Shown: piece after piece, positions 1-64,000 of the stretch
How the letters are laid out: the number at the start of each line of letters is the position of its first letter
Numbering within the stretch: position 1 is the stretch's first letter
IMG/VR virus record: IMGVR_UViG_3300042923_000569
Span: 248,001-312,000 of that record
Direction: 5' to 3' (one strand)
DNA length: 64,000 nucleotides
Notes under the pieces: model-generated
The model's database searches: none
What the model was told of the DNA's origin: nothing
The model's input: the letters and a program-made list of their open reading frames with translations, nothing else
Program-made: the position numbers and the translations under genes

Positions 1-2
1 GC

Positions 3-761
3 CTTAACAATATGGTTAAGTTTATTACACAGAGTTTCCATATTCTTTTTACTTTTATTATTAATAATCCCATGACCTTTATTAGAAGCAATAACTTCTT
101 TACAGATTCGGATATTAATTAATTCTTTTGCAAACTCATTAATAAATTCATCCCATGCAGTATTTGATACCTTAATTAAATCTTTGAAATTAAGTGGCAT
201 CAATGCCGGAATGAACTGATTATGTTTATTATAATGATTAATCAGTGCCAGCTTGTAATGTCCAGGCATAGTACTGAACTGAACAGATGGAATCTTGACA
301 CTATGTTCTTTCTTAAATCCATTCTTATTCAAGTCCAGATAAGTAAAATTACGTTTTACTTTATTAATTTCAGCATTTGGATTTAAGTTGTTCAACAAGC
401 ACCGATCATACCAGTACTTGAACTCTGCGTATTCAGCAAAAAGATTACTACGCATAAGGTTACATTTCTCACACAGCAAGTGCAAGTTATGCAACAAATT
501 AGAACCTTCAAGAGAGTTAAGTAAGTTATGGTCAACTGTCATACGACGACCATTACCAGCGAACATAATCATACCGTACATATCATGAAGTTTGAATACA
601 CCTTCTGAACCACAGCAATGACATTTTAATCCATCGCGTGTAGCTATATTGATAGCACGGATAGTACACGATTTAAATGGATAGTGTTTACGCATTTGTT
701 CTAAGTTGTTGAGAACAAACTCACCTTTAAACGTTACATTCTTTACTGATGAAATATTCAT
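3..761 (-). CDS. HNH endonuclease (3' end runs off the window)
   Basis: Not in the ORF track. Manual translation from ATG at 761: ...KCHCCG...MTVDHNLLNSLEGSNLLHNLHLLCEKCNLMRSNLFAE (CxxC plus HNH motif); paralog of 4917-5399. Confidence 0.8.
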   Translation of the reverse strand, partial: MNISSVKNVTFKGEFVLNNLEQMRKHYPFKSCTIRAINIATRDGLKCHCCGSEGVFKLHDMYGMIMFAGNGRRMTVDHNLLNSLEGSNLLHNLHLLCEKCNLMRSNLFAEYAEFKYWYDRCLLNNLNPNAEINKVKRNFTYLDLNKNGFKKEHSVKIPSVQFSTMPGHYKLALINHYNKHNQFIPALMPLNFKDLIKVSNTAWDEFINEFAKELINIRICKEVIASNKGHGIINNKSKKNMETLCNKLNHIVK

Positions 762-765
762 TTGA

Positions 766-1110
766 TTACCGTGCAATTAATTCATTTTCGTAAACAACCC
801 AGCGTGCACCGCTGAACACAATAGCTTCGGCTTTATCGATATCCGCAGTACTATGTGGAGAAGAAAGAATGCGAACACGATCACAAATCAAGCCGTTTGC
901 ATCGTCAACATAGGTGAATGATTCATCAAAGATTTTGCGGTACTTAGCATAATCTTCGTCACTAACATCATACACGAGATCATAAGACATACTATTAATA
1001 GTTTCAACTACATATGGAATGTCTGAACCTTGCATAAAAACTTTGTCTCCCACTTTAAATTTACTTGGTGGGATGATTGCAGTTTGCAGAAGATTTTTTA
1101 ATTGGCTCAT
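766..1110 (-). CDS. hypothetical protein
   Basis: 114 aa ORF; KFKVGDKV phage-type motif; downstream of promoter at 1142. Confidence 0.75.
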   Translation of the reverse strand: MSQLKNLLQTAIIPPSKFKVGDKVFMQGSDIPYVVETINSMSYDLVYDVSDEDYAKYRKIFDESFTYVDDANGLICDRVRILSSPHSTADIDKAEAIVFSGARWVVYENELIAR

Positions 1111-1141
1111 TTAAAATGTTCTCTCTTGATTTGATAAGGTT

Positions 1142-1175
1142 ATCATAACAAAAAGGGCTGACCGAAGTCAACCCC
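1142..1175 (-). promoter_or_regulatory. fused terminator / sigma70-type promoter, copy 1
   Basis: GGGTTGAC-TTCG-GTCAGCCC-TTTTT hairpin containing -35 TTGACT, then TG-T-TATGAT. Confidence 0.8.
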
Positions 1176-1180
1176 TTATA

Positions 1181-1510
1181 TTAATAATCTTTAAATTTTG
1201 AACGAATTTTTTTGGTTTTTCCAAAGCCAAACCATACCATGAAACACAGTAATACTACTACGGAGATTCCAACATAGTTAATAATTAGTGTGCCGCATAA
1301 TGTAAATTTGCTTGGGTCATTATCCATAGTAATATCAAGAATAATACACACGATATTAACGAAAGAAAATATATATAATGTTTCTTCTATACCGTCAAAA
1401 TACTTATTAACTAACTTATGACGGTTAAAGATTCTAAGTACTAATGCACATAATGCTACCAGTACTATTAAAGCCAGAACTAATGTTGAGATAAAGTTAT
1501 AGATTAACAT
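1181..1510 (-). CDS. hypothetical membrane protein
   Basis: Three hydrophobic segments; similar to 1517-1846. Confidence 0.75.
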   Translation of the reverse strand: MLIYNFISTLVLALIVLVALCALVLRIFNRHKLVNKYFDGIEETLYIFSFVNIVCIILDITMDNDPSKFTLCGTLIINYVGISVVVLLCFMVWFGFGKTKKIRSKFKDY

Positions 1511-1516
1511 ATAGCC

Positions 1517-1846
1517 TTATGTATCAATAAATGAAGAACGAAATTCTGATAATATCATACATATCAGAGCAATAACAATAATCGAACCAATTAACCCTAT
1601 GGTTGACATTAATATAACTGCTAATGCCGCATATTGATCAATTTTTGGTGGATGGTATATGTCAACTGAAAGACAAATCATAAGAAATAAGTTATATGCA
1701 CTTAAATAATACAATGAATCATCATTACCAGAAAGTTTCGCTACTAACTTTCTTTTATTAAAGAAGCATAGTATCCATAAAGAACATACATAAAATATGT
1801 ACACACCACCTACTACAGAAAAAATTGTGTTAATCCAAAAAATCAT
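1517..1846 (-). CDS. hypothetical membrane protein
   Basis: Three hydrophobic segments; shares FN..KLV.K...LY..S..N with 1181-1510. Confidence 0.75.
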   Translation of the reverse strand: MIFWINTIFSVVGGVYIFYVCSLWILCFFNKRKLVAKLSGNDDSLYYLSAYNLFLMICLSVDIYHPPKIDQYAALAVILMSTIGLIGSIIVIALICMILSEFRSSFIDT

Positions 1847-1890
1847 ATTAGAATCTCTAATGAAAAGGCACAGTTAAGTGCCTTATAGTT

Positions 1891-2289
1891 TTAGTTAATC
1901 TTGGTACATTTTGGTGATTCACCGGTACTGAGAATATCACCTTCAGAATTTTGGGTAATGATAGTAGCACTGTTACTTTTCTTGTAAACATAAATTACAG
2001 TACTACCAGTACTATCTTCATCGTAATAGATATACGTAGTGCGATCTTCATGGAAATCCACACCAGAAGTATCTAATGCAGTTTTCCATTTCTTACGTGG
2101 ATTTTTCTCATCAGTTACTTTAAAGTTGCATGAGAATACCGGGTAATTATCTTTCTTCTTTGGTTCAGAACGAAGGGTTTCGATCTGTTTGAAAGTATCT
2201 TGGGTGTTATCGTTAATCAGGCGTTCAAGTTCAGTTGCTTGAGCTGAGAAGGACAGGACCAGTACTGTAGCGATGATTAAACGTTTCAT
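1891..2289 (-). CDS. hypothetical exported protein
   Basis: Start reassigned to MKRLIIATVLVLSFSAQA (signal peptide). Confidence 0.75.
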   Translation of the reverse strand: MKRLIIATVLVLSFSAQATELERLINDNTQDTFKQIETLRSEPKKKDNYPVFSCNFKVTDEKNPRKKWKTALDTSGVDFHEDRTTYIYYDEDSTGSTVIYVYKKSNSATIITQNSEGDILSTGESPKCTKIN

Positions 2290-2320
2290 TTTATTTCTCT
2301 CAGTTAAATTTTGTCCCATC

Positions 2321-2352
2321 AGAATAGCAAAAAGGCTGACCGAAGTCAACCT
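2321..2352 (-). promoter_or_regulatory. fused terminator / sigma70-type promoter, copy 2
   Basis: GGTTGAC-TTCG-GTCAGCC-TTTTT; TTGACT-17-TATTCT with TG extension. Confidence 0.8.
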
Positions 2353-2359
2353 TTATTTT

Positions 2360-2632
2360 TTATTCTGGACGTTTAACGTCTTTAAGTTTTGGCATTTCCT
2401 GAATAACATTAAATGTGTGTAATACATTTTTACGGTCACGAGTACTGTAAACTTTACCTACATTACGTTCAAAAATGATCATTAGTGTGCTTTCTTGATT
2501 CACAAAAATACGATGTTCATCAGTACTGAATGATTTTACAAAACTGAAACCTTGGCTTTTTAAAAGTTCTCCAAGTTGTTGGATTGGAACCTGCTGCCAA
2601 CTCTTAATAACACTAAAATCTGTCTTTATCAT
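2360..2632 (-). CDS. hypothetical protein
   Basis: ORF in packed minus-strand run. Confidence 0.7.
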   Translation of the reverse strand: MIKTDFSVIKSWQQVPIQQLGELLKSQGFSFVKSFSTDEHRIFVNQESTLMIIFERNVGKVYSTRDRKNVLHTFNVIQEMPKLKDVKRPE

Positions 2633-2661
2633 GTTTAATTCCCTTTAACATATGATTTACT

Positions 2662-3003
2662 TTATTTATTCTCTATACAAATACTAACTAATTCATTTAG
2701 TTTAGTACCTTGTTCGTACAACGCTACTAATGTAAAAGCATTCTCTGAGCAGTACTTAACTGCATAACCAATATCAGTTCCAGATGCTTCAAGTTCTTTT
2801 AATGCTTTAACAATCATCTGATAGATCATAGTACTCGTCTTTTTAACAGGGTCGGGTTGAATCTTACCATTAGCACAATCAATAATATATCTACGCTTCT
2901 GAGATCTGGTTAATCCTGGTGGAATAGTAAAAGTTACACCATTGATATTATGTCTTAACCTGTCAAATTCTTCAGGGCTTACGATATATTCATTATCTTT
3001 CAT
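2662..3003 (-). CDS. hypothetical protein
   Basis: ORF, overlaps stop of upstream gene. Confidence 0.7.
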   Translation of the reverse strand: MKDNEYIVSPEEFDRLRHNINGVTFTIPPGLTRSQKRRYIIDCANGKIQPDPVKKTSTMIYQMIVKALKELEASGTDIGYAVKYCSENAFTLVALYEQGTKLNELVSICIENK

Positions 3004-3260
3004 AACTTACCTACAATTTCATAGTACTTCAATTTAATGAGATAGAGTAGATAGTCCGTATACTTTATCTCATTGTCATAACGTTTTCTTACTTTGACTT
3101 TATCACTTTCAGTAATACAAGTCTTCATTTCTTTTGCTCTGGACTTCTGCAAAACAGTTAGTTTGTTTGCTAGTTCTTTAATAGTACTGTTAACTTCATG
3201 GCGGTTTTTCCATGAAGCCCTGAGATGATTCAGTGTAGCATATGCACTGAATTTACTCAT
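3000..3260 (-). CDS. hypothetical protein
   Basis: ORF, ATGA-type coupling. Confidence 0.7.
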   Translation of the reverse strand: MSKFSAYATLNHLRASWKNRHEVNSTIKELANKLTVLQKSRAKEMKTCITESDKVKVRKRYDNEIKYTDYLLYLIKLKYYEIVGKL

Positions 3261-3445
3261 TGAATCCGGTCCTTTGAGATGTACTTCATTTTATAGTACA
3301 AACTATCTAACCGGACTTGATAGATAGCATCAGTAATAAACGCGTCAACTTCTTCTTCAGTATCCCCGGTTATTACAAGGTGAATGCTTTCGTATACATC
3401 TTCACCCGGCTTAAGACCTTTCAGTAATACATTGTATTCTAACAC
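3257..3445 (-). CDS. hypothetical protein
   Basis: ORF with GTG start and GGGGG SD. Confidence 0.65.
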   Translation of the reverse strand: MLEYNVLLKGLKPGEDVYESIHLVITGDTEEEVDAFITDAIYQVRLDSLYYKMKYISKDRIQ

Positions 3446-3461
3446 AATACACCCCCTAAAA

Positions 3462-3782
3462 TCAATTTAATTTTTCAATTAACCTTTTAAAATGATATAT
3501 AGTAAGACTAACCAAATACCAATAAGCAGAGATAAGAATTCCATATGATAAGTACATGTCTATTGATTGTTCATTTAAAATAAACATGTTTACAAGACTT
3601 AAATTACATAAAATAATTAAAGTATAAGATGCTGGTGTAGAAAGTCTCCACTTAGTTTTGTGTTCTTCTTCATTAAAGTTATTTTTAAAACTTAGTTGAA
3701 GAATCAAACTTAGAACTCCATAAAAGAACAGTACTGATGGAATTAAAGAAACTACAACAACTACAGCTAAAAGAATTTCCAT
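3462..3782 (-). CDS. hypothetical membrane protein
   Basis: Three hydrophobic segments. Confidence 0.7.
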   Translation of the reverse strand: MEILLAVVVVVSLIPSVLFFYGVLSLILQLSFKNNFNEEEHKTKWRLSTPASYTLIILCNLSLVNMFILNEQSIDMYLSYGILISAYWYLVSLTIYHFKRLIEKLN

Positions 3783-3831
3783 ATAAAATATCCTATAAAA
3801 AAAGGGAGATAATTATATCTCCCTATGATTG

Positions 3832-4152
3832 TTATTTTGTGTCTAACAGATGTACTTTATCTTTGTAGTAGTGATAGGTAGTCTTTGCATACAGACTTAC
3901 CATCCATAACCAGAACAGACATGACAGCCAGATTTGTAAATGTGTTACTACATTCCCGTATAGAAGCCCAATTAACCACAAACAAATTACGGTATATAGT
4001 GGGATTACATTAAAGAATGCAGATTTACTTTTCAGTAGTACCATCGTCGAACCCCACACAGATTTCCGTTGCTGGAATTTAGTGACGTACAAATCAAATA
4101 CGAAAAGTAAATTAACTAACGTAGTTCCGATAACGAATCCAAAAATGTTCAT
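3832..4152 (-). CDS. hypothetical membrane protein
   Basis: Three hydrophobic segments. Confidence 0.7.
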   Translation of the reverse strand: MNIFGFVIGTTLVNLLFVFDLYVTKFQQRKSVWGSTMVLLKSKSAFFNVIPLYTVICLWLIGLLYGNVVTHLQIWLSCLFWLWMVSLYAKTTYHYYKDKVHLLDTK

Positions 4153-4153
4153 A

Positions 4154-4936
4154 TTATACCTCTACGTTATTTTCCCACCACCATTCCAGCTCACCGCCGA
4201 ATGATTGGATTAGTTCTGGATTATCACGGATATATGATACTACAGTATCCCATCCAAGTACACCATCAGTGCCTAACTTTTCAATCCAGGGGCGAATCGT
4301 CCGGCGGCCTTGAATACACGCGTCACAACCATTTAGGGTTTCTTCACTGAAGTTAGGCACTACAGGGAACCCAGCGGCGACCAGTACTGCATTTGGTAAC
4401 AGAATTGGATAGCTGGAAACCTCACAGCTATAATCAAGCTGTTCAAAAATAAACTGCAAAACCGTTTGTTCTTCAGAAAACTTTTTAGTAAATGAAGTAA
4501 TAGGGATGTTTGGATTCAGTAACGGCCTGTAGTCATTTGCCTCGAATAATAACTCAATACCAACAGATTCAAAGTATTCATCAAAAGATATAATACCGTA
4601 ATTGTACTTATCACTTAAACTAATATGTTTATCAAGTTGTTCTTTATATCGTTCATAGATAAACGAACTATTATTTTTGTTTTCAATGAGATTGATACAG
4701 AATGAGCATTCAACTTTATGTTTAAACACTTCATCCCAATATTCAATTGGACGCGTATCGAATTTAAAAATACGTCCGTTCACAAAAATACGACCGGCAG
4801 CATCCAATTTACGATAAACTTTTAAGTCAATCAAATCAATCTGATCATTAGGTAAGCGGTGCCAGAGAATAGATTTAACTTCAGCAGAAGTTAGTTCGTT
4901 AATATTCTTTTCAGTACTAACACGCAACTCGATCAT
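4154..4936 (-). CDS. hypothetical protein, D(A/P)CxxGxR paralog family
   Basis: C-terminal GCDACIQGRRTIRPW motif shared with 5462 and 6873 ORFs. Confidence 0.8.
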   Translation of the reverse strand: MIELRVSTEKNINELTSAEVKSILWHRLPNDQIDLIDLKVYRKLDAAGRIFVNGRIFKFDTRPIEYWDEVFKHKVECSFCINLIENKNNSSFIYERYKEQLDKHISLSDKYNYGIISFDEYFESVGIELLFEANDYRPLLNPNIPITSFTKKFSEEQTVLQFIFEQLDYSCEVSSYPILLPNAVLVAAGFPVVPNFSEETLNGCDACIQGRRTIRPWIEKLGTDGVLGWDTVVSYIRDNPELIQSFGGELEWWWENNVEV

Positions 4937-5399
4937 CTTTTAAAACCTCAATTTTAATTAAGCTAGTACCAAAAGTTGGGTGTTTATACTCTTGATAAGC
5001 AACACCATTAAGATATACAACTTTAACTGGTACGGAAATAGTATTAGAACTAAGTTTTGGAATCCAATTATAATCTTCTTTGGTAATCTTTTTAGGCTTA
5101 GTGAGATATGAAAAGTTCTTAGAAACAGGTAAAGGATCACCGCTCCAGTACCATTCAAGAAATTCGGTTAGTTCAGCAAATAGATTACCACGGAGTTGAT
5201 TACAATCATAGCACATGGGAACAAGGTTGTCAATGCAATTAGAGCCGCCCAATGAACGAAGAAATACGTGATCCTGCGTATATCGTACTAAGGTTCCATC
5301 CAGCTTTTTAAAGTAGTTTTTACTTACTTGAGGAATACCACAGCACATACAGCAGACATTGCGGTATACTTGGTTCATATCTTGCATGAGAGACTCCAT
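4917..5399 (-). CDS. HNH endonuclease
   Basis: CMCCG...TQDHVFLRSLGGSNCIDNLVPMCYDCNQLRG. Confidence 0.85.
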   Translation of the reverse strand: MESLMQDMNQVYRNVCCMCCGIPQVSKNYFKKLDGTLVRYTQDHVFLRSLGGSNCIDNLVPMCYDCNQLRGNLFAELTEFLEWYWSGDPLPVSKNFSYLTKPKKITKEDYNWIPKLSSNTISVPVKVVYLNGVAYQEYKHPTFGTSLIKIEVLKDDRVAC

Positions 5400-5417
5400 T
5401 CATTGATTTAGGAGTCC

Positions 5418-5451
5418 ATTGTAGCTTAATCAGGGGGTCAGGTCAACCCCC
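5418..5451 (-). promoter_or_regulatory. sigma70-type promoter with -35 inside a GC hairpin
   Basis: GGGGG-TTGACC-TGACCCCC; TTGACC-17-TACAAT. Confidence 0.7.
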
Positions 5452-5461
5452 AGGGAGGATT

Positions 5462-6262
5462 TTATTGAACAGAAACGCTAGATAAAGTTGAAGATAGCCA
5501 GGTCAAATCGTCTTTAGCTTCTGATAGATTATTAACATTAGCTAAAATGTGACGGGCAACGAATTCATTCCACGAGTACCGTTGGTCACTACGCCCAGCC
5601 CATTTAACTACACGACGCCAGCCCAAACGACAAGGATCATATGAACGTAGTTCATTACTGGTCATAGTAGGTCGAACAGCACCAAAGATTTTAATTTGGT
5701 CTTCAGTACTGATAATAGTTGCACCAAATGCTTCAAACAAAGTAGCCTTAAAGCTAACCAATTGATTAAAAGAAGTTTCCGATACGTTCAAATTACTCCA
5801 GTTATCAATGAATGCTTTTGCTAGTTCAACATCTTTCTTTTCACCAACAATCTCACCGAAAAAATGTCCTCGGTGAGTAGAGTTAGAATTCGTAAGAAGA
5901 CTAATAATCTGTTCAGTACTCAATGCTTGTTGATAAATTAATGTAACAATATCGTATGAAATTTCTGCTTGACGTTCAATAAGATACTCAATACTTTCTT
6001 CATCTAATTTACAATTACTAATAACATAATCGATATATAGATTAGTTCCTTCAGTTAATATAAGGAAAATTTGTAAAGGGATTGGATCTTTTACCATTGA
6101 CAATACATCAGAATTATATAACTGCATATATTCATCTGGATTGAGATTTGATGCTAGTTGGATTAATTCTTCTACTGAAATTGGCGAATCTATTTTATAT
6201 TTTAAAAGGTTATTAGCAACTTCATTAATACTAACTTCCTTAGTAATATTTAAACGTGGCAT
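5462..6262 (-). CDS. hypothetical protein, DPCxxGxR paralog family
   Basis: SYDPCRLGWRRVVKW motif. Confidence 0.8.
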   Translation of the reverse strand: MPRLNITKEVSINEVANNLLKYKIDSPISVEELIQLASNLNPDEYMQLYNSDVLSMVKDPIPLQIFLILTEGTNLYIDYVISNCKLDEESIEYLIERQAEISYDIVTLIYQQALSTEQIISLLTNSNSTHRGHFFGEIVGEKKDVELAKAFIDNWSNLNVSETSFNQLVSFKATLFEAFGATIISTEDQIKIFGAVRPTMTSNELRSYDPCRLGWRRVVKWAGRSDQRYSWNEFVARHILANVNNLSEAKDDLTWLSSTLSSVSVQ

Positions 6263-6810
6263 TATAACAGTTCCTCATCTTTCATTTCTTCAAGGTACTT
6301 AATTACTTCAGGGTCATTTGAATGGTGTAGTACGCAGCCTAGATCTAGATCATCGCTATATTTTTTAACAAAATCCAAATCAATTGATTGTACATTTTCA
6401 ACATAGAAAAGGCGTATAAGGTTTTTCTCAGCTAGTGCGTTCAAATGTTCTTTTGAAGTACTCTCTGGTAGATATTCAAGTATTACGGATTTTTCAATTG
6501 CAATATCCATAATTTTATTCATCAAATCGTCGGAACTAACACCCAACTTATTTGATAGTAAAACAATATACTCATCATTATTAAGTCGATTAATTATAAA
6601 AGCATTAAAAATAGTGTGTAATACTTTACTTCCTGCAATGTCAACAAGTTTAACATACTTTTGTGCATCTTCAAATCCATGATTGAAAGACGTATATACA
6701 ATATCACTACCATAAAGTAATTCTACATTATCAGCACCATAGGTTTCAATGGCAGCAATAATTTCATCAAGACTACTGGTACTTGTTGACTCAACTACTT
6801 TGATATTCAT
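6262..6810 (-). CDS. hypothetical protein
   Basis: QSIDLDFVKKYSDDLD repeat unit shared with neighbours. Confidence 0.75.
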   Translation of the reverse strand: MNIKVVESTSTSSLDEIIAAIETYGADNVELLYGSDIVYTSFNHGFEDAQKYVKLVDIAGSKVLHTIFNAFIINRLNNDEYIVLLSNKLGVSSDDLMNKIMDIAIEKSVILEYLPESTSKEHLNALAEKNLIRLFYVENVQSIDLDFVKKYSDDLDLGCVLHHSNDPEVIKYLEEMKDEELL

Positions 6811-6872
6811 TTTTGTTCCTTTGTTATCTAAATTAAAAAGCCGAACTTAGTTCGGCATTATAAAGTACTTAA

Positions 6873-8003
6873 TTAGCTCTCAGTATGTTCACGAGACATA
6901 AACCGGCCAGTTGCAGGATCACGTGGTGGCATCTTGGCGGCCCGTTCCTGTTTTAGTCGTTCACGTTCTGCTTGTTGTTGTAGACGTTCTGTATGTTCTT
7001 GTTCACGTGCAACAGCTAATTCAGGATTAGCAGCATATGTTTCTTCAACAACGCGATTGAATTGTTCTGGATTTAAAACATCCATAAACTCTTCCTGGAA
7101 CGTAGCATTTGCTTCATCTACACTTACACCCGTTACTGAACTATAATCATTAACATCAATTTCTTTTAGATTATAAGTTAATTTTCGTTCTGCACGTTGT
7201 ACTTGACGTTCAGTGTTATTAACTGCACGTTCTTTCAACCAATCAACGTAACCATTGGCATTCATACGTGGATGTTTCTTGTAAAGTACTAACAAGTCAT
7301 TCCATGTTGGATAACCTTCTGGATCGTTATTAACACGACGATACTTACGTAACCAGATTGAATATGAACGTTGACCATCACCACACGGATCGCCGCTCAT
7401 CACACGCTGTTCATTCATAACGGTATAGAGGTTTTCTGGTGGAGTGATACCAATTCGTTCACAATCTTCAATAGTTGCATATTCAAGAACATCAGAGTTT
7501 TCTAAGTATTCTCGGAACGCATCGTTATAGTTATAGAACTCTTGATATGATTCAACACCTTTATTACGTGCAAAGTGATCAAAGAAATTATCAACATCCA
7601 TAATAGTTGAATTTTCATCTAAGAACTTTGGCGTGATACAATGCTGATGTTCTGCATAATCCATGTGAATATGCTGTTTATAATTTTCTAAAAATTCAAG
7701 CGAGTACTGTTGTTCATTATGAAACATTGAAGTTTCAATTTTAAATTCACGATTTCCGATTTTGTAGTTTGCTTCAATACAACGAATTAGAGCTTCTTCG
7801 TTAATATAATATAGTATATTACTTAAATTAATCCATGAAGCAAGAACATCAGGTGCTGCAACAAACAGACGATTTAATAAAACTTTGTTTGATAACTCAT
7901 CTTGGTAATCTTCAGATTCTTCAAGATAACGCCAAGCAACAATTTTTAATTCAGCTAAGCTAAGATCAAGTAAGCTGGTTTTATCTGAAATACGAGTAAG
8001 CAT
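6873..8003 (-). CDS. hypothetical protein, DPCxxGxR paralog family
   Basis: SGDPCGDGQRSYSIW motif; coiled-coil tail ending PPRDPATGRF. Confidence 0.8.
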   Translation of the reverse strand: MLTRISDKTSLLDLSLAELKIVAWRYLEESEDYQDELSNKVLLNRLFVAAPDVLASWINLSNILYYINEEALIRCIEANYKIGNREFKIETSMFHNEQQYSLEFLENYKQHIHMDYAEHQHCITPKFLDENSTIMDVDNFFDHFARNKGVESYQEFYNYNDAFREYLENSDVLEYATIEDCERIGITPPENLYTVMNEQRVMSGDPCGDGQRSYSIWLRKYRRVNNDPEGYPTWNDLLVLYKKHPRMNANGYVDWLKERAVNNTERQVQRAERKLTYNLKEIDVNDYSSVTGVSVDEANATFQEEFMDVLNPEQFNRVVEETYAANPELAVAREQEHTERLQQQAERERLKQERAAKMPPRDPATGRFMSREHTES

Positions 8004-8803
8004 TATAGAGCCTCAAGTTCACTAAGCATTAAGTTTAAAATAATATCATCGAACCACACGCGTGCCACGGCATAAACACCGCAAGTTTTCGCATCGGCTA
8101 CATATTCTTCCCAATTAGAATAACTTGTTTTGTTATTATTTCGATAGTAATTTACCATATCACGTGTACTATGACTAGCCATACTGCGATTATTATCATA
8201 ATCAGCAGCTAGTACTTCAGCGTTAATAGTACGCATATAATAACGATCCATTACTTCAATGATTGATTTTCCATTAATAATTGAATAAATCTGTTTAAAC
8301 ACATTCAATACACTATCCCGGGCAGTATCATAACGTACAAAGGATGAAATACGGTCACGATCTTTAGTAAGATCAATAAAGTTCAATACATCGCCACGTT
8401 CAGCCCTGATACCTAGAAATGCACTTACATCCATACTATCACGGTACAAATCAAAGAATTCTTTATCGATATTCCTCTGATTTTCAATATGATATAAAGG
8501 AAGTTTTGAAGCATGGTCTTTCAATACTTGAGCAGGGATATTATAATTATGATGGATGATTGAAGTATTAACACTTTTAGAATTAATAAAAATCTTAGTA
8601 ATTTGTTCAGGAGTTAATGAGAAGTTATTAATAATACGGTCTTGTAAACGCTGAGACAAATCACCTTCTAACATACGCTCAAACAATTCTTTATCAGATA
8701 GAATGTTACGTAATTCGTCACGATCTACTTGGTCAAAACAGAAAGAATTAATATTCTCTGAATTAATTTCAGATGGTTCAGCCCTTAAATGAATCTTACC
8801 CAT
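8003..8803 (-). CDS. hypothetical protein (helical repeat, related to neighbours)
   Basis: NQRNIDKEFFDLYRDSMDV resembles HQHCITPKFLDENSTIMDV of 6873-8003. Confidence 0.8.
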   Translation of the reverse strand: MGKIHLRAEPSEINSENINSFCFDQVDRDELRNILSDKELFERMLEGDLSQRLQDRIINNFSLTPEQITKIFINSKSVNTSIIHHNYNIPAQVLKDHASKLPLYHIENQRNIDKEFFDLYRDSMDVSAFLGIRAERGDVLNFIDLTKDRDRISSFVRYDTARDSVLNVFKQIYSIINGKSIIEVMDRYYMRTINAEVLAADYDNNRSMASHSTRDMVNYYRNNNKTSYSNWEEYVADAKTCGVYAVARVWFDDIILNLMLSELEAL

Positions 8804-8829
8804 TTAAATTATTACCTTAAAGTTATGGT

Positions 8830-9465
8830 TAAAAGAATGCTACTCGCCTTGCTTACGCAAGTCAATGATTTTGTTCTCTGCGAGAATCAAAATCTACTTT
8901 AATAATTATTCTGTTATTAAAAGAACCTTTAATATCAAAACACTTATGAAAGTACTTCATAACTTACCTATCTTATACTGACAAGATTTGTAGAGGCAAT
9001 TTCATCCCCCACAAGGGGAACGAATCTGACAATGATAGTCGTCGGTATATTGTATTGAGAATTACTTTTCAGTACAGAAGCGGGTTGTTCGGTATTCTTC
9101 TTATCTCAGTTCTAACAACGGTCGAGGTCTTAGCTCTCTAAGTGCCAGGTCTATACAATCAAACCCAGCACCTGAATAGTCATAAAATTTGGACGCAACT
9201 ATACTGTACAAATTTCGATGCTATTCTCCCTTATACTATTTGGTAAGGTGCATCCTTATATGTCTATCGAGGAAGTACTGTTAAGTATTAGATGTACTTC
9301 TTTATAGTGCCGCATTGCCGAGGGAGGTACAAACTATGCCTTCACCTATCGGGTTTCTTCTGCACTTCGTACTGCTTGAACTACTCATCTATCAATTACA
9401 TTTTCATTGAAGTAGGAACAAAACATTAGGGGCATTACGCCCCTATCAAACAGAGTTTTATTATC
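8830..9465 (-). ncRNA. candidate large (~600 nt) structured non-coding RNA
   Basis: No ORF >=60 aa; many hairpins (GTGCTGGGTTT/AGACCTGGCAC, TTCGTTCCCC-TTGT-GGGGGATGAA, CTTGC-GTAA-GCAAG); directly downstream of the stable-RNA promoter motif at 9474. Confidence 0.55.
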
Positions 9466-9473
9466 ACAGGTAC

Positions 9474-9503
9474 ATTATACCACATTAATCGAAGTCGTTT
9501 CAA
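9474..9503 (-). promoter_or_regulatory. WTGAAAC-type phage promoter
   Basis: TTGAAACG...TGTGGTATAAT, 18-nt spacer. Confidence 0.75.
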
Positions 9504-9528
9504 AAAATGTGTAGATTGTATAGTACCC

Positions 9529-9801
9529 TTAAAGTTTACCGAATGACGCCCATTCAGAGTTAGTCATAACACCGACTACACCTTTGTCATTAACGAAAAT
9601 GATAGTATCACCCGACCAATCTACGCCATGCTGAGTACTTGGTTTTTTGTTAGTACTATAAACTGCAACTAAGTTAGCACTGAATAAATTATTGAAAAAT
9701 TCACGCAGTGCAGTACTTTTCTTGAACTCTTCTGTATTGTAGATGAATTCAATAATGTCGTTGTAGTTCTCTGACAGGTTCAAATCAGAAAGAGCTTCCA
9801 T
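9529..9801 (-). CDS. hypothetical protein
   Basis: ORF in packed run. Confidence 0.7.
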   Translation of the reverse strand: MEALSDLNLSENYNDIIEFIYNTEEFKKSTALREFFNNLFSANLVAVYSTNKKPSTQHGVDWSGDTIIFVNDKGVVGVMTNSEWASFGKL

Positions 9802-10049
9802 TAGTAGATACCTTCCAGTTTAACAATAATATTATCAATACCAGGTTTAACCAGGTACAGAGGATCTTTTACCATATCCCAAAACCTTACAGCTTTGGAG
9901 AGAAATGCTTTACCCGTAACTTCAGTACCGTCAGGTAATGTCAGCGTGTAATCGATGTTACGTAACTGTTGAGGTTGGGTACAAGTAACTTTCTTACCAA
10001 CAACATGATTAGTATCTTCATCAACTACTGCATACATATAGATAGTCAT
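9801..10049 (-). CDS. hypothetical protein
   Basis: Start reassigned to MTIYMY (AAGGG SD, avoids overlap). Confidence 0.7.
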   Translation of the reverse strand: MTIYMYAVVDEDTNHVVGKKVTCTQPQQLRNIDYTLTLPDGTEVTGKAFLSKAVRFWDMVKDPLYLVKPGIDNIIVKLEGIY

Positions 10050-10059
10050 GATTGCACCC

Positions 10060-10596
10060 TTACAGTACTTCGACTTTAGTAATTTCGTCGGATAGGTAGT
10101 AACGAGTATCGTTAACAACAGTGAAGCGATAGTTATTACCACGACCTTGTTCCCAATCGAGTGTGACATTAACAATGTCACCCGATTTAGTTTCCACTTT
10201 GAAACTATCATCGTAGCTTGGGTTGTTGTACAGAGAATCCGCCGCACCCTCATTACCGCCAAAATCTTTCATTTTGATAGTCACTTCAGTTTCATTGTTT
10301 TCCAGCATAACTACTGGAGTTTGCGGGAGTGAAGTTTGCTGCAATACATATTTGATTGCATCTTCAACCGAACCGTTAATTTCAGTTTCTTTACCAGATT
10401 CAATATTTGTTACCAGTATCGAAAACGGACCAACTGGATAGATGTTACGAGAGGGCCAACATGCACCAGTACTGATAGAGATTTCATATCCCATAAAATC
10501 AAACTGGCAGCACGCATTAATCTTTTCGCCATAATTGGTATCGAAGTTCAATCCGAAAATAGTGAATCCTTGAAAATTCTTATCTGAAATCGTCAT
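10060..10596 (-). CDS. hypothetical protein
   Basis: N-terminal half paralogous to 10615-10887 (KNFQGF...ACCQF.F.G.EISIS). Confidence 0.75.
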   Translation of the reverse strand: MTISDKNFQGFTIFGLNFDTNYGEKINACCQFDFMGYEISISTGACWPSRNIYPVGPFSILVTNIESGKETEINGSVEDAIKYVLQQTSLPQTPVVMLENNETEVTIKMKDFGGNEGAADSLYNNPSYDDSFKVETKSGDIVNVTLDWEQGRGNNYRFTVVNDTRYYLSDEITKVEVL

Positions 10597-10614
10597 TTTG
10601 TTTCTCACTTAAAA

Positions 10615-10887
10615 TTAGGCTGTTTGATTAATAACATAATCAATTGCGTTTTCTACTGTTCCACTGATGTATTTGATTTTACCAGATACTGTGTTAATTA
10701 CCCTTATTGTTTCAGGTCCAATATTATATACAGCTTGATTTGGATGTTCCGCAGTCGGACTGATGGAAATTTCATGGCCCCTGAAAATAAATTGACAGCA
10801 GGCGATTGTATTTTGACCGAAGTCATCAATAAAATCAAGTCCAACAACGGCAAAGCCCTGATAGTTCTTTTTGGTCAATGGTTCCAT
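10615..10887 (-). CDS. hypothetical protein
   Basis: Paralog of 10060-10596; start reassigned to MEPLTK. Confidence 0.75.
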   Translation of the reverse strand: MEPLTKKNYQGFAVVGLDFIDDFGQNTIACCQFIFRGHEISISPTAEHPNQAVYNIGPETIRVINTVSGKIKYISGTVENAIDYVINQTA

Positions 10888-10926
10888 TTTATTCTCAATT
10901 AAAAGTAATGTTGTTTCGGTAGGAGT

Positions 10927-10960
10927 ACTATAGCAAAAAGGGCTGACCGAAGTCAACCCT
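10927..10960 (-). promoter_or_regulatory. fused terminator / sigma70-type promoter, copy 3
   Basis: GGGTTGAC-TTCG-GTCAGCCC-TTTTT; TG-C-TATAGT. Confidence 0.8.
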
Positions 10961-10975
10961 TATTTTAAATTCTTT

Positions 10976-11308
10976 TTATTTGTTGGCGTAATAATTAAAC
11001 AAAATATTGATAGCCTGGTTGTCAGCATCTACCTGCCGCTGAATACGCTCTTTCTCCATATGTTCTTTCGCAAGTTCATACAATTTACGAACAGTATCAG
11101 TACGAATATAACGAATTATATCACCGTTACCAAGTATTGATGGTGTTGGGTTATCACCACGAATATCAATTACGACTTCAACCGCCCGGTAACGGTTTTT
11201 AATTACAACACAGTTATGGTCGCGACCAACATCTGTTTTCACCGAAAAATCTTCTGGATGTTTTTCAAAAAGTTCCAGGAACTTATCACCGGCTTCAAAC
11301 TGTTCCAT
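10976..11308 (-). CDS. hypothetical protein
   Basis: ORF with SD. Confidence 0.7.
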   Translation of the reverse strand: MEQFEAGDKFLELFEKHPEDFSVKTDVGRDHNCVVIKNRYRAVEVVIDIRGDNPTPSILGNGDIIRYIRTDTVRKLYELAKEHMEKERIQRQVDADNQAINILFNYYANK

Positions 11309-11318
11309 TACAATACCC

Positions 11319-11918
11319 TTATTTTAATGCGTACAAGTGGAAAAGGAATACGTGTTCAATACCTTCTTCATCATAAAGGTATTCATGTTGAATATCGTGA
11401 GTACCGATATACTCACCCCACTTATGCCACCGCCAGCCGCCATCTTCGGGCTGATGTTTTTTAAAGATTGGTGCCATAACTAAAACGTACTTGTTATCGG
11501 TGGATTCAATGAACGGGTACTTTTGCAGTACTTGTTCGTAGTTATCACATACACCATAACCATCGAAAAGGTTGATGCCATCTTTCATCATCTGAAGTGT
11601 TTTATCCCGGTCAGCAGTGTATTCACCCGTAACTGGATTGAACATACCATAACCACGATCTAATAGTTCGTTCGTAGTATTATCCTGGATAGTGTATTCG
11701 AAGTTCAGCGAACTGACCAAATACACACCAGTACTTTCCTGCAAAATATGATCAATTGCAGTAGGTTCGGTATAGCTACTTTTCCAAAATTCATGATTAT
11801 GGTCACAAGTACCAATGATAGTAATCATTTCTGGATTGGTTGCATCATGTTCTTTGACGTAGTTAACACCATTGTCTGAATTAAAAGTACTCATATCGAA
11901 ATCTAAATTAACAAGCAT
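11319..11918 (-). CDS. conserved phage hypothetical protein (GGWRWHKWGxYIG motif)
   Basis: Motif recalled from large-phage hypothetical proteins. Confidence 0.8.
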   Translation of the reverse strand: MLVNLDFDMSTFNSDNGVNYVKEHDATNPEMITIIGTCDHNHEFWKSSYTEPTAIDHILQESTGVYLVSSLNFEYTIQDNTTNELLDRGYGMFNPVTGEYTADRDKTLQMMKDGINLFDGYGVCDNYEQVLQKYPFIESTDNKYVLVMAPIFKKHQPEDGGWRWHKWGEYIGTHDIQHEYLYDEEGIEHVFLFHLYALK

Positions 11919-11933
11919 TATGTATACCTTTTA

Positions 11934-12260
11934 TTAAAGATCGGGCAATCGGATGTTTTTAGGCATAAGGCGTGAAGTAGTTAAAACTTCACCATTTAAT
12001 TTTTCAAGCAACTCATGGCGAATATCCAATGCTTGCCATTCACTTTCCAGAAGACGATAAGAGAGAAAACAACCATGCTTCTCAATGCCATTTTCATCTT
12101 CATAGCGGAAAGTCCTTGTATAGATATCACGAATCGTGGCTTCTACGCCGCAGCAAAGTACTCGCTCATTAATCTTAAACTTTGAAATATCTTCAGGTGA
12201 ATAACGCGGAATAGATCTGTTGCGTACATTATGGTTCTTTTCGCGAGCTGGAGAGTTCAT
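11934..12260 (-). CDS. hypothetical protein
   Basis: ORF downstream of promoter at 12295. Confidence 0.7.
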   Translation of the reverse strand: MNSPAREKNHNVRNRSIPRYSPEDISKFKINERVLCCGVEATIRDIYTRTFRYEDENGIEKHGCFLSYRLLESEWQALDIRHELLEKLNGEVLTTSRLMPKNIRLPDL

Positions 12261-12294
12261 AAGTTTAACTTTTCTTTATCTGGTCAAGACGTCT

Positions 12295-12328
12295 ATAATA
12301 GCAAAAAGGGCTGACCGAAGTCAACCCT
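12295..12328 (-). promoter_or_regulatory. fused terminator / sigma70-type promoter, copy 4
   Basis: GGGTTGAC-TTCG-GTCAGCCC-TTTTT; TG-C-TATTAT. Confidence 0.8.
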
Positions 12329-12333
12329 TTGTT

Positions 12334-12528
12334 TTACGAATGCACTGCTAAAAAGTTTCTAATTTCACGGTCATTGTACAATGGTGTTTCATCATACTCA
12401 ACCGTCTCTAGGCTCTCTGTGCTGCCTTTGGTGAGGACTTTCACTACTACCTCATCATCGGTCTGGCTGAGTACGGTGAAGCCTGAGCTTTTGATACGGT
12501 CAACCAAATACTGACTTATCACGTTCAC
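12334..12528 (-). CDS. hypothetical protein
   Basis: ORF with AGGAGG SD nearby. Confidence 0.65.
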   Translation of the reverse strand: MNVISQYLVDRIKSSGFTVLSQTDDEVVVKVLTKGSTESLETVEYDETPLYNDREIRNFLAVHS

Positions 12529-12608
12529 CTCCTGAAAGTTGTGTTGGAGTACATAGCTTTCGGTACTGCAACACTCTAGGAGATGAATGTCAATAAGTCA
12601 AGTACTTT

Positions 12609-13331
12609 TTAGCATGAACAGCTAAAAAATGACCCGCGATCATGATAAGGAACTTCAACACCGCGATAGATTTCGTAGTTATCCCAAAACTCGTCTGAAA
12701 CATATTCACCTTCAAGTAATCCACCTTTAACAAGATAGTTATTCCAGGTTCCATTACGCTGTGAACGTACCCAATCATCTGCGTATTCCATTAGTTCATC
12801 AACCTCTAAACCTAAATCATCTGCATAGTTTTCAATCCAGTAATATGCAGTGTTTGAATCTTTCTTTTCTGGCTCTGATAAAGGTGCTGGTTCGACAAAT
12901 TCAGTACGTTTTACAACTGACGATGGTACAGATACAGTTAAACGTTTCTGGATTTCCTGCATTAGTTCTTCAGAAGTTAATTCTTCAAGAGCTTTCGGTT
13001 TATTCTCTGGAAAATCTGGATGGGTCCAAACGTGTGCAAGAGAAGTAATCTTACGTGGATAAACTACTAACCAGAAACGTTCACCTTTTTCAACTTTTTC
13101 AGTTAGAAACGGATCAACAATACCAACAGCTTTCAGTTCTGGACGGAAGTCAGTTGCATATGCTTTACCATCTGAACCAATACCAATGTTACAACCAACA
13201 GTTAAATCTTCACCTGCTTCAACAGGCTCAACACCTAAGTGAATTGCATCACGACGTTCTTCACGAGTATGAATCAAGCCAAGGGAATCTAATGCATCTG
13301 TTGCAACTGAACGTTTATCTTTATGAGACAT
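12609..13331 (-). CDS. conserved phage hypothetical protein
   Basis: RDAIH...VGIVDPFL...GERFWL...ITSLAHVWTHPDF and C-terminal FFSCSC. Confidence 0.8.
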   Translation of the reverse strand: MSHKDKRSVATDALDSLGLIHTREERRDAIHLGVEPVEAGEDLTVGCNIGIGSDGKAYATDFRPELKAVGIVDPFLTEKVEKGERFWLVVYPRKITSLAHVWTHPDFPENKPKALEELTSEELMQEIQKRLTVSVPSSVVKRTEFVEPAPLSEPEKKDSNTAYYWIENYADDLGLEVDELMEYADDWVRSQRNGTWNNYLVKGGLLEGEYVSDEFWDNYEIYRGVEVPYHDRGSFFSCSC

Positions 13332-13343
13332 AATTTTAAAACC

Positions 13344-14348
13344 TTATTCGAAGTTAATATTATTACGTACTACAATGCGACGTACTTTATCCATCATATC
13401 ATTGTAGCGACGGGATAGAGTTGCTTTTGAAGTTACAAACTTTCCTTTACCATCAATATAACCAGAAGTAATTACTTCGTCAAAGGTATGAACACGATAC
13501 CCGTCAAGGCCATGTACTAAACCTAATAGAACTCGTTCATGTTCTTCAAGTTCATCCATAATTTCTTCCATCACTGCAAGAAAATCTTTACTCAAACAAC
13601 GTTCATCTACAACGTAGTCTGCACTTTCACCTGGTATAATATCTTTTAGAGTTTGTTCTGAACCTTCTTCTGAACGGTTCATTGGCGTATCAATACTAAA
13701 AGTATTACTGTTATAATTCATAATACGTTTTACTGCACGGATATCGATCCCGGTTGCTTCTGAAATTTGTTCGTTTGTTGGATAGCCATTGCTATCAGAA
13801 ATGAAACGTTCAATGAATGATTGAATTTTAATATTACTTACAGAAAGATGTTCTGGTAGTGCAACCATCCGTACATCATTGTTGCCGTTACGATACATGT
13901 ACTGACGGATTGCAGTAGTAGCATAAGTACTAAACATTGTACGGAAAGATGGATCAAAACCATAGATTGCTTTCATCAATCCTTCGAATCCATATTGTAC
14001 TTTATCTTGGAATGGAATGTTACAAGTACAGTTCTTTGCTTCAGTATAAACTAAACCACTATTATAAAGTACTAGTAGTTTTTTAGATTCTTCTACATCT
14101 TCACCTGATTGGATCTTACGAATAAGTTCTTCATTGCTCACATATTCACGCGACTTTACAGAAGCTTTAATTTTATCCATAGTTAAATCAGAAGAGGAAG
14201 TATTATCTTCTTGTTTTGTTTCTTCTTCTAAATCAAGCGAACCTAGATTATCCAGATTTGTTGTTTCTTCTTCAAAGCATTCGTTTAGTACTTCTTCCTG
14301 AATTTCTTCTAAGTTTAGCTTTTTAATGCTCACATTTTCTCCGAACAA
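13344..14348 (-). CDS. RNA polymerase sigma-70 family factor
   Basis: Region 2 signature LVLYNSGLV...QDKVQYGFEGLMKAIYGFDPSFRTMFSTYA...RMVALP; region 3 PTNEQISEATG...SIDTP; TTG start uncertain. Confidence 0.9.
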   Translation of the reverse strand: MFGENVSIKKLNLEEIQEEVLNECFEEETTNLDNLGSLDLEEETKQEDNTSSSDLTMDKIKASVKSREYVSNEELIRKIQSGEDVEESKKLLVLYNSGLVYTEAKNCTCNIPFQDKVQYGFEGLMKAIYGFDPSFRTMFSTYATTAIRQYMYRNGNNDVRMVALPEHLSVSNIKIQSFIERFISDSNGYPTNEQISEATGIDIRAVKRIMNYNSNTFSIDTPMNRSEEGSEQTLKDIIPGESADYVVDERCLSKDFLAVMEEIMDELEEHERVLLGLVHGLDGYRVHTFDEVITSGYIDGKGKFVTSKATLSRRYNDMMDKVRRIVVRNNINFE

Positions 14349-14374
14349 AATATATACGATGAATTTTAGTCAAT

Positions 14375-14404
14375 AAAAAAAGCCAGGCTTTTCAGCTTGG
14401 CTTT
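14375..14404 (-). terminator. intrinsic terminator
   Basis: AAGCCAAGCT-GAAA-AGCCTGGCTT followed by T run. Confidence 0.7.
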
Positions 14405-14430
14405 GGTACAACACGAACGTAGGGGTTTGG

Positions 14431-14577
14431 TTATGCTGAGTAGGTGCTGTGAATAATCACGTTACCTTTCTCTTCTTTCAGATAGCGACGTGCTTCGGCT
14501 TCTGAACGTGCTGAAATGCGGGTGCGGTGCTTATTGCTGCTACCTTGGAAATAGTACTCTACGAAATATTCTTTCAT
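14431..14577 (-). CDS. small hypothetical protein (48 aa)
   Basis: Manual: MKEYFVEYYFQGSSNKHRTRISARSEAEARRYLKEEKGNVIIHSTYSA; ATGA-coupled to HTH gene, AAGGA SD. Confidence 0.6.
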   Translation of the reverse strand: MKEYFVEYYFQGSSNKHRTRISARSEAEARRYLKEEKGNVIIHSTYSA

Positions 14578-14819
14578 GATACTGTATCCTTTTGTTTAAG
14601 CTCAGTTGTTATTTTAATATCATAGCCGAGTTCAATTGCAAAGTCAACTAGCATATCGATACTAAACAAATCTTTGCGTTCCTGCATCAAGTTGGATACG
14701 CGAGGCTGAGAAGTCTTTAACGCGTGGGATAAATCCTTCTGTGACATATTGTGGATCAATGCCGTGCCTTTGATTAACTTGAACAACTGTTTCTTTAATG
14801 CGTCTTTATTACTAGCCAT
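14574..14819 (-). CDS. XRE-family HTH transcriptional regulator
   Basis: MSQKDLSHALKTSQPRVSNLMQERKDLFSIDML (HTH_37-like). Confidence 0.85.
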   Translation of the reverse strand: MASNKDALKKQLFKLIKGTALIHNMSQKDLSHALKTSQPRVSNLMQERKDLFSIDMLVDFAIELGYDIKITTELKQKDTVS

Positions 14820-15014
14820 TTCAAAATCTCACTTAAAATTCATCTCGATTAAAAGGTGGCGGGGTTTCCCCCGCCGGGTCTGGCATTCATTGCTTCAACC
14901 GTTACGCATATGCTCTCACCACCGAACTGATGATAACATAGTACTTCGTAGTAAATCAAGAACTTTGTTGAATGAGTTCGGTTCATTCTAAAAGGTACTG
15001 TTTCTCATTCCACC

Positions 15015-15497
15015 TATAAATGGTGTGGGGTATCTACGCTATACCACAAGTACCAGTTTGAAACGTTACGCGGCCTACGTCTACCGCACCAGATAAAGTA
15101 TCTGGAAAGTTTTTCGCTAACTTCATCCTGCTTAACCTATGGTATCGCAAGTCAACGTTTCTACTCCTAGATTACTCACATATTACTATGTCAGCAACAG
15201 TACTGAAACATCAATCCGGTTTCCCCCAGCCCCAGCTCTAACTCGGACTACGCGATTGACATAACCAATGTTCCAGTATACTTCTTTCAATTACCATTAC
15301 TTTGAATGGCGAAGTCAGACATGAGCGGCTTCTACGATATTTGTAGCGGGAATAAGCTACCCCGCATCAATCTCCACCTGTACAGTACAATTACTTTAGT
15401 ACTAATACGTGCTCACTGCAATATGTCTCATTTATAGTGTGAATCTAATTCGCGGTTATTGCCAAAGTGCCGCGAACCAATCACTTTTCGCCTAGAT
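15015..15497 (-). ncRNA. candidate large (~480 nt) structured non-coding RNA
   Basis: No ORF; GC-richer than flanks; hairpins TTCGCGG/CCGCGAA, GCGGG/CCCGC, CCAGATA/TATCTGG, long-range GAAACGTT/AACGTTTC. Confidence 0.5.
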
Positions 15498-15669
15498 TTA
15501 TATGATTAATTTATAATTTAAGTTTTACATTTGCGTAAAGCCCTCATCTTTATTAAACACTACACTTTTCAGTGCATCCAAGAACAATCTTGCTTTAGAG
15601 ACTCTATTATGCTTTCTTTCGAAGTAGAAGTCAAGCATAATTTTCATTTATTTTTCGAATCTTTAAAGT

Positions 15670-15981
15670 TTAAATCGGATATTTCTCTTTCAGTGCTTTC
15701 CAGTCTACCATTCCTGGTAGTACTGTCAATCGCTTTTTTAAGATTTCTTGGGCTAATTTTTCAGCCTGTTCTTCGGCTTGCCAACAGATACGATTCTTAC
15801 TTTCCAGATCATACCATTCATAACCTTCGAAACCATTCCAGCTTTTACATCGTGCTTTGACTTCATGCGTCTTCTTCCAGCACTGGAAGAAATACTTACG
15901 CTCAAGTACTTCGATCTTGATGACAGAACCAAATAAATCAGGTTCAAGTTTAATGAAACTAACAATGAATTTGTGTTTCAT
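15670..15981 (-). CDS. hypothetical protein
   Basis: ORF with SD. Confidence 0.7.
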   Translation of the reverse strand: MKHKFIVSFIKLEPDLFGSVIKIEVLERKYFFQCWKKTHEVKARCKSWNGFEGYEWYDLESKNRICWQAEEQAEKLAQEILKKRLTVLPGMVDWKALKEKYPI

Positions 15982-15986
15982 TTTTG

Positions 15987-16148
15987 TTAATCCTTGAAGT
16001 TAACAATATCAAGAACTACTTCATCATATGATTTACAGAAACCAACCGCCAGACCATGTGCATAATCAAACGCACTGAATTCTGGCTCACCTTTATTACT
16101 GCGAATTTTACGTGCAATGTTAGCAATGCACATTTCGTATGCGTTCAT
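15987..16148 (-). CDS. hypothetical protein
   Basis: Start reassigned to MNAYEM. Confidence 0.6.
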   Translation of the reverse strand: MNAYEMCIANIARKIRSNKGEPEFSAFDYAHGLAVGFCKSYDEVVLDIVNFKD

Positions 16149-16201
16149 ATTAATCTCATTTAAAAGTGGAGAGGCCGTCCCTCTCCAATACATATATAAT
16201 A

Positions 16202-16495
16202 CTACTTAACCTTACGAATTGCAACCAGAAAAATCCCCTTTCCGTTATTTTGGAAGGAAGTTTCTGCCATAATTTTTGAGCCATCCAGACCGAAATCGAT
16301 TGACAGTTTAACAATATTATGAGTGTGGCTAGTCTTACCCAACTGGAAACTCGTAATATAGGCTTCAGCTTCCTGGATAGTTTCAAAGCGTTTAGCAGTA
16401 CTGAAGTCATTTGAGCGTACCGGTGTATCCCATTTATCCTCACGGATAAACTGATACTCAGGAATAACACTATCAACTACAGTAATAATATACAT
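16202..16495 (-). CDS. hypothetical protein
   Basis: DFSTAKRF motif similar to DFKSAKKH of adjacent gene. Confidence 0.7.
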   Translation of the reverse strand: MYIITVVDSVIPEYQFIREDKWDTPVRSNDFSTAKRFETIQEAEAYITSFQLGKTSHTHNIVKLSIDFGLDGSKIMAETSFQNNGKGIFLVAIRKVK

Positions 16496-16496
16496 G

Positions 16497-16784
16497 CTAT
16501 TTTCCTAGACCAAGTGCTTTGATCTCTTGTGGAGATAGTTTCTTTAGGGCTGATTGACGAAGTTCTTCATCAATTGCATCTTGTGATACTTCTTCAGTAA
16601 TAACAGTACAGCGAAGAATTCCAGTTCCATTATCTGAACGTTTAGATTCCATCGCAGAATTCATAGTACTATGTTTCTTAGCACTTTTGAAATCTGTTTT
16701 ATATGGATAACCACCAGTGTGGTTATCATGATCGATAAAGCCATCATCTTTCTTTACTACATAGTAAACAATTGAATTAGACAT
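16497..16784 (-). CDS. hypothetical protein
   Basis: C-terminal ALKKLSPQEIKALGL phage motif. Confidence 0.75.
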   Translation of the reverse strand: MSNSIVYYVVKKDDGFIDHDNHTGGYPYKTDFKSAKKHSTMNSAMESKRSDNGTGILRCTVITEEVSQDAIDEELRQSALKKLSPQEIKALGLGK

Positions 16785-16786
16785 TT

Positions 16787-17308
16787 TTAGTCACCGTAAC
16801 GAACATTCGTAAATTTTCTTTCATTATCATACATGATATGTTCACGTACAATAACACCTTTTTCAATATGAAGTACACGTTCATGTACTGGAGTACTTAA
16901 AGTTATTTGTTTAAGTTCATCCAGTTCAACAGATACTTCACCTTTGTATTTTAAGAATCCCATACGTTTACGATTGAAGTGGTATTCGAATGATTTGTCG
17001 GTGACATTAATATAATACACACCTTCTTCTTCAATCGTCTTACCTTCTTCAACGTAAGTGATGATGATTTTAAAATTGCCATGATCTGTATAAGTACTAA
17101 AACAATTTTTCAATTCATTAGAAGTTACTGTAAATTGAAATACGTAACCACTTTTATTTTTAAATTTTTCTGCTGCACCATTAGCATTCATTTGGATGAT
17201 CTGTAATGGAACTGCGTCAAACTGTTCAAACACATTACTATTTCTGTCATCCATTGAAAGGAATTTATTAGGATCTGTCAGAATAACCCAATCATTTTTC
17301 TTGAACAT
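16787..17308 (-). CDS. hypothetical protein
   Basis: ORF in packed run. Confidence 0.75.
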   Translation of the reverse strand: MFKKNDWVILTDPNKFLSMDDRNSNVFEQFDAVPLQIIQMNANGAAEKFKNKSGYVFQFTVTSNELKNCFSTYTDHGNFKIIITYVEEGKTIEEEGVYYINVTDKSFEYHFNRKRMGFLKYKGEVSVELDELKQITLSTPVHERVLHIEKGVIVREHIMYDNERKFTNVRYGD

Positions 17309-17314
17309 AATTTC

Positions 17315-17581
17315 TCACATACTTAGAGATTCAATAAAATCGAATAGTTCATTACTTTCTACCAAGCCTGCTCCAATTAAACGAATACGAGTTTCTTCTT
17401 TGCTGGCAGTAGTTTCAAAAGTACTTTCCATAACTTCGTGCAAACAGTTTGGTAGTACATTCCAAAGTTCATCACCCAAATCATGGTCACTTAAGCAGCC
17501 ATGTTCATCGAAGTAATCTTTATCCACAATACTTATTAAAAAACCAAAATCTTCAGCATCATTGAATGAAAAGAGATACAT
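17315..17581 (-). CDS. hypothetical protein
   Basis: ORF in packed run. Confidence 0.7.
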   Translation of the reverse strand: MYLFSFNDAEDFGFLISIVDKDYFDEHGCLSDHDLGDELWNVLPNCLHEVMESTFETTASKEETRIRLIGAGLVESNELFDFIESLSM

Positions 17582-17955
17582 TATAGCTCCAGACCGTAAA
17601 CAGTTGCTTTCATGCGTAGTTCATAGGGATCGAACGACTCTTTAATCCATCCTTCAGGCGATACCCATGCATCCCAAGTTTTATTTCGGCGTTTGTAGGT
17701 GGTAAAGTCGAAACGTACTACACTGTCATTCGTATATTCCAAGTTGTCAGCTTGTACAACACAGAATTTAGAATCGATTTTTGCTACGAATTTGCGGTTA
17801 GCAAAAATAATTTCACCATCACACTCAATTCCAATTAGATCTTCAAACTCTGAAACGCGGTTAACCGTACCGGTACGCATTGTTCCTTTATAAAGGAAAC
17901 ATACTTCTTCATTTTTATTCAATAACATAACATTGTACCTCAAAAAGTACTGCAT
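17581..17955 (-). CDS. hypothetical protein
   Basis: ORF; start may be the downstream MLLNK. Confidence 0.7.
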   Translation of the reverse strand: MQYFLRYNVMLLNKNEEVCFLYKGTMRTGTVNRVSEFEDLIGIECDGEIIFANRKFVAKIDSKFCVVQADNLEYTNDSVVRFDFTTYKRRNKTWDAWVSPEGWIKESFDPYELRMKATVYGLEL

Positions 17956-17982
17956 TTGGTTGCAGTACTTAATTTATAATCT

Positions 17983-18438
17983 TTAATCTTTAAAGTTGAT
18001 GAAAGGACAAATTTTTTGTTTCTTTGCTTTTACATAAGCAAATACAAAGTTTGTTTCTTTTGGTTCATCAGATTTATTAGAAACCCAGCGATGTTTGAAG
18101 TATGTATTATATGCAATAACCAATACAAGTAAAGTATCAATTATCACAGATGTTACAACAGCACGATAGTTAAATACGCCGGGTAGCTGATGGAATATTG
18201 CAGGTAAGATCTTCATACTTGCAAGCATATCATTGAAAAATGCACCAAAGCCATATAAAAACACAATTAATATTGCAGTTAATGCGAATAGTAAAATTAC
18301 AACACCTGCAACGATTAAAAATGGTGAAAGTACTACTTGCCAGAAATAGATACAAAGTGAATTTGATGGACTTTTACCAAAAAAGTCCAACATAAAATCT
18401 GCCATACGGTAATGCCAAGAGTTACGACTGATATTCAT
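17983..18438 (-). CDS. conserved phage membrane protein
   Basis: ISRNSWHYR...SLCIYFW...KAKKQKICPFI; two TM segments. Confidence 0.8.
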   Translation of the reverse strand: MNISRNSWHYRMADFMLDFFGKSPSNSLCIYFWQVVLSPFLIVAGVVILLFALTAILIVFLYGFGAFFNDMLASMKILPAIFHQLPGVFNYRAVVTSVIIDTLLVLVIAYNTYFKHRWVSNKSDEPKETNFVFAYVKAKKQKICPFINFKD

Positions 18439-18561
18439 TAACTGCCTCGTGTTAGGGAATTAACACAATCCCCGATTGTTGGATGTTTTGTACCGAACTG
18501 ATAACCAACGCCAGCACCGATACTGAATACTACCAGGATAAGAATAATTGGCTTTAACATT

Positions 18562-19269
18562 TTACGACTCCAGTTTATCAATAATTGATTGGACAGTAGT
18601 TAAACACTCCTGCTGAAACTGCTCTGAATCATAATAAGCAGTCCCGCCGCCAGATTCAACTTGCTCTTTAGATAAGTATAACCCATTTTTAAGATTATAG
18701 TCAAGAACAATTTTCCATGCTTTATACGTCGCTAAAACCAGTTCTACGATGATCGGATGGTGATCCGGCTTAACATAAAAACAAATCGAATATTCACTGC
18801 TAAATGGGTAAGGCGTGCTGATAAAGTTCCTGCTATGGTCAGCCATCTGATCCGTTGCATAAGCAATTTGCTCTGCTGCGATTGCCTCTGCATCGAAATA
18901 GTACGATTTATCTTGTACCCCAAATTCCTGTTTGTAAGTTGAAATACTTTTCTCCATGCGTTGTTTAATACGCTCTGGAACTTCAGGGAAAAGATCTTTC
19001 CATTGTTGATAGTTGGATTCTTCTTCCTGGAGAAAACGTGCACGTTTGTCCAATACAACATCAAAATTGTAATCGTACTTAGAAAACAAATTCTGATAAC
19101 GTCTTTCATCATATTCTTCGTACTGCAACCCTTGTACTGGATCATACTCAATTCCATTTCCAATAACAGAAAAAATATGATCCAGTTGGCTTAGTGCAGT
19201 AGGATGAATAGTAATGTACTTATACTTCTGGAAACTCAAGTTGTATAGTACATTATCTAATTCCGACAT
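18562..19269 (-). CDS. hypothetical protein
   Basis: 235 aa ORF. Confidence 0.75.
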   Translation of the reverse strand: MSELDNVLYNLSFQKYKYITIHPTALSQLDHIFSVIGNGIEYDPVQGLQYEEYDERRYQNLFSKYDYNFDVVLDKRARFLQEEESNYQQWKDLFPEVPERIKQRMEKSISTYKQEFGVQDKSYYFDAEAIAAEQIAYATDQMADHSRNFISTPYPFSSEYSICFYVKPDHHPIIVELVLATYKAWKIVLDYNLKNGLYLSKEQVESGGGTAYYDSEQFQQECLTTVQSIIDKLES

Positions 19270-19273
19270 TTTA

Positions 19274-19522
19274 TTATCCTAACAGAATGTTTAAGATTTG
19301 TTTTTTCATATTGACTACACTAGCTTCCAGCTTTGATTTAGCATTGAAGGTACTGTCAATATCTTTATAGAACTGGTCAATCTCTTTAGTCCTGATATTT
19401 TTTGATTCAGTAAACTTCTCCTGAATAGTCTCGTACAGACCTTTAATCTTAAGAGTCATTTCCTGTACCTGAACATCAGTACTTTTGATAGATACAACTA
19501 AGTCGTTAATTTGTTCTGACAT
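19274..19522 (-). CDS. hypothetical coiled-coil protein
   Basis: ORF. Confidence 0.7.
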   Translation of the reverse strand: MSEQINDLVVSIKSTDVQVQEMTLKIKGLYETIQEKFTESKNIRTKEIDQFYKDIDSTFNAKSKLEASVVNMKKQILNILLG

Positions 19523-19529
19523 TTTGAAC

Positions 19530-19940
19530 CTACTTTAATTGTTGGATGACAGTATCATCGTAAATTTTCTGCTGCAATTTACGTAGTACAATGAAGAATG
19601 CCACAAAAAATAAAGTTGTGCAAGCCCCAAAATACATTTGATACTGAAACATGAATAATGCACATGGAACTAAAATATACACTGGTGTTGATGAAATCAC
19701 ATAGGTTCCATAACGCCGGTACATACCTAATCGTATTTCATGATTCTTATTGCCCAACGCATCAATCATCATATGTGCCGTTATACCGGCAGCCGCAGAC
19801 AATATAATAAGAACTACTGTACTTAATGTAAACCACTGCTGAGGAATATGTAAGTCCAAATTTAAAGATTTTTGAATAACATCCATGAATGCAATAAAGT
19901 ACAATACAAAGAATGCTATTAGATACTTATTGATTTTCAT
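19530..19940 (-). CDS. hypothetical membrane protein
   Basis: Four hydrophobic segments. Confidence 0.75.
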   Translation of the reverse strand: MKINKYLIAFFVLYFIAFMDVIQKSLNLDLHIPQQWFTLSTVVLIILSAAAGITAHMMIDALGNKNHEIRLGMYRRYGTYVISSTPVYILVPCALFMFQYQMYFGACTTLFFVAFFIVLRKLQQKIYDDTVIQQLK

Positions 19941-19947
19941 TTTAACC

Positions 19948-20403
19948 TCAGTCGTTAAGTACTACAGTTGGCTTCTTCTTGGCATTTTCTTTTGCTACTT
20001 CAAGATTATGTGCATCAGCTCGTTCATTCTGACTGACCCGAACATAGTTCCATACTGCAAACATAATTAATGACATCATTAAGAACGGCCAATTACTACA
20101 AAAGAAGCATAATGCTGCAAATACAATAAAGTGGTAAGTATAAATGAAATTGAAACTTTCATACTTATATACTTCCGACAGATGTAAATCTATTTTACGG
20201 GTACTATCTAAATCAGGATATTGAATCCAGTACCCCATAGTAAACAACGAAGAAGCCATATATGCAATGATCATAACTGCTACATATTTTGTTTGTAGTG
20301 TTTGATTAATGTACACATACATTTCATTCAATGAATAAAACGCAAAGATAATTTCAATGAAAATAAGTATTACAGTAATTAAGTTGATATAAGAACGTTT
20401 CAT
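19948..20403 (-). CDS. hypothetical membrane protein
   Basis: Four hydrophobic segments. Confidence 0.75.
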   Translation of the reverse strand: MKRSYINLITVILIFIEIIFAFYSLNEMYVYINQTLQTKYVAVMIIAYMASSLFTMGYWIQYPDLDSTRKIDLHLSEVYKYESFNFIYTYHFIVFAALCFFCSNWPFLMMSLIMFAVWNYVRVSQNERADAHNLEVAKENAKKKPTVVLND

Positions 20404-20424
20404 TATTCCACCGTAAAATTAATA

Positions 20425-20946
20425 TTACTTTAGGGAGATACCCCAATTCTTTTCCATCTCAGCTTTCAAATTACTGATTTCATTATTTGAAAGTACAATC
20501 TTTTCTTTTTTCTGTGAAGACATAGGCTTAGCTACCGCAACATCAGAAGTACCCATATTATTACTGACGTACTGCTGAACGCCTTTGGTGGTTAAGAACT
20601 TACCATTCAGTAGTTGTCCGAAGGTGATATTACGTTTCTCAGTATATTCACCAATTTCACTAACAGGTACGACAGTTTTGCTTAGTACTGCCACTTTGGT
20701 AAAGCCAGTAATTAGTTTATCAGCTTTAACATCACACACGATAGCAAACGGGTAACCTTCCCAATAACAAACCCATTTATGGAAATCAGTACTATCAACT
20801 TTTAAACAATCTTTAAAAGTATAATACATAAAGTCGTCATCCATAAGACCCAAGAAACCTCCACCGTCTGCAATAGATTCAATTGGAATGTAGCCAGCAC
20901 GGTTGATCATTGTCTTGGTAATTTTAGTTGCGAGTACGGATGACAT
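20425..20946 (-). CDS. hypothetical protein
   Basis: ORF with GAGG SD. Confidence 0.75.
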   Translation of the reverse strand: MSSVLATKITKTMINRAGYIPIESIADGGGFLGLMDDDFMYYTFKDCLKVDSTDFHKWVCYWEGYPFAIVCDVKADKLITGFTKVAVLSKTVVPVSEIGEYTEKRNITFGQLLNGKFLTTKGVQQYVSNNMGTSDVAVAKPMSSQKKEKIVLSNNEISNLKAEMEKNWGISLK

Positions 20947-20995
20947 AGTTTAAACCCTCAAGTAACACATTAAAATATAGTTGTTCAAAAATAAC

Positions 20996-21475
20996 TTAAA
21001 GTACTTTACGCTGACGTGCTATTTTTTCTTTACGTTCTTTTTCATGCAACATAGCAACGACTTTGTTTGCAAGTATAAAGACGGTTGGAGAAAGTAAGTA
21101 CTCAACATCGTTTATATTACCAATATTGTACTGAAAAGGCAATGTATTTCTGTTTTCTGGTTGAACAATGCGTAATTTATACTCATCGGTTTCATCCCGC
21201 CAGCTAGACCCTGACCAGCCTACATCAGTTCCACCATCTAAAGCAAGTGCTAATAATTTTTCAAGTTTAGCATTGACTTCTGGATAAAACTGTTGATTGG
21301 TATTGATTTGCTTATAAGTACACAAATATGACAGTGCATAGTTCTGAAGAAATGACCACACACTATTAGATACTTTATAAGCATATCGTGAACGTATATT
21401 AATTCCACCACATGCAAAACTGAATGCACCCTGGAACATTACAAAAAAACATAATAGATACCATTCAAATGTCAT
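20996..21475 (-). CDS. hypothetical protein (N-terminal TM)
   Basis: ORF. Confidence 0.7.
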   Translation of the reverse strand: MTFEWYLLCFFVMFQGAFSFACGGINIRSRYAYKVSNSVWSFLQNYALSYLCTYKQINTNQQFYPEVNAKLEKLLALALDGGTDVGWSGSSWRDETDEYKLRIVQPENRNTLPFQYNIGNINDVEYLLSPTVFILANKVVAMLHEKERKEKIARQRKVL

Positions 21476-21777
21476 TTGCTTACCTTATATTCTTCCTCAC
21501 ATTTAATAGCTAAAGGAGATGTTGAGTTGTTGGTTGCAGTATCGACGCCGCTTTGATAGTACTCTGAAATAATCTGATTCTTTTCAAGTATGCCATTTGG
21601 AATCTGACTATCAAAGTACTTCTGCATTTTCACGTATACTTTCTTTTTCTTTACATAGCTCATCTGTGATGAATATCCAGCACAAAATGAGATATGATTA
21701 ATACCAGTACTTGCTTGTGCTTGTTTATATAAAAACAAACTGATCAATGCAATGAAAATTAATCCAATCGTTTTCAT
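21472..21777 (-). CDS. hypothetical exported protein
   Basis: Signal peptide ending AQA. Confidence 0.7.
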   Translation of the reverse strand: MKTIGLIFIALISLFLYKQAQASTGINHISFCAGYSSQMSYVKKKKVYVKMQKYFDSQIPNGILEKNQIISEYYQSGVDTATNNSTSPLAIKCEEEYKVSK

Positions 21778-21971
21778 TAAACCTTCTCCAAGAAGATTTT
21801 TACAGGAGTAAATGGATCAGCATAAGTATACAATGCTTTATGAAGAACTTTTTTCACAAGGTATTCTTGATTATACAAAAGTACTGTGTCTCCTACCGAT
21901 GGAATTTCCCAAAACTGAATAGTTTCTTCGGCTTCATCAACAACTACATCAACATCTTTTTGAACAATCAT
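21777..21971 (-). CDS. hypothetical protein
   Basis: ORF coupled to neighbours. Confidence 0.65.
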   Translation of the reverse strand: MIVQKDVDVVVDEAEETIQFWEIPSVGDTVLLYNQEYLVKKVLHKALYTYADPFTPVKIFLEKV

Positions 21972-22543
21972 TGGAATCGTAGCTCCTGTAATGGCGACAT
22001 AATACTACTGACCGGATAGTTTTCAATCTTAGGACGATTGTCTGGCCCGGTTAGTACGGGTTCGAGTAGATGGATTTGATCTACCTTATTGTAACCTTCG
22101 AACGTAAACTCATGGATACGTTCATTGAACAACGCCCAAAGAACAATATCAGCTTTACGTTGGATCTTTGGAAGCTGTCGTGAACTGATGCAAGGCCCGT
22201 AGCGTAGCCATGAACCGTACTTAATGCCTTTGACTTCAATCCGCTGTCCACCTACATAAATGTCGCATTCACCTTCACGGCGTTCATCCATGTAAGCAGG
22301 GTCAATTGACAGATTCGCTCCCGTCATTTTCTCAATCTCTTGGAACAGTACATGAGCAGCGTACTCCGCAGCTAAGCCTACCAGATGAGAGTGAGCGTGA
22401 TTGAAGCCATAAGGGGAGACGCCATCAGGTGACAGTACGGAGAACTTTTCGGCCTTGGCTTCAGCCAGGTCCAGAAAGTTCGCGAACTCCGGTTCCGTCA
22501 AGCGAATCTTCATTTTGTTATCACGCACGATTAAACGACTCAT
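21968..22543 (-). CDS. putative PD-(D/E)XK restriction-fold nuclease
   Basis: GLAAEYA (E-helix)...GECDIYVGGQRIEVKG (D...EVK motif). Confidence 0.6.
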   Translation of the reverse strand: MSRLIVRDNKMKIRLTEPEFANFLDLAEAKAEKFSVLSPDGVSPYGFNHAHSHLVGLAAEYAAHVLFQEIEKMTGANLSIDPAYMDERREGECDIYVGGQRIEVKGIKYGSWLRYGPCISSRQLPKIQRKADIVLWALFNERIHEFTFEGYNKVDQIHLLEPVLTGPDNRPKIENYPVSSIMSPLQELRFQ

Positions 22544-22572
22544 AAAATTCTCACCTCAATTAATATGCAACC

Positions 22573-22600
22573 ATTGTACCAAAAACTGGTGCCAAGTCAA
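22573..22600 (-). promoter_or_regulatory. sigma70-type promoter
   Basis: TTGACT-16-TACAAT with TG extension. Confidence 0.65.
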
Positions 22601-22718
22601 GCAGTTTAGAATTTGTTATCTTTTTTCTACAAACTTATTGTTGCACTAAACTGTTATAAAAGTCAACAAAAAATGATGTTTTTTAAATAAATACCTCATA
22701 ATAACAGGAGGATAAAAG

Positions 22719-23855
22719 ATGGCTAGACCTATTGCTGGTATTGATGAATATAAATTTGGTGAATGTGGGTTCGTGGTTGACGGTGCTTTACTAAAGAATG
22801 GTGTTAAACTCAAAAATGTTCGTATCTATAAACAACGTTCAATCCATATGTTCGATTTAATCGATCCAATCACAAGAACTATATATCAGAAAGTACAGAT
22901 TACGGGTTATGACAATGATACTCGTGTTCTTAATTATGATTTAACGGATGATGCTTTGCTGAACGTTATTCCAGTAAACTCATTTTATGTGCGTGGGTAT
23001 AATGATACTCTATCGCAAAAAGGTTTTGTAATAAGATTCTTAACTAATAAAGTAGTACTGAGTGATGGAAGTCATGCATATCTATACGATATGTATACAC
23101 CGTTCTGTAGTTTGCCTAATCCAGATTTGGGTACAATCATTGTTAATACTGTAACAGTTGACAGTACTACAGTTACTGGTTCAGTAAGTGCAACATCAGG
23201 CAATTTAATTGAAAATGGAATGGTAGTAACGTTAACAACTCCAGAAGGAAGAGTGTATGCGACTAATGTAGTTAATCGTATCTTTACATTTACTGGTGTT
23301 GTGTTTGAAGGAACAGGAACAGGCACGATTGAGATAACTTCACCAATCTATAACACCAGTTCCATTGAATTTGAAGTACAGCCTGAAACGGCAGATAGTG
23401 ATTATGTAACTGTATATCCAGTTGCGGCTAGCCAGTTCATAGCTAATCCAGATAGTACGTACAGTTATGTTCTTCCTGAAAGTGTACATATGAGAGGGGT
23501 TGATCTTATCGTTCAGGTACAATCGAATGGTTCGGTTTATACCAGTACTGTGAATGTGGATGGCACCGGTAATATCACACTTACTCAACTAAGCAGAGCA
23601 GATGCTAACATACTTATTATTGGTAGTACAAGACTTACAGTGACTTATTCGACTGCATTGGTTTGGACATTGAACGGTTCACATTATCAGATGAGTATTC
23701 CACAATCTGTTCACCAGAAAGAGAATATATCTCTAGCAGTATATAATGACACTGAGCTTGTTACGGTAGAAGTACAAATAGATAACTCAGAAAATATAAC
23801 TCTAATCAGTGATACTAACTTTACTGGTAAGGTTGTTATTTCTGGTAAATCATAA
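22719..23855 (+). CDS. putative virion structural protein (beta-rich, Ig-like repeats)
   Basis: Only long plus-strand gene; AGGAGG SD; Thr/Val-rich; internal duplication (PESVH / PQSVH ... V.VDGTGNITL / VQIDNSENITL). Confidence 0.7.
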   Translation: MARPIAGIDEYKFGECGFVVDGALLKNGVKLKNVRIYKQRSIHMFDLIDPITRTIYQKVQITGYDNDTRVLNYDLTDDALLNVIPVNSFYVRGYNDTLSQKGFVIRFLTNKVVLSDGSHAYLYDMYTPFCSLPNPDLGTIIVNTVTVDSTTVTGSVSATSGNLIENGMVVTLTTPEGRVYATNVVNRIFTFTGVVFEGTGTGTIEITSPIYNTSSIEFEVQPETADSDYVTVYPVAASQFIANPDSTYSYVLPESVHMRGVDLIVQVQSNGSVYTSTVNVDGTGNITLTQLSRADANILIIGSTRLTVTYSTALVWTLNGSHYQMSIPQSVHQKENISLAVYNDTELVTVEVQIDNSENITLISDTNFTGKVVISGKS

Positions 23856-23858
23856 ACG

Positions 23859-23887
23859 AAAAAAGGGAGCCAATAGGCTCCCTTTTG
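23859..23887. terminator. bidirectional intrinsic terminator
   Basis: AAAAAAGGGAGCC-AATA-GGCTCCCTTTTT between convergent genes. Confidence 0.85.
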
Positions 23888-23900
23888 TTTTAATCAAATA

Positions 23901-24605
23901 TTATAGACCACGAAGAATTTCGTTGAATACCTGATTAACGGTTAGATGTGCATTGTTACGTGCAGTATCAAAGATAAACGATTTGTGATTTGCAACAGCA
24001 CCTGCAACTTCGTCATCACCGTGGAAACGACGAACGTTATCAACTAGTGCAATGACACGAGCATCATTTGCCATTAGGTGTGCAACTTTGTCATCGATAG
24101 CAGACGTTAGTTCTGCATCAGTTAGATCAGAAACTACTGAATCTGCTGACACCGCAGTTTTTGCTGCTGAACGACCGTTACCAAATACAGATTCTGCATC
24201 AGCAACAGTATCACGACCAGTACGTACTGAACCGCGTAGTGCTTCAGTAATGGTATCGATCATATCCTGAGCACGGGCTTCAACATCAACTTTCTGAGTG
24301 GTTGCCGCCGCACCAGCTTTACGTGCTTTAGCAGAAACGGTATCAACTACGCCACCGAAAAGACCAGATACTAGGCTGGAAACTTCCTGGAAAAGACCAG
24401 TTACCGAGTTTGAACTTTTTGCATCATCAAGGATTTCACCAAGATCAAGCTGAGCAGATAGTGCTTCTTCGTGTGAATCAAAAGCAACGATTAGTTCTGC
24501 TTTAGAAGTTTTGATGACTAGGGAAGTAGCATCAACTACTGCGAATAGGAAATCTTCTGAATCAAATAGTACGGTTTCGAATTGAACTTGCATTGTATAC
24601 CTCAA
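23901..24605 (-). CDS. hypothetical protein
   Basis: Ala/Asp-rich; start probably MQVQF (24593). Confidence 0.8.
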   Translation of the reverse strand: MRYTMQVQFETVLFDSEDFLFAVVDATSLVIKTSKAELIVAFDSHEEALSAQLDLGEILDDAKSSNSVTGLFQEVSSLVSGLFGGVVDTVSAKARKAGAAATTQKVDVEARAQDMIDTITEALRGSVRTGRDTVADAESVFGNGRSAAKTAVSADSVVSDLTDAELTSAIDDKVAHLMANDARVIALVDNVRRFHGDDEVAGAVANHKSFIFDTARNNAHLTVNQVFNEILRGL

Positions 24606-24667
24606 GGGTTATTGGATTATTTTGTTTCTTAGTTACTTAAAATGTACTTAATTCCTTAAGTACTTTG

Positions 24668-24740
24668 TGGAGCTATGCGGATTTGAACCGCAGACCTACT
24701 ACGTGCAAGGCAGTTGCTCTACCAACTGAGCTATAGCCCC
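24668..24740 (-). tRNA. tRNA-Ala(UGC)
   Basis: GGGGCTATAGCTCAG...CTTGCAC...TTCAAATCC; G3:U70; CCA not encoded. Confidence 0.95.
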
Positions 24741-24821
24741 TTATCACGTCCTAACTTATACCGAGTCGGCTTTCGGGCAGACGTGATACACCCCGAAGCA
24801 CATTGGCTTTGTATAAGCTTG

Positions 24822-24895
24822 ATGCGGGAGAGGGATTTGAACCCCCGACCTCCAGGTTATGAGCCTTGCGAGCTACCTGCCTGCTCCATCCCGCA
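24822..24895 (-). tRNA. tRNA-Met(CAU), initiator-like
   Basis: TGCGGGATGGAGCAG...GGTAGCTCG...GGCTCATAACC. Confidence 0.9.
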
Positions 24896-24910
24896 CTTGA
24901 TTACGTATCT

Positions 24911-24940
24911 ATTATACCAGATTTTTTCGTTTCGTTTCAT
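24911..24940 (-). promoter_or_regulatory. WTGAAAC-type phage promoter
   Basis: ATGAAACG...CTGGTATAAT upstream of tRNA-fMet. Confidence 0.75.
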
Positions 24941-24986
24941 ATTTTTAAGATTTATTTTTAAAATCTTTATCTCAACGAATGCCCTT

Positions 24987-25016
24987 ATTATACCACAAAA
25001 AAATCTGGCGTTTCAT
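24987..25016 (-). promoter_or_regulatory. WTGAAAC-type phage promoter (tandem copy)
   Basis: ATGAAACG...TGTGGTATAAT. Confidence 0.75.
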
Positions 25017-25020
25017 ATTT

Positions 25021-25224
25021 TTAAAGGGCAATGTAAAAAACAAAACCTGGGATGCCGATGAACAGTACTAACAATGCAATAGTCAGGAGTATATCGTACT
25101 TCATCCGATTCTTCTTTGACCCGTACTGTGGAGCCGCAATACCGAAGTTAATTAACACCAGAATACCAACTACCCAACAAATCAACATGAATACTACGGA
25201 CAATAAAATATGCATAAAATCCAC
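25021..25224 (-). CDS. hypothetical membrane protein
   Basis: Two TM segments. Confidence 0.65.
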   Translation of the reverse strand: MDFMHILLSVVFMLICWVVGILVLINFGIAAPQYGSKKNRMKYDILLTIALLVLFIGIPGFVFYIAL

Positions 25225-25226
25225 CG

Positions 25227-25457
25227 TTATTTGTCAATCTTTTTAAGAATTAATTCTTCGGCCTTTTTGTAGTTTAACCCACTAACTGACGCAAGCTGCA
25301 TTTCTTCAGAAACCATCTTATCACATTTAGTGCATTCAGCAGTATAATTAATTTGATGATTTCCGTTGGGTTCACCCCACCAGTTTAAACGCTGATATAC
25401 ATTCAATGACAGTACTTCAAACTTATGTCGGCAAAAGAACATTTTTAATTTAGACAT
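25227..25457 (-). CDS. hypothetical protein (FCRH...CxKC)
   Basis: Small phage zinc-finger-like pattern. Confidence 0.7.
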   Translation of the reverse strand: MSKLKMFFCRHKFEVLSLNVYQRLNWWGEPNGNHQINYTAECTKCDKMVSEEMQLASVSGLNYKKAEELILKKIDK

Positions 25458-25462
25458 ACAAG

Positions 25463-25858
25463 TTACCAGATATTAGACATATTATGAAGTGCTAAGCGTG
25501 CATCCTCAATTGTATTGAGTTTGTTGACAAAGAAAGGACTATTAATTTCCGATTCAGTCAAAGCACGATCAATACAAGCATTGGCAACTTCTAGGAATTC
25601 AGTGCATTCTTCATTGGTGAATGGTTTATCAAACACCCAATAAGGATGTGATGAATCCAACGAAATATGAACTAAATTAATTGCTTTTTTGAATGATATA
25701 TCAGCGTTTGTTGCAAGGGTAAGTACATCTTCAACAAAATCTTCAGTACTGATATATGTTGTTAATTTAACAGGTTCAAAAATCATTTCTTTGGATGTAG
25801 ATTCTTTAAGTGCAACTTCTACTTTGTTGTCTCGTTCATCCAATATGAAGTATTTCAT
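25463..25858 (-). CDS. hypothetical protein
   Basis: ORF with AAGGA SD. Confidence 0.75.
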   Translation of the reverse strand: MKYFILDERDNKVEVALKESTSKEMIFEPVKLTTYISTEDFVEDVLTLATNADISFKKAINLVHISLDSSHPYWVFDKPFTNEECTEFLEVANACIDRALTESEINSPFFVNKLNTIEDARLALHNMSNIW

Positions 25859-25871
25859 TTATTTTCCTTAG

Positions 25872-25944
25872 TGGTCAGTACTGGATTTGAACCAGTGACT
25901 TCTACATTATGAGTGTAGCGTTCTACCAACTGAACTAACTGACC
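25872..25944 (-). tRNA. tRNA-Met(CAU), elongator-like
   Basis: CTACA-CTCATAA-TGTAG anticodon arm, full cloverleaf. Confidence 0.9.
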
Positions 25945-26169
25945 TTAATTTTTATATTTTTGTATGTTGTGTGCTAGTGCGTGAATGTCGAACCGTGCAC
26001 GTTGTAGTGCAGATACTGCTGAGTCCTGATAGCTATTAGTTGTCGCCTGTACATTCTTTTCAACTGTAATATACTGCTGTAATTCAAGCTGGATGTTCAG
26101 AAGCTTTTCTTCGATCTCGATCAAACGTTGTGCAGTAATCATAATTTTTATCTCATTTAAAAAGACCAC
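25945..26169 (-). CDS. hypothetical protein
   Basis: ORF; start probably MITAQ. Confidence 0.65.
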   Translation of the reverse strand: MVFLNEIKIMITAQRLIEIEEKLLNIQLELQQYITVEKNVQATTNSYQDSAVSALQRARFDIHALAHNIQKYKN

Positions 26170-26199
26170 TCCTATAGTGGTCAGGACAGATGTAGTGTC

Positions 26200-27447
26200 T
26201 CACGACACGGCTTCTGTGTCAAGCCTAGAAATGAATTCTTCGGCATTATCTTTACATTCCAAGAAAAGTGCTTGTAAATCACAACCAGCTTTCGTTGAGA
26301 ATGTAATATCAGGTATATTTGCATCAGGGTACATTAGTTTAATATATTCCTTGATTTCAATATCTTCTAGATATGGTATTTCATATATATAATCAACCCT
26401 TCCTTTACGCACTACTGCTGGATCAACTTTTTCAAGATGGTTAGTAGTTAAGAAGATGATAGTACCGTTCAACGAAATCACACCATCTAGTACATTAAGA
26501 ATTTTTGATAGGCTTAACATTTCCATATCAAAGATATTATCGGATTGTGCTTTTGTTTCACGGTCATGAACTGCACTACATGAATCAAAGTCTTCAATCA
26601 GTACTATACTATTAGGTGGAATAGTACTCATTGCTTTTTCAAATGATTTATTACTCATAGTTGATAAATCAATGATACAAATATTTTTATTAAAGTTAGA
26701 TGCAATTGCTTTAATAGTACTACTCTTACCAGTGCCAGGTTTTCCATGTAAAATATAAGTTTGTTTACATGCTAGACCACGAGATGTGTACCAATCAGGA
26801 TTACTATAGAAGTACTCTAGGTTTTCTAGAATTTTATCTTTAATTTCTTTTTTGAGAATTACAGAAGATAATGGACGCTTCTTAACACTTGTCAAGTACT
26901 TCCAGTCTTCACCAGCAATTGTATAAATTCCCATATCGTCTTTCTTTGGTTTATATGCGAAGTCCTGTATTAATGCCATAATAGGCTTTTGGCTTCGACC
27001 AAAGGTTTTAATTACAATATGTTGCTTTTCTTTTTCTGAACCCTGTGAGTTTAAAGATGTTTTTTCAAACCAGAATAATCTTTTATTATAGAAGAAGAAG
27101 TGTTTACCATACCCTGCACCTACCACGTATGACTCATTATTATCGTTATCACTGTACCAACCGGTATTACCATCAAGAGATAAGTATCTAGACCATTTAG
27201 CATATGGTGATTTTAAAAACCAAGACATAAAAGCTTTAAACTGAGTCTCGTTTCCGGTATGTCCTGCGTTATTAAACTCTAAACTTGTCAGTACCTGTCT
27301 TTTTACAAACATAATAAATGTTGGAATAAACTTTAGACAGTACGTTAATACACCTAATCCCCATAATGAAACTGCCCCTGCTAACCAGGGATAGGTTTTC
27401 ATTGCCAGTACTAACTGTGCGTATAATCCCGCAACAAACTCGAACAT
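26200..27447 (-). CDS. BCS1-like AAA+ ATPase with N-terminal TM segment
   Basis: RPLSSVIL...WYTSRGL...Walker A GKPGTGKS, Walker B VLIEDFD, LNVLDG, TTNH..KVDPAVVRKGRVD. Confidence 0.9.
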   Translation of the reverse strand: MFEFVAGLYAQLVLAMKTYPWLAGAVSLWGLGVLTYCLKFIPTFIMFVKRQVLTSLEFNNAGHTGNETQFKAFMSWFLKSPYAKWSRYLSLDGNTGWYSDNDNNESYVVGAGYGKHFFFYNKRLFWFEKTSLNSQGSEKEKQHIVIKTFGRSQKPIMALIQDFAYKPKKDDMGIYTIAGEDWKYLTSVKKRPLSSVILKKEIKDKILENLEYFYSNPDWYTSRGLACKQTYILHGKPGTGKSSTIKAIASNFNKNICIIDLSTMSNKSFEKAMSTIPPNSIVLIEDFDSCSAVHDRETKAQSDNIFDMEMLSLSKILNVLDGVISLNGTIIFLTTNHLEKVDPAVVRKGRVDYIYEIPYLEDIEIKEYIKLMYPDANIPDITFSTKAGCDLQALFLECKDNAEEFISRLDTEAVS

Positions 27448-27806
27448 TACATATCCTTTACTGCACGTGTTAAAATATAATTAAATCTTGCTAGATCATA
27501 GATGTTTAAATCAAATAGATCTTCTCTCATAATTTGTAAGTACTCGTAAATCTCTGGTGTATCACCTTGTGATTCAATATCAGTATTGATTAGAAGGCCA
27601 AAATCTACGATACAAAGAAGAAGGTTTAAATCACCTTCATCATCAAAGTAACCCACTTTTACTAATGGTACTGGTGCTGTGTGGTCAAGTTCTAACAAAT
27701 ACGTCACACCATTATAATCAAGTGTGTGATCATCGTAACGAAGAAAATGATAGTAGTTCTTGTCAAAGAACTGTGCAACTTCACGTAATGAACCGAATGC
27801 GTGCAT
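27447..27806 (-). CDS. hypothetical protein
   Basis: ORF with AAGGA SD. Confidence 0.7.
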   Translation of the reverse strand: MHAFGSLREVAQFFDKNYYHFLRYDDHTLDYNGVTYLLELDHTAPVPLVKVGYFDDEGDLNLLLCIVDFGLLINTDIESQGDTPEIYEYLQIMREDLFDLNIYDLARFNYILTRAVKDM

Positions 27807-27827
27807 TGTGTTTCCTTATATTGAATG

Positions 27828-27903
27828 TGGAGCATGGGATCGGATTCGAACCGATGAATAATGGATTTGCAATCCACCCCCTTAACCGTTCAGGCACCCA
27901 CGC
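27828..27903 (-). tRNA. tRNA-Cys(GCA)
   Basis: GTGGA-TTGCAAA-TCCAT; U73, CCA encoded. Confidence 0.95.
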
Positions 27904-28473
27904 TTATTTGAACTTTATATATACTCGATTTCCGCTACCTTTAATGAACAAACCAAATGATTCAAAGTAATCTACAATCATTTGTAGTCTCTGGCATTGC
28001 TCAAAGTCCAAGATATAATCTTGTGTAGTAGCTGTTTGGAAGTGTTCTTCTTCCGTTTTGGGTAGTACTGGATAGTGTAAATTCAAACTGGTGGTTACTA
28101 TTTCAACCATATCATTCTCAAAATAAGATAATGCAGTTGTGTTAGAGTTAGATACCATAGTTTTAGTAAAATTAACCCAGCTCATATCATCACTTGCACT
28201 AATCATACTAACAGAATCTTGACGCCATTCGAGAACGTTAACTACAGAATCAAGACGTTTGGTTTCAATACGACCACTGTACTGTCTTTGATCATATTCA
28301 GCGTATACATACATTTTAAAAGTTATAGTGTTGTTGAATAAGTCATGTTCAATTTTAAGATTGTCATATTCATAGACGCGTGATAAATTTCCCACATCTT
28401 TACTTTGTTTAAAATTATTAAGGTTTTCATAGAATACGTTAACAATTGCATTTCTAGTATCTAGAGCATCCAT
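27904..28473 (-). CDS. hypothetical protein, EExxFQxxT family
   Basis: TEEEHFQTATTQD. Confidence 0.75.
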   Translation of the reverse strand: MDALDTRNAIVNVFYENLNNFKQSKDVGNLSRVYEYDNLKIEHDLFNNTITFKMYVYAEYDQRQYSGRIETKRLDSVVNVLEWRQDSVSMISASDDMSWVNFTKTMVSNSNTTALSYFENDMVEIVTTSLNLHYPVLPKTEEEHFQTATTQDYILDFEQCQRLQMIVDYFESFGLFIKGSGNRVYIKFK

Positions 28474-28647
28474 TTATTTGTTATATCCTGTAAGATTTTT
28501 CTTTTAATGGTTTTAATATTCTCAGTACTTTCATAAGGTAACACATTAGAATGAACTGTACTTTGTTGAAATGTTTGTTCAAATATATTAGATACAGTTT
28601 TCATTTTATCTCAAACAATAAAATAGGGAGCAATTTGCTCCCTTATT

Positions 28648-28860
28648 TTAATTAGATTGGCTGGCATCTGGTGCAGGCGGTTCTGGCTGTACTACTGGTG
28701 CAGGATCTGCGGCAGGGGTAACAACTTCAGCGGGTGCGTCAGTACTTACTTCGTCTTCACTTGCTGGAATACCAACGTCAAGTTGATTGTTTTCCGGCTC
28801 TTTAGTTAAAGCGGCAAATATTGATTTTAGAATAGACCAAATTTTACTTAAAATACTCAT
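28648..28860 (-). CDS. hypothetical Pro/Ala-rich protein
   Basis: AAGGAG SD; amphipathic N-terminus; terminator at 28621-28648. Confidence 0.7.
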   Translation of the reverse strand: MSILSKIWSILKSIFAALTKEPENNQLDVGIPASEDEVSTDAPAEVVTPAADPAPVVQPEPPAPDASQSN

Positions 28861-28955
28861 AAGTACTCCTTAGATAAACAGACTTGTGTCTGCTAATTAT
28901 TTAAGTAAGTACTTAATATAATGATGTAAACAATTATTACTGTATGTAAAAGTTG

Positions 28956-29291
28956 TTATTTACGAATACAACTGATTCCACCTTCCCATGTTTTACTGTT
29001 CATGACGACAAAACATGATGCATCGGGATATTCTACACGTTTAACACTTTGATAGTTATTACCTGATGTAGCTACTGAGATTACACGGTTGTTAGGTGTA
29101 ATATCTTCATCAATGACCGGTTTCGGTTCATCGTCAACATCTTCTTCCGTTGGTTCAGGTGCATTTTGTACATGAACTTGAACGGTAGTTGCAGTTTCTT
29201 GTGGTGCTGGATTGTTTTTCTGAGCTTCTGCCGGAAAAGGTTTACATCCAGCAAGTAGTAACAGAGCTGTAATAAGAAGTGCTTGTTTCAT
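28956..29291 (-). CDS. putative lipoprotein
   Basis: Lipobox LLLAG-C. Confidence 0.75.
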   Translation of the reverse strand: MKQALLITALLLLAGCKPFPAEAQKNNPAPQETATTVQVHVQNAPEPTEEDVDDEPKPVIDEDITPNNRVISVATSGNNYQSVKRVEYPDASCFVVMNSKTWEGGISCIRK

Positions 29292-29596
29292 TATAATTCC
29301 TTTGGAATTTTGATTTGTTTAACATCAACTACAGTTTCATCTTCAAAGAAACTTACCGCCCACTGATGGGTATTTGGATTACGAACAACTGACTTAACAG
29401 TATTGTACTTTTCACGACTTTTAAATGGCTTAAGAGATTTTTTACAAACCATCTTACCAATAAGTTTAGTTCCTAATTCCCACACTTCACGATCTGAATC
29501 GATATGACGTTGTGCCAGTACTTCTTTTTCTTTTGGAGTAAGTGAAATATACATATTAACCTTACATAATTTTAATACGTTTAAACTCAGGAACAA
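29291..29596 (-). CDS. conserved phage hypothetical protein
   Basis: IGKMVCKKSLKPFKS...NTVK...NPNT; start probably MYISL. Confidence 0.7.
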   Translation of the reverse strand: MFLSLNVLKLCKVNMYISLTPKEKEVLAQRHIDSDREVWELGTKLIGKMVCKKSLKPFKSREKYNTVKSVVRNPNTHQWAVSFFEDETVVDVKQIKIPKEL

Positions 29597-30008
29597 TAAA
29601 GTCTTCTTCGATTAAGAAGATCTCTGCATCAGAGAACACACGACAGAACTCATAATCATATTCAACCGGATTACCAAGAATACATGATTGAATGAATTCA
29701 AGTACACAATAACTATCTAATTCTTCATTATATAAGTCAATATTGTACAGAGAAAGAAGCTTCAGTACTTCTTCTTTTATTTCTGATTTCTCAACCAATT
29801 CCAACATGTCGTCGATTACAAAATCATTAAATTCTTTGTTGCCATACTTGTTAGAAGTATAAAGTTTAGCTACTGAAACTAAAAACACTGCCTGTTCATA
29901 TGAAAGGCCGTGTTGGTTTACAGTATTGTAATGATCTCCATCATTTTCCCATGAAGTAATGGCGACCGAATAACCTTTCGGAATTGTACTACCAGTTTCT
30001 ACTAGCAT
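29562..30008 (-). CDS. conserved phage hypothetical protein
   Basis: IPKGY...TSWENDGDHY motif. Confidence 0.75.
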   Translation of the reverse strand: MLVETGSTIPKGYSVAITSWENDGDHYNTVNQHGLSYEQAVFLVSVAKLYTSNKYGNKEFNDFVIDDMLELVEKSEIKEEVLKLLSLYNIDLYNEELDSYCVLEFIQSCILGNPVEYDYEFCRVFSDAEIFLIEEDFIVPEFKRIKIM

Positions 30009-30015
30009 TTTTGCC

Positions 30016-30222
30016 TTATTGTATTAGTTCAACGAAGTTTACCAGATAGATATATTTTTCATCATTGTAGGTAGTACCGAATGATGCTTTGATAATCTGG
30101 ATATTATTTTCGATACAGAAGTCTTCGAACAGATTACGGTTGTCAAATGACTTGAATACACGCCTTGAGTTAGCACCATGTTCTTTGCTGAACTGCTCAA
30201 CTACCACGATTTCTTTTGACAT
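30016..30222 (-). CDS. hypothetical protein
   Basis: ORF with SD. Confidence 0.65.
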   Translation of the reverse strand: MSKEIVVVEQFSKEHGANSRRVFKSFDNRNLFEDFCIENNIQIIKASFGTTYNDEKYIYLVNFVELIQ

Positions 30223-30418
30223 TTTTCCGCTCCTTACTCTGATTGTTCCGAGCTTTCGCTTCGCTAATACGAATGTGTTCTATTGCTTCATCAATCGTAT
30301 TATACGTGCTAAGCCGTTGGCTGTCAACAGATTTTACTGAAGATGTGTCACCCATGCAAGCATGAATTCCAGTACAGCCACACCACAAACATTTATCCTT
30401 TAAGTTTAGTTTTTTCAT
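30197..30418 (-). CDS. hypothetical protein (CxxCGxxGxHxC)
   Basis: Zinc-knuckle-like motif. Confidence 0.6.
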   Translation of the reverse strand: MKKLNLKDKCLWCGCTGIHACMGDTSSVKSVDSQRLSTYNTIDEAIEHIRISEAKARNNQSKERKNVKRNRGS

Positions 30419-30710
30419 ATCCTTCCAATTGTTCCATGATATTCATATCATATAACGCACCTGAAACAGTACTGTATACTATCGCATTATTTTTATCATC
30501 ATACACAATTGAACCATTTTTGGTGATACAATATCCCCATTCTTTGTCAACATTTTGTTCACGCGATAAACTATAAGGACTTTTTTTGCCGGTTGCTTCA
30601 GGATTGACAGTTTTTACATAAATCCATGCTGCAATACGTTTATTCATAGCATAAACAATACAAACACAAACAAATAAAATTGTACAACAAATTAATAAAG
30701 TGTTCATCAT
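30393..30710 (-). CDS. membrane-anchored protein, SPY-TKNG tandem paralog 1
   Basis: TM + SPY...GYCITKNG...VY...EGY. Confidence 0.8.
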   Translation of the reverse strand: MMNTLLICCTILFVCVCIVYAMNKRIAAWIYVKTVNPEATGKKSPYSLSREQNVDKEWGYCITKNGSIVYDDKNNAIVYSTVSGALYDMNIMEQLEGYEKTKLKG

Positions 30711-30712
30711 TA

Positions 30713-31051
30713 TTATACCTTAGTTAAACGATAACCTTCCATCTTCTCGTATTTGTTCATTACTTCAATCGCACTTTCCATATACTTGTAAACATCATAT
30801 GTATTTTCAGTACCATGAATTTTAACTACATTACCATTTTTAGTGATAGTATAACCCGTATCACCTTTGTAGTCTTTTGAACGTACTAAACCATAAGGAC
30901 TCTGTGGTAGTGAATCGTTTTGTACATCAGATACTGTCATCATATAAAGATTGGCTGTAATCTTTTTTACGTTGCTATATGTTTTAGCTACAATCAATAA
31001 GATTAAAGTCCCGCAAATCATTGCGATAGATATATCACTCACTTTGTTCAC
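30713..31051 (-). CDS. membrane-anchored protein, SPY-TKNG tandem paralog 2
   Basis: TM + SPY...GYTITKNG...VY...EGY. Confidence 0.8.
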   Translation of the reverse strand: MNKVSDISIAMICGTLILLIVAKTYSNVKKITANLYMMTVSDVQNDSLPQSPYGLVRSKDYKGDTGYTITKNGNVVKIHGTENTYDVYKYMESAIEVMNKYEKMEGYRLTKV

Positions 31052-31436
31052 CTATATCTGATACTTCATAACCTTCAAGCTTTTCATAAGTATTGATAAC
31101 TGCCATAGCATCAGTGATTTTAGTATACACTGGTGCTGAAGCAGACCTGCTTGAACGAAATATTTCTCCATTTTTAGTAACACAGTACCCCCAATTTTTA
31201 TTGGATGAAACTGTATGTATTACACCGTAAGGGCTTTTTGGTTTAGGCTTGGGTGGTGTTGGTGGTTCAATTTCACCAGTAACCATCCGGCGATACAACA
31301 TTGCAGCAATTGTCTTAGTACTGTTATGAATAACACACGCTGTAATAGCAAGTACTACGGTACAAAACATAATTATCTGTGTATCAGTCATGATATTCTC
31401 AAATTTTAGTTTGCTTATATCCACCGATCTTTTCAA
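31035..31436 (-). CDS. membrane-anchored protein, SPY-TKNG tandem paralog 3
   Basis: TM + SPY...GYCVTKNG...EGY; start probably MTDTQ. Confidence 0.8.
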   Translation of the reverse strand: MKRSVDISKLKFENIMTDTQIIMFCTVVLAITACVIHNSTKTIAAMLYRRMVTGEIEPPTPPKPKPKSPYGVIHTVSSNKNWGYCVTKNGEIFRSSRSASAPVYTKITDAMAVINTYEKLEGYEVSDIGEQSE

Positions 31437-31707
31437 GTTCGTTCATGGATTTAAGTGCAGTTGGTAAATCATAGAATGTTGATGTATCAATGGTAACCAT
31501 ACCATTTTTAATAACATATATATCTGTGTTGCTATAAGACGAATACTTTCTATCGATTTTATATGGGCTGTTCTTTAAGCCGGATTCATCAACTGGTTTA
31601 ACTAGCTTCATATGCATATTAGCTGCTATCTTTTTGTTAGCAACATATACAAGTGAACCAGAGATTGAAAGTACTACAACCACTCCTAATAAAATGAATT
31701 CAATCAT
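31399..31707 (-). CDS. membrane-anchored protein, SPY-TKNG tandem paralog 4
   Basis: TM + SPY...YVIKNG...GGY. Confidence 0.8.
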   Translation of the reverse strand: MIEFILLGVVVVLSISGSLVYVANKKIAANMHMKLVKPVDESGLKNSPYKIDRKYSSYSNTDIYVIKNGMVTIDTSTFYDLPTALKSMNELEKIGGYKQTKI

Positions 31708-32006
31708 TATGCTTTTCCATTAAGTACTGAACAGTACCATTGTAAAAGGTCAAGGTATGCTTGCTCGGTGGCAGTACGTTGTTTGATTGAACGCATCCAC
31801 CGCATATCGTCAATAATCCATTGTTCAGGTTTCATTCATCATCCTCAATAGGTGAATCAAGATCGACTTCAACACCTTTAGTTAATTCTTTAATTTCATT
31901 CCAGAAACGAACTGGTACTGGATGGACATTGATTGATACATTAATCTCTCTTGCAATTAAATCTAAGTGAATATGTTCAGGAAGTGACATATGTTTTCCT
32001 TATTAG

Positions 32007-32079
32007 TACCGCGTATTGGACTCGAACCAATGACAAAGCGATTAAGAGTCGCCTACTCTACCAACTGAGTTAACACGGC
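32007..32079 (-). tRNA. tRNA-Lys(CUU)
   Basis: GGCGA-CTCTTAA-TCGCT. Confidence 0.92.
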
Positions 32080-32090
32080 ATGTGTTTTAG

Positions 32091-32164
32091 TACCCCGTCC
32101 GAGACTCGAACTCGGAACCTTCCGATTAAAAGTCGGATATTCTAACCAATTGAATTAACGAGGC
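32091..32164 (-). tRNA. tRNA-Lys(UUU)
   Basis: TCCGA-CTTTTAA-TCGGA. Confidence 0.92.
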
Positions 32165-32353
32165 ATTATACTTTTAAAAGTACAATTTACTTTCCAGAAG
32201 AACTTATAGTTCTCATGTTTGGTTTTCCCATACGTTTACCGCAATCCTTACACAACTTAGTGTAAATCAAATCAGTACTGTCAGGGTTATAATGAATTTT
32301 ACAAACTTCAATGCTGACATGATGCCCGCAGAATAGCTGTTTAAGTATTTTCA

Positions 32354-32557
32354 TTACGGATGGAGGATATCGATCATATCATCTGGATATTCGGCATTAC
32401 ATGCAATGATACCGTGAATTGATTCACCATTTTCTGAATCTACCAAATTACCAGAAAACAGTCTATATTCTTCATTCATTTCTGAACCAGAAATATCTTT
32501 CACTTCAAATCCAGACATTAATGCAAGTTGTTGAATTTGTTTTCGGGTTAATACCAT
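32354..32557 (-). CDS. hypothetical protein
   Basis: ORF with SD. Confidence 0.65.
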   Translation of the reverse strand: MVLTRKQIQQLALMSGFEVKDISGSEMNEEYRLFSGNLVDSENGESIHGIIACNAEYPDDMIDILHP

Positions 32558-32605
32558 TATTATCTTCCTTAATTTTAAAGGGTACTAAGTACCCTTATTT
32601 TTTTA

Positions 32606-33073
32606 TTATTCTGTCGCTGCTTCAGTTTCGTAACCGTTGATAATACGGTGAATAATATCGTGTACTGACATTCCTTGGTAGCGAGTTTTACCCACATATA
32701 CATCATGCGTAACAAACGATACCGGAGTACCATCTTCTGATACCCAATTAAGTTCAGTTGGAACAAGACGGAGCTTGTGTTTGATAATATACCAATACAG
32801 ATCATGCACGTTTAATTCAATATCACGTGGTGATGGATTGAATTTAGTTGCAACATAACTTTTTTCTGATTCAGTACTTTTCAGATATACCTGGTAAACG
32901 ATTTGATTATCATCATTTCGATCAATACAGTTAGTCTGTTCAATCAGTACAGAAATCTTCTCATCAGATTCTTCTTTAGTATTAGCAAGTAGAGTCAGAG
33001 AGAATTCTTCACGGCGGTTGTCAAGAGGCCACAGCTTTACAAAGTTTAAAGTACTTTTAATTTTCAAAGACAT
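32606..33073 (-). CDS. hypothetical protein
   Basis: ORF downstream of promoter at 33108. Confidence 0.75.
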   Translation of the reverse strand: MSLKIKSTLNFVKLWPLDNRREEFSLTLLANTKEESDEKISVLIEQTNCIDRNDDNQIVYQVYLKSTESEKSYVATKFNPSPRDIELNVHDLYWYIIKHKLRLVPTELNWVSEDGTPVSFVTHDVYVGKTRYQGMSVHDIIHRIINGYETEAATE

Positions 33074-33107
33074 TTGTTTTATTTCCTGTTAGGTGTTCAT
33101 TACGAGC

Positions 33108-33136
33108 ATGGTATCAGGTTCACGCCACTCTGTCAA
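33108..33136 (-). promoter_or_regulatory. sigma70-type promoter
   Basis: TTGACA-17-TACCAT with TG extension. Confidence 0.7.
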
Positions 33137-33144
33137 GCGTGATT

Positions 33145-33221
33145 TGGTGGGGCCAGCGGGAGTCGAACCCGCGACCTTCGGATTTTCAATCCGACGCTCT
33201 AACCAACTGAGCTACAACCCC
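33145..33221 (-). tRNA. tRNA-Phe(GAA)
   Basis: TCGGA-TTGAAAA-TCCGA; CCA encoded. Confidence 0.95.
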
Positions 33222-33222
33222 A

Positions 33223-33474
33223 TTAAACTTCTTTTTGTAATTCCTTCACTTTTTCAAAAAATCTGAGAAATTTGGTTATATAATCTGGATGTATATCTTT
33301 GTGTCTTTTGGGGATACTTAGGTTTTCAAATATACCTTCATAACTGAATACATAATGACTTGATGCATTATTAACACACGGCACCCCGAACTTATCTGCA
33401 ACTGTCAGGAGATGCCGCATTGACCAGTTACGTTTGTTTTGACGCATTTTATTAAGAATCTTTTCTGCACTCAT
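33223..33474 (-). CDS. HicA-family toxin-like protein (orphan)
   Basis: 83 aa; helix-FG-beta-SSHYVF...LSIP...I.P.YI pattern of the HicA dsRBD fold; no hicB adjacent. Confidence 0.7.
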   Translation of the reverse strand: MSAEKILNKMRQNKRNWSMRHLLTVADKFGVPCVNNASSHYVFSYEGIFENLSIPKRHKDIHPDYITKFLRFFEKVKELQKEV

Positions 33475-33522
33475 TATTTTGTTTCCTTATATTATGGAAA
33501 CAAAATAATGTTTCCATTAAAT

Positions 33523-33930
33523 TTATAATTTATTTTTCATAAAATAAGATACTACGTCATAAAATTCTTTAATCATCTGCATATCTTCCAATTCTAAATC
33601 ATCGAAATCATGTAGAGTACTTTGCTGGAAGAATTGTTCTTCTGTCAATGTTAATGGAAGCTCTTTGTTATTTTTAATTGAGAATATGTCACCCTGTATA
33701 ATACATACATTTTTACCAATCATGGGTTTTTCATAATCATTTATAATTAAATTATTATTTCTTAAGATGAATGCATGTAAAGAGGTGTTCATAATTTTGG
33801 TATCACCAACCGGCCTAGTTAAATATTGGCGTAGTTGTATAGAGCTAGTACATTCAACATCATACTCACCATTTTGATTAATGGTTATCTTAGTACTTTC
33901 AAAAATACTTTCTATTAGTTTCTTGTACAT
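33523..33930 (-). CDS. hypothetical protein, EExxFQxxT family
   Basis: LTEEQFFQQSTLHDF. Confidence 0.75.
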   Translation of the reverse strand: MYKKLIESIFESTKITINQNGEYDVECTSSIQLRQYLTRPVGDTKIMNTSLHAFILRNNNLIINDYEKPMIGKNVCIIQGDIFSIKNNKELPLTLTEEQFFQQSTLHDFDDLELEDMQMIKEFYDVVSYFMKNKL

Positions 33931-33946
33931 GTTAAGATCTTATTAT

Positions 33947-34024
33947 TGGTGTGGCTGGCGGGATTCGAACCCGCGTCATCTGCGTCACAGGCAGGAACGT
34001 TAACCAACTACGCTCACAGCCACC
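33947..34024 (-). tRNA. tRNA-His(GUG)
   Basis: CTGC-CTGTGAC-GCAG; G-1 present but discriminator reads A. Confidence 0.88.
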
Positions 34025-34029
34025 ATTGA

Positions 34030-34410
34030 TTAAAAACCAATTTCATTATCTTTAAGTACTTTAATAATCTTCTTCAAGTACTTTATTTCTTCGTCAGTGT
34101 ATCCGAAATCTAAAAGTTGTTGTTCAAAACCGTTATTGACATATACTGTAATAGATGGAATACCTTCAATCGCCTTCCAAGTATAAATCTTAGAGGAAGT
34201 CATTCTAAAACCACTAGTAAGAGCACTACCAAAAACTTTTTCATTAATGGTGATACATGGTACAGTTCCAGTATTTGGTTCGACCATAGTAGTGAGTTCA
34301 GTGATTAATTGTGCATATTGCATTTCGTAATCATGCTTAGTTAAAGCTTTTAAATTAACTTCAGAAATAATATCATTCAGTACTACTTCTAATACAAAGT
34401 CTTTAAACAT
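34030..34410 (-). CDS. hypothetical protein
   Basis: ORF. Confidence 0.7.
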   Translation of the reverse strand: MFKDFVLEVVLNDIISEVNLKALTKHDYEMQYAQLITELTTMVEPNTGTVPCITINEKVFGSALTSGFRMTSSKIYTWKAIEGIPSITVYVNNGFEQQLLDFGYTDEEIKYLKKIIKVLKDNEIGF

Positions 34411-34779
34411 TTAAAATTCTCGCATTGGAATAAAAGGATAATCACCTTCATCTTCTATATGAATATGTACTTTATCATCTGAATCCATAAAGTATTCTCC
34501 CATCCACATAGCACATTCAGTATTACCGAATCCTGAATACCATCTTCCAGTATCCAATGCACTCTTAGGTATGTAGATAAAATCCAGTACTTCAGACTCT
34601 GGTACAAATACATCATGTACACTGTCATCATCTGGATGGCTTATGTATTCATTGTATACGTCACCGTACCATTCACTTCGAGTATAAATGAATTTTCTAC
34701 CATCCCATACTGCTGATGATGCATTCCTGCAATCACCAGAGTACATGCAACCACGTTCTAATTCAGATTTAGGAATCAT
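34411..34779 (-). CDS. hypothetical protein with duplicated domain
   Basis: IPKSEL..G..YSG..RN...A.W.G..F occurs twice; start reassigned to MIPKS. Confidence 0.75.
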   Translation of the reverse strand: MIPKSELERGCMYSGDCRNASSAVWDGRKFIYTRSEWYGDVYNEYISHPDDDSVHDVFVPESEVLDFIYIPKSALDTGRWYSGFGNTECAMWMGEYFMDSDDKVHIHIEDEGDYPFIPMREF

Positions 34780-35089
34780 TCTTCTTTGCCTTGTTCTTGG
34801 CTTTGTTATTCTGAATTTCATTGTAGTAAAGTACTTTACCACGTGGTGCTCCATCTGTGTTATGACGCTTACGAGCATTAGCAGTGTGCATATTACCTGC
34901 ACCTAATTTGTCGCACCAACGCATCATTTCGCGACAAATCCAGCCAATATCAGAACGAAGCTCACACGCCATTTCATCAGAGAAATTACCATTAACAAAC
35001 AATCGTGCGTGCCAACGATTATTAATCTTGGTAACCTTAATATCAGTTTCTGATTCAGTACTTAATATCATTTGTCTATTACGTTTCAT
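34769..35089 (-). CDS. hypothetical protein
   Basis: ORF with AAGG SD. Confidence 0.7.
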   Translation of the reverse strand: MKRNRQMILSTESETDIKVTKINNRWHARLFVNGNFSDEMACELRSDIGWICREMMRWCDKLGAGNMHTANARKRHNTDGAPRGKVLYYNEIQNNKAKNKAKKNDS

Positions 35090-35105
35090 TGTTAACCTTT
35101 TATTT

Positions 35106-35183
35106 TGGTCGGGATGGTTGGACTCGAACCAACGACTTCATCGTCCCAAACGATGCACTCTAAACCAACTGAGCTACATCCCG
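35106..35183 (-). tRNA. tRNA-Pro(UGG)
   Basis: CATCG-TTTGGGA-CGATG; CCA encoded. Confidence 0.95.
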
Positions 35184-35189
35184 AATTTG

Positions 35190-35263
35190 TCCGTGTGGCA
35201 GGATTTGAACCTGCGACCCCTCCGCCCCAAACGGAGTACTCTACCAAACTGAGCCACACACGG
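35190..35263 (-). tRNA. tRNA-Pro(UGG), second copy
   Basis: CTCCG-TTTGGGG-CGGAG. Confidence 0.93.
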
Positions 35264-35283
35264 TTTTTATTTCTTATGGTATT

Positions 35284-35313
35284 ATTATACCATATTTGTT
35301 TAAACTGTTTCAT
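35284..35313 (-). promoter_or_regulatory. WTGAAAC-type phage promoter
   Basis: ATGAAACA...TATGGTATAAT upstream of tRNA-Pro pair. Confidence 0.7.
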
Positions 35314-35695
35314 ATTTCTCTTTGAAATATATGCGGTGCAGTTCACGCATTGTTTGGTACATATCAGTACTCAAATCATAGGTATCAATTGTAGTTCCAA
35401 TCTGGAATAATCTAGCTTCAAATTCATCAAGATTCCTAATCTCCGAACTATGAGACAGAACCTCATCATTTTCATATATAGAAACACCTAATGAATCATC
35501 GTTCAGATCATATGAAAAGTTGAATATAGTAGTGCTATTGCCGTTCATTATATAGATACAAAAAATTAACATTGTTTGGTCTTGGTACTTTTCAATCTCA
35601 TACTGAAAAGATATATCAGTACCTTCAATTGACCATAAATTACCTTTCCAATTATGTTTTGCTCGCAATGAACATAAATCAAATATATTAGTCAT
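35300..35695 (-). CDS. hypothetical protein, EExxFQxxT family
   Basis: EARLFQIGTTID. Confidence 0.7.
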   Translation of the reverse strand: MTNIFDLCSLRAKHNWKGNLWSIEGTDISFQYEIEKYQDQTMLIFCIYIMNGNSTTIFNFSYDLNDDSLGVSIYENDEVLSHSSEIRNLDEFEARLFQIGTTIDTYDLSTDMYQTMRELHRIYFKEKYETV

Positions 35696-35696
35696 A

Positions 35697-36095
35697 TTAT
35701 GTTAAACTATAGAAATCGTAGATTCGTTTAAATTTCGTTACATGCTTAGGCTTAAGCCATTTCAAATCTTCAATAGTACTCAACTGGAATAGCATTGCTT
35801 CATCAGCTTCATAGGGTACAAATAAATCATCACTTGCATCAAACACTTCATCATCATTATAACTAAGAAATGTTGTGAACATAAAACCATCAGGCTTAAG
35901 TACTATTTCAACTAGTTCACCCTTAATATAAACATTTAAGGTAGGATACTTAGTACCTTCGTACCAACCAACAAACAGTTGCAATTGCTTACCAACGTAA
36001 TACGTTATGCGTTTCATCCATATTGCATCATATATCAGTACTCTTGAGCTTGGGTCAAGTACGTGACTAAGCTTTTGATCGAAGTTCATTCCCAT
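35697..36095 (-). CDS. hypothetical protein, EExxFQxxT family
   Basis: DEAMLFQLSTIED. Confidence 0.7.
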   Translation of the reverse strand: MGMNFDQKLSHVLDPSSRVLIYDAIWMKRITYYVGKQLQLFVGWYEGTKYPTLNVYIKGELVEIVLKPDGFMFTTFLSYNDDEVFDASDDLFVPYEADEAMLFQLSTIEDLKWLKPKHVTKFKRIYDFYSLT

Positions 36096-36474
36096 GAATT
36101 TTCCCTAAAATGTTTATTAACTTGTTACAATTGATGATTGTTTCATATATCATATCTCCGAAATCCTGAACAGTACTCTGTTGAAAGAATTCTTCCTCAG
36201 TAATGTTCAATGGTATTCTTACGTCGAATCCAGGTCGCATGTACCAGATTAATTTCTTACACACCTTAATAGTAGTATCATGAAGCTCACCTTCGGTATA
36301 AGGTATTAAGTCAAACAAACTGACATATTCATCACACTCATCAAAGTTCTGATTAGTTAATGCTATAATATAGTTGTTAATATTGAAAAACTTTAAATCG
36401 AAATGAGTTAAGTTATCAACATTCTCAAGAAACTGTGTCACCTTATCAATCGTTTGATGAATAGTCAATTTCAT
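36067..36474 (-). CDS. hypothetical protein, EExxFQxxT family
   Basis: ITEEEFFQQSTVQDF; start reassigned to MKLTI. Confidence 0.75.
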   Translation of the reverse strand: MKLTIHQTIDKVTQFLENVDNLTHFDLKFFNINNYIIALTNQNFDECDEYVSLFDLIPYTEGELHDTTIKVCKKLIWYMRPGFDVRIPLNITEEEFFQQSTVQDFGDMIYETIINCNKLINILGKIHGNELRSKA

Positions 36475-36763
36475 ATTCTGCCTTATAGTACGTATCGTCG
36501 TCATAGTCGAATGTAAAACATATCTGATAAAGACCTTCTTCAAGGTCAAGTGAATGTGTTATATCATGACAACAGTCTTGTTTTTCATTGAAATTTCTAT
36601 ATTCCTTCATTCCAGTAGTTGTGTAACAGAAGTTCTGTACAAGATGTAATACATCTTTTCTAAAGAAAGCTATCTCATACAACATATCATCTGAGAAAAA
36701 AGCAACACTGCTGAAGTTTTCAGGTAATTCAATTTCTTGATTATTCGGTAATAAAATTTTCAT
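36446..36763 (-). CDS. hypothetical protein
   Basis: ORF. Confidence 0.65.
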   Translation of the reverse strand: MKILLPNNQEIELPENFSSVAFFSDDMLYEIAFFRKDVLHLVQNFCYTTTGMKEYRNFNEKQDCCHDITHSLDLEEGLYQICFTFDYDDDTYYKAEYEIDYSSND

Positions 36764-36784
36764 AATAAAAAAGGAGAGTACACC

Positions 36785-37159
36785 TTACGGCATCTCTCCT
36801 AGTATAAATTCATAGATTTCTTTAAGTACAAGTATTTCTTCTAGAGTTAAGTCTAGGAAATCATGTACAGTACTTTGCTGGAAGTATGATTCTTCTGAGT
36901 GTACTTTATCTATGTTACGGCGAGATCCGTTGTAAAATAAATTTCTACAATTGAAGCTAAAGCCAGTACCATCGACACTACAGTATTTTATGAAATAATC
37001 ATATGTCACATATCCCCATACACTGGCTGAACCTTCGTATTTGAATCGGTGAATTACTTCTTTCACTACTTTCCATTGGTCTTCGGAAAGATGAACTGCT
37101 TTAAATTCTATGGGTTCATCTTTCCAACTTTCATTATGCATTTTCTTTTTCGGAAGCAA
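36785..37159 (-). CDS. hypothetical protein, EExxFQxxT family
   Basis: SEESYFQQSTVHDF. Confidence 0.75.
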   Translation of the reverse strand: MLPKKKMHNESWKDEPIEFKAVHLSEDQWKVVKEVIHRFKYEGSASVWGYVTYDYFIKYCSVDGTGFSFNCRNLFYNGSRRNIDKVHSEESYFQQSTVHDFLDLTLEEILVLKEIYEFILGEMP

Positions 37160-37352
37160 TCATCTCAAGATGTTTGCGAATCCAACGCATAAAGAATGTG
37201 GCTTTATCTTCGTTTTTAAATTCTGCGTTACCTGTATCAGCTACGGGAACGGGGAACATAAAGCCACATTCAGTAGTGTACCATAACTCATTTTCTTTAT
37301 AATGGCTAAATTTGACTTTTTTGTCTTTCACCATGTCTAGTAGTTTACTCAT
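37134..37352 (-). CDS. conserved phage hypothetical protein
   Basis: LWYTTECGFMFPVP..DTGNAEF...DKA..FMRWIRK. Confidence 0.8.
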   Translation of the reverse strand: MSKLLDMVKDKKVKFSHYKENELWYTTECGFMFPVPVADTGNAEFKNEDKATFFMRWIRKHLEMIASEKENA

Positions 37353-37374
37353 TTCTTTAATCCTTTAGATTTTG

Positions 37375-37448
37375 TGTTCTCGGTAGGGTACGATCCTACA
37401 ACCTATTGCTTCGTAAACAATGGCTCTATCCAGTTGAGCTACAAGAAC
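37375..37448 (-). tRNA. tRNA-Arg(ACG)
   Basis: ATTGT-TTACGAA-GCAAT; D-loop A20; atypical T-loop ATCGTAC. Confidence 0.85.
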
Positions 37449-37869
37449 TCGTTATAGTAAGAGTACCCGAAGGTACTCATAGATGTTCGTCGGCCTGCAT
37501 CTTTCAGCGTCGTAGGGGGAGTGCCGTCCCTTGTCCCTACCAAAATTCTTAATGTACTGCACTGTCACGTACAGCAGTGTTATGCACTATTCACATCGTC
37601 AACCTTCACGGTGCACTAAGGCAGTGTGATAGGATTTGTTATAGTAAGTCAGTACTTCAGTACCGACAGTATAAGCTGGACTTACCATCCACATGTGCTT
37701 ATTCGTTGCTTATACAATTTCATTAATCTCAATATAATCAGGATCGCTTATAGCACCCATTACTTGATATTCCTTTCCATTGTATTCATATTTTTCATCC
37801 CAAAGATGAAGTGAAGAACCTGATGTAATCATTACACCATTTTCTTGTAATTCTTCATACGTTGGCATA

Positions 37870-38103
37870 TTATTTAGTCTCAAAAATATCAGTACTAATT
37901 AGATGGCATTGATGGGTCATAAGACCAAAATCTCCGTAATCTTTACATACATGTTTTTTAATTTCTTTTTTGACTAATATATTTAGATGTTCTTCTGAAA
38001 TAGATGATTCCAGTACTACAGTATCTTTACGAGAACTATCGCCATCGTAGTCATACCAATCATGTTCAAATACTAATATAGCTTTATGCATTTGCATTCC
38101 CAC
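37870..38103 (-). CDS. hypothetical protein
   Basis: ORF. Confidence 0.65.
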   Translation of the reverse strand: MGMQMHKAILVFEHDWYDYDGDSSRKDTVVLESSISEEHLNILVKKEIKKHVCKDYGDFGLMTHQCHLISTDIFETK

Positions 38104-38365
38104 ACATCAAACCAACACTTTGTTCTAAACGTGCGGCTTCTTCAGCATCCCATTCGGGATAAGTTTCTTTATGTCGCCAAGTCATTTTATGAATAATTTC
38201 AGCTTCAGTCCATAATCCACCTTTATACTTACGGCGACCACGACCACGAGAACTCATTAGTATGCTTTTCTTTACCATATTACGATAACGGTGATTGTTT
38301 TGAACATGTTCACCTGATGATGCCATTACAGCATCAAAGATACGCTTCTTAGCTTTCTTGTTCAT
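38084..38365 (-). CDS. hypothetical basic protein
   Basis: ORF with AAGGA SD. Confidence 0.7.
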   Translation of the reverse strand: MNKKAKKRIFDAVMASSGEHVQNNHRYRNMVKKSILMSSRGRGRRKYKGGLWTEAEIIHKMTWRHKETYPEWDAEEAARLEQSVGLMCGNANA

Positions 38366-38384
38366 AAGTTTCCTTATTAATTTG

Positions 38385-38456
38385 CGGAACCAGCGGGAAT
38401 CGAACCCGCGTTACCTCCGTGACAGGGAGGCGTCCTTACCGCTAGACGATGGCTCC
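38385..38456 (-). tRNA. tRNA-Asp(GUC)
   Basis: CCTCC-CTGTCAC-GGAGG; G73. Confidence 0.95.
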
Positions 38457-38464
38457 AATAGACA

Positions 38465-38686
38465 TTATAGCCTATTCATTGCTATAATATCAAAGTACTC
38501 ATTAAGATGAGTTACTTCTTTTAATTTATCTCGTACTTGATCCATATCAGTGAATTCAAATACCGATGTAATAATACATGAATCGGCAATATCAACCAAT
38601 TCAGTTCTGTAATAATCATCACTAAATTGATCAGTACTCTTTTTTTCATAATAAGAGTACTGATAACGTACAAAGTACTTAAACAT
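38465..38686 (-). CDS. hypothetical protein
   Basis: KYFVRY...DSCII, similar to adjacent gene (RYYVKY...DSVII). Confidence 0.7.
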   Translation of the reverse strand: MFKYFVRYQYSYYEKKSTDQFSDDYYRTELVDIADSCIITSVFEFTDMDQVRDKLKEVTHLNEYFDIIAMNRL

Positions 38687-39012
38687 TATAGTAATCCAAT
38701 AAAATCAATTGTAATCCACATTGGTTCGATGTTTGCTGGAATAATATCTTCATCATTATACTGAAAAATATTTACACCATCACGGAATTTAGTAATTGTT
38801 TTAGCTACTGCGACATTTACTTCCCATGCTTCAACAAAATCTTTTTCAATTTCAATAATTACGGAATCAGTGACCGGCTCGTGTCCACCACGATTCATTG
38901 CATCTTCAAGGCTTAATCCTTCACCAAGTGCAAATGCAAACTGTGGTACTGAGTACTTTACATAATAACGTTTCATTTTACTTTCCATTGAATATTGCTC
39001 GTGTAGCATCAC
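38686..39012 (-). CDS. hypothetical protein
   Basis: ORF; start probably MKRYY. Confidence 0.7.
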   Translation of the reverse strand: MMLHEQYSMESKMKRYYVKYSVPQFAFALGEGLSLEDAMNRGGHEPVTDSVIIEIEKDFVEAWEVNVAVAKTITKFRDGVNIFQYNDEDIIPANIEPMWITIDFIGLL

Positions 39013-39478
39013 GTTCTTCGTTTACTACCAAGTATCCTTTCATAGTCATGCAACCTTGAATGTATCCCAACCAGCGGTGTTTTTTTGTTTCTGACATATC
39101 ATCTTTTGATAGTTCAGTTAACATCCAAGAAAGATGTGAATCAGCCGTTGGTAGTTCAGAGTTTGCTTCTGGTGTGGTATTAAGAATATCATAGTAACGC
39201 TGTCTTAATTCTGGATAGAAATTTCCATGAATCGGATTACTACATTTCTCTTGTTCTTTGAATAGGATATATGCAAGATTAACAGATTTAGAATACAAAT
39301 CAAAGTCCAATTTATCTAAATTACCACCTAAAAATAGATGATCAAGTAGAAACAGTACTGATTTGTGAGCTTTAATCTGATTAGCTGAAGCTAGTTCATA
39401 AATGCGGTGAGGATCACGAAAGTACATTTGAAACAATTCACGTGCTTGTGCCATCTCTGTATTATTCATCACTGTCAT
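38978..39478 (-). CDS. conserved phage hypothetical protein
   Basis: C-terminal HLSWML...KKHRWLGYIQG...ERDATR. Confidence 0.8.
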   Translation of the reverse strand: MTVMNNTEMAQARELFQMYFRDPHRIYELASANQIKAHKSVLFLLDHLFLGGNLDKLDFDLYSKSVNLAYILFKEQEKCSNPIHGNFYPELRQRYYDILNTTPEANSELPTADSHLSWMLTELSKDDMSETKKHRWLGYIQGCMTMKGYLVVNEERDATRAIFNGK

Positions 39479-39725
39479 CCTGCATATCTTGCAAGCGTTT
39501 CATGATTTCATCAATGAAAATCATAGCTTGTTCTTCTGATAGATTATCAGGAATTTCTAAAATCAGTTCACCTGACTCTTTCCCACTTTCAATCATATCA
39601 CGTAAACAATTATTAATCTGTTCTGCGAAATCTTCTGCGGATAGTTCAATTTTTGGTACTTCATTCATGTATGCAAAATGCATAAAATTAGTAGTCATAT
39701 AACTCTCAATAATGCTGGAATCCAT
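39462..39725 (-). CDS. hypothetical acidic protein
   Basis: ORF; start probably MTTNF. Confidence 0.65.
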   Translation of the reverse strand: MDSSIIESYMTTNFMHFAYMNEVPKIELSAEDFAEQINNCLRDMIESGKESGELILEIPDNLSEEQAMIFIDEIMKRLQDMQDDSDE

Positions 39726-39777
39726 TTTGAAGTTTTCAATTAACAGTTGAGTTCATTATGGTTGCTGATAGATTCCA
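39716..39777 (-). ncRNA. GAAUC/CAGCAA-module RNA A (minimal, Asn GUU anticodon-loop mimic)
   Basis: TGGAATC-TA-TCAGCAACCA...TCAA-CTGTTAA-TTGA...GATTCCA. Confidence 0.7.
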
Positions 39778-39783
39778 ATTTTT

Positions 39784-40113
39784 TTATTTAAGCTTAATGG
39801 AGGACGCAATTTCTTCCATTAGTTCTGCTGTAAATTCAATTCCGAACACTTCACTATATCGTTTAGAAGTACGCTCTAACCAATTAGTACTTTTCGTTGT
39901 GAAACCGTATTGTACGTTCTTAGCTGCGTTGTTGTAAGAGTTCCAAGGCTCGTTAGACGATGCATTTAAACGACCCCAATCAGTAATAGCAATGAAGCCT
40001 AGTGCTGATTCTTTACCCCGAAGAATGTTATAGACAATATGGTCTTCTGCGGTGTGTTCTTTCTTACTTTTCCAGGTTTTGATTACGGTGATGTATTGTT
40101 CTTTATTTAACAT
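39784..40113 (-). CDS. conserved phage hypothetical protein
   Basis: HIVYNILRGK motif; own AAGGA SD; preceded in frame by an amber-interrupted leader. Confidence 0.8.
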   Translation of the reverse strand: MLNKEQYITVIKTWKSKKEHTAEDHIVYNILRGKESALGFIAITDWGRLNASSNEPWNSYNNAAKNVQYGFTTKSTNWLERTSKRYSEVFGIEFTAELMEEIASSIKLK

Positions 40114-40194
40114 GATATGTTCCTTTAGATAATTTAATTTAGTTTGTTCTGAATTAAGTTTATCTGGAGGACCAGTACTAAATTTCTATAGCAT
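40114..40194 (-). promoter_or_regulatory. Met-Leu-amber leader, in frame with downstream CDS
   Basis: AAAGGT SD, ATG CTA TAG then KFSTGPPDKLNSEQTKLNYLKEHI-M with no other stop. Confidence 0.5.
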
Positions 40195-40222
40195 AATATT
40201 ACCTTTGTGCTTGTTTAATTTG

Positions 40223-40305
40223 AGCGGAATACAGGATTCGAACCTGCGTAAACTATTCGCCTCTTGCTTGGAAGGCAAGTGCTCTACCAACTGAGCTAAT
40301 CCCGC
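40223..40305 (-). tRNA. tRNA-Gly(UCC) with long variable region
   Basis: CTTGC-CTTCCAA-GCAAG; U73; 15-nt variable region AGGCGAATAGTTTAC. Confidence 0.88.
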
Positions 40306-40444
40306 TAGGATGTACTGCCGCTCTCAGTACTGTACATACTTAATCTTTACGATTTGACCTGTACAGGTGCAACGCGGTTCCCGTCATATAATTTTACAAG
40401 CTGGGGGAATCATACAAGCTTGTTTCACAAGGAAATGAAATCTT

Positions 40445-40693
40445 TTAAATTAAGGTTTCTGAAACTTCTACATTACTTACACTGTAGTAACGATCATACT
40501 CTGAAGTTTTCTTTTCATAATGTGCAATGAACTTACGCTCTGCATGATCTTCATCAAGAGCATAAACAATGTGCGACTTATTATAAGTTCTTGGTTCATC
40601 AACCATATAATCGCTAATTACCACTTTACCCGTTACAAAGTATGCAAGCATATCTCGTACTGGTGTTGTGTTACCATATTCTTCTTCGATCAT
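40445..40693 (-). CDS. hypothetical protein
   Basis: ORF with AAGG SD. Confidence 0.7.
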   Translation of the reverse strand: MIEEEYGNTTPVRDMLAYFVTGKVVISDYMVDEPRTYNKSHIVYALDEDHAERKFIAHYEKKTSEYDRYYSVSNVEVSETLI

Positions 40694-40714
40694 AATTTAC
40701 CTTATTTTATTTTG

Positions 40715-40788
40715 CAGGAGATGGTGGATTCGAACCACCGATACCGATTTCAAAGACCGGTGCATTAGGCCATCTATGCTAATCTCCT
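40715..40788 (-). tRNA. tRNA-Gln(UUG)
   Basis: CCGGT-CTTTGAA-ATCGG; G73. Confidence 0.92.
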
Positions 40789-40793
40789 AAGAC

Positions 40794-40847
40794 TAGAATC
40801 TATTGTTTTTCATATATCCAATGATGTTTGATTGCTGTTAGATTCTA
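40794..40847 (-). ncRNA. GAAUC/CAGCAA-module RNA B (minimal)
   Basis: TAGAATC-TA-ACAGCAATCA...TCAT-TGGATAT-ATGA...GATTCTA; near-identical to 41113-41166. Confidence 0.7.
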
Positions 40848-40852
40848 AATTT

Positions 40853-41083
40853 TTATTCTACTTCATGTTCCCAAACTAGTACTGCTTGCTCTAATATAGT
40901 AGTATCACCATAATAGGTTTCAAGAGTATAAGGGTACGTTTTCTGGTGCCATATTGTCTTTTGTGGGTCAGTCCATATATGTTTTAACATATCAGATACC
41001 ACAAAAATGTTATCACCGTCTACACCGATATAATCATCTTCACGACCTTCTCGTTGTAGTAAATACATTTTAATTTTTTTCAT
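40853..41083 (-). CDS. hypothetical protein
   Basis: ORF lying between RNA B and RNA C repeats. Confidence 0.7.
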   Translation of the reverse strand: MKKIKMYLLQREGREDDYIGVDGDNIFVVSDMLKHIWTDPQKTIWHQKTYPYTLETYYGDTTILEQAVLVWEHEVE

Positions 41084-41112
41084 TTAACGTCACCGTTTAT
41101 CTAAATTAAAAC

Positions 41113-41166
41113 TAGAATCCATCTTTTTTCATATATCCAATGATGTTTGATTGCTGTTAGATTCTA
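41113..41166 (-). ncRNA. GAAUC/CAGCAA-module RNA C (minimal)
   Basis: Direct repeat of RNA B. Confidence 0.7.
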
Positions 41167-41298
41167 AAAGAGAAAGTTTCAAATTGAGTTTACAGAAAGA
41201 TTTTCAAGATCTTAATACGTATTCTATTCCAACCTTATAGGATAACATGCTATCCGTATTGCACCATAGTACGCCTGGTGAATTTGAAACAAATTTTG

Positions 41299-41371
41299 CG
41301 ATCACGGCTGGATTTGAACCAGCGACCACTCGCTTAACAGGCGAACGCTCTAACCACTGAGCTACGTAACC
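41299..41371 (-). tRNA. tRNA-Asn(GUU)
   Basis: TTCGC-CTGTTAA-GCGAG; G73. Confidence 0.93.
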
Positions 41372-41390
41372 ATTTGTATTTCTTACTTAT

Positions 41391-41420
41391 ATTATACCAC
41401 AAAATTTTGCGGCGTTTCAT
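41391..41420 (-). promoter_or_regulatory. WTGAAAC-type phage promoter
   Basis: ATGAAACG...TGTGGTATAAT upstream of tRNA-Asn. Confidence 0.78.
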
Positions 41421-41424
41421 TTAT

Positions 41425-41602
41425 TTCAGTACTAATATCAATTTAATAATAAGGCCATATCGGTCGTTGCGACAATTTATATAACCCCTGCGTGTACTTT
41501 CGGAGTAATTAATTCCTATCCTTAACGATGTTATTTGCCTGCTGATAAATTATTCTAGAAGTAATTTAACGCACTTATTATTAAATTATTATTAGTACTG
41601 AA
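41425..41602. repeat. 178-nt element closed by a ~28-bp inverted repeat (rod-like ncRNA candidate)
   Basis: TTCAGTACTAATA-TC-AATTTAATAATAAG ... CTTATTATTAAATT-AT-TATTAGTACTGAA. Confidence 0.7.
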
Positions 41603-41709
41603 TTGTTGGGAGCCGCAGCGTAACTCCCGTCAGATGATAAGCCATCTGCTACCCATCGTACATAGTCTATAGCTTATTGAATCAGTGTACGTAAGCTCTT
41701 GTAGTGTTT

Positions 41710-42159
41710 TTAACAGCCAAAAAGTCCATAACCCATGCTCATATTCAAATCGCCCCAAAATCCGTTAAAGTCTGGAACTTCGTCATTAACGATTGAATAT
41801 TCAAAATCCAATTCAGTTTGTGCAATTCGCATTAATAAGTCAACAAAATAACTTGGGTCTTCGATAATATAATTAGGTTCTTCATCAGTACCGTCATTAA
41901 ACACCAAGTCACTAAATTTAACACCAGCATCAGCTAGATTCTGAGCATGTTCATTATTAAGTTGACTGTCTTCGTAATCATCAGCAATCAGAAATCGAGG
42001 ATGGTTACCTCCACTGATAATACCAATCTTAGTACCAGCAATCTTGAATGATTCTTGAACTTTTTCATTAGGTTCAGTACTTTCAACAATGAAGACTTCA
42101 TACTGATTGTGTCCATCTTTAGACCAATCACCAATATTAACTTTGAAACGATAACTCAT
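41710..42159 (-). CDS. conserved phage hypothetical protein
   Basis: IGDWSKDGH N-terminus and GYGLF C-terminus. Confidence 0.8.
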   Translation of the reverse strand: MSYRFKVNIGDWSKDGHNQYEVFIVESTEPNEKVQESFKIAGTKIGIISGGNHPRFLIADDYEDSQLNNEHAQNLADAGVKFSDLVFNDGTDEEPNYIIEDPSYFVDLLMRIAQTELDFEYSIVNDEVPDFNGFWGDLNMSMGYGLFGC

Positions 42160-42170
42160 GATTTTACCTT

Positions 42171-42761
42171 TTATTGACCAAACTTGGTCATAGCTTCTTC
42201 TAGTGTATATGAATTTACAACTTTAATAGATGCAACATTGTATATTATTACGAATACTTCACCATTATTAAACTTGTACGTATAAGCATCATACCCAAGT
42301 TGTGTTAATGCACGAACAAATTGCGTCGGATGACTGTTATACCAATCATACCATACTGACATAAGTGCATCATACATACTATCTTCACTCATATAATTAT
42401 CGAGTGCAGTACGAATAGCACGATTTTTGTCTTCGTCCCAATTTGTATATGCTTCATCATCAGGAGTATTCTGTATTAATTTTAGCAGTACTGCCTTGTT
42501 AATTTTCTGACTTTTTGATAGTTCTTTTCTTATTGTCAATTCACATTCATAAATCATACCCGTAGGGGATTTTTCACAATACCCACGTGCAGTAATTGGA
42601 TTAGATGTGAAATATATACCTGGCCCGTATTCATCGTTACCTCTACCAACGAATTCATCGCTGAATTGTGAAATTGGATTTTGTGTACCATGATAATAGT
42701 AACCGGATAGTTTACCTTCCATGATAGAAGATATATCTTCCATCAATTTTTTCATTTGCAT
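42171..42761 (-). CDS. putative ADP-ribosyltransferase-fold protein
   Basis: YYHGT...YGPGIYFTSN...ARGY...LGYDAY...E.FVIIYN (H-Y-E type ART pattern). Confidence 0.65.
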   Translation of the reverse strand: MQMKKLMEDISSIMEGKLSGYYYHGTQNPISQFSDEFVGRGNDEYGPGIYFTSNPITARGYCEKSPTGMIYECELTIRKELSKSQKINKAVLLKLIQNTPDDEAYTNWDEDKNRAIRTALDNYMSEDSMYDALMSVWYDWYNSHPTQFVRALTQLGYDAYTYKFNNGEVFVIIYNVASIKVVNSYTLEEAMTKFGQ

Positions 42762-42790
42762 AATTATGTCCCTAAGAGTTTTATTTTTAT

Positions 42791-43144
42791 TTACTTCTTA
42801 AAGAATAACCATCCAAATGCTCGTACACCAGCATACATCAGTACTGCACGAGGTTTACCAACGTTGGTATCTCTTAATGCTTGCATAAGAACTGCGTCAG
42901 CCTCTTTGCGGCTTAGATTCCCATAGTGGTATAGCCAATCATGTAGGGTTGCTGCGGAATGACCACGATCCCCAACCAGCTCAAATACTACCGGAATACG
43001 AGGAACACTTGCAAAATCTGTTTCAAACCCTGCTGGTACAATAATAGTACCGTGCTTCTTATCCTCGTAAATTAAATCAGATAGTAAACGCCACTTCTTA
43101 CCTTCGTTGTTAATTAACTCTACTTTTAAATGTGTAATGAACAT
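42791..43144 (-). CDS. DUF1353 family protein
   Basis: IIVPAGFETDFASVPR...AATLHDWLY...RKEAD...MYAGVRAFG. Confidence 0.9.
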   Translation of the reverse strand: MFITHLKVELINNEGKKWRLLSDLIYEDKKHGTIIVPAGFETDFASVPRIPVVFELVGDRGHSAATLHDWLYHYGNLSRKEADAVLMQALRDTNVGKPRAVLMYAGVRAFGWLFFKK

Positions 43145-43206
43145 ATTCCATCCTTGATTATAGTTAGTACTATAATATTTAAGAATAGATGTTCATTTTT
43201 AGGTAA

Positions 43207-43434
43207 TTATACCTTTTCGATAATAACAGTACTAGTACGTTTAACTACTGAAAAATTTTCAAGATACTGTTTACTGCGATTTAGAAATATATATGCATCG
43301 TCTTCAGTTTCAAACTCCATAGCACCGAAAAGTACTGGAAGTGTTATTACTGAATTTTGAAAACCAATGCTACTGAAAAACTCTTCAGTTTCGTTATCTT
43401 GTAACATATACGCAGTATTTGTATGAGTATACAT
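43207..43434 (-). CDS. hypothetical protein
   Basis: ORF with AAGGA SD. Confidence 0.7.
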   Translation of the reverse strand: MYTHTNTAYMLQDNETEEFFSSIGFQNSVITLPVLFGAMEFETEDDAYIFLNRSKQYLENFSVVKRTSTVIIEKV

Positions 43435-43459
43435 GCAATATTTCCTTTATTATAATTGC

Positions 43460-43580
43460 TGGAATTCATTTAATTTTTGACCGCTGCGTCTACCGATTTC
43501 GCCACTTGCACCGAAGTGCAAGGCAGGACTCGAACCTGCAAAAAGCTGTTTGCTATTAGTGTGTTTGCTGCTGAATTCCA
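43460..43580 (-). ncRNA. GAAUC/CAGCAA-module RNA D (circularly permuted tRNA mimic)
   Basis: TGGAATTC-A-GCAGCAAACA...T-arm GCAGG-TTCGAGT-CCTGC, acceptor CTTGCAC-TTCG-GTGCAAG, D-arm TGGCGAAATCGGTAGACGC...GAATTCCA. Confidence 0.85.
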
Positions 43581-43590
43581 AATTTATTAT

Positions 43591-43667
43591 TGGTGGGAAT
43601 AACTGGACTCGAACCAGTGACCTCTCCCTTATCAGGGGAGTGCTCTAACCAACTGAGCTATATTCCC
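43591..43667 (-). tRNA. tRNA-Ile(GAU)
   Basis: CTCCC-CTGATAA-GGGAG; CCA encoded. Confidence 0.95.
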
Positions 43668-43675
43668 GTACTACT

Positions 43676-44134
43676 TTACATATTATACCGTCTGTTTAAC
43701 CAATTATCATCGATACGAGTACGGCGTTCTCTTTCCGCGAATTCATCATCCAATTTCTTCACTGCTTCACAGATGCTGTCAATTTGCTCTTGAGTAGGTT
43801 CCCAAGTTTTTATGAACTCATATAGATCATTAACTGTCATTTTACCGTCAGTAAGAGGGTCTTTCACTTCAGTACTGTCAGGTTCTTCTACATGAGATTT
43901 AATGATTGGTTTAGCTTCTTCCTGCCAACCACGAGGCATCCAGTTGTCGTCTTCTAATTCACAAGACATTAGCTCTGTTGGATTCATTGTAGTATCACCA
44001 TAGAAAACATGATACAATTCACCATTCTTGTTCAGATAAAGACGTTCATTGGATCTGAACTTTGGAAGTTCAAATAAAATACCGTCTTCACCTGAATCTT
44101 GGAGTAGTTTTTTGATTTCGTTAAAAGTCATCAC
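43676..44134 (-). CDS. hypothetical protein
   Basis: ORF. Confidence 0.75.
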   Translation of the reverse strand: MMTFNEIKKLLQDSGEDGILFELPKFRSNERLYLNKNGELYHVFYGDTTMNPTELMSCELEDDNWMPRGWQEEAKPIIKSHVEEPDSTEVKDPLTDGKMTVNDLYEFIKTWEPTQEQIDSICEAVKKLDDEFAERERRTRIDDNWLNRRYNM

Positions 44135-44344
44135 TTACCACGCGAATTTATTCATAGAATCTAGTACTTCATTAAGTACTTCAAGTTTTGGGTCATTGTC
44201 TTCAATATCAAACAATGCATAAGCAAGTTCACCATAAAGAACAACGTTTTGGTCATAAGTTTGCTTTTCAACAATTTGTTTAGTGCAAACTGCAATATCA
44301 GTACTTTCAAGAATTTGCTTTACAATATTTTCCATGACATTCAC
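44135..44344 (-). CDS. hypothetical protein
   Basis: ORF. Confidence 0.65.
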   Translation of the reverse strand: MNVMENIVKQILESTDIAVCTKQIVEKQTYDQNVVLYGELAYALFDIEDNDPKLEVLNEVLDSMNKFAW

Positions 44345-44424
44345 CTAATTTTGGACATAAAAAATGGACTACACCATATGTTAAGAAACACAAGGAATAA
44401 TCCATAATCATGACTAGTTCAGTA

Positions 44425-44649
44425 TTAGAACGAATCTGGTTTAGCTACTGATCGTACTGCCGACATAAAACCTTTTTGCAGGTCAGTCCTAGCAATAGAA
44501 AGCCAACGTTGATCAATTTCTGGATTATCTTGTAGGGAATCAATAAGATCACCAACTTGGCTAGCCAAGTTTTTAATATTATTCATCGCATCAATCTCAG
44601 CCTGAGATAAATCGCGATACCCTTTAATGTGTTTGTGTTGATTATCCAT
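44425..44649 (-). CDS. acb2: anti-CBASS cyclic-nucleotide sponge Acb2
   Basis: [20 protein letters not shown]...[27 protein letters not shown] matches the Acb2 N- and C-terminal signatures as recalled. Confidence 0.9.
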
Positions 44650-44672
44650 AATCGTTATCTCTTAATTAAAAC

Positions 44673-44731
44673 TGGAATCCACATAGTCAAAGTAAAAGTT
44701 TGAGTTTTTGTGTGGTTGCTGGGGGATTCCA
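44673..44731 (-). ncRNA. GAAUC/CAGCAA-module RNA E (minimal, Lys UUU anticodon-loop mimic)
   Basis: TGGAATC-CC-CCAGCAACCA...TCAAA-CTTTTAC-TTTGA...GATTCCA. Confidence 0.72.
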
Positions 44732-44738
44732 AAACTTG

Positions 44739-44966
44739 TTATTCTACGTAGCCTAAGTAACCTACATGTACCTTTTCAGTACTCTTAGTTTTCTTGCCCG
44801 TTTCTTTATCTTCTGTGCTTACTTCACGCTCAAATACAATTGGCTCAAGTAAGACTACTTTCTTTTCTGCACCGAATACACTACTAATTTCATCATTAGA
44901 AAGTTTATCAGTACTAGTATGACGGCGTAGTGTACCATCAACTTTGTAATAATAATCGTAATACAT
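44739..44966 (-). CDS. hypothetical protein
   Basis: ORF with AAGGA SD. Confidence 0.7.
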   Translation of the reverse strand: MYYDYYYKVDGTLRRHTSTDKLSNDEISSVFGAEKKVVLLEPIVFEREVSTEDKETGKKTKSTEKVHVGYLGYVE

Positions 44967-45026
44967 AGTTATTTCCTTTTGTACTTTCTTCTATGATATT
45001 ATTTATCAATATATTCGTGCTAAATT

Positions 45027-45103
45027 TGGAGGGATACCAGTGGACTCGAACCACCAACGCAAGGATTTCACATCTCCGCTCTACCAATTGAGCTAGGCAA
45101 CCC
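45027..45103 (-). tRNA. atypical tRNA (8-bp acceptor, degenerate anticodon arm, identity unclear)
   Basis: Canonical D and T arms and CCA; anticodon arm GGAGA-TGTGAAA-TCCTT. Confidence 0.6.
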
Positions 45104-45114
45104 CATTACTAATT

Positions 45115-45205
45115 TGGTGGAAGGTCAGGGATTCGAACCCTGGGAGGGCTATTAACCCCCGACGGTTTTCAAGACCGTTGCATTAAACCACTCTGCCAAC
45201 CTTCC
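45115..45205 (-). tRNA. tRNA-Ser(UGA)
   Basis: ACGGT-CTTGAAA-ACCGT; long variable arm; CCA encoded. Confidence 0.95.
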
Positions 45206-45237
45206 AAAGAAAGTACTATAAAGTACTTTTGTACGCT

Positions 45238-45395
45238 GAATTCTATAGTAATCGAACATACTACCTTTAACACGGTTCAATATGACTTATTTATATATCC
45301 CAAGTCACCAAGTGATTACGAAGGGAGTTTTACGTCCGAGTAACCAATCCATTATTGTATGATTTTAGATTGTTTTATGTTTGCAGTGAGAATTC
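45238..45395 (-). ncRNA. GAAUC/CAGCAA-module RNA F (divergent, longer cargo)
   Basis: GAATTC-TC-ACTGCAAACA...GAATTC closing ~145 nt with internal hairpins. Confidence 0.55.
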
Positions 45396-45423
45396 GGTGT
45401 GTTAAAAATTTCTAAATTAAAAC

Positions 45424-45527
45424 AAGAATCGGGTTTTTCTGTGCCTCGTAACCAACGATGAAAGGGAATTGAACCCTAAGCGGTTTTCGCCAAATGAAAT
45501 AAGATTTATGGTTGCTGTGCGATTCTT
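45424..45527 (-). ncRNA. GAAUC/CAGCAA-module RNA G (permuted, Gln UUG-like loop)
   Basis: AAGAATC-GC-ACAGCAACCA...TTTC-ATTTGGC-GAAA, T-arm AGGG-TTCAATT-CCCT, D-like TCGT-TGGTT-ACGA...GATTCTT. Confidence 0.75.
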
Positions 45528-45643
45528 TAAATTGGAGTATATATTGGTGTTCTACAGGACTAGTGATTCTCAATAAGAGACGAATGATAAGCGTCGTGTC
45601 ATATCATCCTACAATAGAGCATCAGATCTGAGCAATACATACT

Positions 45644-45725
45644 TGGTGGGGTGTCCTGGATTCGAACCAGGGTGTGGTGTGCCTGATTTACAGTCAGGTG
45701 CATTCGACCGCTCTGCCAACTCCCC
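45644..45725 (-). tRNA. tRNA-Tyr(GUA)
   Basis: CCTGA-CTGTAAA-TCAGG; CCA encoded. Confidence 0.93.
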
Positions 45726-45731
45726 AAATTG

Positions 45732-45803
45732 CGTTCCCACGGAGACTTGAACTCCGGTTCCATGCGTGAAAGGCATGTGTCCTAACCACTAGACGATGGG
45801 AAC
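45732..45803 (-). tRNA. tRNA-Glu(UUC)
   Basis: CATGC-CTTTCAC-GCATG; G73. Confidence 0.93.
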
Positions 45804-45974
45804 AGTTTTACTACTTCAATGTCCACTCTTTACTTTTCTCTGTATCTTTCGATACTTCAAAGTTAATAGATTCCATTACTTCAGACAGATTGTTGTTCGC
45901 AATCCCATCCAAAATTTTTCTAAGGATTTTAATGTTTTCTTCCGATGACATATTTATTCCTAAATTAAAAGGCT

Positions 45975-46092
45975 GAAATCTTTTCTATACGGTCATCCAG
46001 ACACAGCCTAAAAAGCAACATGGCTGCTGGGGGATCGAACCCCACCGTTTTTCATAGCAGGAAAAAAGTTTTTATGTTTGCTGTAAGATTTC
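45975..46092 (-). ncRNA. GAAUC/CAGCAA-module RNA H (permuted tRNA mimic, Ser GCU loop)
   Basis: GAAATC-TT-ACAGCAAACA...TTTTTC-CTGCTAT-GAAAAA, T-arm TGGGG-TTCGATC-CCCA, acceptor hairpin GCAGCC/GGCTGT, D-arm GTC-TGGAT-GAC...GATTTC. Confidence 0.8.
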
Positions 46093-46105
46093 GATATTGC
46101 TTCGT

Positions 46106-46212
46106 GCAGCGACAAGGATTTGAACCTACGTGATATTAAGAGAAACCTTCTCTACTTAATTCATTACCAGTGATCGATTTACTAATGAATCGCGTCAATC
46201 ACCATCCCGCTA
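46106..46212 (-). ncRNA. tRNA-like RNA with enlarged anticodon and variable arms
   Basis: Acceptor TAGCGG/TCGCTG, T-loop AGG-TTCAAAT-CCT, arms TTCATTA/TAATGAA and AGAGAA/TTCTCT. Confidence 0.5.
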
Positions 46213-46223
46213 AACTTACTTAT

Positions 46224-46253
46224 ATTATACCACAATTTTTTCTACCGTTTCAT
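46224..46253 (-). promoter_or_regulatory. WTGAAAC-type phage promoter
   Basis: ATGAAACG...TGTGGTATAAT at the head of the 45.0-46.2 kb RNA cluster. Confidence 0.78.
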
Positions 46254-46926
46254 ATTTTTTCAAAGTATTTCGAAAAGATACACCATCACCTGTATAACTT
46301 TGTGGAAGTAATGGATTTTGAGTATTGTTCATATCATCAATCATAATAGGAACAAATGAAATACGAACAAATGTACGGACTTTGTTAGTACTTTCAACTG
46401 GACGACGATGAAGTACATAAGGATCTAAACAATAAAGTACATTCTCTTTGCATACACGAACTTCTTCAGAAATATTATCCTGTAAGAAGTAATTAACATT
46501 GTGTACTTTAGGATAAAAGTCATCAGGGAACTTAACAGAAACATTGGTGTATTCTGTTGGAATACGATTAGACCAAATATAATTTTGTTCAGGTACATGT
46601 GAGACTTTAGTACTGAAACCATCTACATGCCATTCATCATCTGTTACTGATTTAACGTAACCATGTCGAACGGTAATATAACAGTACTTTTTATCTACAT
46701 TAACTACATTCTGTTGATGAGTTAATGCTTCAATTAGTAATGATTTCATCCATTGTAGTTCATCAGGAATATGAAGAGTTTCACCATCTTCACTGATACA
46801 CATACGTAAAATATACTGAGTACCATAAGGACATTTAACTTCAATCTTAGATAACTCAATTGGTTCAACATTGTTCTCAAATTCTGCTACAGAAACTAAA
46901 CGCTTTGCACGATCAATGATACGCAT
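46225..46926 (-). CDS. putative 2OG-Fe(II) dioxygenase-like protein
   Basis: WHVDGF (HxD)...VLHRRP (distal H)...RTFVRISF. Confidence 0.55.
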   Translation of the reverse strand: MRIIDRAKRLVSVAEFENNVEPIELSKIEVKCPYGTQYILRMCISEDGETLHIPDELQWMKSLLIEALTHQQNVVNVDKKYCYITVRHGYVKSVTDDEWHVDGFSTKVSHVPEQNYIWSNRIPTEYTNVSVKFPDDFYPKVHNVNYFLQDNISEEVRVCKENVLYCLDPYVLHRRPVESTNKVRTFVRISFVPIMIDDMNNTQNPLLPQSYTGDGVSFRNTLKKYETVEKIVV

Positions 46927-46959
46927 GTGTACCTCTCAATTAAAAAAGGGCATAAGCCC

Positions 46960-47430
46960 TTAGTCTAATACTACTTCTTCAGTTTCTTTACGTTTAGCTG
47001 GTGCAGTAGTTGCAGCAGTAACATCAGTACTGGTAGTTTCTAGACTTTGTTCAAGTTTAACTACACGCTTGAACGTTTTGATCTTTGGTTTAAAGCAAGA
47101 CCATTCATTACTGTTATTTGCACCGTACTTAGCAAGATTCGCATATGCATAGTACTTATTACCTGTCCAAATCTCACCAGCTTTCTTACCGGTTTCTTTG
47201 TCATTAAAAGATAAAGATTTCTCAAGACGATCAACCGTCAAAAGACCAGCTTCAAGCTTATCAATTAGAAGGTTGATTTTAGTATCAGCTTCTTCATTGT
47301 AAATCATTGAGGACATTAGGAATTGTGCAACTTTCAGACGGTTGGTTCCCATAGCAGCCGTTACAACCAACATGTAGATAACAAAACATGCAAGAGCACT
47401 AGCAACACCATAAAGAATATAAAGACCCAT
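46960..47430 (-). CDS. hypothetical membrane-anchored protein
   Basis: N-terminal TM; EIWTGNKYYAY motif. Confidence 0.75.
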   Translation of the reverse strand: MGLYILYGVASALACFVIYMLVVTAAMGTNRLKVAQFLMSSMIYNEEADTKINLLIDKLEAGLLTVDRLEKSLSFNDKETGKKAGEIWTGNKYYAYANLAKYGANNSNEWSCFKPKIKTFKRVVKLEQSLETTSTDVTAATTAPAKRKETEEVVLD

Positions 47431-47442
47431 TTAAAACTCCGA

Positions 47443-47685
47443 TTAAGACGAAATAATTTCGGTGATAACCTTTTCTTTGAGTTCGTTGAATTTTAATTCA
47501 AGACCACGAATCTCATAGATAAGACCCCATTTTAATTTAGAAACATTCGCTAGATGCTTTGTTTCATCCTTTGATTTACCTTCTTTACTTTCAAGTACTG
47601 CCCATTCATCCGTTGCAAGCTGAAGCTGCCCTTTCAGAAGTTTAATACGTTTGTGAAGGTTCTTAAGATCAGTTGCACTTTTCAT
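47443..47685 (-). CDS. hypothetical coiled-coil protein
   Basis: ORF. Confidence 0.7.
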   Translation of the reverse strand: MKSATDLKNLHKRIKLLKGQLQLATDEWAVLESKEGKSKDETKHLANVSKLKWGLIYEIRGLELKFNELKEKVITEIISS

Positions 47686-47765
47686 GATAACAGTCCCGTT
47701 TCTAACTTAAAAGATACCGCCAACGTAGTTGACGGTATTTGGTAATTCAAACTTTAAAGTTTAAT

Positions 47766-48047
47766 TTACTTAGTATGACGTGGTTTTGGAGCTACGCCAC
47801 GAAGTTCTGCAAGCTCAGCCTGCAACTTCTTCTTCCAATCAAGAAGATGTGCGTAGCAGATCTTTGGCTTATCGCTGTTAGCGAATGGAGCAAGCTGCTC
47901 GTTTGCCTGAGCGATCTGGAACTTGATGTAGTTCTCAGTACGCATTGTTTCCAGACGAGCGATTTCAGCTTCTAGTTCTTCATTGCTCATTTCAACGATG
48001 GTGTTCTTAGCCATATCTTTATAATACCTTTTAAATAAATGCTTCAA
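47766..48047 (-). CDS. hypothetical protein
   Basis: ORF; start probably MAKNT; promoter TTGACT-17-TATCAT at ~48104-48132. Confidence 0.7.
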   Translation of the reverse strand: MKHLFKRYYKDMAKNTIVEMSNEELEAEIARLETMRTENYIKFQIAQANEQLAPFANSDKPKICYAHLLDWKKKLQAELAELRGVAPKPRHTK

Positions 48048-48155
48048 ATAGTAACTCCAACACGAAGTTACCGGAAATACGATTTACATCCGTCGATGTG
48101 AATATGATACGAGATTTCTTATTAGGAGTCAAGTACAATTTTCAAAGTTTAATTC

Positions 48156-48632
48156 TTAATCTTGAAGTAAACCGTAATCATAGATGATTAGTTCATCATC
48201 TTTGATTCCGATATTATGACTCTCTACGTCATAAAGGATATTCGAAATATCTTCACGTGTCAAGCCACTTTTTAAAATCTTTTTTGCAAATTCTCTGAAG
48301 TGAGGATGAATAGAATTTAAGTACTTTTCATCTTCAGTCGCAGAATACAAGCGATGCATCATTTCGTCCAACTCATCCAGATCATAATCATTAGGATGGT
48401 CAGTAATACTAATCACTCGTTCCATCACTATACGCGTTTCTGAACTCATGTCAACAAAAATCTTACACAGAGGAAGTTTATCGCCATATTCCTTGAAAGT
48501 GGTTAGCTCGTTATGACACTGCTTAACACCCCAGGAATCTATGAAATCCATATTCTGTGCAATCTTGATTACCATATCATCATTGATTGCATATACTATA
48601 CGTGTAGATCCAGAAGCAATATAATTGAACAT
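48156..48632 (-). CDS. protein kinase-like fold protein
   Basis: IASGSTRIVY, VIKIA, NE, YDVESHNIG (catalytic loop), IYDYG. Confidence 0.75.
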   Translation of the reverse strand: MFNYIASGSTRIVYAINDDMVIKIAQNMDFIDSWGVKQCHNELTTFKEYGDKLPLCKIFVDMSSETRIVMERVISITDHPNDYDLDELDEMMHRLYSATEDEKYLNSIHPHFREFAKKILKSGLTREDISNILYDVESHNIGIKDDELIIYDYGLLQD

Positions 48633-48652
48633 TATATCCCTTAATTTTCATC

Positions 48653-48688
48653 ATCTTAATTAAAATTTGAGGGGCTGTCAAGCCCCTC
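48653..48688 (-). promoter_or_regulatory. fused terminator-like hairpin / sigma70-type promoter
   Basis: GAGGGGCT-TGAC-AGCCCCTC hairpin containing TTGACA; TTGACA-17-TAAGAT. Confidence 0.7.
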
Positions 48689-48700
48689 GTGGTATTTATT

Positions 48701-50062
48701 TTACCACTCTACACCGACACCAGCACCCCAAAGTACTTCGGACTGTGTGTTGGTACTGACCGTCACTTTCGTGGTTACAGCTTGGTTTACACGAGAACTG
48801 AAGCCTACTGCCACAGCCTGTTCACCATCATAACCACCTACGCCTGCACCCAGCATGAAATTACCATCGCGGGTTACCTGGGGAATGTTCGCCATAGCAC
48901 CGGCACCGGCAATACCTGCACTTGCAAGTTTACGGTTATCGCCCATACGTTTATCAATATCAGAGAAACGTTTGTTATTTTTGTAATCGCTGTTGTTCAT
49001 GCGATCTTCAACTTTACCAATACGCTGAGTGTTACTGGTGATACGTTCGTCATGATCAACCAGAGTACTGTCATTGTTATCGATACGTTTACTTAACACA
49101 GCATCAGCACTTTTACGCGACGATGTTTCAGCAGTTACTGAGCGTTGTACAGAAGATACCGCAGCGGTACGTTCAGTACTTTCATCGTTGATCTGTTGTG
49201 CCAATGCTTTATCTGCGTTACCACGAGTAGTGGATTCAGACTGTAATGCATTATCCTGACGTTGTTGATCTTTCAGGAAGGTATTATTATCTACCTTAGT
49301 ACTGATAACAACGTTTTGCTGGTCATCCGTAATACGCTGTTCAGCTTTGTTTTTGTCGATATTGCTTTGCAGCATTTTATCGCCAGAAACACGCTCGGAT
49401 TTTTCAACAATAAGTGCATTACTATTGTCCTGTCCCAGCCGAACACCAATATCAGCAGTGTTTTGTGCATTGATCGCATTGTTGTTGGCATTCTGACCAA
49501 TTTCAATTGCAGTCTGTGCATTATTACCTGCGTTGATTGCATTGTTATTTGCATTATGTGCCAGGTCTTTTGCTTCTTCAACACCGGCTTGTGCAGTGAT
49601 TGCCTTGTTATCGGCTGCCTGACCAATTTCAATTGCAGTTTGTGCATTGGTCATTGCATTGTTAGCGGTGTTTTGTGCATCGCTGGCTTTATTAAAAGCG
49701 TTATGACCGATGTTTTTTGCTTCTTCAACACCTGTCTGACGTTCACTGATTTCTTTCTGAAGTGCATTGTCCTGACGTTGTTGATCAACCTGGAAAACGC
49801 TCTTATCAAGTTTATCTTTTTGGAGGTTTGAAACTTGATATTCTAAATTCTTCCCGGCGGCTTCATTGTACTTAGTTTGAATTTCTTTCCACTGAGTTTG
49901 TTCTTCTTTCCATGCACGATCTTTCTCAGCGAGAAGGTTCGCATCTTGTACTTTATCGTAAGCAGTGGGAGTTTTTACACAACCACAACTTGGATCAATT
50001 GAAGTAGCATGTGCAGAAACTGAACATGCAACAATCGCCATTGCAATCAATGTCTTTTTCAT
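48701..50062 (-). CDS. YadA-family trimeric autotransporter adhesin
   Basis: Signal peptide MKKTLIAMAIVACSVSAHA (start reassigned), coiled-coil stalk with repeats, anchor GIAGAGAMANIPQ...GAGVGGYDGEQAVAVG...GAGVGVEW. Confidence 0.9.
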   Translation of the reverse strand: MKKTLIAMAIVACSVSAHATSIDPSCGCVKTPTAYDKVQDANLLAEKDRAWKEEQTQWKEIQTKYNEAAGKNLEYQVSNLQKDKLDKSVFQVDQQRQDNALQKEISERQTGVEEAKNIGHNAFNKASDAQNTANNAMTNAQTAIEIGQAADNKAITAQAGVEEAKDLAHNANNNAINAGNNAQTAIEIGQNANNNAINAQNTADIGVRLGQDNSNALIVEKSERVSGDKMLQSNIDKNKAEQRITDDQQNVVISTKVDNNTFLKDQQRQDNALQSESTTRGNADKALAQQINDESTERTAAVSSVQRSVTAETSSRKSADAVLSKRIDNNDSTLVDHDERITSNTQRIGKVEDRMNNSDYKNNKRFSDIDKRMGDNRKLASAGIAGAGAMANIPQVTRDGNFMLGAGVGGYDGEQAVAVGFSSRVNQAVTTKVTVSTNTQSEVLWGAGVGVEW

Positions 50063-50189
50063 TTTTATTACCCTGGTGTGCCGCCACATTTGGCGTGAGG
50101 TAATAATACCGTGTCGAAACATTTCGGTCAACACATTTTTTAATATAATTCAAAGAAAACTTAACCCAAATTTACATTAAAAAAGATAT

Positions 50190-50277
50190 TGGTGGGAATA
50201 GTCGGACTCGAACCGACACGCCATCTCTGGCGGGGGATTTTGAATCCCCTGCGTGCTACCAATTTCGCCATATTCCC
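50190..50277 (-). tRNA. tRNA-Leu(CAA)
   Basis: GGGGA-TTCAAAA-TCCCC; long variable arm; CCA encoded. Confidence 0.95.
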
Positions 50278-50311
50278 AGATAAGCCCTTCAGATGAAGGG
50301 CTAAGAAGTAC

Positions 50312-50671
50312 TTATACTGACTTGTAAGAAATTACATGAATCCGATCACTAGCAATTGGAATACCAGTGTGGTCAGTAATATACTCAGCAAGAGTTAGGA
50401 GTACTTTATTACTATCTACTGTATATAAATGTAATTTAGCCGTGAATGTTTCACCTGGATTAGTGTAGAATTCATAAACTACTTCTACATTACTGTTCTT
50501 TTGTCCAGTGGCAGATGCATAAATCTGGTCTGGTGTTTGGTGTACTTTCTTAATAGGAACAGCCCAAGCAATTAGACAGAACATACCAGCAAAGATACCT
50601 ACTGCCATGTTGCCAAGAGAAAATGCTACAATTGCAACTGCAAGAAAGAATACTTCAAAAAAATGTTTCAT
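50312..50671 (-). CDS. hypothetical membrane protein
   Basis: Two N-terminal TM segments. Confidence 0.75.
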   Translation of the reverse strand: MKHFFEVFFLAVAIVAFSLGNMAVGIFAGMFCLIAWAVPIKKVHQTPDQIYASATGQKNSNVEVVYEFYTNPGETFTAKLHLYTVDSNKVLLTLAEYITDHTGIPIASDRIHVISYKSV

Positions 50672-50680
50672 TGTTAATCC

Positions 50681-51115
50681 TTAAAATCCAGTTACTTTGA
50701 ATTCACGACTTTCTTCGTCGAAGTATAGTACTTCACCAATAGAAGCTGATGCCGCTGATGAATGGTCAGTTGTTGCATCACTTTCACCTTCTACCGATAC
50801 ACGGATACCATCGATAACAAAGGTCATATTATAACCATTAACTACTAGTTCATTTTCAACAGTAGTTTCAGAGTTTGATTCTTCATCATCATTTTCGTCT
50901 TCATCCCAATGATCATCCCAATCATCGTTCTCACTTATACGCCAGATGTTTGCTCGAAGGAAAGAAAGAATTTCTTCAATGCTTTCTGATTTTTCAGGTA
51001 CAATTTTTACATTAAAGTGTTTATAAGTATATGCATCTGCATCTCCGTGCATAAACTTTAATGCAATTACAAGAACGTTTTTCTTTGGTTCTACAGGAAT
51101 TAGTTTAATAGACAA
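50681..51115 (-). CDS. hypothetical protein
   Basis: FMHGDADAYT motif, acidic loop; likely TTG start at 51115 (track ORF extends to 51235). Confidence 0.7.
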   Translation of the reverse strand: MSIKLIPVEPKKNVLVIALKFMHGDADAYTYKHFNVKIVPEKSESIEEILSFLRANIWRISENDDWDDHWDEDENDDEESNSETTVENELVVNGYNMTFVIDGIRVSVEGESDATTDHSSAASASIGEVLYFDEESREFKVTGF

Positions 51116-51125
51116 TTTGTAACCC

Positions 51126-51374
51126 TTATTCTTCAGTTTGTTCTGGCATATTATGGTATTTGAAATTACCATGTTTATCTTTTGCCGTGTAACGATCATA
51201 AGTTCCTGGATAGGATGACTTAATTGATTGTTCACGTGCGACCGCAGGGTTAATAAAAGTTACATCAGTTTTAATGTAATCTTTAAATTCTTTTTTCTTT
51301 TGTTCAAAAAGAACAGCAGTACTTTCAATGAAGTTATAAAACTTCATAGTAAGGTTTAATAGGTAATTAAACAT
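51126..51374 (-). CDS. hypothetical protein
   Basis: Start reassigned to MFNYL (GAGG SD). Confidence 0.65.
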   Translation of the reverse strand: MFNYLLNLTMKFYNFIESTAVLFEQKKKEFKDYIKTDVTFINPAVAREQSIKSSYPGTYDRYTAKDKHGNFKYHNMPEQTEE

Positions 51375-51389
51375 ATAATCCTCTGTAAT

Positions 51390-51513
51390 TGGCGGCGAGT
51401 ACTGGATTCGAACCAGTGACCAGGACATTAAAAGTGTATGAGTTATGGTTGCTGCGGGAATCCAATCAGGATTCCTTGGGTTCTACCTGCTCTACCAACT
51501 GAGCTAACTCGCC
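51390..51513 (-). ncRNA. tRNA-Lys(UUU) interrupted by a 48-nt GAAUC/CAGCAA module (RNA I)
   Basis: Removing 51438-51485 gives a 76-nt cloverleaf with GGACA-CTTTTAA-TGTCC and CCA. Confidence 0.88.
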
Positions 51514-51520
51514 TATATTT

Positions 51521-51877
51521 TTAACGAATAAGTACTAAAGTATTATTTTTAGCCAGCTCATTCACATCATAATTATCAAGTAGTTGATCAAGTGATTCAA
51601 CTAAGATAATTGGATTTTCGGTACTTTCGCTTACATCAACCAAGCTTTCTTTAATTTCCAAGAAATCTTGTACATATGGTTCACTGATAACACTATTATA
51701 CTCAGATGCATAATAAGTTACAGTTTTGTTGACACGCAAATTAAGTAATGTTCCTACAAAATCATGAATATCATTTGGTTTACCAATTAAAGTAAACTTC
51801 ATACCAAGATCTTTTTTAGAACAAATATCAGATGCAATATCTTGATATGCATGTTCTGCCATTTTAATATTTAACAT
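51521..51877 (-). CDS. hypothetical protein
   Basis: ORF with AAGGA SD. Confidence 0.7.
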   Translation of the reverse strand: MLNIKMAEHAYQDIASDICSKKDLGMKFTLIGKPNDIHDFVGTLLNLRVNKTVTYYASEYNSVISEPYVQDFLEIKESLVDVSESTENPIILVESLDQLLDNYDVNELAKNNTLVLIR

Positions 51878-51885
51878 TGTTATCC

Positions 51886-52245
51886 TTAGCTACGATTAGG
51901 TCGTGAATTTTTAATTAACTCAATGCCTGCATCAGTACATTTTTTAATATTCTGTTCGTACAGATTATCAACAACATCGGTATCTGAACTGTGAAGATAA
52001 ATCTGTTTCAGATTAGGAAACAGACCCCGCTTAAAGCGATATGTCATCATCGTTAGAATCTGACCACCAGTACGCCCACCTGAACCAGACAAGAAATTAT
52101 CCAAATGAACAACTTCGATTTCTGAAGCATTATCAAAGATAAAATTCTTTGCTTCCCACCACTCTTTCAACCAAACAATACCGTCTGATTGTTCAGCACT
52201 AAGGTGATTAGCTGGATTCCGAATATCATCTACATAGACTTTCAT
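51886..52245 (-). CDS. cyclic-phosphate-processing receiver-like domain protein
   Basis: MKVYVDDIRNP...W...EVVHLDNFL...TG...IYLHSS. Confidence 0.7.
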   Translation of the reverse strand: MKVYVDDIRNPANHLSAEQSDGIVWLKEWWEAKNFIFDNASEIEVVHLDNFLSGSGGRTGGQILTMMTYRFKRGLFPNLKQIYLHSSDTDVVDNLYEQNIKKCTDAGIELIKNSRPNRS

Positions 52246-52607
52246 TCGTGATTCTCCAGGCTATTAGCAATCAGTTCGATTCCAACTGCTTTTAGTAATT
52301 CAAAACAATTATCGAACATCATGTTAACCAAATCAGCATCAGATGAATGAAGATAAATCTGCTTGAGCTTAGGCCAAGTACTACCATCTCCCCACATCCA
52401 ATCACCAGCAACCATATAAAACAGATCCTGACCAGTAAGTTCAGGTTCATCCATATAGTTATCGAAATGGATCACTTCGATTTCAGCGGCATTTGCAATC
52501 AGGAAACTTCTTGATTCCCACCATTCTTTCAGCCAAACAATACCTTCTGACTGTTCAGGGGTAAGATGATTAACCGGATTGCGAATATCATCAATAAAGA
52601 CTTTCAT
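52242..52607 (-). CDS. cyclic-phosphate-processing receiver-like domain protein (tandem paralog)
   Basis: MKVFIDDIRNP...EVIHFDNYM...TG...IYLHSS. Confidence 0.7.
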   Translation of the reverse strand: MKVFIDDIRNPVNHLTPEQSEGIVWLKEWWESRSFLIANAAEIEVIHFDNYMDEPELTGQDLFYMVAGDWMWGDGSTWPKLKQIYLHSSDADLVNMMFDNCFELLKAVGIELIANSLENHE

Positions 52608-52846
52608 TGACTTTCCTTAATAACTTTTTGAAATGCTCGTATCTGCCTAATAATAACACAAACCGAATCATATTCATCAATTGCTCCGGTATTAACCAGT
52701 ACTTCAATTGAATCAAGAAGTTTTTCATCTTCTTCATTGATGTTGATTGATTTACTTAGTTTATTAAGTATCAATAACGAACGATGAACAAAATGTAAAT
52801 TATTCGAGCCAGGTTCACTGAAGATAGTTAGAAGATTATTGTCCAT
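52604..52846 (-). CDS. hypothetical protein
   Basis: ORF. Confidence 0.65.
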   Translation of the reverse strand: MDNNLLTIFSEPGSNNLHFVHRSLLILNKLSKSININEEDEKLLDSIEVLVNTGAIDEYDSVCVIIRQIRAFQKVIKESQ

Positions 52847-53171
52847 TTACCACCAGATGATGACCATGACTACGAGCAATAAACTGATCGACACTACAAC
52901 CCATTTCTTTACCAATAGTGGCAGTAGTGAAATCTGCTGAACCTACTTCACGGAACGTTTGTGTATCGAATGTATTATCAACATTCAATTCATAAACACA
53001 GTTCTCTTTTAATTCGATGCTGCCATTAGCTGGATGGTCTTTTGGTACAATATGACCAATTACAATACCACCTGGCATTACATGGAGCCGCATGACCATT
53101 GAGTTCATAAAATTAAATCCAGTGCATTTATTCAAGATATGAATGTTATCAAATACGTCAATCAAAGTCAA
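52836..53171 (-). CDS. hypothetical protein
   Basis: ORF, TTG start. Confidence 0.65.
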   Translation of the reverse strand: MTLIDVFDNIHILNKCTGFNFMNSMVMRLHVMPGGIVIGHIVPKDHPANGSIELKENCVYELNVDNTFDTQTFREVGSADFTTATIGKEMGCSVDQFIARSHGHHLVVNGQ

Positions 53172-53178
53172 GTACTTT

Positions 53179-53472
53179 TTATGAAAAATTTTCGTGATGC
53201 TTATAATTTAACGATGAATAGCACGATAGATCATACGCAATAAAATCATAAAATTTTGGTACATGTTCTTGTAGTTTACGCATCACTTTGAAATCAGCAC
53301 GTGCTTCTTCAGGTGTGTAAACTTTTAGACCGCAATGAAAGTACTCGTCATGTTCGGACTTCCACTTTTCAATTGCCATTTCATCAGTCATCAGATGATC
53401 ATCAGTGTAGATAATCTCGGTTGTCCATCCTTCGCCAGTAGCAGCGTACTCATAGAATAAGAAACTTTTCAC
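53179..53472 (-). CDS. hypothetical protein
   Basis: YAATGEG motif. Confidence 0.7.
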   Translation of the reverse strand: MKSFLFYEYAATGEGWTTEIIYTDDHLMTDEMAIEKWKSEHDEYFHCGLKVYTPEEARADFKVMRKLQEHVPKFYDFIAYDLSCYSSLNYKHHENFS

Positions 53473-53678
53473 TTATTAACCTCACTTATGTTTCTGATAA
53501 TATTTTCACATCGCCCAAGTTTCTTTTTCAGCTTATTATGTTCCTTCAACAAATCATTGTATGTCTGAAGTTTAACAAATTCACCTTTTTTAGATTCCTG
53601 CATTTCTGCGTCATAAGAATATTCATCATCCCATAAATCAAAACTACGTTTTACTACTGGATTATATTTCTTTACCAT
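53469..53678 (-). CDS. hypothetical protein
   Basis: MQES..GEFVK..Y phage motif. Confidence 0.7.
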   Translation of the reverse strand: MVKKYNPVVKRSFDLWDDEYSYDAEMQESKKGEFVKLQTYNDLLKEHNKLKKKLGRCENIIRNISEVNK

Positions 53679-53692
53679 GATATTACCATTTG

Positions 53693-53803
53693 TGCAAGGT
53701 GCAGGATTCGAACCTGCGTTACGTTCTTGAAATGAAAGTTATGTATGCCGTAAGATTCCATCTGGAATCGCTTTTCGTGTCCTAACCACTAGACGAACCT
53801 TGC
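53693..53803 (-). ncRNA. tRNA-Glu(UUC) interrupted by a 39-nt GAAUC/CGGCAU module (RNA J)
   Basis: Removing 53737-53775 gives a cloverleaf with CGTTC-ATTTCAA-GAACG and a Glu-type D-arm TCGTCTAGTGGTTAGGAC. Confidence 0.85.
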
Positions 53804-53809
53804 TATATT

Positions 53810-54112
53810 TTAGATTACTGGTGCATTAGAACCAATAAACATTTTAAAATTGCAGTCATGCATATAACCATTGAAATCTTTAATTGCAGTTTCAATGATT
53901 GTTAAGTATTCAGTACTACCGGGTTGAACATCAACTTCAAAGTAGTATTCCGATATATCAGTTGGATCAATCTGTAAAAGACGGGCTTTTCCACCTGCAT
54001 AGATATTATATAACAGACGTTCATGAACGTCAGACCACGCTTCAGTATCTTGTTCATTTTTAGGTGCAATGGTCAATACGTTGGAACGTGCAACAATAAC
54101 TAAGTTAATCAT
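53810..54112 (-). CDS. hypothetical protein
   Basis: ORF. Confidence 0.7.
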   Translation of the reverse strand: MINLVIVARSNVLTIAPKNEQDTEAWSDVHERLLYNIYAGGKARLLQIDPTDISEYYFEVDVQPGSTEYLTIIETAIKDFNGYMHDCNFKMFIGSNAPVI

Positions 54113-54394
54113 TTAATCTCCGATGGCAATTTCTTTAGGAGTGAATTCAAAATAGCCGTGAGAATTCAATACTTCAATTACTTTGTCACGCACTTCTTCA
54201 TCACGCTTATTATGATATTTTACATAATACTTATCTTCTTCACTAGCATGATCAACTTTAGCGTATTCATATTCACGCATTTTTTCAATTACAATGTTAC
54301 GCATTTCATCGACTTCAGGAGAAGTATTATTACCGATGAATAATGATGTATATGAACAACAATCATATTCTTTTAGATTTAAAATTTTCATCAA
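54113..54394 (-). CDS. hypothetical protein (paralog of 54391-54657)
   Basis: LF.G...SP...L..HGY.E..P..I.IGD. Confidence 0.75.
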   Translation of the reverse strand: MMKILNLKEYDCCSYTSLFIGNNTSPEVDEMRNIVIEKMREYEYAKVDHASEEDKYYVKYHNKRDEEVRDKVIEVLNSHGYFEFTPKEIAIGD

Positions 54395-54657
54395 TCACCA
54401 ATAGTAATAGAACGAGGTTTATATTCTGAGTAACCATGACCTTTAAGAATCGAATAGAACAATTCCTTCAATTCTTGTTGTTCACGATAACTACGGCAGT
54501 TAGTCTGAAAACCTTCGTCATCAACGATAGGTTCTTCCATGTATGTTTTTAATTCTGCCAGTACTACACTTGGCTGTGGGGAAAGTTCCCCACCTTTGAA
54601 CAGTGTCTGTACCAAGCAATCAAAATCACCATAGGTGTTAATTGCTAGTAGTTTCAT
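54391..54657 (-). CDS. hypothetical protein (paralog of 54113-54394)
   Basis: Same motifs. Confidence 0.75.
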   Translation of the reverse strand: MKLLAINTYGDFDCLVQTLFKGGELSPQPSVVLAELKTYMEEPIVDDEGFQTNCRSYREQQELKELFYSILKGHGYSEYKPRSITIGD

Positions 54658-54839
54658 TAGTAGTCACCCAAGTTTGATACACAAAAATCAGTATTGATTT
54701 CGTGTTCTTGAACATCAGTGATTTCACGGTCAACGGCAACTGGATGCGTAGAAAGCATACGATTGTAGGCATTTTCAACGGATACATCCACTAGCGTTAT
54801 TGAACCGTAATATCCCAAATCTAACGTGTACAGTTTCAT
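54657..54839 (-). CDS. hypothetical protein
   Basis: ORF coupled to neighbours. Confidence 0.65.
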   Translation of the reverse strand: MKLYTLDLGYYGSITLVDVSVENAYNRMLSTHPVAVDREITDVQEHEINTDFCVSNLGDY

Positions 54840-55249
54840 AAGTAATCCTTAGTCATATCATATACAACTGAATTAAGTTCAGAGAATTTTACTTTCCACG
54901 GCTGATAGTACTGTTGGAGTAGCTGATCTTTCTTGAACAAAGCTTCTAGTGCATTTACTGCGTATTTGAGATCTTCAACGAACTTATCCTTAACTTTCTG
55001 GATATATTCTGGTTTCATACCAGAGAAGCCCATTTTGTACGCAACTTCGAATTCACGATAGGACGCACCCAAATCACCTAATGGGTTCTTAACGTTCTCA
55101 GGAAAACAGAAGCGATATACTTCTTCACATGTTTCCTTTAGACGTTCTTCAGCTTTAGCTTCTTTCCCGTACTTTTCGAAAAAGATTTCTGCTGGAGGAT
55201 AGGTTTTGGCATTCGCATACCATTGAACCAGTAATTCATTCATTGCCAT
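54836..55249 (-). CDS. hypothetical protein
   Basis: ORF. Confidence 0.7.
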   Translation of the reverse strand: MAMNELLVQWYANAKTYPPAEIFFEKYGKEAKAEERLKETCEEVYRFCFPENVKNPLGDLGASYREFEVAYKMGFSGMKPEYIQKVKDKFVEDLKYAVNALEALFKKDQLLQQYYQPWKVKFSELNSVVYDMTKDYL

Positions 55250-56051
55250 AATCCTTATCAGACACGCCAGGGATGCTAGTATAATCTTCTACACTGGTAT
55301 TATGCATTTCCAGTACTATTACACCAGCACCTTGATCTTTCACAAATCCAGTACTACTGTAAATGGCGTCCATCATTTCGGTCCACTTATCATAGTTCAC
55401 TGTGTACTCAGTTCCGACAAACTCCCAGCGTCCGAAGCTTCCAGAAATGAATCCAATGAATTCACCTTTCCAGAAGACGTTAATAGTTCGAGTTCCGAAT
55501 TTGTTATCGTAGCTATCAACATCATTCCATACAACTTTGAGATCTAAATCTACTGGCTGATTCTCATTATAACCAAACCAGCTTTTAAAGTCCATGATTA
55601 GATCGTAGTTGCGATCATATTGTTCTTCCTGCAATCCAAAGAATTTACAAAAAGAATCTGTTAATACAGAGAAATCAGATTTCATGATTTCGGGTGCATC
55701 AATTAGCTGACGCCAGTTCGGAACTTCAAGATGAATACGTGCGAAGCGTGAAGCATCAATGACCAGTGTTTCAGTTAATCCAGAAACATCCAATGTGTCA
55801 CATTTGACGTAATCACGACAAGATTCAATAAGTTTAAAGGCTTTGTGCATGTCATCTTCGCACATTTGGTAAACAGTACTTTCATTGGAGAACCCGACCA
55901 TAAGTTCAACTTCATCGTTTACTAAAAACGGATAAACCAAAAAGTACTTATATTCTTCAATATTTTTATTGAAGCTTTTAATATGATTCCGACGACCATT
56001 TTTGATAAGATCGGTATAACCATCTACCAGCGTTTGTACTAAATCAGACAT
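55236..56051 (-). CDS. hypothetical protein
   Basis: 271 aa ORF downstream of promoter at 56087. Confidence 0.8.
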   Translation of the reverse strand: MSDLVQTLVDGYTDLIKNGRRNHIKSFNKNIEEYKYFLVYPFLVNDEVELMVGFSNESTVYQMCEDDMHKAFKLIESCRDYVKCDTLDVSGLTETLVIDASRFARIHLEVPNWRQLIDAPEIMKSDFSVLTDSFCKFFGLQEEQYDRNYDLIMDFKSWFGYNENQPVDLDLKVVWNDVDSYDNKFGTRTINVFWKGEFIGFISGSFGRWEFVGTEYTVNYDKWTEMMDAIYSSTGFVKDQGAGVIVLEMHNTSVEDYTSIPGVSDKDYGNE

Positions 56052-56082
56052 TGGACAACCTTTGGTTTCTCAATTAATAGAA

Positions 56083-56115
56083 CAGTACTGTACCAGAAAG
56101 ATTCAGTACTGTCAA
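56083..56115 (-). promoter_or_regulatory. sigma70-type promoter overlapped by two CAGTACTG palindromes
   Basis: TTGACA-GTACTGAATCTTTCTGG-TACAGT-ACTG. Confidence 0.7.
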
Positions 56116-56119
56116 CAAC

Positions 56120-56578
56120 TTATACTATTTTATCGATAGCATCCAGATCAAACGCCTGCTCTGAACCAGGCACGTGCGTTGAAGAAGTAAAGATAAAGTT
56201 TCCTGCTGGTGTTTCTTCGAACCGTTGACCCGGATGTGCGGTGAGATAACGATTTTCCTCACCATCAGGCCATTCAATACCAACGGTTTTAACAGTTCCG
56301 CTTTCGTAGTTAATTTCGAATGCAGTTACATCTACGCCTTTTAAACGTGTTTTCCAATCGTATGAAGATGCAAAAGTTTCATCAGCAACAAGTTGTGCTG
56401 TTGGAAGAAATGCAATTCCAAACAATTCGCGGTTGTCATCTTCGAATACTTCGTGACCATTTTCAAACATAAAGTCACGATTGTTTATAAAACTAAACCA
56501 GAATACATGTTTGATATCGAATGTTAGTACTTCGCAGTTTTCTGTTACTAAGGTAATGCTTTTGATCTTATCTGTCAT
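56120..56578 (-). CDS. hypothetical protein
   Basis: IKSITLVTENCE phage motif. Confidence 0.75.
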   Translation of the reverse strand: MTDKIKSITLVTENCEVLTFDIKHVFWFSFINNRDFMFENGHEVFEDDNRELFGIAFLPTAQLVADETFASSYDWKTRLKGVDVTAFEINYESGTVKTVGIEWPDGEENRYLTAHPGQRFEETPAGNFIFTSSTHVPGSEQAFDLDAIDKIV

Positions 56579-56724
56579 ATTGTTCCTTATTTGATAAAGT
56601 AGTATACTACGCTTAAGCCGATAACTACTGCTACAGTAGTAACAAGCTTCTTCAAATCATTCTTTCCAATACTTTCTGGATTTACTGCTTTATCGGTTTC
56701 TGGATCAATTTTAATAGACATGGT

Positions 56725-56988
56725 TTACCAATCGTTAAGGATATAAATTGTTCTACACTCTGGATTATCTGCAAAAAGCTTTTCAAAGATTTTAGTCAAA
56801 CCTTCAGATTCAAAGCTCATATAATCACGACTGACAGTAGTGAAGCCGGAACCATCTTGACCATAAAGACAATCAACTTGACACATATCACATACGTCAT
56901 TCCATTCATAGCCAAGTATTTCACCAACGGTATTAATATCACCAGTTGTAATGATATAATGCTGTTCAATAATAAATGGTTCTGACAT
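56725..56988 (-). CDS. hypothetical protein
   Basis: ORF. Confidence 0.7.
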   Translation of the reverse strand: MSEPFIIEQHYIITTGDINTVGEILGYEWNDVCDMCQVDCLYGQDGSGFTTVSRDYMSFESEGLTKIFEKLFADNPECRTIYILNDW

Positions 56989-57218
56989 TATTTTACCTTT
57001 GGAGCAGTACGTGCTGCATCATAGAATTTGTTTACTTTATTACGATAAGAAATTGCAGCATCAAATGCAGTACTGTCAATCCCTTCTTTCATGATGCGAA
57101 TAACACCGTCTTCATATTCATAAAATTCTTTATTGATATAAGCAAGCACCGTAGTGCGGTGACCTTTAAGACGCTGAAGGCTCATTTTCTGTAGTACTTT
57201 ATCTTCTAACTGTTTCAT
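56988..57218 (-). CDS. hypothetical protein
   Basis: ORF. Confidence 0.7.
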   Translation of the reverse strand: MKQLEDKVLQKMSLQRLKGHRTTVLAYINKEFYEYEDGVIRIMKEGIDSTAFDAAISYRNKVNKFYDAARTAPKVK

Positions 57219-57529
57219 TTGGACGTCCTAATTTTACAACTAGCATTGATATAACTAAATGCATCACCATCAGTATCAATACCAGAAATGATTTTTTTAT
57301 CATAACTTAAAATATACGAAATAGCATCAACATCACCGTAACCCGTACAGTACAGTGTAAAGTACTTGTAACCGGGTGGAACAGTATACTTAGTTGATGG
57401 CTCATCAATACGATCCGCTAATGCAGAAGTACTGAATATCGATAACATTAATACCAGAAACATCTTACTCATATTATTCACCAAATAACTCAGGTGGTTC
57501 GGTAATTGCCAGTAATTGTAAAAAATCAC
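57215..57529 (-). CDS. hypothetical exported protein
   Basis: Signal peptide MSKMFLVLMLSIFSTSALA; true start is internal. Confidence 0.65.
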   Translation of the reverse strand: MIFYNYWQLPNHLSYLVNNMSKMFLVLMLSIFSTSALADRIDEPSTKYTVPPGYKYFTLYCTGYGDVDAISYILSYDKKIISGIDTDGDAFSYINASCKIRTSK

Positions 57530-57695
57530 AACAATCGTAATGGCTTATACCATCCACCAGAACAATACGACCACCATTAATAGGCCAGCTTTCGATTTTA
57601 ACAAGACTTCTTTTATTCTCAAAATCAGTCTCTAGTACTGTACCAAGCCAAACACCTTCTGGTACATTTTCAAAGTCAGTACATTCAATCCACAT
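57474..57695 (-). CDS. hypothetical protein
   Basis: MWIEC...PEG...W phage pattern. Confidence 0.7.
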   Translation of the reverse strand: MWIECTDFENVPEGVWLGTVLETDFENKRSLVKIESWPINGGRIVLVDGISHYDCCDFLQLLAITEPPELFGE

Positions 57696-57713
57696 GATTA
57701 TAGTACTCTTAAT

Positions 57714-57800
57714 TGGTACGGGTGATGAGATTCGAACTCACAAGACCTAAGTCTGAGGGATTTTAAATCCCTTGCGTACTGCCAATACCGCCACACCCGC
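57714..57800 (-). tRNA. tRNA-Leu(UAA)
   Basis: AGGGA-TTTAAAA-TCCCT; CCA encoded. Confidence 0.93.
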
Positions 57801-57815
57801 ATTTAAATTTATAAT

Positions 57816-58265
57816 TTAGTAAGTACTTTCTAAAGGAAGAAAAGAGCTAGCGTTCTCGCTATGCAAGTCGCTCATTTTTCCCCAAAAGGACATTGAACCT
57901 GCGATTCCATAACCAGCAGAGAGCATACCTGAAAAATTAGACTTAATCAAGCGTTTATTCATTTCAGTATAAAGTTTCTTACCATAACCCATACCACGAA
58001 AATCAGGCTTAATATAAATTTGGATATTGGTATCGAAATAACTCCAACGATATTCTTCATTATGGAAAACTACACCAATGTTATTACCTGTATCATCCTG
58101 GATAATAATTAAATCCGAGGATACAGCAACATCTTCATCAAAAGTTATATCCTGAAGACAACTAATTAATGTCCAAGCTGGAGATTCATAAAGTCCAGAA
58201 TCAATTGCTAGTTGTGCAAGTTGTTTAATGCAAAATTCATCAGTAGTTAATAATTTCATTACCAT
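57816..58265 (-). CDS. GNAT-family acetyltransferase
   Basis: IYIKPDFRGMGYGKKLY motif A; SFWGK. Confidence 0.85.
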   Translation of the reverse strand: MVMKLLTTDEFCIKQLAQLAIDSGLYESPAWTLISCLQDITFDEDVAVSSDLIIIQDDTGNNIGVVFHNEEYRWSYFDTNIQIYIKPDFRGMGYGKKLYTEMNKRLIKSNFSGMLSAGYGIAGSMSFWGKMSDLHSENASSFLPLESTY

Positions 58266-58471
58266 AATCCAGTATGAGTTACACTAAACAAACGAAGGAA
58301 TGCATCAATCCAGATTACTGAATATGGTAAAGCATTACCAACTGATTTAATAAAAGTACTTAATTCGGACGCAATTACAGTTTTTATTGCAACATGCCAA
58401 TGATAAAATCCAAAGAATAAAGACCAGAAGAAAATCAATACGAGTACAATGCTCATTAAATAATTTCCCAA
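58259..58471 (-). CDS. hypothetical membrane protein
   Basis: Hydrophobic ORF. Confidence 0.6.
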   Translation of the reverse strand: MGNYLMSIVLVLIFFWSLFFGFYHWHVAIKTVIASELSTFIKSVGNALPYSVIWIDAFLRLFSVTHTGLW

Positions 58472-58656
58472 TCTTGAACTTCTAGTTCAATATTCATGAA
58501 ATCATCTTTAAGTACTTTACCATTAGTTAATTGATATACATTATTTCGTTTATCAATATAAAGTTCAATACCATGTTCAATGAAATGTGGGCGTCTGATA
58601 TAGAAGCCATTTTTAAAAGAGGTTTTTAAAAGTTGTTGGATTTCAGCAATAGTCAT
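58456..58656 (-). CDS. hypothetical protein
   Basis: IRRP.F...DWEII pattern. Confidence 0.65.
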   Translation of the reverse strand: MTIAEIQQLLKTSFKNGFYIRRPHFIEHGIELYIDKRNNVYQLTNGKVLKDDFMNIELEVQDWEII

Positions 58657-59139
58657 AGGTTCTCACTTGTTAACGAGATATGTTTCATCAATTTGGTTCT
58701 GAGAAATTATACGACCTATTCCTTCATGTATTGCGTTTGATACTACTAGTAGTACTATGACAACTAACAAACCAAAAAGTACAAAGCATGAATTTCTTTT
58801 TAAGAAATGAATCATAATTTATTTCTCTATTCTCAATTAAAAACTACAAGACTCCGTACTGACCGGAGATCTCTACTTGTAGAAGGTTTGTGTGGTTGGG
58901 GGTATCAACACAGTTAAGGCCAAATTCCCATTCTCGCCACGTCAAGATGTAAGTACTCTTACATTAGAGTTTGTTTTACCGCGATTAACTGGCTACATTC
59001 GAGGATAACCAATCCCCTAGCTACGATCAAGTAGCGTGGTTCTTTTTATTTCAAAAGGTGCACACCCTGTTAATTCAGGCTTTCTATCTTTACGGGATAG
59101 TTTTTTGAATTATCCTTACTGGATAACTGTGTGGGTATT

Positions 59140-59216
59140 TGGTGGTCCCAGCAGGACTCGAACCTGCGACCAAAGAATTATGAGTTCTCTGCTCTAACCA
59201 ACTGAGCTATAGGACC
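59140..59216 (-). tRNA. tRNA-Ile2(CAU) (lysidine type), or Met
   Basis: GGTCCTATAGCTCAGTTGGTTAGAGCAG..ACTCATAAT..TTGGTCGCAGG resembles ileX. Confidence 0.88.
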
Positions 59217-59374
59217 GAATTAATTATTTCTTTTCTTCGCCGCAGTACTCGCATTGTACTACTTCAGTTGGTTCACCACCTTCTTCACCAGTGATAAACT
59301 CTGATGGGATGGATTGTTTCTGGTAGTTATGTCCTGCACCAGATGCTGAACACTCATTATATGGGAATGACATA

Positions 59375-59587
59375 TTAACCTCTTTTACGACGCATTAATT
59401 TACGTAAAGCTAAAAATGGATTAGCTGGTTCTTTTACAGCTTCTTTTACTTTACCAAAAGATTCTTCTGAAAGTACTTTACTGTTTGTTTGAACGATTCC
59501 GGTAGTATTACAAGGATGACATTCATACATCATACCATCACCAGCATAATGCCAGCCATCACCATTACAAGAAGTACACTTATCCAT
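59375..59587 (-). CDS. small zinc-finger protein (CxxCxGxG)
   Basis: CTSCNGDG...CHPCNTTG. Confidence 0.7.
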   Translation of the reverse strand: MDKCTSCNGDGWHYAGDGMMYECHPCNTTGIVQTNSKVLSEESFGKVKEAVKEPANPFLALRKLMRRKRG

Positions 59588-59611
59588 GATAATCTCTCTT
59601 AATTAAAAGGG

Positions 59612-59721
59612 TGCATAAAGTAGGGTTCGAACCTACAAGGGAACCTCGCGGCTGCTCCCGAAGTCCTATCTTCGCTTTCGCTATTGTCGGACTCTCCGTT
59701 TACCAATTCCGGCATTTATGC
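59612..59721 (-). ncRNA. tRNA-Leu-like RNA with 22-nt anticodon loop
   Basis: Acceptor GCATAAA/TTTATGC-A, Leu-type D-arm, GAGTCC-[22 nt]-GGACTT, long variable arm, canonical T-arm. Confidence 0.8.
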
Positions 59722-59723
59722 AT

Positions 59724-59808
59724 TGGTGCGTCTGGTCGGACTCGAACCGACAAGCCATACGGCGGGGGATTTTAAATCCCCTGTGTTTACCAATTTCACC
59801 ACAGACGC
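59724..59808 (-). tRNA. tRNA-Leu(UAA), second copy
   Basis: GGGGA-TTTAAAA-TCCCC; CCA encoded. Confidence 0.95.
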
Positions 59809-59890
59809 TTTGTTCATCTTATATAAGTGTAGGCGTGTTCCGACGACCTCGTGTTAGTTGCTCGACATATTATGTCGCTACCTTTAGTGC

Positions 59891-59977
59891 GGCGGGTAGA
59901 GGGAATCGAACCCCCGTAGCGATGAAACGCATTGACTAAGCTAGCACGTCAATTGAGGTCGCCAACCTCATACCCGC
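59891..59977 (-). ncRNA. atypical tRNA-like RNA (long D stem, 11-nt anticodon loop)
   Basis: GCGGGTA/TACCCGC, GAGGT-TGGCG-ACCTC, ATTGAC-GTGCTAGCTTA-GTCAAT, GGGGG-TTCGATT-CCCTC. Confidence 0.75.
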
Positions 59978-60021
59978 ATCGATAATCGATGAACCACTAA
60001 AGCTCACTTATATTTTAAATT

Positions 60022-60097
60022 TGGTGCAGACAGCAGGATTCTAACCTGCGTCCATACATTCGGAATGTATGTGTTTTGACCCATAAACTATATCTGC
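60022..60097 (-). tRNA. tRNA-Arg(CCG)-like, atypical T-loop
   Basis: ATACA-TTCCGAA-TGTAT; T-loop TTAGAAT; CCA encoded. Confidence 0.7.
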
Positions 60098-60098
60098 T

Positions 60099-60173
60099 TG
60101 GTGCCCCTGACAGGATTCGAACCCGCGAATCACGGTTTTAGGGACCGCTGTTCTACCATAGAACGGCAGGGGC
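60099..60173 (-). tRNA. amber suppressor-like tRNA (CUA)
   Basis: GCGGT-CCCTAAA-ACCGT; full cloverleaf and CCA; C8 and C33 are non-canonical. Confidence 0.75.
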
Positions 60174-60193
60174 GTTGTTGTCTTGATGTATCT

Positions 60194-60223
60194 ATTATAC
60201 CACAGTTTTTCGAGCCGTTTCAA
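60194..60223 (-). promoter_or_regulatory. WTGAAAC-type phage promoter
   Basis: TTGAAACG...TGTGGTATAAT upstream of the CUA tRNA. Confidence 0.78.
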
Positions 60224-60257
60224 TTTTTTCTTCAATTTTCAACGGCTTGGGCAAAAA

Positions 60258-60527
60258 TCAATCAGTACTGTTACGTAGCTCAATGCAATGTGAGATATAA
60301 GTTCCTACCCACCAGCATAGTACTACAAGATTTACTACAGGTAAACTGCAAACTAAAATTATCGCTACAGTTAAACCCCAAATATTTCCGAAGCTATAAC
60401 CAAACTTCGGGTCAGGCTTACAATATCCTAATAAACAAAGAATATCGTATACTGCAAAACAAAGGAACATTACAATTCCAATTGTTAAACATAGCCAGAG
60501 ATACCCATACCAAATAGTTAATAACAT
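60258..60527 (-). CDS. hypothetical membrane protein
   Basis: Two TM segments. Confidence 0.7.
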   Translation of the reverse strand: MLLTIWYGYLWLCLTIGIVMFLCFAVYDILCLLGYCKPDPKFGYSFGNIWGLTVAIILVCSLPVVNLVVLCWWVGTYISHCIELRNSTD

Positions 60528-60535
60528 AGGTATCC

Positions 60536-60799
60536 TTAGTACTGGTAGCGTTCAACAAACTTGTTCTGACGAACATCGAACACATGATGCCAAACATCAG
60601 TTGGTTCAAGCTGAACTACATCGATAATGAAACCTTCTTCAGTATCGCCAGTCCATGTATCTTCGAACATATATGGACGATTAATCCACACACGAACGGT
60701 TCCATCTAAATCAATGGTTACATAACGAACATGTGAATGAACTTTAATAACTTGACCATTAATATTACAGTCAAGAAAAAGCTGTTCTTTCATTTTCAT
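60536..60799 (-). CDS. hypothetical protein (paralog of 60809-61072)
   Basis: C.ING...V...V...IDLDG.V..W...PYM. Confidence 0.75.
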   Translation of the reverse strand: MKMKEQLFLDCNINGQVIKVHSHVRYVTIDLDGTVRVWINRPYMFEDTWTGDTEEGFIIDVVQLEPTDVWHHVFDVRQNKFVERYQY

Positions 60800-60808
60800 A
60801 TCATAACC

Positions 60809-61072
60809 TTAATCGTAATACATGTCAACAAAAGAATGTGTGTCAACTGAATAAAGTTTTGTCCAGGTGTCACCATCTTCCATTGTTACCTGATACGCCC
60901 TGATGCTACTGGAACGGTCATGATACCAGTACCCTTCTGACATGTATGGAAGCTCAAGCCAGAATTCTACACGCCCTGCCATATCAATTGAAATGAATTT
61001 AACACCGAATGGAACTGAGAGTTCTGCACCATTGACGGTGCAAATCGTTTCGTTCTTTGCAAGTACTTTCAT
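60809..61072 (-). CDS. hypothetical protein (paralog of 60536-60799)
   Basis: Same motifs. Confidence 0.75.
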   Translation of the reverse strand: MKVLAKNETICTVNGAELSVPFGVKFISIDMAGRVEFWLELPYMSEGYWYHDRSSSIRAYQVTMEDGDTWTKLYSVDTHSFVDMYYD

Positions 61073-61203
61073 TTTATTTTTTACTCTTTCGTGTCGATGA
61101 AAAGATTATACTCTTAAAACATGGCACTAATCAAGGCTTTTTTTGATCTTTTTTAAGCTCGTGTACGGGCATCTGAGGGGTTTTTGTGGCTTCCCTGATG
61201 CGG

Positions 61204-61575
61204 TCAAGCATTGACTGCTTCGGCTTCTCTGGCTGCTTTTCGTTGCTCATAGCGTTTCGTCCATTCGTCGTGTTGGTAGGATACCCAAAAATATACCCAT
61301 GATATATTTTCAGGTGTCGCAAGCTTTTGCTGATTTAAATGATTAATTACAAATTGAATATCATCATCTTCATTCATATCATGAGCATCATATTCAAGTG
61401 CTTCATCATAATGTCGGTACTGAATGCTACCCATACGTTCTATTGGAGTATCATTACTATCTAGCCAGAAAAACTCTATCTCAACTATTTCATGCCATCT
61501 AATAGTGCCAAGTGAGTTACTATCTGGATATTCAACCCATTCTTGTGTTATATACTCCCATAAAAGTACTTTCAT
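61204..61575 (-). CDS. hypothetical protein
   Basis: ORF coupled to upstream gene. Confidence 0.7.
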   Translation of the reverse strand: MKVLLWEYITQEWVEYPDSNSLGTIRWHEIVEIEFFWLDSNDTPIERMGSIQYRHYDEALEYDAHDMNEDDDIQFVINHLNQQKLATPENISWVYFWVSYQHDEWTKRYEQRKAAREAEAVNA

Positions 61576-61931
61576 AGTATTAACTCATGGTATTTTTTAA
61601 TTTCAGCAAAATCATCAAAGTCAAAGTTTGCTGCTAAGAAATTTTTAGTACTTTCTTGAAAATGAGATTCTTCGGTATATTGATCTAATAGATCTAAATC
61701 CACTCTTCCACCACCGGTATAAATTAAAACTATATCATTCTGGTGAATGTACAATGTTCCTACATCTACAAAAAGGCATATATGTTTGTCAAGTATTGAC
61801 AGTTCGAAACCACCCTCGGTAATATTTGTGTCTTCTAAAAATGCCCAAGTTACCCACTTAATAGGTTTGCCGTACAGGAGTGTATAGTTTACATAAATGT
61901 CATTTAATGCTTTTAGTACTTGTTCTCTCAT
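61572..61931 (-). CDS. hypothetical protein, EExxFQxxT family
   Basis: TEESHFQESTKNF. Confidence 0.7.
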   Translation of the reverse strand: MREQVLKALNDIYVNYTLLYGKPIKWVTWAFLEDTNITEGGFELSILDKHICLFVDVGTLYIHQNDIVLIYTGGGRVDLDLLDQYTEESHFQESTKNFLAANFDFDDFAEIKKYHELIL

Positions 61932-61985
61932 TACACTATCCTACAAAAACAAAAAACCCAAGACTTAGCTTGGGTTAATTTAAAT

Positions 61986-62060
61986 TGGCATCCCGTATAG
62001 GAATCGAACCTATATCGATAGCTTAGAAGGCTACTGCTCTATCCATTGAGCTAACGGGAC
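61986..62060 (-). tRNA. tRNA-Arg(UCU)
   Basis: GTAGC-CTTCTAA-GCTAT; A20; CCA encoded. Confidence 0.95.
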
Positions 62061-62092
62061 ATAGTACTACTTTGTAGTACTTTTATTTATTC

Positions 62093-62434
62093 TTATTCAG
62101 TTTCGTTAAATTCACTGAATGTCATTACTGCACGTTGGTTTTTACCATTAAAATAATAGGTACAGGCAACATCACCTGATTCTTCACCATGACGAATACA
62201 CGTCAACAGAATTCCCGGTAAAGATAAGCTTAATTTAGTTAAATCTTCTATTTCATCATACCAAACAGCATCACTATCAGTGCAAATCTGGTTGTTACGG
62301 ATAAAGAATGATTCACCCGAAACTACATCTTTAAGTGCAGCTTGAATATAATTCAAATCAACTTTAGCATCTTTAATACCTGGTGGTAATGTATGTAGTT
62401 TAGCAGTAATTGAAAATGATGATGAGTAACCCAT
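62093..62434 (-). CDS. conserved phage hypothetical protein
   Basis: MGYSS.F...WYD...DL..LS...P...GEESGD...YYFNGK. Confidence 0.8.
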   Translation of the reverse strand: MGYSSSFSITAKLHTLPPGIKDAKVDLNYIQAALKDVVSGESFFIRNNQICTDSDAVWYDEIEDLTKLSLSLPGILLTCIRHGEESGDVACTYYFNGKNQRAVMTFSEFNETE

Positions 62435-62436
62435 TA

Positions 62437-62631
62437 TTAAACCTCTGTTGTTTCCTGAACTTCTAGTTCAAGTACATTATCTAAATCTTCAGTACTACAA
62501 GTATCAAGCCATTCCTGACGTTCTTCAGCACTTTCGAAAATAAAAATACTATCCTTGTATTCGAAGCCATATGGAACACCATATTCAGCTTCTAAATCAT
62601 CACGTAGATTAACCGAATCCTTCGTAATCAT
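62437..62631 (-). CDS. hypothetical acidic protein
   Basis: ORF with AAGGA SD. Confidence 0.7.
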   Translation of the reverse strand: MITKDSVNLRDDLEAEYGVPYGFEYKDSIFIFESAEERQEWLDTCSTEDLDNVLELEVQETTEV

Positions 62632-62643
62632 ATTGTATCCTTG

Positions 62644-63105
62644 TTAAAGTTGAAGTTCCATGAACTTCTGCATAAGTAAATCATAATCATCAATTACAGT
62701 ACTAGTTTTAGTTTCTGATACTTGTTTGTAATCATTTAAACTAATAATGTAAGTCCAACCTGTACAATAACCATATCCACTAAATTCAGCAATGATATGG
62801 TCGTTTGATTGAATTCCTTCATTCGTTGAATATGCTTTCGCAAAAGAATGAACGAATCCAAGAGATTCACTACCCCGAAGAATAGATGATACATGTTCAC
62901 GAGCATTAATTGTTGAACGAATAAAAGAATACCATTGATTTCTTTTATCAAAGCCATAGTCATAAAGATCAATTTCCTGTGCAGGAGAATGATCTTGAAA
63001 AACCAGAGTACAAATATCTTTTGTTTTTTCTGTTTTCGCACTAAACAATTTAAAAGTCAGCGTAGACATGTTATTTCTCTGTTTATTGGCACCCGAAGGT
63101 GCCAA
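62644..63105 (-). CDS. hypothetical protein
   Basis: ORF; start probably MSTLT. Confidence 0.7.
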   Translation of the reverse strand: MAPSGANKQRNNMSTLTFKLFSAKTEKTKDICTLVFQDHSPAQEIDLYDYGFDKRNQWYSFIRSTINAREHVSSILRGSESLGFVHSFAKAYSTNEGIQSNDHIIAEFSGYGYCTGWTYIISLNDYKQVSETKTSTVIDDYDLLMQKFMELQL

Positions 63106-63111
63106 TCATTA

Positions 63112-63489
63112 TTATTTAGGTAAAGAGTTTAAGTACTTTTTACCTGCTTGGATAAGTTTCTTCTTTTTGATCTTAAAAGAAGTACTGTCCTGACCACCAA
63201 ACATTGTGCAGTTCGCGAGAATTTCAGCCCACGCTGTCATATAAAGAGTTGGTGCAAGAGGATCTGTCCATATGGTTTCAAAGTCCTCAGACTTCGCCAT
63301 ATGGAAGGTCATATCCTTGCGGATCAATTCTTGAATTACAGTTTCTTCAGGAAAGAGATGTTTCCATGTATCAGCACTAACATTAGCGTGATCAGGGAAA
63401 TGTACTTTACCCTCTTCATCTTCTACACGACATAATGGTTTACCACAGTCATGATATTCTTGGTAACGAAGTACAATATCATTTGGCAA
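63112..63489 (-). CDS. putative HD-domain-like protein (start uncertain)
   Basis: YHDCGKP...HFPDHA.VSA resembles the HD-domain HDxGK...H..H motifs. Confidence 0.5.
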   Translation of the reverse strand: MPNDIVLRYQEYHDCGKPLCRVEDEEGKVHFPDHANVSADTWKHLFPEETVIQELIRKDMTFHMAKSEDFETIWTDPLAPTLYMTAWAEILANCTMFGGQDSTSFKIKKKKLIQAGKKYLNSLPK

Positions 63490-63674
63490 AATCTTATCTT
63501 TGATTTTGCTATATACTTCAAGTAATACAGGGTCGCCCTATCCAGTGTCAAGTTCAGAAATTAGTACTTTGTACTGTTCCTGAACCATAAGACCATGTGC
63601 ATGTACACTTAGTCCTTTCATCTGTTCGGTTGTCTGCATTAAGTGTAGTAAGTCTTCGAAAGTGTTTGGATAAA

Positions 63675-63998
63675 TCATTTAGCACCTCCGTTGAAGAGTT
63701 GATACTTACGGAAGATACTACGCTGTTCAGCAGTTACTGGAGCACTTGCAAAGGCGGTGAAGCCATAATCCCAATCAGGTTCGAAGAACTGAACAAAGTC
63801 AATCCCTAATCCCTGGAGTTCATCATATGCTTTTTGTAACTTATGTTTATTCTTACACGAAATGACAATTAGAGAACTAGTCTCAGTACTGTTATTTTCG
63901 AAGGCCAAGCCGCTTTCATAAGCTGCGTGGTTAGATTGTACTACTATTTGCTCGATTGGAAGATCCGTTCTTACAAATACATAAATCCAAGTTTTTTC
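63675..63998 (-). CDS. peptidyl-tRNA hydrolase Pth2-like protein (5' end beyond the window)
   Basis: Frame extends to the edge: WIYVFVRTDL...VQSNHAA...LIVIS...FFEPD...TAFASAP. Confidence 0.75.
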   Translation of the reverse strand, partial: EKTWIYVFVRTDLPIEQIVVQSNHAAYESGLAFENNSTETSSLIVISCKNKHKLQKAYDELQGLGIDFVQFFEPDWDYGFTAFASAPVTAEQRSIFRKYQLFNGGAK

Positions 63999-64000
63999 AT

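What the first reader, a model, noticed from the sequence alone, without database searches (positions are those of the whole stretch)
51390..51513. tRNA-Lys(UUU) with a 48-nt insertion exactly between nucleotides 28 and 29
Seen: GGCGAGT-TA-GCTCAGTTGGTAGAGC-A-GG|TAGAACCCAA-GGAATCC-TGATT-GGATTCC-CGCAGCAACCATAACTCAT|ACA-CTTTTAA-TGTCC-TGGTC-ACTGGTTCGAATCCAGT-ACTCGCC-GCCA. Deleting the insert restores a perfect 5-bp anticodon stem and a 76-nt tRNA. An uninterrupted Lys(UUU) gene exists at 32091. Established: bacterial tRNA introns are self-splicing and much longer. Inference: either a novel protein-spliced mini-intron giving conditional tRNA production, or an unspliced tRNA decoy with a protein handle.
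Basis: partly seen in the sequence, partly recalled or inferred. Interest (0 to 1): 0.88.

Follow-up and report, generated by a model that had tools for sequence, protein, structure and literature searches.

The report
Handle-bearing tRNA mimic in jumbo phage
The interrupted tRNA-Lys gene is real and is one member of a large, conserved and apparently undescribed family of phage tRNA-like RNAs that carry a 40-50-base module in the anticodon arm and travel with a Ro60-like RNA-binding protein and RNA-repair enzymes, so it is more likely a Y-RNA-like "tRNA with a protein handle" than a spliced intron, although splicing is not excluded.

Summary
At 51390-51513 (- strand) a complete tRNA-Lys(UUU) body is interrupted by 48 nt exactly between positions 28 and 29.

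It is not a one-off and not a pseudogene. A covariance model finds at least 45 distinct relatives:
- a second one in this window, Glu(UUC) at 53690-53803;
- 3-4 per genome in Rak2/GAP32-like jumbo phages;
- at least 5 in KVP40-like vibriophages, some annotated there as "tRNA-Pseudo";
- others in unrelated viral contigs and Lachnospiraceae MAG contigs.

All carry the same module: an A-rich linker, a covarying 7-bp hairpin, and an invariant C-N-G-C-A. It sits in the anticodon arm of tRNA bodies of about a dozen isotypes.

Module-bearing genes often lie directly upstream of a DUF2828+DUF7788 protein whose predicted fold matches Ro60/TROVE. All module-bearing phage groups examined encode this protein. 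In the window's own phage it sits between an RNA ligase and a 2H phosphoesterase. Some relatives are circularly permuted like YrlA Y RNAs, or lack a D arm and anticodon arm.

Best reading (about 0.5): an unspliced, Y-RNA-like tRNA mimic whose module docks the Ro-like protein in an RNA-repair or counter-defence particle. Main rival (about 0.25): a protein-spliced mini-intron. No transcript data were available.

The parts
51390..51513 (-). Whole 124-nt tRNA-Lys(UUU)-like gene with internal module and encoded CCA
   Evidence: Rfam tRNA 47 bits; family model R1 132.8 bits
51486..51513 (-). 5' body, tRNA positions 1-28: acceptor 5' strand, D arm, and G27-G28 of the anticodon stem
51438..51485 (-). 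48-nt insert: A/C-rich linker, hairpin, C-N-G-C-A motif, 3' linker
   Evidence: Unique best insert position 28/29; module-only model R2 hit at 51446-51481, 37.1 bits
51457..51475 (-). Module hairpin: 7 bp with a 5-nt loop
   Evidence: All 7 pairs show changes on both sides across 45 distinct members, 91% of cells paired; second loop nucleotide is G in 44/45
51450..51454 (-). CAGCA motif; C, G, C and A are invariant in 45/45 family members
51423..51437 (-). Anticodon mini-hairpin (ACA / CUUUUAA / UGU) plus C42-C43, which pair with G27-G28 across the insert
   Evidence: helix 5: 94% paired; helix 3: 78%
51390..51422 (-). Variable loop, T arm, acceptor 3' strand, G73 and CCA
53690..53803 (-). Second family member in the window: tRNA-Glu(UUC) body with a 41-nt module (module at 53742-53776)
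   Evidence: R1 79.2 bits; R2 31.4 bits; missed by ARAGORN and by Rfam at gathering score
51886..52245 (-). cRec (cyclic-phosphate processing Receiver-like) protein A, upstream of the interrupted tRNA-Lys
   Evidence: Pfam PF20274, 39.8 bits against a cut-off of 27; conserved beside the tRNA in all 18 related phage records
52242..52607 (-). cRec protein B, a paralogue of A
   Evidence: Pfam PF20274, 34.5 bits
51521..51877 (-). 118-aa ORF of unknown function between the cRec pair and the tRNA; specific to this phage lineage
   Evidence: No Pfam hit; only a self-match in IMG/VR
32090..32164 (-). Uninterrupted tRNA-Lys(UUU), which makes the interrupted copy redundant for decoding
45731..45803 (-). 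Uninterrupted tRNA-Glu(UUC), redundant with the interrupted Glu copy

Best explanation
The 124-nt gene encodes a stable tRNA-derived non-coding RNA. It has a complete tRNA-Lys body, and its anticodon arm is turned into a three-way junction by a conserved 48-nt module: an A-rich linker, a 7-bp hairpin with a conserved loop G, an invariant C-N-G-C-A and a 3' linker. I propose that the RNA is not spliced. I propose that the module is the docking site for the phage's Ro60-like protein (DUF2828 + vWA-like DUF7788). The tRNA body, with its open acceptor end and exposed anticodon loop, would be what tRNA-recognising enzymes or host tRNA nucleases see. The resulting particle would be the phage counterpart of the bacterial Ro60/Y-RNA (Rsr-YrlA) particle. 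It would work with the phage RNA ligase, 2H phosphoesterase and cRec proteins in tRNA/RNA repair or in countering tRNA-targeting host defences.

Shown here: the structure, its conservation and covariation, the size of the family, the gene linkage, and the Ro60-like fold of the partner protein. Inferred: that the Ro-like protein binds the module, that the RNA stays unspliced, and the biological role.
For: 1. The family is conserved, so this is not decay. Model R1 finds at least 45 distinct long members. On that alignment 94.6% of cells are paired against 64.5% in shuffles. The covariation score is 0.746, against 0.204 in shuffles and 0.07-0.13 in slid controls. C-N-G-C-A is invariant and the loop G is present in 44/45.

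2. Linkage to a Ro-like gene. The module RNAs lie directly upstream of a DUF2828+DUF7788 gene on the same strand in L166, L117, L161, L097, L024, L026, L066 and L077. In L043 one ordinary tRNA lies between them. In L028 and L030 the gene is within 2 kb but upstream of the module RNA. In three Lachnospiraceae loci (L161, L097, L117) 3-4 module copies lie in tandem upstream of it. L166 has four long tRNA-like genes in tandem there.

3. Genome co-occurrence. All 18 Rak2-like records that carry the interrupted tRNA-Lys, and KVP40-like phages, encode the protein. The window's own contig encodes it in the order RNA ligase, Ro-like protein, 2H phosphoesterase.

4. Fold. An AlphaFold model (pLDDT 80.7) has Ro60/TROVE structures as its seven best PDB matches: 9kop at E 4.7e-7, then 2nvo, 2i91, 1yvp and 9nep.

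5. Members that excision could not turn into tRNAs. L042, L047 and L055 are circularly permuted. Their ends form the module hairpin and the acceptor stem is closed. They give sub-threshold Rfam YrlA hits of 38.2, 36.0 and 32.5 bits. The fourth copies in L161 and L097 lack a D arm and anticodon arm. In KVP40 Pseudo-5 the best excision leaves a 7-nt loop without U33.

6. Anticodon identity drifts between orthologues with the same body: UUU to GAU (Yen9-03), UUC to GUC, and GAU to GAA.

7. Uninterrupted Lys(UUU) and Glu(UUC) genes exist in the same window.

8. A preprint on phage Bas63 (PMC11482910) found that a Ro60-like protein encoded beside the tRNA array counters a defence system. It speculated that some of the 'tRNAs' are Y RNAs.
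Against: - No transcript, binding or processing data exist.
- In this phage and its relatives the Ro-like gene is far from the module RNAs: about 155 kb away on the window's own contig, about 195 kb in BF, GAP32, CBB and XbC2.
- In a protein-anchored sample of 100 Ro-like loci, no module was found beside the gene. Felixounavirus has none either. The link is therefore limited to some clades. Ro-like genes tend to sit near tRNA arrays in any case.
- Enrichment in the RNA-anchored sample is modest under strict counting (7/14 against 9/49, p = 0.03). It reaches p = 5e-4 only when the permuted forms are counted.
- Most members keep a canonical anticodon arm once the insert is removed, and the split 2+3-bp stem covaries. 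That pattern is what a spliced product would need.
- The module does not resemble the known Ro60-binding helix of Y RNAs, and Rfam YrlA is not matched in the window.
Confidence: 0.5

Rival explanations
1. The insert is a true protein-dependent tRNA intron. The module is the splice signal. An unidentified endonuclease, possibly recruited by the Ro-like protein, cuts at both junctions. The 2H phosphoesterase and/or cRec proteins heal the ends. The phage RNA ligase seals the nick in the anticodon stem, giving a 76-nt tRNA-Lys(UUU). That would give phages a counterpart of the archaeal trio of intron, split gene and permuted gene.
For: - Removing one contiguous insert restores a 5-bp stem and a 7-nt loop with U33 and R37 in about 40 of 52 members.
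- The insert position varies (28/29, 29/30, 30/31, 31/32, and probably 38/39 in KVP40 Pseudo-4), yet the restored arm is always canonical.
- Both sub-helices covary, although 2 bp and 3 bp are too short to be stable alone. The minimum-free-energy fold of the 124-mer does not form them.
- The tRNA bodies match their anticodons in the Glu- and Thr-type members.
- The needed enzymes are present: RNA ligase and 2H phosphoesterase flanking the Ro-like gene, and a cRec pair beside the interrupted tRNAs.
- Two of the three permuted forms keep an encoded CCA in the closed acceptor loop.
Against: - No endonuclease candidate was found.
- There is no bulge-helix-bulge motif and no conserved junction nucleotide. 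The linkers are A/C-rich and not complementary, and linker lengths vary (5-12 nt and 8-13 nt), so there is no obvious ruler.
- Some conserved members could not give a tRNA.
- Anticodons switch between orthologues.
- The interrupted genes duplicate uninterrupted ones.
- G73 replaces the A73 found in the phage's two ordinary tRNA-Lys genes.
- GAP32 and the GUA-type members have a bulged T stem.
Confidence: 0.25
2. The RNA is an anticodon-nuclease decoy or sentinel that works without any Ro-like binding. The exposed Lys, Glu, Asn, Asp, His or Tyr-type anticodon loops would soak up or report host tRNA nucleases. The module would only block use on the ribosome or stabilise the RNA.
For: - The isotypes are rich in families that known anticodon nucleases target (general knowledge): the xm5s2U family (Lys, Glu, Gln) and the queuosine family (Asn, Asp, His, GUA).
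- The anticodon loop changes between orthologues while loop geometry is kept.
- Ordinary copies of the same isoacceptors coexist.
Against: - It does not explain the invariant C-N-G-C-A, the loop G or the linkage to the Ro-like gene.
- Members without an anticodon arm exist.
- This reading overlaps with the best explanation and does not exclude it.
Confidence: 0.12
3. The insert is a small self-cleaving or self-splicing ribozyme, or the footprint of a mobile DNA element, inside a tRNA gene that is now a pseudogene.
For: KVP40, BF and other records annotate relatives as pseudo-tRNAs. HNH homing endonuclease genes occur nearby in some relatives. One lineage (XbC2, Kaldavass) shows an imprecise loss of the module.
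Against: - No Rfam ribozyme or intron family matches, even at E up to 1.
- 48 nt is too short for a group I or group II core.
- Strong covariation across all helices and conserved synteny over divergent phages argue against a pseudogene.
- The fixed orientation and position within the tRNA argue for an RNA-level function.
Confidence: 0.05

Closest known systems
YrlA-type bacterial/phage Y RNAs with Ro60 (Rsr) (Rfam RF02553; Chen et al. 2014, PMC4201824)
   Same: A tRNA-like RNA (acceptor, D and T arms) carrying an extra protein-binding element at the anticodon-arm position. The genes often lie next to a Ro60-fold protein, in the setting of RNA ligase and end-healing enzymes. Permuted relatives (L042, L047, L055) have the YrlA topology and weak YrlA hits.
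   Different: The window's RNA is in normal tRNA order, with an open acceptor end, encoded CCA and an intact anticodon loop. The module is internal, whereas in YrlA the RNA ends form the Ro-binding stem. No YrlA hit in the window. The partner is a DUF2828/DUF7788 protein, not a Pfam TROVE protein. The module sequence is unlike the Ro60-binding helix. In this phage the RNA genes and the Ro-like gene are about 155 kb apart.
Archaeal/eukaryal protein-spliced tRNA introns, including non-canonical positions and permuted genes (PMC4090602)
   Same: A short insert in the anticodon arm at variable positions. Removing it restores a canonical tRNA. Intron-like and permuted gene forms share one motif. 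Ligase and cyclic-phosphate enzymes are present.
   Different: No bulge-helix-bulge motif. The conserved sequence lies inside the insert. No splicing endonuclease was identified. The hosts are bacteria and phages.
Group I introns in bacterial and phage tRNA genes (PMC3984707)
   Same: They interrupt tRNA genes in the anticodon region in bacteria and phages.
   Different: Those are over 200 nt, self-splicing, and lie in the anticodon loop. Here the insert is 38-51 nt, lies in the stem, and has no ribozyme core.
KVP40 'tRNA-Pseudo-3/4/5' and the 'tRNA-OTHER/Undet/Pseudo' features of BF, CBB, fHe-Yen9 and Kaldavass
   Same: They are members of the same family by model R1.
   Different: They were deposited as pseudogenes or mis-typed tRNAs (Phe, Asn, Lys) with no comment on the shared module. 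Two KVP40 members (L011:5256-5378 and 5643-5768) carry no tRNA annotation in the record.
'Enigmatic' tRNA introns of Lak megaphages (PMC6784885)
   Same: Conserved inserts in tRNA genes of huge phages, with an unknown removal mechanism. A Lak genome also has a weak DUF2828 match (Lak-B7, 23.8% identity).
   Different: I did not compare the Lak intron sequences or positions, so the relationship is unknown.
Phage T4 stable RNAs species 1 and 2 (rnaC, rnaD)
   Same: Stable RNAs of unknown function encoded within a phage tRNA cluster. rnaC has a T arm.
   Different: Neither is matched by R1, and no module is visible.

Membership tests
tRNA (Rfam RF00005) | Cloverleaf scoring at or above the gathering score | tested here: met
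   47 bits against 29, model positions 1-71, but with 63 nt in place of the 15-nt anticodon arm. ARAGORN does not call it.
tRNA (functional decoder) | Contiguous 5-bp anticodon stem with a 7-nt loop in the mature RNA | not testable with these tools
   This is met only if the 48-nt insert is removed. No RNA data were available.
Group I / group II self-splicing intron | Ribozyme core detectable by covariance model; length over 200 nt | tested here: not met
   No Rfam hit at E up to 1 in 51300-51600 other than tRNA. The insert is 48 nt.
Small self-cleaving ribozymes (hammerhead, twister, pistol, hatchet, hairpin) | Match to the Rfam family model | tested here: not met
   The order of GAAA and CUGA elements does not fit a hammerhead (by inspection).
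Archaeal-type BHB tRNA intron | Bulge-helix-bulge: two 3-nt bulges that hold the splice sites, separated by 4 bp | tested here: not met
   By inspection of the junctions in the window and in BF. Both linkers are A/C-rich and not complementary to each other or to the exon ends.
Archaeal-type BHB tRNA intron | Splicing endonuclease (EndA/Sen) encoded or available | not tested
   Only 30 window ORFs and a few ORFs from related loci were scanned with Pfam. None was an endonuclease of that family.
YrlA Y RNA (Rfam RF02553) | Score at or above the gathering score (69 bits) | tested here: not met
   No hit in the window region at E up to 1. No gathering-level hit in nine loci with a module RNA beside a Ro-like gene, nor in the Ro-like loci L338 and L300. 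Permuted relatives reach only 32.5-38.2 bits.
YrlA Y RNA | Permuted topology: the RNA ends form the protein-binding stem and the acceptor stem is closed | tested here: not met
   The window RNA is in tRNA order with an open acceptor and CCA. The feature is met by family relatives L042, L047 and L055.
Y RNA / Ro60 system (functional class) | Gene encoded next to, or together with, a Ro60-fold protein | tested here: inconclusive
   Directly adjacent in at least 8 independent loci, and within 2 kb in 3 more. The same genome but about 155 kb apart in the window's phage. A protein-anchored sample was negative.
Y RNA / Ro60 system (functional class) | Physical binding of the RNA by the Ro60-like protein | not testable with these tools
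   This needs RIP, EMSA or a structure.
Ro60/TROVE-vWA proteins (the partner, DUF2828+DUF7788) | Ro60-like fold | tested here: met
   The seven best Foldseek matches in the PDB are all Ro60/TROVE, E 4.7e-7 to 3.3e-5. Sequence profile against the PDB is only E 0.62. The Pfam families are DUF2828 and DUF7788, not TROVE.
Module-bearing tRNA family (defined here, models R1 and R2) | tRNA scaffold, covarying hairpin and invariant C-N-G-C-A in the anticodon arm | tested here: met
   R1 132.8 bits and R2 37.1 bits. This test is partly circular, because the window sequence is a seed of both models.

The most novel reading that the evidence does not exclude
Phages, and some bacteria, possess a protein-dependent tRNA splicing system that does not depend on the archaeal/eukaryal BHB machinery. 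A about 45-nt module (hairpin plus C-N-G-C-A) marks introns at variable positions in the anticodon arm and also marks the ends of circularly permuted tRNA genes. A Ro60-like ring protein recognises the module. Cutting, end-healing (2H, cRec) and ligation then produce working tRNAs only when the phage's own machinery is expressed. Phage tRNA supply would thus be conditional and hidden from host tRNA nucleases.
Probability: 0.2. Interest if true: 0.95.

Novelty: new variant of a known kind. Interest (0 to 1): 0.8.

Why it matters
Large phages carry tRNA arrays whose odd members are routinely filed as pseudogenes. This analysis shows that one class of these oddities is a conserved RNA family spread across very different phages: Rak2-like jumbo phages, T4-like vibriophages and Lachnospiraceae-associated elements. 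The family is tied to a Ro60-like protein found in over 700 phage genomes, and that protein's RNA partners are unknown. If the best reading is right, it supplies the missing RNA component of a widespread phage Ro-like particle. It would also link that particle to tRNA repair or counter-defence, an area where phage tRNAs and host tRNA nucleases are under active study. If the rival is right, it would be the first protein-dependent tRNA splicing system in bacteria and phages. Either way the question is directly testable in cultured phages (KVP40, GAP32, BF, CBB) and by expression in E. coli K-12. The two covariance models give annotators a way to recognise these genes.

Tried and rejected
- BHB motif, and pairing between the two linkers or between linkers and exons: none found. 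An apparent complementarity of the 3' linker (UAACUC) to tRNA positions 4-9 holds in the Lys-type, and partly in Kaldavass_b, but not in Glu- or Asn-type members.
- Rfam ribozyme or intron families: no hits.
- T4 rnaC/rnaD as homologues: not matched.
- KVP40/T4 gene 57B, labelled 'RNA ligase' next to the tRNA cluster: it is an Acb1 anti-CBASS 2H protein, not a ligase.
- cRec as a universal companion: found by tblastn only in the Rak2-like relatives and a few other phages, not in KVP40-likes. In Eowyn there is no tRNA nearby. In Privateer it sits near RtcB.
- The search for related loci with the neighbouring 118-aa ORF returned only the window's own contig.
- A protein-anchored search for modules beside 100 Ro-like genes, and in Felixounavirus, was negative.
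- A hand-written regex and hairpin detector for modules was too permissive and was discarded.
- The promoter/terminator scan around the genes did not exceed shuffles.
- Pfam scans of 30 window ORFs found no nuclease or ligase inside the window.
- Literature searches found no description of this module.

Full report
**Observation.** On the minus strand, 51513 to 51390 reads as a complete tRNA. It has a 7-bp acceptor stem, a D arm, G27-G28, then 48 extra nucleotides. After the insert come ACA, the loop CUUUUAA, UGUCC, a 5-nt variable loop, a T arm, the acceptor 3' strand and GCCA. Rfam's tRNA model aligns it end to end. The score is 47 bits against a gathering score of 29, and 63 nt occupy the place of the 15-nt anticodon arm. 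ARAGORN misses it. I tested every possible single-insert position. Only 28/29 gives five pairs plus U33 and a purine at position 37. An ordinary tRNA-Lys(UUU) lies at 32090-32164. The finder's description is correct in every detail.

**Context.** The window carries 28 tRNA or tRNA-like genes, all on the minus strand, scattered among small ORFs. It comes from a 357,873-bp IMG/VR contig. That contig is related, at 70-76% DNA identity in this region, to the Rak2/GAP32-like jumbo phages: Serratia BF, Erwinia pEa_SNUABM_x and Kaldavass, Yersinia fHe-Yen9, Cronobacter GAP32, Pectobacterium CBB and Xanthomonas XbC2.

**Not a singleton and not a pseudogene.**
- All 18 related records have a 115-127-nt tRNA-like gene in the same syntenic slot. 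It is annotated variously as tRNA-Lys, -Phe, -OTHER, -Undet or pseudo.
- The alignment shows compensating changes across the split stem: GG+ACA/UGUCC, CG+AGC/GCUCG and GG+GCA/UGCCC.
- The hairpin arms also swap. GAAUC/GAUUC in the window corresponds to GAUUC/GAAUC in BF.
- A covariance model (R1) then found many more members:
  - a second one in the window at 53690-53803, with a true tRNA-Glu body and anticodon UUC;
  - three or four per genome in the jumbo-phage relatives;
  - at least five in KVP40-like T4-type vibriophages, including KVP40 'tRNA-Pseudo-3/4/5' and two members with no tRNA annotation in the record;
  - members in unrelated IMG/VR contigs.
- A scan of bacterial genome contigs added Lachnospiraceae MAG contigs.
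- On 45 distinct sequences, 94.6% of cells are paired, against 64.5% in shuffles. The covariation score is 0.746, against 0.204 in shuffles and 0.07-0.13 when partners are slid.
- All seven hairpin pairs and all five split-stem pairs show changes on both sides. The alignment was fitted to the model, which inflates these figures somewhat. The slid controls use the same alignment.

**Anatomy of the module.** It is 38-51 nt long and has four parts:
- an A-rich 5' linker (RAAA);
- a 6-10-bp hairpin whose second loop nucleotide is G in 44/45 members;
- two or three nucleotides, then C-N-G-C-A with all four named bases invariant in 45/45 (usually ACAGCAA);
- an 8-13-nt A/U/C-rich 3' linker.

After the insert is removed, the anticodons are Lys UUU, Glu UUC, Gln UUG, Asn GUU, Asp GUC, His GUG, a GUA type, Thr UGU/GGU, Pro UGG, Ala UGC, Ser GGA, Arg UCU, Ile GAU and Phe GAA. 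The position is usually 28/29. In some lineages it is 29/30, 30/31 or 31/32. In KVP40 Pseudo-4 the module probably follows the loop AUGUUAA, which would be 38/39, although one search's scan is equally compatible with positions 33/34-38/39. No junction nucleotide is conserved. There is no bulge-helix-bulge motif. The two linkers cannot pair with each other.

**The turning point: gene linkage.**
- In Lachnospiraceae loci L166 and L161, the module RNAs are immediately followed by a roughly 500-aa protein with Pfam DUF2828 + DUF7788.
- A local tblastn showed the same gene on the same strand directly downstream of module RNAs in L117, L097, L024, L026, L066 and L077. In L043 one ordinary tRNA lies between. 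In L028 and L030 the gene is within 2 kb but upstream of the module RNA.
- A module-only model (R2) found three to four module copies in tandem upstream of the gene in L161, L097 and L117.
- The protein occurs in 711 phage records. It is often annotated 'Ro-like RNA-binding protein' or 'vWFA protein'.
- All 18 jumbo-phage relatives and the KVP40-likes have it.
- The window's own contig encodes it in the order RNA ligase (PF09414), Ro-like protein, 2H 'Swiss-army-knife' phosphoesterase. Ligase and Ro-like protein are likewise linked in BF, GAP32, XbC2 and Munch.
- An AlphaFold model of one family member (pLDDT 80.7) has Ro60/TROVE structures as its seven best PDB matches.
- Next to the interrupted tRNA-Lys, the window encodes two paralogous cRec proteins (PF20274). 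This pair is conserved in all 18 relatives.
- cRec is predicted in the literature to process 2',3'-cyclic phosphate RNA ends or cyclic ADP-ribose, and to be linked to RNA ligases (PMC7824862).

**Family members that argue against simple splicing.**
- L042, L047 and L055 all lie beside Ro-like genes and are circular permutations. The order is 3' half, then a closed acceptor stem (with CCA and a spacer in two of the three), then the 5' half. The transcript ends form the module hairpin, and ACAGCAA follows the 5' end.
- This is the topology of YrlA Y RNAs. Rfam YrlA gives sub-threshold hits of 38.2, 36.0 and 32.5 bits against a gathering score of 69. Two of the three hits cover only the T-arm/acceptor/D-arm core.
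- The fourth copies in L161 and L097 keep the acceptor, module and T arm but have no D arm or anticodon arm. They are conserved between two MAGs.
- Orthologues with identical bodies carry different anticodons. The Lys-type is UUU in most phages but GAU in fHe-Yen9. The Kaldavass/XbC2 type is UUC or GUC. L161 and L097 carry GAU and GAA.
- The interrupted Lys and Glu genes duplicate ordinary ones in the same window.
- The interrupted Lys gene has G73, where both ordinary Lys genes have A73.

**Evidence that keeps splicing alive.**
- About 40 of 52 members regain a textbook anticodon arm when one contiguous piece is removed, whatever its position.
- The 2-bp and 3-bp sub-helices covary, although the minimum-free-energy fold of the 124-mer does not form them.
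- All the enzymes needed after an endonucleolytic cut are encoded: ligase, 2H phosphoesterase and cRec.
- The intron-like and permuted forms share one motif. This recalls archaeal and algal intron-containing and permuted tRNA genes, which share the BHB motif (general knowledge).
- No endonuclease candidate was found, but only a small part of the genome was examined.

**Limits of the linkage argument.**
- Ro-like genes commonly sit beside tRNA arrays. In Felixounavirus tootiki, about 30 ordinary tRNAs follow the gene and there is no module.
- In 100 Ro-like loci chosen through the protein, no module RNA was found. The association is therefore limited to some clades.
- In the RNA-anchored IMG/VR sample, 7 of 14 module loci against 9 of 49 other loci contain the gene (p = 0.03). 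The figures become 10/17 against 6/46 (p = 5e-4) if the three permuted cases are counted as module loci.
- Several negative loci end close to the tRNA, so the gene could lie just outside them.
- The four Lachnospiraceae loci where the gene is immediately adjacent (L097, L117, L161, L166), and the genome-level co-occurrence, add independent weight.

**Conclusion.** The most economical reading is that these are Y-RNA-like tRNA mimics. The module would be the handle for a Ro60-like protein, and the particle would work with RNA ligase and end-healing enzymes in RNA repair or counter-defence. A preprint on phage Bas63 reports that its Ro60-like protein, encoded beside the tRNA array, counters a defence system. 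It speculates that some neighbouring 'tRNAs' are Y RNAs (PMC11482910). Chen et al. 2014 found YrlA next to TROVE-annotated Ro60 in bacteria and phages, but did not describe this non-permuted, anticodon-arm-retaining form (PMC4201824). I found no paper that describes the module. I put about 0.5 on the unspliced Ro-partner model, about 0.25 on protein-dependent splicing, about 0.12 on a decoy independent of the Ro-like protein, and about 0.05 on a ribozyme, mobile-element relic or pseudogene.

Noticed in passing
window 53690-53803 (-): A second module-bearing tRNA, with a tRNA-Glu(UUC) body and a 41-nt insert at 28/29. Both ARAGORN and Rfam at gathering score miss it.
   Followed up: yes
window 51886-52245 (-) and 52242-52607 (-): Two paralogous cRec (PF20274) proteins lie between the two interrupted tRNAs. 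The pair is conserved in all 18 related jumbo-phage records.
   Followed up: yes
window 60102-60173 (-): A tRNA found by Rfam (50.6 bits) but not by ARAGORN. Its anticodon loop is CCCUAAA, which reads as anticodon CUA (amber-suppressor-like) with C33 in place of U33.
   Followed up: no
window 40222-40305 (-); also L040:11042-11126: tRNA-Gly(UCC) of 84 nt with an unusually long variable region for a glycine tRNA. The feature is conserved in Serratia phage BF.
   Followed up: no
window 45027-45103 (-): A weak tRNA (Rfam 35 bits) that ARAGORN calls Ser(UGA). It has a class I length and an irregular anticodon arm, and lies next to a normal tRNA-Ser.
   Followed up: no
window 42171-42761 (-): An ORF with an ART-PolyVal ADP-ribosyltransferase domain (PF18760, 40.3 bits) lies inside the tRNA region.
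   Followed up: no
window 48701-50134 (-): A 477-aa ORF ends in a YadA-like outer-membrane anchor domain (PF03895, 70.3 bits). This is unexpected in a phage genome.
   Followed up: no
window 26200-27447 (-): A BCS1-N + AAA ATPase (415 aa) lies among the tRNA genes.
   Followed up: no
L042:4300-4545, L047:4280-4895, L055:890-1320: Circularly permuted, module-bearing tRNA-like RNAs lie directly upstream of Ro-like genes. L042 also has three GCCGCAAGGC tetraloop hairpins upstream.
   Followed up: partly
L006:2530-2609, L005:2532-2611, L034:9461-9540: In XbC2 and Kaldavass-like phages, one paralogue has lost the hairpin and CAGCA but kept part of the 3' linker. This leaves a 3-bp stem and a 13-14-nt loop, so the module loss was imprecise.
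   Followed up: partly
L002:1008-1134; L001:2222-2350; L004:2008-2136: GAP32's Lys-type member and the GUA-type members of BF and Yen9 all carry a one-nucleotide bulge between T-stem positions 52 and 53.
   Followed up: no
L011:4136-4591 (KVP40 57B): The gene labelled 'RNA ligase' next to the tRNA cluster in the KVP40 and T4 records is an Acb1 anti-CBASS 2H phosphoesterase by Pfam (157.9 bits).
   Followed up: yes
L161 (Acetatifactor MAG, 129-kb contig): The cassette of module RNAs and Ro-like gene is flanked by an EAL-domain protein and a GNAT acetyltransferase. It may therefore be chromosomal and not phage-borne.
   Followed up: partly

What the first reader, a model, noticed from the sequence alone, without database searches (positions are those of the whole stretch)
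53693..53803. tRNA-Glu(UUC) carrying the same module at the identical 28/29 position
Seen: ...GGAC-A-CG|AAAAGC-GATTCCA-GA-TGGAATC-TT-ACGGCATACATAACT|TTC-ATTTCAA-GAACG... Removing 39 nt gives a CGTTC/GAACG stem and a Glu-type cloverleaf. A different tRNA body with the same insertion site as 51390 argues for a designed architecture rather than a random insertion. The discriminator is A and position 32 is A, unlike the normal Glu gene at 45732, which fits a non-translating role (inference).
Basis: partly seen in the sequence, partly recalled or inferred. Interest (0 to 1): 0.85.

Follow-up and report, generated by a model that had tools for sequence, protein, structure and literature searches.

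The report
tRNA-shaped Y RNA for phage Ro protein
This jumbo-phage "interrupted tRNA-Glu" is a real, conserved RNA, and its 39-base insert appears to be a docking site for a phage Ro60-like protein rather than a random insertion or an ordinary intron, which would explain the "pseudo-tRNAs" annotated in many large phages.

Summary
Window 53803..53693 (- strand) is a Glu-type tRNA frame with a 39-nt insert between anticodon-stem positions 28 and 29. A Lys-type sibling (51513..51393) carries a 48-nt insert at the same place.

The insert has four parts: an A-rich linker, a hairpin, an invariant C-N-G-C-A, and an AU-rich tail. It is conserved in Rak2-like jumbo phages, KVP40-like vibriophages and dozens of uncultured viral contigs, in many tRNA types, and all helices covary.

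The same helix+CAGCAA module also occurs free-standing and in YrlA-like permuted tRNA mimics, including five more copies in this window. In 31 of 31 viral loci that hold both, it lies on the same strand as a DUF2828-vWA gene, at a median of about 340 nt. That protein's model matches phage Ro60.

The window's own genome encodes this protein between an RNA ligase and a 2H phosphoesterase.

Best reading: a Y-RNA-like partner of a Ro-like protein, built on an intact tRNA frame. Binding, expression and function are inferred. Splicing is not excluded, because no RNA data were available.

The parts
53693..53803 (-). The whole 111-nt Glu-frame tRNA-shaped RNA (the finding).
   Evidence: Rfam tRNA 43.1 bits; model R1 102.4 bits; orthologues in 13 or more cultured phages.
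53776..53803 (-). tRNA nt 1-28: acceptor 5' strand, U8, D arm (GTCT/GGAC), A26, and C27-G28 of the anticodon stem.
   Evidence: Read from the sequence. U8, A14, G18, G19 and A21 are invariant in 54 family members.
53737..53775 (-). The 39-nt inserted module: linker AAAAGC, hairpin, UUA, CGGCA, tail UACAUAACU.
   Evidence: Among 6 orthologues the linker and motif are 100% identical and the hairpin stem 91%.
53754..53769 (-). Module hairpin GATTCC-AGAT-GGAATC.
   Evidence: Predicted in the minimum-free-energy fold. All 6 pairs show changes on both sides across 54 sequences, with G-U pairs only possible on this strand.
53746..53750 (-). Invariant motif C-N-G-C-A (here CGGCA).
   Evidence: Invariant in the 22 BLAST-derived sequences and in 54/54 (A in 53/54) of alignment A3.
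53724..53736 (-). Distal anticodon stem (TTC/GAA) and the 7-nt loop ATTTCAA (anticodon UUC at 53729-53731).
   Evidence: Pairs 29-31/39-41 covary. U33 in 46/48 and a purine at position 37 in 48/52.
53693..53723 (-). C42-G43, variable loop TAAC, T arm, acceptor 3' strand, discriminator A.
   Evidence: The 3' trailer CAAAT resembles that of the window's ordinary tRNAs.
51393..51513 (-). Sibling: a Lys(UUU)-frame tRNA-shaped RNA with a 48-nt module (51438-51485) at the same 28/29 site, and CCA encoded.
   Evidence: Rfam tRNA 47 bits; R1 117.3 bits; orthologues found.
43460..43580 (-). YrlA-like permuted tRNA mimic: helix TGGAATTC/GAATTCCA, then CAGCAA, T arm, acceptor hairpin and D arm.
   Evidence: Weak Rfam YrlA hit of 25.7 bits.
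39717..39776 (-). Free-standing module: helix GGAATCTAT/ATGGATTCC enclosing CAGCAA.
40794..40847 (-). Free-standing module: helix TAGAATCTA/TAGATTCTA plus CAGCAA, 3 nt upstream of tRNA-Gln.
41113..41166 (-). Free-standing module, a near-duplicate of the one at 40794-40847.
44672..44732 (-). Free-standing module: helix TTGGAATCC/GGATTCCAG plus CAGCAA.

Best explanation
The element is a stable, tRNA-shaped noncoding RNA of the Y-RNA kind. It is a complete Glu-type tRNA frame: acceptor, D and T arms with all tertiary-contact nucleotides, and a split but intact anticodon stem with a canonical 7-nt loop.

A protein-binding module is grafted into that frame between positions 28 and 29. The module consists of a hairpin whose 3' strand runs, after 2-4 nt, into single-stranded C-N-G-C-A(A/U), with an A-rich strand entering the hairpin from the 5' side.

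I propose that this module is the docking site of the phage's Ro60-like ring protein (DUF2828 + DUF7788/vWA). In this genome that protein is encoded between an RNA ligase and a 2H phosphoesterase. The tRNA part would then be the 'effector' half of the RNP. It would present a tRNA body and anticodon loop to tRNA-binding enzymes such as the neighbouring repair enzymes, host anticodon nucleases, processing enzymes or PNPase.

Shown here:
- the anatomy, conservation and covariation of the RNA;
- the recurrence of the same module in three topologies (free-standing, permuted YrlA-like, and inside tRNA frames);
- its strong same-strand linkage and phyletic co-occurrence with the DUF2828 gene;
- the Ro60-like fold of that protein;
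- the presence of the protein gene in the window's own genome.

Inferred: physical binding, retention of the insert in the mature RNA, and the biological role (tRNA repair, quality control or counter-defence).
For: 1. Family. The same 28/29 module occurs in Glu, Lys, Asn, Thr, Asp, Pro, Gly, Phe and other frames. Carriers include Rak2-like phages, Schizotequatroviruses and many IMG/VR contigs.

2. Structure. On 54 distinct sequences, 97.7% of cells are paired and 26 of 27 pairs show changes on both sides, against about 40% paired when partners are slid. The tRNA invariants are about 100% conserved.

3. The insert is more conserved than the tRNA stems among orthologues. Linker and motif are 100% identical and the hairpin stem 91%, against 61% for the acceptor stem and 67% for the T stem.

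4. The anticodon is not conserved among orthologues. The Glu frames carry UUC, UCA or an 8-nt loop. One Lys frame carries GAU. Ordinary Glu(UUC) and Lys(UUU) tRNAs are also present in the window.

5. The module occurs without a tRNA frame. The window holds four free-standing copies and one YrlA-like copy.

6. In FelixO1, a mycobacteriophage, a Bacillus phage and a Listeria phage, 3-4 ACAGCAA heptamers lie on the gene strand and none on the other, mostly within about 1.1 kb of the DUF2828 gene (about 0.5 expected per strand).

7. Gene linkage. Of 119 loci fetched by the RNA pattern alone, 31 hold a DUF2828 gene. In 31 of 31 it is on the same strand, at a median of about 340 nt.

8. Co-occurrence. 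Every cultured phage found to carry the interrupted tRNAs encodes the protein.

9. The window's source contig is 100% identical over 4.9 kb. It encodes RNA ligase, the DUF2828-DUF7788 protein and a 2H-SAK phosphoesterase in a row.

10. Fold. An AF2 model (pLDDT 74.7) has Thermus phage Ro60 (9KOP, 9L5Y) as its best PDB matches, over the full length, with E 6e-6 and TM 0.50-0.56.

11. Literature.
- Bacterial and phage Y RNAs lie on the same strand within 4 kb of Ro60 genes and mimic tRNA (PMC4201824).
- In Listeria phage CKA15 the Rsr-like protein lies within 2 kb of the three most highly transcribed non-coding regions, on the same strand (PMC12282133).
Against: No RNA data were available. Neither expression nor the mature length is known.

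No binding data exist.

In this phage the Ro-like gene is not next to the element. It is not in the 64-kb window, and in Yen9-04 the two lie about 190 kb apart.

The canonical Ro-binding motif of YrlA (GNCGAA) is absent, and the Rfam YrlA model does not hit this element.

The anticodon loop keeps tRNA rules (U33, purine 37, isotype-appropriate loops in most copies), and several Lys copies encode CCA. That is what one would expect of a tRNA that ends up decoding, for example after removal of the insert.

The invariance of CAGCA in the IMG/VR set is partly by construction, because that pattern was used to fetch those loci. The pattern-independent BLAST set (22 sequences) shows C-N-G-C-A invariance on its own.
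Confidence: 0.68

Rival explanations
1. It is a true mini-intron. The 39 nt are cut out by a protein endonuclease, and the nick in the anticodon stem is healed and sealed by phage 2H phosphoesterase, kinase and RNA ligase. The product is a working tRNA-Glu(UUC). The Ro-like protein, if involved, would be a splicing or maturation cofactor.
For: Removing the insert gives a canonical tRNA that ARAGORN accepts.

Both halves of the split stem covary, U33 and purine 37 are kept, and loops fit the isotype in most copies.

The same element at the same site in many tRNA types is how introns with a common machinery behave.

The genome encodes an RNA ligase and a 2H phosphoesterase beside the Ro-like gene. 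CBB also has RnlA (PMC5259590).
Against: The same module occurs free-standing and in permuted tRNA mimics, where nothing can be spliced.

The insert is more conserved than the exons.

Some family members have no anticodon loop left once the module is removed, or carry the module at 26/27 or 31/32.

Anticodons drift among orthologues.

No bulge-helix-bulge can be drawn, and there is no group I core.

No endonuclease candidate was found.

No spliced joint appeared in the runs laid, but those are DNA or uninformative.
Confidence: 0.18
2. The tRNA is only a scaffold. The module is an aptamer or small RNA for some partner other than the Ro-like protein, and the tRNA frame merely gives stability and RNase P / 3' processing.
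For: Free-standing copies abut tRNA genes, so tRNA processing would define their ends.

Binding to the Ro-like protein is untested.
Against: The 31 of 31 same-strand linkage to DUF2828 genes and the full phyletic co-occurrence point to that protein.

A mere scaffold would not need canonical, isotype-matched anticodon loops.
Confidence: 0.08
3. It is a dead tRNA gene disrupted by a selfish DNA insertion, or the palindrome works at the DNA level or as a terminator for antisense transcription.
For: Annotators call these genes 'pseudo', 'OTHER' or 'Undet' tRNAs (PMC3468402).

On the + strand the hairpin followed by GCTTTT scores as terminator-like.
Against: Compensatory changes maintain every helix across distant phages.

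G-U pairs in the hairpin fit only the tRNA strand.

The linker is not U-rich on the opposite strand in most members.

The module is under stronger constraint than the stems.
Confidence: 0.04

Closest known systems
YrlA-class bacterial and phage Y RNAs (Rfam RF02553; Chen et al. 2014, PMC4201824)
   Same: A noncoding RNA made of a Ro-protein-binding helix/motif plus a tRNA-like domain, with D and T arms and the tertiary-contact nucleotides. In most family members it is encoded on the same strand near a Ro-type gene. A permuted YrlA-like sibling sits in this window at 43460-43580.
   Different: Here the RNA ends lie at a normal acceptor stem (not permuted) and a full anticodon stem-loop is kept. 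The protein-binding module is an internal hairpin inserted at 28/29. The motif is CNGCA(A) rather than GNCGAA. The partner protein is the DUF2828/DUF7788 type, not Pfam TROVE. The Rfam YrlA model does not detect it.
Thermus phage phiLo Ro60 with Yrl1/Yrl2 RNAs (PMC12135203; PDB 9KOP, 9L5Y)
   Same: A phage-encoded Ro60 ring protein with phage-encoded Y-like RNAs. It is the best structural match of the DUF2828-vWA protein model.
   Different: Only about 15% sequence identity. The phiLo Yrl RNAs are stem-bulge-stem RNAs with a CGAA motif and are not tRNA frames.
Protein-spliced tRNA introns of archaea and eukaryotes, including non-canonical positions (PMC4090602)
   Same: A short intervening sequence at a fixed position in different tRNA types, and exons that alone form a canonical tRNA.
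   Different: There is no bulge-helix-bulge. The host is a bacterial virus. The insert is more conserved than the exons. The same element also exists outside tRNAs.
'Pseudo-tRNAs' annotated in KVP40/phi-pp2 and Rak2-like phages, and the 'enigmatic introns' of Lak megaphage tRNAs
   Same: The KVP40-group low-score 'GCA/TGC' pseudo-tRNAs (PMC3468402) and the CBB, BF and Yen9-04 'tRNA-OTHER/Pseudo/Undet' features are members of this very family.
   Different: Those reports give no structure or function. Whether the Lak introns (PMC6784885) carry this module was not tested.

Membership tests
Y RNA / YrlA-class tRNA-mimic Y RNA | The same genome encodes a Ro60-type ring protein (HEAT-repeat TROVE-like domain plus vWA). 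| tested here: met
   The source contig (100% identical to the window over 4887 nt) encodes a DUF2828+DUF7788 protein. A family model matches phage Ro60 9KOP/9L5Y at E 6e-6.
Y RNA / YrlA-class tRNA-mimic Y RNA | The RNA gene lies within about 4 kb of the Ro gene on the same strand. | tested here: not met
   There is no DUF2828 gene in the 64-kb window. In Yen9-04 the two lie about 190 kb apart. The feature is met by 31 of 31 other family members in IMG/VR loci.
Y RNA / YrlA-class tRNA-mimic Y RNA | Ro-binding motif GNCGAAN0-1G (CGAA) in the terminal helix. | tested here: not met
   The motif here is C-N-G-C-A(A/U) next to an internal hairpin.
Y RNA / YrlA-class tRNA-mimic Y RNA | A tRNA-like domain with D and T arms and the tertiary-interaction nucleotides. 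| tested here: met
   U8, A14, G18, G19, A21, T54, T55, C56, A58 and C61 are about 100% conserved. Rfam tRNA scores 43.1 bits.
Y RNA / YrlA-class tRNA-mimic Y RNA | Rfam RF02553 score at or above the gathering score (69 bits). | tested here: not met
   No YrlA hit on 53693-53803. The sibling at 43483-43546 scores 25.7 bits.
Y RNA / YrlA-class tRNA-mimic Y RNA | Physical association with the Ro protein. | not testable with these tools
   This needs RIP, EMSA or cryo-EM.
Canonical elongator tRNA-Glu | A cloverleaf with a contiguous 5-bp anticodon stem. | tested here: not met
   A 39-nt insert sits between positions 28 and 29. ARAGORN fails on the gene as it stands.
Canonical elongator tRNA-Glu | A 7-nt anticodon loop with U33, UUC and a purine at 37. 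| tested here: met
   The loop is ATTTCAA.
Canonical elongator tRNA-Glu | The anticodon is conserved among orthologues. | tested here: not met
   The window, CBB, BF and GAP32 carry UUC. Yen9-04 carries UCA. Kaldavass and XbC2 carry the 8-nt loop ATTCATAA.
Canonical elongator tRNA-Glu | Aminoacylation and use on the ribosome. | not testable with these tools
   No experimental data.
tRNA intron (group I, bacterial type) | A self-splicing core (P3-P9, more than 200 nt) in the anticodon loop. | tested here: not met
   The insert is 39 nt and lies in the stem. No intron family appears in cmscan at E up to 10.
tRNA intron (protein-spliced, archaeal/eukaryal type) | A bulge-helix-bulge spanning both junctions. 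| tested here: not met
   Neither inspection nor the minimum-free-energy fold gives a 3-4-3 motif. The 3' exon start is separated from the 42-43 strand by the anticodon hairpin.
tRNA intron (any type) | A spliced junction in RNA. | tested here: inconclusive
   No RNA run holds the phage. The contigs laid keep the insert but are DNA or of unknown kind.
DUF2828-linked helix-CNGCA RNA module (family delineated here) | A helix strand, then 0-5 nt, then CNGCA(A/U), with an A-rich strand entering the partner strand, and a DUF2828 gene in the genome. | tested here: met

The most novel reading that the evidence does not exclude
The tRNA-framed Y RNAs are anticodon-specific baits or adaptors of a phage RNA-repair RNP. 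Bound to the Ro-like ring, they would present a Glu, Lys, Asn, Thr or other anticodon arm to host anticodon nucleases, or hand cleaved tRNAs to the neighbouring 2H phosphoesterase and RNA ligase.

In CBB and Listeria phage CKA15 the Ro-like protein is found in virions, so the RNP may be injected with the DNA.

On this reading, the anticodon switching among orthologues would record an arms race with host tRNases.

A variant of the same reading: the module is removed on demand by these enzymes. That would be the first protein-catalysed tRNA splicing pathway of a bacterial virus.
Probability: 0.25. Interest if true: 0.9.

Novelty: new variant of a known kind. Interest (0 to 1): 0.74.

Why it matters
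It would turn a scattered annotation nuisance into one RNA family with a candidate protein partner. That nuisance is the 110-125-nt 'pseudo', 'OTHER' or 'Undet' tRNAs of KVP40-like, Rak2-like and many uncultured large phages. The candidate partner occurs in about 700 sequenced phage records, including FelixO1, KVP40 and P100-like Listeria phages.

It extends the Y RNA concept in three ways:
- to a different Ro-like protein family (DUF2828/DUF7788);
- to a new recognition motif (CNGCA);
- to a new architecture, in which a complete, anticodon-bearing tRNA is the effector half.

It ties Ro-like RNPs to a ligase and 2H-phosphoesterase repair cluster. This makes the long-open question of what bacterial and phage Ro/Y RNPs do with their tRNA-like domains directly testable in tractable phages.

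Tried and rejected
Ideas tested and rejected:
- Group I intron or known small ribozymes. cmscan at E up to 10 found nothing in the insert.
- Bulge-helix-bulge intron. None can be drawn.
- tmRNA-like tag starting at the GCA. The reading frame is broken by 1-nt indels in BF, XbC2 and Kaldavass (sequences), and ARAGORN finds no tmRNA.
- An alternative cloverleaf using GCA as a Cys anticodon, as tRNAscan and annotators did. There is no flanking stem, and N33 is not U.
- Antisense terminator or DNA palindrome. G-U pairs fit only the tRNA strand.
- CRISPR-repeat mimic or boxB-like hairpin. Rejected from memory only, because the hairpin sequence covaries freely.
- A splicing or RNA enzyme in the window. 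Pfam on 20 of the larger ORFs gave only a YadA anchor, a BCS1-type AAA ATPase, a sigma-70-like factor and ART-PolyVal.

Searches that led nowhere:
- RNA evidence. Two run searches found no RNA run holding the phage.
- The one read-laying run showed relatives' contigs that keep the insert, plus host tRNA cross-matches. One example is a 'joint' 53722>53779 with 17 foreign letters at depth 736, which is a host tRNA and not a spliced form.
- Literature. Ten searches found no description of this module or of the DUF2828 RNA partner.
- The KVP40 genome paper could not be fetched.
- phmmer of the Ro-like protein against PDB sequences found nothing. Only the fold search did.

Full report
**1. Observation**

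On the - strand, window 53803..53693 reads as a Glu-type tRNA frame. It has:
- an acceptor stem GCAAGGT/ACCTTGC;
- a D arm identical to that of the window's normal tRNA-Glu;
- a T arm GCAGG-TTCGAAT-CCTGC;
- the variable loop TAAC.

Its anticodon stem is split after C27-G28 by 39 nt. The insert reads AAAAGC GATTCC-AGAT-GGAATC TTA CGGCA TACATAACT, and the frame then resumes with TTC ATTTCAA GAACG.

ARAGORN does not call the gene. Rfam tRNA scores it 43.1 bits, with the middle treated as an insertion. With the 39 nt removed, ARAGORN calls tRNA-Glu(ttc).

The element at 51513..51393 is a Lys(UUU) frame with a 48-nt insert at the same 28/29 site.

The normal Glu gene at 45731-45803 has G73 and C32.

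**2. Conservation**

The window is a new Rak2-like jumbo phage. It is about 79-81% identical to GAP32, CBB and Eneladusvirus over only 6-8% of a 24-kb query.

BLAST finds Glu-frame and Lys-frame orthologues with the insert in these Rak2-like phages:
- fHe-Yen9-03/04;
- BF;
- six pEa_SNUABM phages;
- CBB;
- GAP32;
- XbC2;
- Kaldavass.

It also finds more distant copies in KVP40-like vibriophages, which carry three to five such genes in tandem. Annotators list these genes as tRNA-OTHER, Pseudo, Undet or mis-typed tRNAs. The phi-pp2/KVP40 paper calls them low-score pseudo-forms with GCA/TGC anticodons (PMC3468402).

A MAFFT alignment of 22 sequences shows an invariant C-N-G-C-A after the hairpin.

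A scan of IMG/VR with CAGCAA-N25-45-GGTTCGAATCC returned 119 or more loci. Dozens of them hold the same architecture in Thr, Asp, Asn, Pro, Gly, Phe, Cys, Val and suppressor-like frames, often on contigs of 100-420 kb.

The split point is 28/29 in most members. A minority have the module at 26/27 or 31/32, and a few have no recognisable anticodon loop.

**3. Structure**

A covariance model (R1) scores the two window copies 102 and 117 bits, against 53 or less for ordinary tRNAs. It aligned 55 members.

On that alignment:
- 97.7% of cells are paired, against about 40% when the partners are slid.
- 26 of 27 pairs show changes on both sides. These include the two halves of the split anticodon stem and all six pairs of the module hairpin. 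The alignment was fitted to the model, so this leans somewhat towards the structure.
- The tRNA tertiary invariants are essentially 100% conserved.
- U33 is present in 46/48 and a purine at position 37 in 48/52.

**4. Evidence against an ordinary intron**

- Among six Glu orthologues the insert is more conserved than the 'exons'. Linker and motif are 100% identical and the hairpin stem 91%, against 61% for the acceptor and 67% for the T stem.
- Anticodons drift among close orthologues. Glu frames carry UUC, UCA or an 8-nt loop, and one Lys frame carries GAU.
- The window already has ordinary Glu(UUC) and Lys(UUU) tRNAs.
- No group I core, known ribozyme or bulge-helix-bulge is present.

**5. 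The decisive lead**

Clustering the ORFs of 24 IMG/VR loci that hold interrupted tRNAs showed one protein of about 500 aa immediately beside them in 8-9 loci. It carries DUF2828 + DUF7788 + a vWA signal.

Gene linkage across all 119 loci fetched by the RNA pattern alone:
- 31 hold this gene.
- In 31 of 31 the RNA pattern is on the gene's strand.
- The median distance is about 340 nt, and 25 of the 31 lie within 800 nt.
- This is the criterion Chen et al. used for Y RNAs (PMC4201824).

tblastn finds the protein in about 700 phage records. These include every cultured phage found to carry interrupted tRNAs, both Rak2-like and Schizotequatrovirus.

An AlphaFold model (pLDDT 74.7) has as its only significant PDB matches the Ro60 of Thermus phage phiLo (9KOP, 9L5Y). 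The match covers the full length, with E 6e-6 and TM 0.50-0.56. Mycobacteriophage homologues are annotated 'Ro-like RNA binding protein'. HHpred on the Listeria phage CKA15_055 protein, by position the counterpart of LMTA-148 gp065, pointed to Rsr (PMC12282133).

**6. The module outside tRNA frames**

Beside the DUF2828 gene of FelixO1, Mycobacterium phage Kingsolomon, Bacillus phage Thrax3 and Listeria phage LMTA-148:
- 3-4 ACAGCAA heptamers lie on the gene strand and none on the other strand (about 0.5 expected per strand).
- In the intergenic stretches inspected, each sits just 3' of a helix strand whose partner lies downstream.
- In Kingsolomon and FelixO1 one such helix encloses a permuted tRNA-like domain. 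The Kingsolomon copy scores 37.9 bits with Rfam YrlA.

The window itself contains four free-standing copies, at 39717-39776, 40794-40847, 41113-41166 and 44672-44732. It also contains a YrlA-like permuted copy at 43460-43580.

The three topologies are circular permutations of one another. In each case a helix strand (GGAATC here) runs into NN-C-N-G-C-A, and an A-rich strand enters the partner strand.
- In the tRNA-framed form the helix is closed by a tetraloop and the RNA ends sit at the acceptor stem.
- In the YrlA-like form the helix carries the ends and the acceptor stem is closed by a loop.

**7. The window's own genome**

A 29-nt probe from the module finds IMGVR_UViG_3300042923_000569 (357,873 bp). 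Its stored stretch is 100% identical to window 52278-57164.

The same contig encodes, in a row:
- an RNA ligase (PHA02142 OB fold + PF09414);
- the DUF2828-DUF7788 protein;
- a 2H-SAK phosphoesterase.

The order is the same in Yen9-04. CBB has the ligase CBB_181 two genes upstream of CBB_183, its DUF2828 protein. CBB_183 is annotated 'structural protein'. The CKA15 protein was found in purified virions, with 20 peptides and 57% coverage.

**8. Interpretation**

The best-supported reading is a Y-RNA-type RNP. The module docks the Ro-like ring, and the tRNA frame is the effector half.

The repair-gene neighbourhood matches two published observations:
- the Salmonella rsr-yrlBA-rtcBA precedent (PMC7790460, seen);
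- the remark that jumbo phages carry ROT/TROVE proteins with tRNA-like partners as repair platforms (PMC7824862).

Together these point to tRNA repair, quality control or counter-defence against tRNA-cutting host systems.

These last steps are inference. So is retention of the insert, because no RNA run holds the phage and the one read-laying run was uninformative on splicing.

The canonical anticodon loops and the encoded CCA of several Lys copies keep the splicing alternative alive, at about 0.2.

**9. Novelty**

Y RNAs that mimic tRNA and phage Ro60 proteins are already known.

Ten literature searches and Rfam 15 gave no description of the following:
- the DUF2828-type partner;
- the CNGCA module;
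- the unpermuted, anticodon-bearing tRNA-framed form.

I file it as a new variant of a known kind.

Noticed in passing
window 59612-59721 (-): A 110-nt tRNA-like element right after tRNA-Leu, missed by ARAGORN and Rfam. It has an acceptor GCATAAA/TTTATGC, a T arm GTAGG-TTCGAAC-CCTAC, an 'anticodon' stem GAGTCC/GGACTT with a 22-nt loop, and a long variable-arm-like segment. It has no CNGCA module.
   Followed up: no
window 45459-45569 and 46025-46182 (-): Weak R1 hits (19.6 and 18.8 bits), each with GAATC/AAATC..CAGCAA followed by a T-arm-like hairpin. These may be degenerate or divergent Y-like elements.
   Followed up: partly
window 60102-60173 (-): An ordinary-length tRNA found by Rfam (50.6 bits) but not by ARAGORN.
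   Followed up: no
window 51514-51885: The 118-aa ORF just upstream of the Lys-frame RNA is absent from the related contigs of runs X1 and X3 (a 372-nt skip). In pEa_SNUABM_50 an HNH endonuclease gene sits at that place (L014). This looks like an indel hot spot beside the element.
   Followed up: no
window 42171-42761 (-), 26200-27447 (-), 48701-50134 (-), 13344-14348 (-): Proteins in and around the tRNA cluster: an ART-PolyVal ADP-ribosyltransferase, a BCS1-type AAA ATPase, a protein with a YadA-like membrane anchor, and a sigma-70-like factor.
   Followed up: no
L007, L008, L009, L015 (Vibrio phages D479, CZ01, VS1, PG216): In the vibriophage copies, leader and trailer pair to extend the acceptor stem to about 20 bp (for example AACATATTGAGCAGGGT...ACCCTGCTCAATATGTT). 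This is not seen in the Rak2-like copies. It may be a processing signal.
   Followed up: no
L146 ~3960-4000 (Vibrio phage PG216): The 5' UTR of the Ro-like gene itself carries UUUUACAGCAAUUUAAU about 20 nt before the ATG. This is a possible autoregulatory binding site.
   Followed up: no
L143 1460-2011 (Listeria phage LMTA-148): A ROOL RNA match (90 bits, E 4e-17, just under the gathering score of 99.1) lies between tRNA genes and the Ro-like gene. RtcB ligase genes lie 1.3 kb downstream.
   Followed up: no
L001 2389-2466 (Erwinia phage Kaldavass); L001, L005, L008, L009: An ordinary-length Kaldavass tRNA has an 8-nt anticodon loop (ARAGORN anticodon 'ttag'). The 8-nt loop ATTCATAA recurs in the tRNA-framed RNAs of Kaldavass, XbC2, CZ01 and VS1.
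   Followed up: no
L145 (CBB_183); PMC12282133: The Ro-like protein is annotated as a virion 'structural protein' in CBB, SNUABM_12 and Salmonella phage 7t3. It was detected by mass spectrometry in purified Listeria phage CKA15 particles.
   Followed up: partly
L019 2228-2683, L015 3938-4393 (vibriophages): A T4 57B-like 2H 'RNA ligase/cyclic nucleotide phosphodiesterase' gene lies about 0.7 kb from the tandem interrupted tRNAs.
   Followed up: no
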